Of a DNA stretch of 12,639 nucleotides, positions 1 through 12,639 are shown one piece after another (positions within the stretch are counted from its first letter, which is position 1; each line of letters opens with the position of its first letter). The notes beneath the pieces are model-generated. The model was not told where the DNA came from and made no database searches. It was given only the letters and a program-made list of their open reading frames with translations. This stretch comes from a virus (taxonomy: Duplodnaviria > Heunggongvirae > Uroviricota > Caudoviricetes), in IMG/VR virus record IMGVR_UViG_2740892258_000015, positions 1-12,639 of that record, one strand, 5' to 3'. A program made the translations under genes and the position numbers.

Positions 1-516
1 ATGAAATTTAAAAAATGTCTTCTGCCTGTGGCAATGTTAGCGTCATTCACTCTGGCAGGATGCCAGTCAAATGCTGATGATCATGCCGCCGATGTTTATC
101 AAACCGATCAACTGAATACCAAACAAGAAACTAAAACCGTTAATATTATTTCCATTCTTCCCGCAAAAGTTGCCGTAGACAACGCCCAAAATAAACGGAA
201 CGCACAAGCCTTCGGCGCGCTTATTGGCGCTGTCGCTGGCGGTGTTATCGGCCACAACGTCGGGTCTGGCAGCAATTCCGGAACGACGGCAGGTGCAGTT
301 GGCGGCGGAGCTGTAGGCGCGGCAGCGGGTTCTATGGTGAATGATAAAACCTTAGTGGAAGGTGTTTCTTTAACATATAAGGAAGGCACCAAAGTGTATA
401 CCTCCACCCAGGTGGGTAAAGAGTGCCAGTTTACGACAGGTTTAGCCGTTGTTATTACCACGACGTATAACGAAACGCGTATTCAGCCAAATACCAAATG
501 TCCTGAAAAGAGCTAA
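1..516 (+). CDS. Lipoprotein with glycine-zipper motif (SlyB/YcfJ-like envelope protein)
   Basis: ATG at window position 1. Signal peptide with lipobox LAGC (MKFKKCLLPVAMLASFTLAGC). Gly/Ala-rich stretch GALIGAVAGGVIGHNVGSG..GAVGGGAVGAAAG typical of glycine-zipper outer-membrane lipoproteins. Family call from memory of YcfJ/SlyB-type sequences. Confidence 0.7.
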   Translation: MKFKKCLLPVAMLASFTLAGCQSNADDHAADVYQTDQLNTKQETKTVNIISILPAKVAVDNAQNKRNAQAFGALIGAVAGGVIGHNVGSGSNSGTTAGAVGGGAVGAAAGSMVNDKTLVEGVSLTYKEGTKVYTSTQVGKECQFTTGLAVVITTTYNETRIQPNTKCPEKS

Positions 517-531
517 TAATCAGGAGGAGTC

Positions 532-1071
532 ATGAAGAAAGTTTTTCTTTGCGCCATCTTAGCCTCCTTAAGCTATCCGGCTATCGCCTCATCATTGCAG
601 GATCAACTCTCGGCTGTCGCAGAAGCGGAACAGCAAGGTAAAAATGAAGAGCAAAGGCAGCATGACGAATGGGTCGCGGAGCGCAACAGGGAAATCCAGC
701 AAGAGAAGCAACGTCGCGCAAACGCCCAGGCCGCGGCTAATAAAAGAGCGGCAACGGCAGCAGCGAATAAGAAAGCTCGTCAGGATAAACTGGACGCCGA
801 AGCCACTGCGGACAAAAAACGCGATCAAAGTTATGAAGATGAGCTACGTAGCTTAGAGATTCAGAAACAAAAACTGGCGCTGGCGAAAGAAGAAGCCCGC
901 GTCAAGCGCGAAAACGAATTTATCGATCAGGAACTGAAGCACAAAGCTGCGCAAACCGATGTGGTGCAATCTGAAGCTGACGCAAACAGAAATATGACTG
1001 AAGGCGGTCGCGATCTGATGAAAAGCGTGGGTAAAGCAGAAGAGAATAAATCAGATAGCTGGTTTAACTAA
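532..1071 (+). CDS. Secreted lysine/glutamate-rich coiled-coil protein, function unknown
   Basis: Strong RBS AGGAGG 6 nt upstream of the ATG. N-terminal signal peptide (MKKVFLCAILASLSYPAIASS). Highly charged low-complexity body. Followed by a hairpin terminator. Confidence 0.6.
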   Translation: MKKVFLCAILASLSYPAIASSLQDQLSAVAEAEQQGKNEEQRQHDEWVAERNREIQQEKQRRANAQAAANKRAATAAANKKARQDKLDAEATADKKRDQSYEDELRSLEIQKQKLALAKEEARVKRENEFIDQELKHKAAQTDVVQSEADANRNMTEGGRDLMKSVGKAEENKSDSWFN

Positions 1072-1109
1072 ACGATGTTAGTAACTTCAAACCTATAATT
1101 CTTTAGGAT

Positions 1110-1140
1110 AAAAAAACCCTCTGTAGTAACAGAGGGTTTT
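1110..1140. terminator. Bidirectional intrinsic terminator between the convergent envelope genes and the lysis cassette
   Basis: A7 run (1110-1116), stem ccctctg (1117-1123), loop tagtaa, stem cagaggg (1130-1136), then tttt (1137-1140). Gives a U7 tract on the minus strand and U4 on the plus strand. Confidence 0.6.
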
Positions 1141-1289
1141 GTTCATTCATAGTGCAGGGTCAAATCATTCCCACTCAATTATTTACGACAACCATAACCA
1201 ATTGAGTGATAACATTTTTCCAAATCTCAATTTTTCCCGTACCGTTTTATATACCGTCACCGGAAATCAGTACCATGAAAAATGCCATG

Positions 1290-1772
1290 CTATCTGGTCA
1301 AAGTGTCGTACTGTTTTTCGCAGACTCTTCCGGCTTCGGCTGCCCGGTCAGCATACTCTGCCAGTTGTCTGTTTCTCTCGAGAGATTTGCTGAGCACGTC
1401 GGCAAGCAAAACTCCGGTGTCTGCGGCTGACGACCCAGCGCCGACAATGGCGTTATACTGCCTGAGCTGCTCACGGATGGCAAAGAGTTGTTGCTGCAAC
1501 CGGCCAGCGCTAGCGGCAGCATCAAGAGCATCATTGCGCGCCTGGTCGATCCTCTGCTGAGCTTCACGTTCATTGGTCACTTTCTCCTGTTCGTAGTACT
1601 GACGAACTTTGTCTTCTTCGGCTTTGCTGTCTTCTTCCGCCTGAGCATACCCGGCATCGTACTGGCGACTGCCGTGTATATTCCAGGCAACCACTCCTGA
1701 TATGACCAGAACAGCAAGCACTGCCACGATAAGAAACTGTTTCCAGTATGCTTTTACGAATGCCCAGATCAT
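1290..1772 (-). CDS. Rz-like inner-membrane spanin (i-spanin)
   Basis: N-terminal TM segment ([18 protein letters not shown]) followed by a long charged coiled-coil region with a C-terminal Cys. Its ATG (1772-1770) overlaps the endolysin stop as ATGA. It is the last gene of the lysis cassette. Confidence 0.7.
1298..1573 (-). CDS. Rz1-like outer-membrane lipoprotein spanin (o-spanin), embedded in the Rz gene in a different frame
   Basis: Lies wholly inside the Rz ORF in a shifted frame. RBS AGGAGA 9 nt upstream of the ATG at 1573. Lipoprotein signal with charged n-region and lipobox LAGC ([26 protein letters not shown]). Predicted mature part is proline-containing. Confidence 0.6.
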   Translation of the reverse strand: MNVKLSRGSTRRAMMLLMLPLALAGCSNNSLPSVSSSGSITPLSALGRQPQTPEFCLPTCSANLSRETDNWQSMLTGQPKPEESAKNSTTL

Positions 1773-2398
1773 ACCGCCAGCACCTTACTGGCAGTGATGT
1801 ACCGCGCTCGCCGGTCGTCGATGCCGTTCCGGCCACCATTGATAATCAGAGTTACACGTGCAATATCGCCGGTATACTTCATGCATCCTTTGCTGGCGAA
1901 GAACCACGCCGCGCTACGAGCCGCATATTCGTCCTGCGCCAGCAGTTCAGGGCTCTCCAGCAGGTCAACCTTCAGACCGTTTCCGCAATCACGATAGTTA
2001 TTCAAACCGGTAATCTGGATAAGTCCGCGCCCTCGGTAATTCCAGCCATCACCAGGGGCATTGTTCCCCATGCGTTTGCTGTATACCAGATTTGCGATCG
2101 CGCGCTGGCGCTCAAGTGGCAATGGTGGTTCACCAGCACGGCGCCCCAGTGCATTAGCCTGCCCCTGAGTGAGACGCCCAGCCCGAACGAAGTTAGCCAG
2201 TCCGCTGACACTGTAGTTGAAATTCTCCTGCAACCTGGTGAAGCCCCCAGACTCATGCCCGACTTGAGCAATAAACATTGCCTGATCTTCTGCTTTGCTG
2301 ATACCAAACTCTTTCATCGCAGAAGTTATATGCGAGAACCAGCGTGCGGCCAGTGCCTCGCTGATACCAGCAGCTCGCTGGAATTGTTTAATCTCCAT
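1769..2398 (-). CDS. Endolysin, glycoside hydrolase family 19 (chitinase-like lysozyme)
   Basis: Internal ATG at 2398 with RBS GAGGT 6 nt upstream; the longer track ORF to 2563 has no RBS. Motifs QVGHESGGF and [11 protein letters not shown] are characteristic of GH19 phage endolysins (from memory). Flanked by holin and spanin genes. Confidence 0.8.
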
Positions 2399-2696
2399 GT
2401 TTAGACCTCGATACTTTAAAAATTTGAACGACGTTACCGCGCGTTTTAATAACCGCAGCCAGCATGACAGCGTTGATAATGACCTCAGATAAATCCACAG
2501 CCATTGGCGTACGTAACCAGATTGCATAGGCGACTCGAACAGGAATACTGGCCGCAGCAACAATCAGGAAATAAGCAAGCCATCCTCCCCACCTTCGATG
2601 TTGAGAGCCGTTACGCCGGAATGTGACAACGCGAATTGCTATGCCAGTGCAAATAACTGCATTAGTGATAAGCAAAAAAAACTCATGCGTTACCAT
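2388..2696 (-). CDS. Small membrane protein in the lysis cassette (possible second holin or antiholin)
   Basis: Three hydrophobic segments and a basic C-terminus. ATG at 2696 with a GGAG-containing upstream sequence. Overlaps the holin stop by 14 bp and the endolysin start by 11 bp. No family recognised. Confidence 0.4.
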
Positions 2697-3087
2697 CGTC
2701 TTTTCTCCCCGGAATTAACTCGCGTGGATTATCGGAACGGTGATAGAGCCATATACCAATACGCACAGCGACAATTGCTGACACGAATGCGCCTGCAGAG
2801 AAAACAATCCCTTTTTCAAAAGAGTCCTGCGTGATGGTAGGGATCAGGCTGGCTATGCCGATAAGAATTGATGCTGCTGGTTTGTAAAAGAGAAGGCCGC
2901 AAAGAAAGCTGAGCATCGACAGGAGCACCCGGCGACGGATGGGGTACTCTACTGCAGAGGTAACAAAAATTACCGCCCCAGCCAAAGCCCCTAAAGCAAC
3001 CTCCGGAGGGACACCTGCAATAACTGCAGCAAGAGAACCAAAACTAAGCAACTGATTTAATTGCTCACTTGTTACTTGAGCAGACAT
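2683..3087 (-). CDS. Putative holin (multi-TM membrane protein with charged C-terminus)
   Basis: ATG at 3087 with RBS AGGAGA. Four to five hydrophobic helices and a charged tail ([19 protein letters not shown]). First gene of the lysis cassette, directly upstream of the endolysin. Confidence 0.55.
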   Translation of the reverse strand: MSAQVTSEQLNQLLSFGSLAAVIAGVPPEVALGALAGAVIFVTSAVEYPIRRRVLLSMLSFLCGLLFYKPAASILIGIASLIPTITQDSFEKGIVFSAGAFVSAIVAVRIGIWLYHRSDNPRELIPGRKDDGNA

Positions 3088-3368
3088 ACTTTCTCCTGTT
3101 TACTATCTATAAGCCAGTCAATTATTGATGACTAAACCCGCATAGTAAACCATATATGAATCATTATTGTTCCATATCATATATCTCAATAAAAGTACTA
3201 ATGATTTTACAGAACGAGCCAGCAGAGTGGGGGCAGTTGTACAGGAACCATAGACTTAATTTTGTATTTAATAATGCTATGGTGTAATAAACCTGAACAT
3301 GTATTTAAAATACGTACTGATTCATGATAGAATTCAAAGATAACTTTTCACCAACTCCGTTTTTGATA

Positions 3369-3395
3369 CCCGCAATATTTTGCGGGCTTTTTTTT
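3369..3395 (+). terminator. Intrinsic terminator oriented for the plus strand, inside the regulatory region upstream of the lysis genes
   Basis: Stem cccgcaa (3369-3375), loop tatt, stem ttgcggg (3380-3386), then a T8 run (3388-3395). On the minus strand the hairpin is followed by UAUCAAAAA, so it is weak in that direction. Confidence 0.5.
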
Positions 3396-3425
3396 AACGT
3401 TCTTCCAGAGACTGAACCCGCTCTT

Positions 3426-3878
3426 TTATCTTATCCATTTCTCTGCGCTGCCATGCTGCCTCGATATAGAATAAGAGATCAGGTCTGACCCCTCTTGGGC
3501 CACCAGATTTTTTGCAGCTTCTATAGCAGCATCCACCCCCTGCGCCCGTACTTCAGCCAAGAAAGCGTCGGTGGCTGTGGTTTCGATATCGTTAATTTCA
3601 GGAAGAATCTCTTCCCATGTAGCGATATCGCCATTCAAATGCCATCCGGCAATTCCACTGGAGTTATCCGCAACACTGCGAACGGCTTCAATAGTTTCAT
3701 GCATTGCCTCATTCTCCGCTGCCAGCGCATTAGCACGCACCAGTTGCACTTCCAGTTGCGTTGCCAAATCGCTGATCAGCTTTGCCACACTGCGCATATC
3801 AACGGCACCACATTCTGCTTTCAGTTCCGAAGCCATCTCATGCCCGGCGGCAACTAACCCTTTGATATTACTTTCCAT
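3426..3878 (-). CDS. Hypothetical strongly acidic protein (150 aa) in the position normally held by antiterminator Q
   Basis: RBS GAGGG 5 nt upstream of the ATG at 3878. By my count about 25 Asp+Glu against 11 Lys+Arg. Only one Cys, so no zinc finger. No family recognised. Confidence 0.5.
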   Translation of the reverse strand: MESNIKGLVAAGHEMASELKAECGAVDMRSVAKLISDLATQLEVQLVRANALAAENEAMHETIEAVRSVADNSSGIAGWHLNGDIATWEEILPEINDIETTATDAFLAEVRAQGVDAAIEAAKNLVAQEGSDLISYSISRQHGSAEKWIR

Positions 3879-3939
3879 CTTTACCCTCGCTTATCCACAT
3901 AACTTATTGATTACATTGATAACTAAAAAGATCGTCGAT

Positions 3940-4287
3940 TCAGAACTCTTCGATGTTCCAGCCACCACCTGCTTTCTTTGGCTTAACCGTTACCCCGATG
4001 ATTCGGAACGGATACTGATCTGCGGCGACTTTGGTTTTCACTCTGGCGTCATCGGTCCAGAATCCCCCTTTCACTTCGTGCAGTTCCATCTCGCCGGTGG
4101 CGAGCATCACAGCAAAATCTGGCGTATAGAACGTGTTGTCAGCTAACCGCAGCTTGATACCCTCAAATCGATACCAGACGATTTCTCCTGCACGTTTACG
4201 CAGCTCAAGGTGCTGGCAATACGCAGATTCTGTTTTGTTCATCTGGCCTGTTTTGAGTCGACCAAGAGCCTGCATCTGTTTTCTCAT
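3940..4287 (-). CDS. PD-(D/E)xK-type nuclease, DUF1064-like (nin-region resolvase-like protein)
   Basis: RBS AAGGGG upstream of the ATG at 4287. Motif YTPDF...ELHEVKG fits a PD...(D/E)xK catalytic core. Size and position (between P and the late region) match nin-region nucleases of lambdoid phages. Family name is from memory. Confidence 0.55.
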   Translation of the reverse strand: MRKQMQALGRLKTGQMNKTESAYCQHLELRKRAGEIVWYRFEGIKLRLADNTFYTPDFAVMLATGEMELHEVKGGFWTDDARVKTKVAADQYPFRIIGVTVKPKKAGGGWNIEEF

Positions 4288-4290
4288 GAT

Positions 4291-4368
4291 TTACCCCTTA
4301 GGTAATTAAAAACCACATAAGACACGAAATCAATAGATTTTAGAATATTTTATTACCTCTAAGGTAAT
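4291..4368 (-). promoter_or_regulatory. Operator-flanked promoter for the nuclease/acidic-protein operon
   Basis: Two TTACC-N5-GGTAA palindromes at 4291-4305 and 4354-4368. On the minus strand: -35 TTGATT (4328-4333), 17-bp spacer, -10 TTTAAT (4305-4310) overlapping the proximal operator. Same layout as the promoter at 7396-7472. Confidence 0.45.
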
Positions 4369-4369
4369 T

Positions 4370-4389
4370 ATCGAGACGTAAAAAAATGC
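4370..4389 (-). terminator. Weak candidate terminator after the P-like gene
   Basis: Short GC stem gcgc/gcgc (4378-4389) followed on the minus strand by a U7 tract (plus-strand A run 4370-4376). The stem is only 4 bp. Confidence 0.25.
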
Positions 4390-4404
4390 GCTATCGCGCT
4401 GGTA

Positions 4405-5205
4405 TTACTTGATAAATCCTGACGCCTTTCCCCGCCTGTATTCCTCCATCAGCCACTGCGCCGGTGTTATTCCCCCAAGGGTGGCGGCGTTAGGCATGCA
4501 CCCGAAACTTCGCCCTGGTGGATGGTAAACGTCTCTCCCTGTGTCCGGAGGCGTACTCATGGGTTCTGGCTTTGCCTGTATGCTGATCACCGGATCGGGT
4601 ATCTGCTGTCCGGAAGCCACCTTTTTCGCCCAATCATCGAGCAGCCTGCGCGCGTGTTTCTCAACCTCAATCTCGCTAAGCTGGCGCTGATACATTGCAC
4701 GGCGGGTATCACATACGACCCAGTACATAACCGGATGTCGCCACGGGAATCTTTCGGGACCACCAGGATATAAACTTTTTTCCTTGCTGTACCGGTGAAA
4801 CTCCGCCATCACATCGTCAATGGTGACGCCAAGAACCATCTTGCTGTCTTTACACCACTTGATGAATTGCCCTGGCGACGGCCAGAACGGAGACTCACTG
4901 GCGCGGGCGTGGCGCATACCAGCAGAAACCTGTTCACGGGTTCGGATCCCCCCTTCGGCAAACGCAGCAATCCACTGCTGTTTTGCAGCAACTTCCTGCT
5001 CTGGCGTCTTCAGGTTGGTTACCACTGCCGCCGGAAACAGTTGTTTCAGCTGTTTGAAAAGGGCATCAACAAGCCTCTCTGCTGACATGTTCACCACGTT
5101 GTCATTGTTGGTGTACTGATGCTCATAACCTGACATGCGAGAAAGGGCTTCTCCGTCACGGTTTTGTATCGCGGTAAAAACGTTGTTCACAAGAAATCCT
5201 CCCAT
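4405..5205 (-). CDS. Replication protein P-like (DnaB helicase loader)
   Basis: Segment LFKQLKQLFPAA..QQWIAAFAEGGIRTREQVSAGMRHAR..PFWPSPGQFIKWCKD parallels lambda P (..TFPAS..RRQWVLAFRENGITTMEQVNAGMRVARRQNRPFLPSPGQFVAWCRE, recalled from memory). Start overlaps the O-like gene by 19 bp. Confidence 0.8.
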   Translation of the reverse strand: MGGFLVNNVFTAIQNRDGEALSRMSGYEHQYTNNDNVVNMSAERLVDALFKQLKQLFPAAVVTNLKTPEQEVAAKQQWIAAFAEGGIRTREQVSAGMRHARASESPFWPSPGQFIKWCKDSKMVLGVTIDDVMAEFHRYSKEKSLYPGGPERFPWRHPVMYWVVCDTRRAMYQRQLSEIEVEKHARRLLDDWAKKVASGQQIPDPVISIQAKPEPMSTPPDTGRDVYHPPGRSFGCMPNAATLGGITPAQWLMEEYRRGKASGFIK

Positions 5206-6002
5206 GCTTCAGGGCTGTTCCAGTGCGGAACGTTGTTATCAGGTAATGTTGATTGCTTCTGTCTGCTAATCTGCAGCCGCCTTGCCAGCTTCTGCTCCCA
5301 CTGTGCCTGATGGTATGCCTTACCCTCAGCCATCCAGTAAATTCTGAACTCTGCAAGTTCCTGTGCCGTTGGCAGACTGTCCAGGCAGATCCCCTGCAAT
5401 GAGCTTTTCCGAAGAAAGTCATCTGATGGCTGCCATTGTTCATGCATGACAAATTTGCCTAATTGCCCTGGCCCACCAGGAGGAACAAAGTTATTCATCA
5501 CGGCGTTGTTTGCGCCGGGGTCATGATGCACAGAATCCCCGTTTTTTGTCCTGCTCTCCCTCTCTTGGTTAAATGACTGGTTATATGACTGGTTCTGGAT
5601 CCCGTTTTTGGGATCATTCAACATCCCGTTTTTGGGATCATTCAACATCCCGTTTTTGGGTATATTCCCGTTTTCGGTAACATTACCGTTTTCGGGTTCA
5701 TTGCCCCCCTCTCGGTTGCCTTTAATGTTCCCGTTTTTGGTTATATTAAGAGAGAAAACCCGCACTCTTTTTGTCGCTCCCTTTCTCTCCCCGGTATCTG
5801 AAATAAGCCCCATTTTCATGAGCGATATAAGTCCGGCCTGCACGGTTTTTTTATTCAGGCAAGTGTCTTTAACGAGGCGTTCTATGCTGGGGTAGCAGAG
5901 GTTATATTCATCGGCTCTGTCAGCCATCGAGAGCAGTATGAGCTTTAATGACGAGCTACCTGGATCTGTCTCCCAGGCCCAATCTGTTGCATGTCTGCTC
6001 AT
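5187..6002 (-). CDS. Replication initiator protein O-like (origin-binding)
   Basis: RBS GGAG 7 nt upstream of the ATG at 6002. N-terminal HTH-type replication-initiator domain. A central Asn/Gly-rich repeat is encoded by the iterons. C-terminal FVMHEQWQPSDDF..YWMAEGKAYHQAQWEQKLARRLQISR resembles the lambda O C-terminal P-interaction domain. Confidence 0.8.
   Translation of the reverse strand: MSRHATDWAWETDPGSSSLKLILLSMADRADEYNLCYPSIERLVKDTCLNKKTVQAGLISLMKMGLISDTGERKGATKRVRVFSLNITKNGNIKGNREGGNEPENGNVTENGNIPKNGMLNDPKNGMLNDPKNGIQNQSYNQSFNQERESRTKNGDSVHHDPGANNAVMNNFVPPGGPGQLGKFVMHEQWQPSDDFLRKSSLQGICLDSLPTAQELAEFRIYWMAEGKAYHQAQWEQKLARRLQISRQKQSTLPDNNVPHWNSPEAWEDFL
5598..5745. repeat. Iteron array (putative phage origin of replication) inside the O-like gene
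   Basis: Six copies of core YCCGTTTTYGG starting at 5600, 5624, 5648, 5666, 5684 and 5729. The first two are perfect 18-bp palindromes (gatcccgtttttgggatc) containing GATC sites. An adjacent direct repeat atgactggtt occurs twice (5573-5582, 5585-5594). Confidence 0.7.
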
Positions 6003-6017
6003 GATTAATCTCCGCTA

Positions 6018-6218
6018 TCAGCTTGAATGTTGTGGGGAGGAATTAATCATGATCTGCTTAATCTCTGCCCTGATACGACGGTTTGATTCCATGGTGCACT
6101 CAACACAGTGTCCGTTGTAAACCCAGCGTTCACTGTCATGTCCGTGCTTACATGTTTTTCCGGTGTAGTAGCGTTTAAGTCCGCGCTTTGCGGCATCAAT
6201 ACGTGTAATGATTTCCAT
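6018..6218 (-). CDS. Small Cys/His-containing protein (possible zinc ribbon) in the cII position
   Basis: Internal ATG at 6218 chosen over the longer track ORF. Motif CKHGH...HCVEC. Lies between the Cro-like gene and O. Possible promoter and a TTACC-N5-GGTAC operator lie upstream (6253-6313). Confidence 0.4.
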   Translation of the reverse strand: MEIITRIDAAKRGLKRYYTGKTCKHGHDSERWVYNGHCVECTMESNRRIRAEIKQIMINSSPQHSS

Positions 6219-6320
6219 GGTAAGCCCTGTTATTAGTATTGGGATTACGGTCATTTTGTGCTGACACAAAAAAAAGATCAACCAGATTTGGTTTTTTATT
6301 ACCTTTGAGGTACGAATAGA

Positions 6321-6346
6321 TATGAAAAGACCGCCGGATGGCGGTC
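6321..6346 (-). terminator. Candidate terminator after the Cro-like gene (tR1-like)
   Basis: Stem gaccgcc (6329-6335), loop ggat, stem ggcggtc (6340-6346); followed on the minus strand by UUUUC. Confidence 0.4.
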
Positions 6347-6368
6347 TACAGAGGGTTGTGGCTGGATA

Positions 6369-6599
6369 TCATGAGTAGAAGAAGTATGCCAATTCTGCTT
6401 TTGAGCGCAGCCATTGTCTTGTTTTACAGGCTTTAAAAAGCCCATTCATCAATACCTTACCTGGCATTTTGCGCTTACCTGTTAAGTGAGTCTGGATATA
6501 GTGACTCGTCGTTCCGGCTTCCTGTGCGAAGGCTTCACGCTCATCCGGAGTAAGTGCAAGCCAGTGCTTTTTGAAATCGAAATGTCCGTTATCGCTCAT
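6369..6599 (-). CDS. Cro-like HTH regulator (YdaS/Cro-type)
   Basis: 76 aa with HTH-like segment EAFAQEAGTTSHYIQTHLTGKRKMP. Transcribed divergently from the repressor across an operator-rich intergenic region. Heads the leftward cluster (small Cys/His protein, O, P); a terminator and a second promoter lie between it and those genes. Confidence 0.55.
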   Translation of the reverse strand: MSDNGHFDFKKHWLALTPDEREAFAQEAGTTSHYIQTHLTGKRKMPGKVLMNGLFKACKTRQWLRSKAELAYFFYS

Positions 6600-6630
6600 A
6601 GCTATTGCCTGATATTTATTTCAGATAATA

Positions 6631-6701
6631 AATATTCACCCATAAGGTAACAAAAATCAAGGATAGTTACCTGTGGGGTGCATTTACCTGTTGGGTAATA
6701 T
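6631..6701. promoter_or_regulatory. Divergent immunity-region operator/promoter (OR-like)
   Basis: Operators TCACC-N5-GGTAA (6636-6650) and TTACC-N5-GGTAA (6684-6698), plus a wider GGTAAC-N14-GTTACC dyad (6646-6671). Minus-strand promoter for the Cro-like gene: -35 TTGATT (6655-6660), 18-bp spacer, -10 AATATT (6631-6636). Possible -10 TAATAT (6696-6701) toward the repressor. Confidence 0.5.
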
Positions 6702-6753
6702 TGCTTTAAATTGAATCATCTACTGATTCATATACGAGGCGATTTTCCAGAAA

Positions 6754-12639: not shown

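What the first reader, a model, noticed from the sequence alone, without database searches (positions are those of the whole stretch)
3088..3425. No Q or N antiterminator is recognisable, and the lysis cassette is preceded by a terminator facing the wrong way
Lambdoid late genes are normally turned on by Q acting at a promoter and terminator upstream of the holin. Here the gene in the Q position is an acidic protein with one cysteine, and the first gene after the pL-like promoter is not arginine-rich like N. The 338-bp AT-rich region upstream of the holin has no TTACC-N5-GGTAA operator. Its only strong hairpin plus T8 terminator (3369-3395) faces the plus strand, antisense to the lysis genes. 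Candidate plus-strand promoters lie upstream (-35 TTAAAA 3305-3310 with -10 TAGAAT 3328-3333; or -35 TTGTAT 3262-3267 with -10 TAATAA 3285-3290). That would give a 55-100 nt antisense RNA overlapping the late leader, analogous in principle to oop or sar RNAs.
Basis: partly seen in the sequence, partly recalled or inferred. Interest (0 to 1): 0.55.

Follow-up and report, generated by a model that had tools for sequence, protein, structure and literature searches.

The report
Deletion scar beside a one-way terminator
The "missing Q gene" comes from a 28-kb deletion in an epsilon15-like E. coli K1 prophage, which placed an early gene next to the lysis genes; the backward-facing terminator is real, but it belongs to the spacer between the tailspike and lysis genes of the intact phage.

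Summary
There is a 7-bp GC-rich hairpin plus T8 on the + strand at 3369-3395, no TTACC-N5-GGTAA operator in 3088-3425, and no Q/N-family protein. The lambdoid reading does not hold.

The window is an epsilon15/phiV10-like (Uetakevirus) prophage lying between yfgI and guaA. It matches E. coli APEC O18 except for 2 SNPs and a 28,076-bp deletion with its junction at 3492|3493. The deletion removed every virion gene. The "150-aa acidic protein in the Q position" is a fusion: 129 aa of a 173-aa Eae-like protein plus 21 out-of-frame residues from the 3' end of the endosialidase tailspike gene.

In intact relatives, 3088-3393 is the tailspike-holin spacer. Other family members carry counter-oriented serotype-conversion genes there. 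The hairpin abuts the tailspike stop codon.

My best reading is that it is a one-way terminator closing a short, gene-less counter-oriented unit, while late transcription passes through to the lysis genes. A ~55-nt sRNA is possible but untested.

Interest is low to moderate.

The parts
3369..3395 (+). Intrinsic terminator on the + strand. Stem 3369-3375 / 3380-3386, loop 3376-3379, C3387, T8 3388-3395. The last two T plus A3396 are the complement of the tailspike TAA stop codon.
   Evidence: 0.05 such elements expected per shuffled window. The stem is invariant in 24 copies, and the loop occurs in two mutually inverted forms, TATT and AATA.
3304..3333 (+). Sigma-70-like promoter candidate: -35 TTTAAA/TTAAAA, 17-18 bp spacer, TG-extended -10 TGaTAGAAT.
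   Evidence: The hexamers are invariant in 24 copies, but divergence is too low to be informative, and promoter-like hits are not enriched over shuffles.
3340..3395 (+). Hypothetical non-coding transcript of about 55 nt: an unstructured 5' region, a U-rich stretch (3360-3364), the terminator hairpin and a U8 tail.
   Evidence: Inferred from the promoter and terminator. No ORF fits. No Rfam family matches. No target in the prophage scores better than shuffled controls.
3394..3492 (-). Remnant of the endosialidase (K1 tailspike) gene: the last 32 codons plus the stop, translating to ...GVRPDLLFYIEAAWQRREMDKIKERVQSLEER*.
   Evidence: It is 100% identical to APEC O18 and IAI39, where it ends a 1039-aa tailspike.
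3492..3493 (.). Junction of the 28,076-bp deletion relative to APEC O18 (L005 3918-31993 missing). There is no microhomology.
   Evidence: A 30-mer spanning the junction is absent from IMG/VR, JGI metagenomes and GTDB representatives. No place in the 5426 complete E. coli genomes covers at least 80% of a 501-nt query spanning it. The fusion protein occurs in one assembly only, GCA_001245225.1, inside a 146-kb contig.
3426..3878 (-). Chimeric ORF. Residues 1-129 come from a 173-aa Eae-like protein (3493-3878). They are followed by 21 residues read out of frame from the tailspike 3' end.
   Evidence: The native protein matches phrog_492/614/368 (function unknown) and is annotated as an Eae-like protein in phiV10 and epsilon15.
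3146..3159 (-). Family-conserved motif TCATATATGGTTTA (consensus CCATATATGGTTTA), ending 58 nt upstream of the holin ATG.
   Evidence: It is present in all 39 distinct spacer types at the same distance from the holin start. It also occurs upstream of the tailspike, portal, DUF1064 and replication units.
3098..3150 (-). Structured leader of the lysis operon. The base stem is GUUUACUAU / AUAGUAAAC, enclosing an imperfect hairpin that ends just 5' of the AGGAG ribosome-binding site.
   Evidence: In the family alignment A1, 95.6% of cells are paired against 34-55% in slid controls, with covariation score 0.32 against 0.13 or less. The epsilon15 homologue folds at -34 kcal/mol (z = -6.4) and its GenBank record labels it a putative RNase III site.
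1290..3087 (-). Lysis cassette: Phage_holin_8 membrane protein 2683-3087, Phage_holin_3_7 holin 2388-2696, GH19 endolysin 1769-2398, and DUF2514 spanin 1290-1772 with an embedded lipoprotein ORF 1298-1573.
1116..1137 (-). Same-sense intrinsic terminator closing the lysis operon, next to the prophage end beside yfgI.
   Evidence: The phiV10 record annotates an equivalent terminator.

Best explanation
The interval is the tailspike-to-lysis spacer of a K1-capsule-specific epsilon15/phiV10-like (Uetakevirus) prophage. In this one isolate a 28-kb deletion has joined it to a truncated early gene.

Shown: in the intact phage the order on the late strand is tailspike (endosialidase), a 306-bp spacer, then the lysis genes. 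There is no Q gene at this position in any relative.

Shown: in relatives the spacer is a hypervariable slot. It often carries counter-oriented lysogenic-conversion genes, such as phiV10 oac and epsilon15 gp21/gp22. In some of them (for example L081 and L030) a terminator sits within a few bases of the tailspike stop.

Inferred: the K1 version keeps a strong counter-oriented terminator directly against the tailspike stop codon, plus an upstream promoter-like site, but no gene. I read the hairpin-T8 as a one-way insulator. It stops + strand transcription that starts in the slot from running antisense into the tailspike and virion genes. Because it has no U-tract in the other direction, late transcription from the tailspike promoter can pass through it to the conserved lysis leader (motif 3146-3159, hairpin 3098-3150) and the holin. 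Any short + strand RNA is a by-product of this arrangement, or at most a minor regulator.

Inferred: in the deleted prophage of this window, the early-right operon (DUF1064 and the Eae fusion) now reads straight into the lysis cassette with no terminator in between.
For: - Identity and deletion.
- Family architecture, with the lysis genes after the tailspike.
- The slot varies from 99 to 3126 bp with tailspike type, and holds counter-oriented ORFs of 259-646 aa in many relatives. Terminators abut the tailspike stop, either counter-oriented only (L081) or in both directions (L030, L077, L080).
- All 17 K1-type loci have the 305-308-bp slot, no counter-oriented ORF of 60 aa or more, and the same counter-oriented hairpin.
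- The phiV10 acyltransferase position is described as a known moron position in PMC3573123.
- Terminator strength and rarity.
- No same-sense terminator lies between the tailspike stop and the holin in the K1 slot, and there is no operator there. Both fit co-transcription of the lysis genes with the tailspike.
- The 43-aa + strand ORF 3156-3287 acquires a stop codon in 4 of the 24 aligned copies (3230 G>A), so it is not a conserved gene.
Against: - There are no expression data, so the + strand promoter is only a consensus match in AT-rich DNA.
- The 72 genomic and 19 viral copies are 97.5-100% identical, so conservation says little.
- A promoter-like site for the lysis genes themselves (TTGAGA-18-AATGAT, 3189-3160 on the - strand) lies directly upstream of the motif. 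Read-through from the tailspike may therefore not be needed.
- No trace of a decayed conversion gene was found in the slot, so the 'emptied moron' history is not demonstrated.
- A strong terminator kept next to a promoter with no gene between them also fits a functional small RNA.
Confidence: 0.55

Rival explanations
1. The promoter-terminator pair is a true small-RNA gene (about 55 nt, possibly about 100 nt), carried as a non-coding moron in place of the O-antigen-modifying genes of related phages. It would be expressed in lysogens and act in trans through Hfq, or in cis on the tailspike-lysis read-through transcript.
For: - The terminator is strong and has a U8 tail.
- A U-rich stretch (3360-3364) lies just 5' of the hairpin, and about 28 nt of unstructured sequence lies upstream. 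From my own knowledge, this resembles the Hfq-binding module described for enterobacterial sRNAs.
- The -10 is TG-extended.
- No ORF fits between promoter and terminator.
- The unit is retained unchanged in all 24 aligned copies, and its hairpin-T-run core recurs in every K1-type locus surveyed.
- It occupies a slot that in relatives holds host-modifying genes.
Against: - No Rfam family matches, even at E of 10 or less, beyond terminator-driven noise.
- No paralogue exists elsewhere in E. coli.
- No predicted target in the prophage scores better than shuffled controls.
- There is no covariation or divergence to test selection.
- The promoter is not statistically distinguishable from AT-rich background.
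Confidence: 0.25
2. The hairpin works on the late (-) strand. It would act as a 3' stabiliser or a weak, non-canonical terminator or processing site for the tailspike mRNA, and the T8 run would be incidental.
For: - The hairpin begins 8 nt after the tailspike stop codon.
- It folds slightly better on the - strand (-14.2 kcal/mol, z = -4.3).
- Several relatives have same-sense terminators 4-11 nt after the tailspike stop.
Against: - On the - strand the stem is followed by UAUCAAAAAC, with no U-tract, while the + strand has a perfect U8.
- The T-run is kept at 7-9 T in all copies.
- The loop flips orientation freely while the T-run stays on the same side.
Confidence: 0.12
3. One reading: a lambdoid phage that lacks Q and N, whose late/lysis leader is controlled by an oop/sar-like antisense RNA, with the acidic 150-aa protein as a possible novel late regulator.
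For: No Q or N family protein was detected. A + strand terminator and a promoter-like site are present.
Against: - The 150-aa ORF is a deletion fusion found in one assembly.
- In all intact relatives a tailspike gene, not a regulator, precedes the spacer.
- The genes that natively precede the late operon were deleted. They include a phrog_536 'transcriptional regulator' just upstream of the small terminase.
- The putative RNA does not overlap the conserved lysis leader.
Confidence: 0.03

Closest known systems
Escherichia phage vB_EcoP_ZX5 and the K1-type Uetakevirus prophages of ExPEC/APEC strains (APEC O18, IHE3034, IAI39, APEC O1)
   Same: Window 3088-3492 is 99.3% identical to ZX5. The window is 100% identical to APEC O18 over 1-3492, and differs by 2 SNPs over 3493-12639. 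The integration site (yfgI-guaA), endosialidase tailspike, spacer, hairpin and lysis cassette are the same.
   Different: The window lacks 28,076 bp: everything from the Eae-like gene 3' end to the tailspike 3' end, including all virion genes. It cannot make particles, and it carries a fusion ORF absent from all of these relatives.
Lysogenic-conversion slot of epsilon15 (gp21/gp22) and phiV10 (oac O-acetyltransferase)
   Same: It holds the same position, between the tailspike gene and the Phage_holin_8 gene. The content is counter-oriented and AT-rich. A terminator sits at the tailspike end of the slot in epsilon15, as annotated in its record, and in several other relatives; phiV10 has only 12 bp between the two convergent stop codons and none is annotated there.
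   Different: The K1 slot is only 306 bp and holds no gene, only a promoter-like site and a terminator. It shares no sequence with other slots except the lysis-leader motif.
Lambda Q / pR' / tR' late module
   Same: Both lie upstream of a holin gene, and both include a hairpin-plus-T-run element.
   Different: There is no Q-family protein. The terminator is on the opposite strand. The upstream neighbour is natively a tailspike gene. In this family the transcription units examined (replication, DUF1064, portal and tailspike) each have their own operator and conserved motif; the holin unit always has the motif and has the operator in about 14 of 39 spacer types.
Lambda oop and P22 sar antisense RNAs
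   Same: These are short transcripts that end at an intrinsic terminator and run antisense to a phage mRNA.
   Different: oop and sar overlap the coding or ribosome-binding region of a regulator (cII, ant). Here the overlap would be with the tailspike 3' end and an untranslated read-through segment, not with the lysis leader or any ribosome-binding site. Expression is unproven.

Membership tests
Lambda-type Q antitermination module | A Q-family antiterminator protein encoded immediately upstream of the late promoter | tested here: not met
   No Q, N or other antiterminator family matched the 18 window and prophage proteins scanned with Pfam, or the early and Eae-region proteins also scanned with PHROGs and NCBIfam. 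The ORF in that position is an Eae-like/tailspike fusion.
Lambda-type Q antitermination module | A same-sense terminator (tR') between the late promoter and the holin gene | tested here: not met
   The only strong terminator in 3088-3425 is on the opposite strand.
Uetakevirus (epsilon15/phiV10-like) temperate podovirus | Nucleotide identity and gene order: int, early-left genes, repressor, cro, replication, Eae-like, terminase, virion genes, tailspike, holins, GH19 endolysin, spanin | tested here: met
   The window is collinear with these phages, apart from the deleted terminase-to-tailspike block.
Intrinsic (Rho-independent) terminator | A GC-rich stem-loop immediately followed by a U-tract on the transcribed strand | tested here: met
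   On the + strand there is a 7-bp stem with 5 GC pairs, a 4-nt loop, then C and U8. On the - strand the hairpin has no U-tract, so the feature is not met there.
Moron (autonomous promoter-gene-terminator insert in a phage genome) | Own terminator, plus base composition unlike the flanking phage genes | tested here: met
   Terminator. GC content is 34-36% in 3001-3450, against about 46-55% in the flanking genes.
Moron (autonomous promoter-gene-terminator insert in a phage genome) | A protein-coding gene between promoter and terminator | tested here: not met
   No conserved ORF is present. The 43-aa ORF is interrupted in some copies, and there is no translated similarity to cargo genes in related slots.
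Moron (autonomous promoter-gene-terminator insert in a phage genome) | A functional own promoter | tested here: inconclusive
   There is a consensus match with a TG-extended -10, but it is not enriched over shuffles and there are no expression data.
Hfq-dependent small RNA | A terminator hairpin with a long 3' U-tail, preceded by a U-rich stretch | tested here: met
   Read directly from the sequence: UUUUU at 3360-3364, the hairpin, then U8. The criterion itself is recalled from the literature and was not checked here.
Hfq-dependent small RNA | A discrete transcript, Hfq binding and defined targets | not testable with these tools
   No RNA data are available. There is no Rfam match and no in-prophage target above background.
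cis-antisense regulator of the oop/sar type | The transcript overlaps the ribosome-binding site or coding region of the regulated gene | tested here: not met
   The predicted RNA (about 3340-3395) lies 180 nt or more upstream of the lysis leader (3098-3159). It overlaps only the last 2 nt of the tailspike ORF.

The most novel reading that the evidence does not exclude
K1-specific Uetakevirus prophages, common in ExPEC, APEC and neonatal-meningitis lineages, would carry a non-coding conversion cassette where their relatives carry O-antigen-modifying genes. This would be an Hfq-type sRNA of about 55 nt, made in lysogens from 3304-3395, that either reprograms a host target or times lysis by pairing with the tailspike-lysis read-through transcript.
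Probability: 0.2. Interest if true: 0.55.

Novelty: new member of a known kind. Interest (0 to 1): 0.25.

Why it matters
The main value is corrective. An apparent "Q-less lambdoid lysis control" turns out to be a private deletion in a well-known prophage type. Junctions in defective prophages should be checked against intact relatives before gene order is interpreted.

Two smaller points could be followed up. First, the gene-less, one-way promoter-terminator cassette sits in the conversion slot of prophages carried by many invasive K1 E. coli, and may encode an sRNA. Second, the regulatory layout of the epsilon15-like family looks distinctive. Operator, CCATATATGGTTTA motif and structured leader recur in front of most of the transcription units examined, which may explain how these phages manage without a Q-type cascade.

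In this isolate the deletion also puts the lysis genes directly downstream of an early operon, with no terminator between them. That predicts induction-dependent lysis without virion production.

Tried and rejected
- Rfam, at gathering thresholds and at E of 10 or less: nothing beyond terminator-driven noise.
- tRNA scan: none.
- Exact junction 30-mer in IMG/VR, JGI metagenomes and GTDB species representatives: absent.
- Hairpin pattern in GTDB representatives: absent. In IMG/VR it occurs only in the same K1-type context.
- Distant BLAST of the spacer against phages and E. coli genomes: only near-identical copies. CUS-3 and other K1 phages match only the endosialidase coding part, 3423-3492.
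- Search for a decayed conversion gene in the slot, by blastn-short and by six-frame peptides against related slots: nothing significant.
- Small-ORF hypothesis: the 43-aa ORF is interrupted in some copies, and the 54-aa ORF runs through the terminator.
- Target prediction for the putative sRNA against 53 translation-initiation regions of the prophage: no better than shuffled sequences.
- PDB sequence searches with the Eae-like protein and the phrog_536 regulator: no informative hit.
- Literature searches for sRNA or transcriptome data on these phages: nothing relevant.
- I first took TATGAT, just 3' of the motif, for a -10 element. I dropped that when it proved to be the 5' arm of the leader hairpin.

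Full report
**1. What the window is**

The ORF map shows two host genes, yfgH and yfgI, at 1-1071. Next comes a lysis cassette on the - strand (spanin, GH19 endolysin and two holin-type genes, 1290-3087). It is followed by the interval in question, a 150-aa ORF, DUF1064, P-like and DnaT-like replication genes, cro, a divergent HTH repressor, an early-left operon (exonuclease, RecT, AlpA, PerC, MT-A70) and an integrase.

BLAST against 5426 complete E. coli genomes and against phage records places all of this in epsilon15/phiV10-like temperate podoviruses, genus Uetakevirus. The closest isolated phage is vB_EcoP_ZX5, 99.3% identical over the spacer (PMC9782041).

**2. The deletion**

No place in any complete genome covers at least 80% of a 501-nt query spanning 3492|3493. 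In APEC O18 the two halves of the window are 100% and 99.98% identical but lie 28,076 bp apart. Window 1-3492 equals L005 426-3917, and window 3493-12639 equals L005 31994-41140. There is no microhomology at the break.

The missing block holds the rest of the early-right operon. This includes a phrog_536 'transcriptional regulator' homologous to phiV10 gp55 and epsilon15 gp49, sitting just upstream of the small terminase. The block also holds the terminase, portal, capsid and internal-virion genes, several accessory genes, and all but the last 99 nt of a 1039-aa endosialidase tailspike gene.

The 150-aa ORF is therefore a fusion. Its first 129 residues equal the native 173-aa Eae-like protein. 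Its last 21 residues are tailspike DNA read out of frame. Its 'one cysteine' and its position next to the lysis genes both follow from the deletion.

The fusion protein exists in one public assembly, GCA_001245225.1, inside a 146-kb contig. The junction 30-mer is absent from IMG/VR, JGI metagenomes and GTDB representatives. This is a private deletion in one isolate, not a family feature.

**3. What the interval is in intact phages**

The endosialidase stop codon is the complement of 3394-3396. The true spacer is therefore 3088-3393, or 306 bp. It lies between the tailspike and the first holin-type gene.

In epsilon15 the same position holds the counter-oriented serotype-conversion genes gp21 and gp22. 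In phiV10 it holds the counter-oriented O-acetyltransferase oac. In strain AST205 it holds a counter-oriented acyltransferase. PMC3573123 treats the phiV10 position as a known moron site.

I surveyed 80 IMG/VR loci that carry the same holin. The slot ranges from 99 to 3126 bp, and its content tracks the tailspike type. Many versions carry counter-oriented ORFs of 259-646 aa. Hairpin terminators often sit within about 10 nt of the tailspike stop. They face the same way, both ways, or (L081) only the counter direction.

All 17 K1-type loci have a 305-308-bp slot with no counter-oriented ORF of 60 aa or more, and all have the same counter-oriented hairpin plus T7-T9.

**4. The terminator**

The element is real and strong. 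Under strict criteria the window contains only three such elements, against 0.05 expected. The other two close the repressor gene and the lysis operon, which argues that the third is functional too.

It is unidirectional. The - strand reads A8-hairpin-UAUCAAAAAC. Among 24 aligned copies the stem and the promoter-like hexamers never vary. The loop exists as TATT or as its inversion AATA, a flip of the palindrome. The T-run varies between T7 and T9.

Overall divergence is only 0-2.5%, so neither conservation nor covariation can test function. The hairpin pattern is not found outside this prophage context.

**5. The + strand unit**

A TG-extended promoter-like site (3304-3333) would give an RNA of about 55 nt, with a U-rich stretch before the hairpin and a U8 tail. 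No ORF fits. The only sizeable + strand ORF, 3156-3287, gains a stop codon in 4 of the 24 aligned copies.

Rfam gives nothing. There is no trace of a decayed gene, and no in-prophage target scores above background. An sRNA remains possible but unsupported.

**6.

All 39 distinct spacer types share the motif CCATATATGGTTTA (K1 version TCATATATGGTTTA, 3159-3146), ending 58-60 nt from the holin ATG. GGUUUA pairs with UAAAC just 5' of the ribosome-binding site. The pair encloses a long hairpin whose interior differs between types but stays paired.

In alignment A1, 95.6% of cells are paired against 34-55% in slid controls, and the covariation score is 0.32 against 0.13 or less. The epsilon15 leader folds at -34 kcal/mol (z = -6.4). 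The K1 leader folds at -17 kcal/mol (z = -2.8). The epsilon15 GenBank record labels this element a putative RNase III site.

The same motif lies upstream of the tailspike, portal (gp3), DUF1064 and replication units. It is usually 22-32 nt downstream of a TTACC-N5-GGTAA operator. The epsilon15 record annotates 7 such operator sites as repressor sites, including sites upstream of the small terminase, gp3 and the tailspike.

This suggests that most of the transcription units examined have their own operator, rather than a Q-type cascade. About 14 of 39 spacer types have an operator at a fixed position, about -120 from the holin ATG. The K1 type and many others do not.

**7. Mechanism**

I commit to the following reading, at confidence 0.55. 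The hairpin-T8 is a one-way terminator marking the far end of a short, gene-less counter-oriented unit in the conversion slot. It shields the tailspike and virion genes from antisense transcription. Late transcription passes from the tailspike promoter, which has both operator and motif, through the spacer to the lysis leader.

The absence of a same-sense terminator and of an operator in the K1 spacer fits this. The main rival is a functional sRNA (0.25). A role on the - strand as an mRNA 3' stabiliser is less likely (0.12). The lambdoid Q-less antisense model is essentially excluded (0.03).

In the deleted prophage of this window, the operator-controlled DUF1064/Eae-fusion operon now runs into the holin genes with no terminator between them. 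Derepression should therefore give lysis without particles. That step is inferred.

**8. Verdict**

The prophage type, the conversion slot and the leader element are already in the literature or in database annotations. The gene-less promoter-terminator cassette of the K1 variants has not, to my knowledge, been described. It is at most a new member of a known kind: a prophage moron or sRNA-type cassette.

Noticed in passing
window 3146-3159, 4308-4321, 6278-6295 (all on the - strand); L005 7001-7014 and 26780-26793; L006 3307, 20920, 24738, 33134: A conserved motif, (C/T)CATAT(A/G)TGGTT(T/A), recurs upstream of the lysis, tailspike, portal, DUF1064 and replication units of epsilon15-like phages. 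It is usually 22-32 nt downstream of a TTACC-N5-GGTAA operator. L005 has 3 matches at 2 mismatches or fewer against 0.3 expected, and phiV10 has 6 against 0.28. The factor that recognises it is unknown, and its role is open: it could be a transcription start region, a 5' stem or a protein-binding site.
   Followed up: partly
window 3098-3150 (- strand); alignment A1: The lysis operon has a structured leader with support from covariation across 23 spacer types. The K1 version keeps the base stem and a hairpin even though its interior sequence is unrelated.
   Followed up: yes
window 3376-3379: The terminator loop is polymorphic between TATT and its exact inversion AATA (4 against 20 of 24 copies), with the stem unchanged. 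This is the signature of palindrome flipping. The adjacent T-run varies between T7 and T9.
   Followed up: partly
window 4291-4305, 4353-4367, 6299-6313, 6636-6650, 6684-6698, 7396-7410, 7458-7472: The window has seven TTACC-N5-GGTAA operators (0.21 expected). In the intact APEC O18 prophage, further copies precede the tailspike, portal, terminase, integrase and accessory-gene units. This suggests the repressor (or Cro) controls most of these transcription units directly.
   Followed up: partly
L002 5543-5676 (E. coli AST205 prophage, same slot): The counter-oriented acyltransferase ends in 16.8 perfect copies of an 8-nt repeat, GCACAGCA. The repeat length is not a multiple of three, so this may be a phase-variable contingency locus in the manner of neuO.
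   Followed up: partly
window 10533-11194: The MT-A70 DNA methyltransferase gene is split into two overlapping ORFs (10533-11003 and 10874-11194). It is also annotated as frameshifted in APEC O18.
   Followed up: no
L005 30098-30436 (deleted from the window): A 112-aa phrog_536 'transcriptional regulator' (homologous to phiV10 gp55 and epsilon15 gp49) is the last gene before the small terminase. It has no Pfam, NCBIfam or PDB relative. It is the obvious candidate late regulator of this phage family.
   Followed up: partly
window 10608 and 11543: These are the only two base differences from APEC O18 across the retained 12.6 kb, so the deletion is evolutionarily very recent.
   Followed up: no
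window 3423-3492: Similarity to the endosialidase genes of the P22-like K1 phage CUS-3 and other K1 phages (93-94% identity) stops about 29 nt before the stop codon. The tailspike module boundary therefore lies inside the last codons of the gene, not in the spacer.
   Followed up: no

What the first reader, a model, noticed from the sequence alone, without database searches (positions are those of the whole stretch)
3426..4287. Nuclease plus strongly acidic protein pair under its own repressor-controlled promoter
A small PD-(D/E)xK nuclease (motif PDF...ELHEVKG) is followed by a 150-aa protein with roughly 25 acidic against 11 basic residues by my count. Both have good RBSs and sit behind an operator-flanked promoter. 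Highly acidic small phage proteins are often DNA mimics that block host restriction or other nucleic-acid-targeting defences (Ocr and ArdA are the textbook cases). Paired with a nuclease this could be an anti-defence or nuclease-regulator module. I recognise no family for the acidic protein.
Basis: inference. Interest (0 to 1): 0.55.

Follow-up and report, generated by a model that had tools for sequence, protein, structure and literature searches.

The report
Prophage nuclease plus truncated EaE gene
This is an ordinary early operon of a decayed phiV10/epsilon15-type E. coli prophage: a T7-endonuclease-I-like nuclease followed by a member of the long-known, highly variable phage EaE family, whose copy here was cut short by a 28-kb deletion.

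Summary
There is a 115-aa PD-(D/E)XK nuclease and a 150-aa ORF with 25 acidic and 11 basic residues. Both have good ribosome-binding sites, and both sit behind a promoter flanked by two repressor-type palindromes.

The interpretation needs three corrections.

1. The 150-aa ORF is a deletion product. A 28,076-bp deletion has its junction at window 3492|3493. It fuses codons 1-128 of a 173-aa gene to 22 out-of-frame codons from the 3' end of the tailspike gene. This exact protein occurs on one public contig only.

2. The protein does belong to a known family: phage EaE, as in P22 EaE. The family is extremely mosaic. One member, HK446 gp27 (Oad2), was reported in 2026 to inhibit the P2 OLD defence protein by binding it directly.

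3. The predicted fold is a helical coiled coil plus bundle, with no Ocr or ArdA similarity. Only 17% of residues are acidic. A DNA-mimic role is therefore not supported, although an anti-defence role by protein binding remains plausible.

The nuclease is DUF1064. Its active site aligns with that of T7 endonuclease I, so it is probably a branched-DNA or junction-resolving enzyme. The two genes also occur apart from each other in other phages, so they are neighbours and not an obligate pair. Interest is low to moderate.

The parts
4380..4402 (-). Terminator-like hairpin (GCGCGATAGCGC) plus T-run, directly after the stop codon of replication gene P. It separates the upstream replication transcript from the nuclease operon.
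   Evidence: Read. Invariant in all 64 distinct upstream sequences from related viral contigs. Annotated as a putative rho-independent terminator in phiV10. The stem is only 4 bp, so the tool's scan did not list it.
4352..4368 (-). Distal operator, a perfect palindrome ATTACCT-TAG-AGGTAAT, 18 nt upstream of the -35 hexamer.
   Evidence: 0 mismatches. In 64 variant sequences the half-sites are kept while the central 3 nt vary freely.
4305..4333 (-). Putative sigma-70 promoter: TTGATT (4328-4333), 17-nt spacer, TTTAAT (4305-4310).
   Evidence: Read. The -35 hexamer and TTTTTAATTACC are near-invariant in the 64 variants. The geometry matches the leftward early promoter at 7395-7473. Not called by the strict scan.
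4290..4306 (-). Proximal operator (ATTACCTAAGGGGTAAA). It overlaps the -10 hexamer, the likely transcription start and the ribosome-binding site of the nuclease gene.
   Evidence: 2 mismatches. Half-sites are conserved and the spacer is variable. It lies 62 bp from the distal operator, the same spacing as the 7395/7457 pair.
3940..4287 (-). DUF1064 nuclease, 115 aa, pI 9.4. PD-(D/E)XK type, T7 endonuclease I-like, with E20, D57, E71 and K73.
   Evidence: Pfam PF06356, 26.4 bits against a cut-off of 24.7. phrog_190 'Holliday junction resolvase', 1e-43. hhalign against T7 endonuclease I: probability 85.6%, E 5.6e-6, with YTPDF and E-x-K aligned. Conserved residues.
3879..3939 (-). 61-nt intergenic spacer holding the ribosome-binding site of the EaE-like gene and a perfect DnaA box (TTATCCACA, plus strand, 3891-3899).
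   Evidence: Identical in 63 of 80 related loci; the DnaA box is kept in 75 of 80.
3493..3878 (-). Codons 1-128 of an EaE-like gene: N-terminal coiled-coil module, middle module, and the ATDAFLAEVRAQ linker. Identical to the 173-aa protein WP_000445438 (P0009).
   Evidence: phrog_492, 1e-45. The family profile also scores a P22-like EaE (100 bits) and Oad2 (76 bits).
3492..3493 (.). Deletion junction. 28,076 bp present in intact prophages are missing: the rest of the EaE-like gene, the small accessory genes, and the terminase, head and tail genes with most of the tailspike.
   Evidence: Window 2600-3492 equals APEC O18 1636524-1637416, and window 3493-4420 equals 1665493-1666420, both at 100% identity. 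The base-by-base view shows no microhomology. Deletion size.
3426..3492 (-). The last 22 codons and the stop of the 150-aa ORF. They are an out-of-frame reading of the 3' end of the endosialidase tailspike gene and are not native protein sequence.
   Evidence: The true tailspike C-terminus is encoded in another frame at 3394-3492.

Best explanation
The window holds a phiV10/epsilon15-type (Uetakevirus) prophage beside yfgH/yfgI in E. coli. It has lost 28 kb of structural genes.

The finding is one of this phage's early transcription units. A terminator ends the replication transcript. A promoter bracketed by two copies of the phage repressor's palindromic operator then drives two genes.

(1) The first gene is a DUF1064 nuclease of the T7 endonuclease I type. 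It most likely cuts branched replication and recombination intermediates (Holliday junctions, forks). This would match the role of Rap or RusA downstream of the replication genes in lambdoid phages, or of gene 3 in T7.

(2) The second gene is an EaE-family accessory gene. EaE proteins are built from a coiled-coil N-terminal module, a short conserved linker (ATDAFLAEVRAQ) and an interchangeable C-terminal module. They end in RKGGNQ, whose codons carry the ribosome-binding site and the overlapping start of the next gene. Their most likely job is to bind and neutralise a host protein, such as a defence factor, as shown for the family member Oad2 against P2 OLD. They are unlikely to mimic DNA.

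In this strain the deletion removed the C-terminal module and tail of the EaE-like gene and added 22 unrelated residues. The copy here is therefore probably a non-functional remnant. It should also be silent under the intact repressor.

Shown: gene identities, the deletion, operator enrichment and conservation, family membership, and independent occurrence of the two genes. Inferred: nuclease substrate, repressor binding, the anti-defence role, and loss of function.
For: - Prophage identity and context.
- Deletion chimera. The exact 150-aa protein is on one contig only.
- Nuclease: Pfam and PHROG matches, conserved E20/D57/E71/K73, and the alignment to the T7 endonuclease I active site. DUF1064 follows the replication genes in Klebsiella, Burkholderia and Acinetobacter phages. 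The literature predicts a PD-(D/E)XK fold and a recombination context (PMC1189080, PMC3424549).
- EaE family: annotations, the pairwise match to HK446 gp27 at E 3e-9 with shared motifs, and profile scores.
- Mosaicism: the modules at residues 1-67, 48-120 and 95-173 recur separately in 646 representative clusters. Of 80 downstream proteins next to a nuclease at least 96% identical, 74 are distinct, with lengths of 136-363 aa.
- The tail encodes AAGGAGG plus an overlapping GTG start.
- Oad2 biochemistry.
- Operators. The repressor gene is intact and identical to the copy in the undeleted prophage.
Against: - No experiment exists for DUF1064 or for this EaE variant.
- The AlphaFold model of the nuclease was poor (pLDDT 56), so the fold could not be confirmed structurally.
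- The window's protein is only 27% identical to Oad2. The Oad2 paper reports that even a homologue 54% identical to Oad2 does not inhibit OLD, so no specific target can be inferred.
- Natural EaE variants as short as 136 aa exist, so the truncated protein might keep some activity.
- Binding of the 194-aa helix-turn-helix protein to the palindromes is inferred.
- The deletion is seen in a single draft assembly and has not been checked against reads.
Confidence: 0.7

Rival explanations
1. The acidic protein is a DNA mimic of the Ocr or ArdA kind. It would block type I restriction or other DNA-binding defences by occupying their DNA-binding groove.
For: Net negative charge (-14 for the 150-aa ORF, -17 for the intact protein; pI 4.4-4.5). 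All 80 variants at this locus are acidic (pI 4.35-5.57). The gene is early and repressor-controlled, in a hypervariable accessory position.
Against: No sequence or fold similarity to Ocr, ArdA or any solved structure. Acidic residues are 17% of the protein, equal to or below two unrelated proteins in the window, both at 19%. From memory, Ocr is close to 30% acidic. The characterised relative Oad2 works by direct protein binding to OLD.
Confidence: 0.07
2. The two genes form a functional pair. The acidic protein would be an inhibitor, chaperone or specificity factor of the DUF1064 nuclease, in the manner of a toxin-antitoxin or nuclease-immunity pair.
For: The genes are adjacent and co-transcribed, with a nearly invariant 61-nt spacer. 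The charges are opposite (pI 9.4 against 4.5). The N-terminal 55 residues of the acidic protein are invariant next to this nuclease.
Against: DUF1064 occurs with no EaE-like gene within 2.5 kb in Pseudomonas F116, Burkholderia Bcep176, Vibrio X29 and Acinetobacter AbIPP1. EaE-like genes sit by int/xis, far from any DUF1064, in HK446 and in a P22-like phage; the HK97 homologue (gp37) lies at the matching position by its coordinates. A dedicated partner of a nuclease that is at least 96% conserved would not be expected to swap its C-terminal half freely (74 of 80 variants distinct).
Confidence: 0.08
3. The EaE-like protein is a developmental regulator like lambda Ea22, biasing the lysis-lysogeny decision through a host partner. 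It would not be an anti-defence factor.
For: Same overall design as Ea22: a short N-terminus, a coiled coil and a variable C-terminal domain (PMC10834534). According to the OLD paper, EaE modules are found fused to EaD/Ea22 proteins. An 'ead/Ea22-like' gene lies a few genes downstream in intact relatives.
Against: No NCBIfam or Pfam hit links this protein to Ea22. The solved Ea22 C-terminal domain did not appear in the fold searches. The gene sits in the rightward operon after the replication genes, not in the exo-xis region.
Confidence: 0.12

Closest known systems
P22 EaE / HK446 gp27 (Oad2) family of lambdoid and P22-like phages
   Same: They share the LAAEN coiled-coil stretch, the (T)PATDAFLAEVRAQ linker and, in the intact allele, the QLRKGGNQ tail. 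The family profile scores a P22-like EaE at 100 bits and Oad2 at 76 bits. C-terminal modules are exchanged between them: the EaE of phage SE10 carries exactly the C-module of the 144-aa variant P0053. All are acidic (Oad2 pI 4.8).
   Different: The N-terminal module differs (MESNIKGL... against MKQMTLIEMDG...). The genome position differs: after the replication genes and DUF1064 here, by int/xis in HK446 and P22-like phages. Identity to Oad2 is only 27%. The window's copy lacks the C-terminal module and tail.
T7 endonuclease I (gene 3), a junction-resolving PD-(D/E)XK enzyme
   Same: The active-site segment aligns at 40% identity over 53 columns. D57, E71 and K73 here correspond to D55, E65 and K67 of T7 (T7 residue numbers from memory). 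Both are small, basic phage proteins.
   Different: Shorter (115 aa against 149 aa). Only the catalytic core aligns. Activity on junctions is untested. It is encoded by temperate phages directly after the replication genes.
Lambda Rap (NinG) and RusA in the nin region of lambdoid phages
   Same: The same genomic role is expected: a structure-specific nuclease encoded just downstream of the replication genes, in a phage that also encodes RecT-type recombination functions (window 8146-9845).
   Different: The folds and families are unrelated. This is an analogy of position only, an inference from established lambdoid genome organisation.
Ocr (T7 gp0.3) and ArdA DNA mimics
   Same: Small, early-expressed phage proteins with a net negative charge.
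   Different: No sequence or fold similarity, and a much lower density of acidic residues.

Membership tests
DUF1064 (Pfam PF06356) | Match to the family profile above the curated gathering score | tested here: met
   26.4 bits against a cut-off of 24.7, residues 18-93. Close homologues carry PF06356 and are named DUF1064.
DUF1064 (Pfam PF06356) | PD-(D/E)XK catalytic signature: N-terminal helix Glu, then PD, then E-x-K | tested here: met
   E20, E71 and K73 are invariant and D57 is kept in at least 90% of 27 homologues. These residues align with the T7 endonuclease I catalytic segment.
DUF1064 (Pfam PF06356) | Restriction-endonuclease-like alpha/beta fold | tested here: inconclusive
   The AlphaFold model has pLDDT 56.5. 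The secondary-structure order in residues 20-78 (a helix, then strands) fits the expected core, but Foldseek gave no significant match.
DUF1064 (Pfam PF06356) | Structure-specific nuclease activity | not testable with these tools
   I found no biochemical study of any DUF1064 protein. The 'Holliday junction resolvase' label in PHROGs is an annotation.
EaE family (P22 EaE, HK446 Oad2) | Significant sequence or profile similarity to named EaE proteins | tested here: met
   BLASTP against HK446 gp27 gave E 3e-9. The profile scores a P22-like EaE at 100 bits and Oad2 at 76 bits. Relatives are annotated 'eae-like'.
EaE family (P22 EaE, HK446 Oad2) | Conserved linker motif ATDAFLAEVRAQ | tested here: met
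   Present at residues 102-113, and nearly invariant in 61 diverse members.
EaE family (P22 EaE, HK446 Oad2) | C-terminal module ending in the LRKGGNQ tail, coupled to the next gene | tested here: not met
   Lost through the deletion in the window's copy. Present in the intact allele P0009 and in most of the 80 related loci.
EaE family (P22 EaE, HK446 Oad2) | Inhibition of a defence protein by direct binding, as for Oad2 against P2 OLD | not testable with these tools
   Known only for HK446 gp27. A homologue 54% identical to it is inactive.
DNA-mimic anti-restriction proteins (Ocr, ArdA) | Sequence or fold similarity to Ocr or ArdA | tested here: not met
DNA-mimic anti-restriction proteins (Ocr, ArdA) | Very high density of surface carboxylates imitating the DNA backbone | tested here: inconclusive
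   17% D+E and a net charge of -14 to -17. This is not exceptional within the window. The surface pattern was not analysed.
Nuclease-inhibitor or toxin-antitoxin type gene pair | Conserved co-occurrence of the two genes across lineages | tested here: not met
   Each gene occurs without the other in several phages.
Repressor-controlled early promoter of phiV10/epsilon15-type phages | Operators of the same sequence as those in the immunity region, placed over the promoter | tested here: met
   6 palindromes against 0.31 expected. The geometry matches the leftward early promoter. Half-sites are conserved and the spacer is free in 64 variants.
Repressor-controlled early promoter of phiV10/epsilon15-type phages | Binding by the phage repressor and repression in a lysogen | not testable with these tools
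   Inference only. The 194-aa helix-turn-helix repressor gene is intact.

The most novel reading that the evidence does not exclude
The EaE-like gene after DUF1064 may be a modular anti-defence cassette. A constant coiled-coil N-module would provide oligomerisation. Interchangeable C-terminal modules would each neutralise a different host immunity protein, as Oad2 does for OLD. Exchange would occur by recombination at the conserved ATDAFLAEVRAQ linker and at the RKGGNQ/ribosome-binding-site joint. The 74 distinct variants seen next to a nearly identical nuclease would then be a catalogue of inhibitors. The phage would control the cassette directly through its own repressor, via a dedicated terminator-operator-promoter unit.
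Probability: 0.3. Interest if true: 0.55.

Novelty: new member of a known kind. Interest (0 to 1): 0.27.

Why it matters
For this window it matters little. The acidic ORF is a truncated remnant in a dead prophage, and both genes belong to families that are already named.

The wider locus has some value. EaE-family genes have been an unexplained, very common and very variable part of enterobacterial phages since the P22 era. The recent Oad2 result suggests they may be anti-defence proteins. The phiV10-type locus offers dozens of natural C-terminal variants in a constant context for screening. DUF1064 is widespread in temperate phages of many genera and has never been tested biochemically.

Tried and rejected
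- Sequence searches of both proteins against PDB chains found nothing.
- PADLOC and NCBIfam scans found nothing relevant.
- Structure prediction of the nuclease from a shallow alignment (all sequences at least 79% identical) gave pLDDT 56. Its fold search was therefore meaningless.
- I checked whether SPP1 G44P, a characterised phage junction resolvase, is a DUF1064 protein. It is RusA-like, so it gives no biochemical precedent.
- I looked for a published description of the operators in phiV10/epsilon15 phages. The library held none, and the original genome papers are not in it.
- An alternative promoter, TCGATA-16-TAAAAT, was rejected because its -35 hexamer is not conserved among the 64 variants.

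Full report
**Context.** The window is a prophage of the phiV10/epsilon15 type (genus Uetakevirus) in E. coli. Host genes yfgH and yfgI occupy 1-1071. The integrase is at 11389-12639. Between them lie the lysis genes, the two genes of the finding, replication genes P and O, cro-like and cI-like regulators, and a RecT/exonuclease recombination module. The source is contig CVOH01000128.1 of assembly GCA_001245225.1.

**Observation.**
- The 115-aa ORF (3940-4287, minus strand) carries TPDF...ELHEVKG.
- The 150-aa ORF (3426-3878, minus strand) has exactly 25 D+E and 11 K+R, with pI 4.5.
- Both have Shine-Dalgarno sequences at proper spacing.
- The 17-bp palindrome ATTACCT-N3-AGGTAAT occurs six times in the window against 0.31 expected, and none of 200 shuffles reached six. 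Two copies bracket TTGATT-17-TTTAAT upstream of the nuclease gene. Two more bracket the leftward early promoter at 7395-7473 with the same 62-bp spacing and the same distances to the -35 hexamer. Further copies lie between cI and cro and upstream of the replication genes.
- In 64 distinct versions of the nuclease promoter from related viral contigs, the operator half-sites, the -35 hexamer, the -10 region and the upstream terminator are conserved. The three central bases of the distal operator vary freely. That pattern is what a protein-binding palindrome shows.
- 'Own repressor-controlled promoter' is therefore well supported, although repressor binding itself is inferred.

**The deletion.**
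- Window 2600-3492 is 100% identical to E. coli APEC O18 1636524-1637416, which holds the holins and the 3' end of an endosialidase tailspike gene.
- Window 3493-4420 is 100% identical to APEC O18 1665493-1666420, which holds an EaE-like gene, DUF1064 and the end of P.
- The 28,076 bp between these segments, holding all virion genes, are absent from the window.
- The junction has no microhomology and lies inside the acidic ORF.
- Codons 1-128 are those of a 173-aa protein (WP_000445438 = P0009).
- The last 22 codons read the final part of the tailspike gene in the wrong frame.
- None of 5,426 complete E. coli genomes has the junction. The exact 150-aa protein occurs on a single contig in the large protein collection.
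- The '150-aa acidic protein' is therefore a strain-specific truncation product in a defective prophage.

**The acidic protein's family.**
- Relatives are annotated 'eae-like' in phiV10 and many other phages.
- The family is large: more than 6,000 hits and 646 clusters at 50% identity.
- It is strikingly mosaic. Residues 1-67, 48-120 and 95-173 recur independently in proteins of 66 to 363 aa.
- Next to a nuclease that is at least 96% identical, 74 of 80 downstream proteins differ from each other. Nearly all start MESNIKGLV, and most end in LRKGGNQ.
- The tail codons CGC AAA GGA GGC AAC CAG TGA hold a perfect ribosome-binding site and an overlapping GTG start for the next gene. The tail is probably conserved as a DNA-level joint.
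- A profile of the family scores a P22-like EaE protein at 100 bits and HK446 gp27 at 76 bits. The P22-like EaE carries exactly the C-terminal module of one phiV10-type variant.
- A July 2026 preprint (10.64898/2026.07.10.737580) names HK446 gp27 Oad2. It shows that Oad2 binds the P2 OLD defence nuclease and blocks its activation. It also notes the relation to P22 EaE and the inactivity of a homologue 54% identical to Oad2.
- Anti-defence by protein binding is therefore a reasonable working model for the family. Nothing can be said about the target of this variant, which is only 27% identical to Oad2.

**The nuclease.**
- It passes the Pfam DUF1064 threshold and matches phrog_190 at 1e-43.
- A profile of 27 homologues aligns to T7 endonuclease I with 85.6% probability. 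YTPDF and E-x-K are in register, so D57, E71 and K73 correspond to the T7 catalytic residues.
- Published fold-recognition work placed DUF1064 in the PD-(D/E)XK superfamily near T7 endonuclease I and TnsA, and noted its association with recombination and replication genes.
- In phages of Klebsiella, Burkholderia and Acinetobacter it again follows the replication genes. In Pseudomonas F116 it lies upstream of the terminase genes, among unannotated genes.
- The likely role is cutting branched DNA during replication, recombination and packaging. No DUF1064 enzyme has been characterised in the papers I could search.
- My structure prediction for it was too poor to use.

**Are the two genes a unit?** They are co-transcribed here, but they are not an obligate pair. 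DUF1064 occurs with no EaE-like gene nearby in F116, Bcep176, X29 and AbIPP1. EaE-like genes sit by int/xis, with no DUF1064 nearby, in HK446 and P22-like phages, and the HK97 homologue (gp37) lies at the matching position by its coordinates. A hypervariable partner for a nearly invariant nuclease also argues against a regulator role.

**Verdict.** The nuclease and the repressor control are right. 'Anti-defence' is plausible through the EaE/Oad2 relationship. The DNA-mimic mechanism, the 'no family' statement and the nuclease-regulator idea are not supported. Both genes belong to known families, so this is a new, damaged member of a known kind, of low to moderate interest.

Noticed in passing
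window 3492|3493, with consequences across 1290-3492: A 28,076-bp internal deletion removed all head, tail and packaging genes of the prophage. It left the lysis cassette (1290-3087) and the last 32 codons of an endosialidase (K1-capsule-specific) tailspike gene at 3394-3492. It is seen in one draft assembly only.
   Followed up: yes
window 3891-3899 (+), inside the 3879-3939 spacer: The only perfect DnaA box (TTATCCACA) in the window lies in the 61-nt spacer between the nuclease and EaE-like genes. The spacer is identical in 63 of 80 related loci, which is far more conserved than the promoter region upstream. Its function is unknown; it could be regulatory or origin-related.
   Followed up: partly
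window 6298-6347, 4290-4402 and 7395-7473: The early region is organised as repeated terminator-operator-promoter units. A strong terminator (6328-6347, minus strand) after cro is followed by an operator (6298-6314) and a TTGATC -35 hexamer ahead of a 66-aa ORF and the O and P genes. The same layout precedes the nuclease. This suggests direct repressor control of several separate early transcripts, not an antitermination cascade. I could not check whether this has been described for epsilon15 or phiV10.
   Followed up: partly
L004 2840-2900 (intact allele); absent from the window: The conserved protein tail RKGGNQ of EaE-like genes is encoded by AAAGGAGG...CAGTGA. This is the ribosome-binding site and the overlapping GTG start of the next gene. 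It looks like a fixed joint at which modules are exchanged.
   Followed up: partly
window 10533-11194 (+): An MT-A70-type DNA methyltransferase gene appears split into two overlapping ORFs (10533-11003 and 10874-11194), probably by a frameshift. This would be another sign of prophage decay.
   Followed up: no
proteins P0002-P0008: Many database copies of the EaE-like protein are 'partial' and end at contig ends of about 113 kb. Assemblies seem to break inside this gene, probably because its modules are repeated in several prophages of one genome.
   Followed up: no
window 6754-7338 (+): The 194-aa repressor gives only faint helix-turn-helix matches in NCBIfam, to RstR and HigA in separate halves of the protein, and phiV10's annotation notes two helix-turn-helix motifs. 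It is identical to the copy in the undeleted APEC O18 prophage. The remnant should therefore still confer immunity and keep the nuclease operon silent.
   Followed up: partly

Follow-up and report, generated by a model that had tools for sequence, protein, structure and literature searches.

Short, directly oriented repeats lie inside the replication initiator gene of the prophage element considered here, and the question raised by this locus is whether they constitute an origin of replication, or whether they serve the encoded protein, its message, or a regulatory function. The obvious precedent is phage lambda, where inverted-repeat iterons bound by O dimers lie in the middle of gene O and are followed by an A+T-rich region that opens (PMC7466680, PMC5043065). 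The DNA analysed is a stretch of 12,639 nucleotides (hereafter, the window), and an initial annotation had proposed that an origin-like iteron array, parallel to the lambda origin, lies within its initiator gene. That proposal has gained support from the domains of the protein, the neighboring P-type gene, conservation of the DNA across the family, linkage of the array to the initiator's N-domain, and a set of adjoining 12/13-mers. In all probability, the array serves a temperate phage or prophage of the phiV10 type (Uetakevirus) as its replication origin, placed within the linker-coding part of the initiator gene; by function and layout it would be a lambda-type origin, built around an initiator of a different family. 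As such, it is an unannotated origin of a well-known kind, leaving the understanding of phage replication unchanged and having its practical value in prophage annotation. The literature searched contained no description of this origin or its iteron sequence, no binding or origin-activity experiment for the phiV10-type phage group, no iterons tied to phiV10, epsilon15, or Uetakevirus, and no citation of the iteron core (the epsilon15 genome paper lay outside its scope).

The replication genes and the initiator protein

The window has the gene content of a prophage, including integrase, repressor, RecT, exonuclease, and PerC genes. Its initiator gene is 97.6-99.8% identical to those of phiV10-type podophages of the genus Uetakevirus and is present in 424 of 5,426 complete E. 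coli genomes (~8%), almost always in the chromosome; the array is a precise origin candidate for the phiV10/Uetakevirus-type prophages of these genomes. The gene is named "putative primosomal protein," "DnaT-like ssDNA-binding domain-containing protein," or similar in GenBank and RefSeq, and no origin or repeat annotation was present in the records examined for it. The genes and signals surrounding the array are as follows:

6754-7338, divergent: HTH repressor gene
6625-6653, minus strand: pR-like sigma-70 promoter match (TTGTTA-17-TATTAT) ahead of the cro-like gene; called by consensus, at a frequency expected by chance
6328-6347, minus strand: tR1-like intrinsic terminator, by consensus match, between the cro-like and replication genes
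5187-6002, minus strand: replication initiator gene, 271 aa, encoding an HTH_36 N-domain, a linker, and a DnaT-type C-domain
4405-5205, minus strand: lambda-P family helicase-delivery gene (PF06992, Phage_lambda_P, E = 1.5e-56), overlapping the end of the initiator gene

The initiator gene is preceded on its own strand by a short gene, the terminator-like hairpin, a cro-sized gene, and the pR-like match. This gene order is that of a lambda-like early operon, the promoter and terminator calls being consensus matches alone, and a putative terminator is annotated in phiV10 at the position equivalent to 6328-6347. Since the pR-like promoter lies upstream of the cro-like gene, its transcription would cross the origin.

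The initiator itself is a two-domain protein. Pfam places HTH_36 at aa 18-67 and the DnaT DNA-binding domain (PF17948, 8e-16) at aa 184-252, and an AlphaFold model built on a 22-sequence alignment shows a confident winged helix at aa 1-89 (pLDDT 82-95), a linker at aa 90-185 with a pLDDT of ~30, and a helical C-domain (aa ~180-265). The C-domain matches solved DnaT in the PDB at E = 3e-21 with ~50-55% identity, from DnaT residue 85 on, and superposes on DnaT structures at a TM of 0.76-0.81. According to the PDB alignments and the model, the N-terminal domain of DnaT (residues ~1-84) is absent, and the winged helix stands in its place. No match to PF04492 (Phage_rep_O) was found in the initiator, whereas lambda O, run as a control, matches at 5.7e-36; BLASTP of the N-domain against lambda O likewise returned no significant similarity, and the C-domain is of the DnaT type, with the lambda-O-type, P-binding C-terminal domain being absent. 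Thus, the initiator falls outside the Pfam lambda-O family, nor is it a DnaT, as the DnaT C-domain is all that the two have in common. Because this likeness is confined to the C-domain, the names "primosomal protein" and "DnaT" fit a third of the protein. The label "O-like," which had been given to it earlier, is apt for function and layout but not for its domains (HTH_36 rather than Phage_rep_O in front, DnaT-type behind), and the gene is on the minus strand. A more specific assignment of the N-domain fold was sought and rejected, the structural neighbors being generic winged helices (MarR/ArsR types and weak plasmid Rep N-domains) at E-values of 0.02 or worse. By HHpred, the N-terminus of lambda O has been described as remotely HTH_36-like (PMC5509034).

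The iteron array and the adjoining 12-mers

Within 5598-5747, the plus strand contains six copies of CCGTTTTYGG, all in one orientation, with core starts at 5602, 5626, 5650, 5668, 5686, and 5731. The initial annotation had reported six copies of the longer YCCGTTTTYGG at spacings of 24, 24, 18, 18, and 45 bp; these start-to-start steps are reproduced from the core starts, while the longer sequence fits exactly in five of the six copies, copy 5 (ACCGTTTTCGG) having a leading A instead of Y. When up to one mismatch is allowed, YCCGTTTTYGG has eight matches in the window versus 0.94 expected, and none of 200 shuffles reaches eight. The first two copies had also been described as perfect 18-bp palindromes with GATC at both ends, which is not the case: iteron 1 is self-complementary at 12 of 18 positions, with 6-bp arms around an asymmetric, non-palindromic GTTTTT spacer, and iteron 2 at 10 of 18, and GATC stands at both ends of copy 1 but occurs once in copy 2. 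The inverted arms of the two best iterons measure 6 bp and 5 bp, with those of the other four being shorter. The elements of the candidate origin, in ascending coordinates (the gene reads in the opposite direction), are as follows:

5535-5551, minus strand: possible degenerate half-site, ATCCCCGTTTTTTGTCC, beside a purine-rich run of the coding strand; its membership of the origin is uncertain
5559-5594, minus (coding) strand: tandem 12-bp units, AACCAGTCATAT, AACCAGTCATTT, and the degenerate AACCAAGAGAGG
5598-5615, minus strand: iteron 1, GATCCCGTTTTTGGGATC, with inverted arms of 6 bp and a GATC at either end; closest to the 12-mers and last in the gene's direction
5622-5639, minus strand: iteron 2, CATCCCGTTTTTGGGATC, with the same 24-bp unit as iteron 1 and one GATC
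5646-5663, minus strand: iteron 3, CATCCCGTTTTTGGGTAT
5664-5681, minus strand: iteron 4, ATTCCCGTTTTCGGTAAC, of the 18-bp unit type
5682-5699, minus strand: iteron 5, ATTACCGTTTTCGGGTTC, of the 18-bp unit type
5727-5744, minus strand: iteron 6, GTTCCCGTTTTTGGTTAT, an outlier 45 bp from iteron 5

As claimed at the outset, the array codes for an Asn/Gly-rich stretch (...NEPENGNVTENGNIPKNGMLNDPKNGMLNDPKNGIQNQSYNQSFNQ...) of the initiator's linker, and translation and domain limits agree on this point. Iterons and 12-mers together encode linker only, the iterons corresponding to aa ~86-135, and iteron 6 overlaps the final codons of the winged-helix domain. Proline is encoded four times in the array, each time by CCC; five other genes of the window use CCC for 6 of their 65 proline codons. 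A single DnaA box was found in the window, at 3891, which is the chance level and far from the array.

Beside iteron 1, the stretch 5566-5594 is made up of 2.4 copies of a 12-bp unit, TGGTTAWATGAC. The direct repeat atgactggtt, noticed earlier next to the array, is indeed found twice (5573-5582 and 5585-5594) and is part of this unit. The segment 5559-5594 is the window's version of the GAAYC 12/13-mers seen across the family behind the last iteron, and it is proposed to be the region of unwinding or single-strand capture. The A+T content of 5560-5598 is ~59%, versus 51% for the window. A strong unwinding element, as gauged by nearest-neighbor stability, was considered and rejected: the post-array DNA is mildly unstable (z ~ +1.4) and lies outside the least stable 40-bp stretches of the window, which are intergenic. 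A lambda-like purine/pyrimidine strand asymmetry past the iterons was rejected as well, as the window has a local 27-nt purine run and the family as a whole gave no such signal.

Co-inheritance with the N-domain and competing explanations

Because all six iterons of the window share one reading frame, the window alone is unable to separate repetition at the level of the DNA from repetition at the level of the peptide, and the comparative evidence carries the argument. Phage records show that the initiator has undergone domain shuffling. Specifically, counterparts of residues 1 to ~145 are found in Edwardsiella phage GF-2, Vibrio phage H20, Acinetobacter phage AP22, and the PPompW prophage; counterparts of residues ~161-271, joined to unrelated N-termini, are found in SPN1S, Tyrion, and TL-2011b. 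The initial annotation had pointed to a comparison of iterons across related prophages, and this comparison shows the array to be co-inherited with the N-domain: all four N-domain-sharing phage relatives examined have repeats of this core (CCCAAAATTGGG, CCGAAAACGG, and CCCAAAAACGG) at the corresponding position, and none of the three that share the C-domain only does. In PPompW, 89 bp separate the copies, which fall in different frames. As a side observation, the GF-2 relative appears by eye in an unscored alignment to have a lambda-O-like C-terminus.

The comparison was widened to a diverse set of 72 genomic N-domain relatives, drawn from Gamma-, Beta-, Alpha-, and Deltaproteobacteria, and nt 200-650 of each ORF was searched de novo for copies of some 10-mer, with one mismatch allowed. 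At least four copies were present in 58 of the 72, whereas among control regions of equal length this number was reached in 1 of 72 lying upstream and in 0 of 69 lying downstream. The median distance from the start codon to the array is 296 nt, and the commonest iteron spacings are 17, 22, and 24 bp. Directly after the last iteron, nearly all relatives have 2-3 tandem units of GAAYCTAnCAAW. RAAYC occurs there at 2.73 per 70 bp (background, 0.36), and at least two RAAYC units follow the array in 57 of 64 distinct loci. Since successive GAAYC units lie at a distance of either 12 or 13 bp, this element, too, is not bound to one reading frame, and an A-rich run often stands behind the units; on average across the family, A+T content 20-80 bp past the array is 8-9.5 points above the locus mean. 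The genes downstream encode a lambda-P protein, a DnaC/IstB-type loader, or a DnaB-type helicase, and this swapping of partners is the familiar mosaic of lambdoid replication modules. In sum, the array stays with the N-domain, independently of both the C-domain and the helicase partner. The resulting family signature, consisting of a winged-helix N-domain, 3-10 CC-N(4-6)-GG iterons ~300 nt into the gene, and GAAYC 12/13-mers, could be used to annotate many prophage origins.

It could be argued that the repeats are real initiator sites but serve autoregulation, copy control, or replication interference, with opening and helicase loading taking place elsewhere. The DNA adjoining the array is, after all, weakly A+T-rich, much less stable stretches exist between genes of the window (e.g., 4297-4349 and 3139-3315), and the extra iterons of Stx phages are weakly bound and yet influence replication (PMC7466680). 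This explanation is nonetheless unlikely, as the family-wide order of array, 12/13-mers, and A-rich run is the known layout of iterons plus an unwinding element, and the repeat search of the window disclosed no second repeat cluster besides the array region. In addition, the whole block accompanies the N-domain in different genomes and beside different helicase partners, as would be expected if it were a self-contained origin.

Less likely still is that slippage generated a peptide repeat, in which an Asn/Gly-rich flexible linker is selected or tolerated as protein and the DNA has no role of its own. The in-frame window copies, with spacings of 18, 24, and 45 bp, would suit such a history, and so would the behavior of the array among 76 near-identical IMG/VR elements, in which the iteron number ranges from 4 to 9 (mode, 6; 58 of 76) and changes, in a slippage-like manner, by whole in-frame units of 18 or 24 bp only; the low confidence at which the linker is modeled is also consistent with disorder. 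Against this, the DNA motif recurs in diverse relatives at spacings of 17, 22, and 25 bp; of the 66 arrays with at least three copies in the relatives, 56 use two or three reading-frame phases within one ORF (35 use all three), and the repeats are therefore no peptide repeats. The residues encoded at the repeat center differ radically (KN, KI, IY, KF, EN), whereas the DNA stays CC-(A/T-rich)-GG, and a peptide repeat would need neither the exclusive use of the rare CCC codon nor inverted-repeat symmetry. In 18% of loci, versus 1.5% of shuffles, the consensus iterons have inverted arms of 6 bp or more, and the arms vary in mirror fashion between subfamilies (GTCCCA...TGGGAC, GTACC...GGTAC, GATCCC...GGGATC, and ACCCCC...GGGGGT), as expected for sites bound by dimers. 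Gain and loss of iteron units would still explain why the linker varies in length from strain to strain; phage BP9 has one 24-bp iteron fewer than the window, and phiV10 has one 12-mer unit more.

Finally, it is scarcely credible that the inverted repeats act as mRNA hairpins that control how the message for the initiator and P is translated or how stable it is: RNA of the sense strand from 5550-5760 does fold far better than shuffles (z = -4.55), but good folding is expected of any inverted-repeat array, sense-strand arm mismatches have no G.U preference (G-T 28 vs. A-C 68), ~42% of arm positions are unpaired per copy (a figure inflated by one position beyond each consensus arm), and the CC...GG core is conserved despite unpaired arms, with several window iterons keeping just 2-3 pairable arm positions; together, the mismatch spectrum and the poor pairing of individual copies make a hairpin role unlikely.

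Proposed initiation, GATC sites, and related systems

For the array as a replication origin, the following sequence of events is suggested. Dimers of the winged-helix N-domain would bind the six iterons, whose core on the coding strand is CC-(A/G)AAAAC-GG and whose best copies have the arms ATCCC...GGGAT. The resulting nucleoprotein complex, along with transcription from the upstream pR-like promoter, would destabilize the 12-mer segment at 5559-5594; the DnaT-type C-domain might then bind the exposed single strand, dock the lambda-P-type protein, or do both, and the P-type protein would hand over the host's DnaB helicase. Here we infer three things, namely iteron binding by the N-domain, the site of unwinding, and the helicase hand-off.

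The initial annotation had further suggested that GATC sites might link initiation to adenine methylation. There are three GATCs in the array (5598, 5612, and 5636), and 48 in the whole window versus 49 expected. The origin region has 3 versus 0.75 expected (Poisson P = 0.04), although these sites, arising from duplicated units, are not independent. Among the relatives, whose loci are phylogenetically non-independent, origins from host orders that we take from general knowledge to be Dam-positive have 38 GATCs versus 16.3 expected from their flanks, with at least two in 12 of 19 loci, compared with 5 versus 29.6 expected in Acinetobacter origins and 4 versus 12.1 in other hosts. In relatives, a GATC either marks the outer edge of an iteron arm, the position it has in the window, or belongs to a AAAGATCTAAA motif behind the array. 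The element's own methyltransferase belongs to the MT-A70 family and is broken by a 1-bp deletion in an A-run; the gene is also flagged as frameshifted by RefSeq in an identical prophage. Any methylation link would therefore go through host Dam. The suggestion gains some support: enrichment is seen in Dam-positive hosts only, which is suggestive, but a role for the element's own enzyme is undercut by the frameshift, and the methylation link as such is speculative.

It is tempting to go further, and to combine three propositions in a broader reading that we hold tentatively and consider doubtful as a whole: that the array and 12/13-mers form a portable, self-contained origin module set by the HTH_36-type N-domain; that GAAYCTAnCAAW is a sequence-specific element for unwinding or single-strand capture; and that, in Dam hosts, GATC couples initiation to Dam/SeqA. 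Such a module may have spread over prophages of Gamma-, Beta-, Alpha-, and Deltaproteobacteria, and the GATCs at the iteron arm edges and in the post-array AAAGATCT motif may have been gained in Dam-positive hosts. If this were true, initiation or re-initiation would be linked to Dam/SeqA hemimethylation in the manner of oriC and the P1 origin.

Among known systems, the lambda origin offers a close parallel in layout. Like the array, it lies mid-way in the initiator gene and codes for an inter-domain linker; both have directly oriented iterons with ATCCC...GGGAT arms around an A-tract (lambda, ATCCCTCAAAACGAGGGAT; window coding strand, GATCCCAAAAACGGGATC), A+T-richer DNA (modestly so in the window) on the far side of the iterons as transcription runs, a gene of the lambda-P family directly downstream, and a place in the early operon downstream of a cro-like gene. 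They differ in the distance between CCC and GGG (9 bp in lambda, 6 bp in the window), in the number of iterons (four in lambda, six in the window, all in one frame), and in the initiator, which combines HTH_36 with a DnaT-type C-domain in the window and Phage_rep_O with O's own C-domain in lambda. In addition, the window segment beside the iterons is far less A+T-rich and is made of tandem 12-mers. The Stx-converting phages 933W and P27 resemble the window type in having six iterons, a number that varies among relatives (4-9 for the window type), with the outer ones being weaker (PMC7466680); unlike the window, they have true lambda-O family initiators and iteron sequences of the lambda type.

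The plasmid origins of P1, F, RK2, and R6K, as well as oriC, share with the window the arrangement of initiator-site arrays next to tandem opening units of 12-13 bp, with GATC inside the origin (PMC5043065). Plasmid iterons, however, are direct repeats to which monomers bind, and their usual place is outside the rep gene; relative to oriC, the window 12-mers depart from the 13-mer consensus, and no DnaA box is nearby. E. coli DnaT (primosomal protein 1) has a related C-terminal ssDNA-binding domain, its N-terminal half being replaced in the initiator by the winged helix and the origin linker.

The identical architecture, HTH_36 plus DnaT C-domain followed by a lambda-P-like gene, is found in DopC/DopE of Cellvibrionales and Oceanospirillales, which are resident chromosomal genes outside prophages and for which iterons were not found in dopC (Brezellec et al. 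2017, PMC5509034). The window pair differs in residing in a prophage and in having iterons; it resembles the phage-borne form from which DopC/DopE-like genes would be domesticated, and can be seen as the iteron-bearing phage counterpart of the domesticated pair.

Repeat number and the sequence following the iteron array

Iteron number is polymorphic among otherwise near-identical phiV10-type elements from IMG/VR (L011-L090), ranging from four to nine copies with a mode of six, and the tandem 12-bp units that follow the array vary from one to three in the same elements; these counts omit four loci, two in which the reading frame stops early (L016 and L051) and two in which the available DNA ends within the gene (L018 and L019). 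Because both repeat numbers vary, the length of the initiator encoded across them also varies, from 263 to 295 aa.

The 12-bp units (window 5559-5594) belong to a family-wide tandem element, GAAYCTAnCAAW, with a unit spacing of 12 or 13 bp, that directly follows the iteron array. Among the diverse relatives of the initiator N-domain (L091-L170), it is located about 10-80 nt beyond the last iteron and is often followed in turn by an A-rich run. No description of this element was found in the searchable literature. A second, single motif recurs in the post-array segment of Enterobacterales and Vibrio relatives, and the post-array region of Acinetobacter relatives is almost devoid of GATC.

Loci with the single post-array motif
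AAAGATCT(A/T), post-array segment: L098, L112, L134, L143, L145, L148, L151, L154, L159-L162, L165

The 24-bp iterons of the window also generate terminator-like hairpins on the antisense strand, where an iteron's right arm is complementary to the left arm of the following iteron and a T5 run comes directly after.

Terminator-like hairpins formed by neighbouring 24-bp iterons
5609-5628, plus (antisense) strand, paired arms and T5 run
5633-5652, plus (antisense) strand, paired arms and T5 run

The number of such hairpins does not exceed that in shuffled sequences, and they probably arise as a side effect of how the iterons are built. Two further repeat-like sequences were observed: CCGAGAGGGG (coding strand, about 5706-5715), a possible degenerate iteron in the 45-bp interval that separates iteron 5 from iteron 6, and ATCCCCGTTTTTTG (5535-5551), which lies past the 12-bp units and resembles a half-site.

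Initiators with other domain combinations

The initiators of phages SPN1S, Tyrion, and TL-2011b share the DnaT-type C-domain of the window initiator, but their N-termini are unrelated to its own, and their genes contain no internal repeat array.

Initiator genes sharing only the C-domain, no array
L007 2030-2845, SPN1S
L008 2048-2815, Tyrion
L009 1982-2806, TL-2011b

The origins of the three phages must be organized differently or be located elsewhere. The initiator of Edwardsiella phage GF-2 (L003 2501-3343) combines a window-type N-domain and iteron array with a C-terminus resembling lambda O's own C-terminal domain, a likeness recognized by eye in the alignment, and a lambda-P gene comes after the initiator gene. 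It is a natural hybrid connecting the window-type and lambda-O initiators.

Other genes of the window

The recombination genes are separate and overlapping, whereas in the phiV10 record they are annotated as one fused gene, recET.

Recombination genes
8146-8967, plus strand, PD-(D/E)XK exonuclease (DUF3799)
8964-9845, plus strand, RecT

At the left end, positions 1-1071 (plus strand) carry two genes, one encoding a glycine-zipper/TraT-like lipoprotein and the other a DUF5384 protein; neither matches what phiV10 or APEC O18 carries at the corresponding position, which suggests a mosaic or cargo region. Finally, compared with p33 of phiV10, the MT-A70 family methyltransferase gene (10533-11194, plus strand) has lost 1 bp from an A-run near 10895, and this deletion breaks it into two ORFs that overlap; the same gene is marked as frameshifted by RefSeq in an identical APEC O18 prophage.
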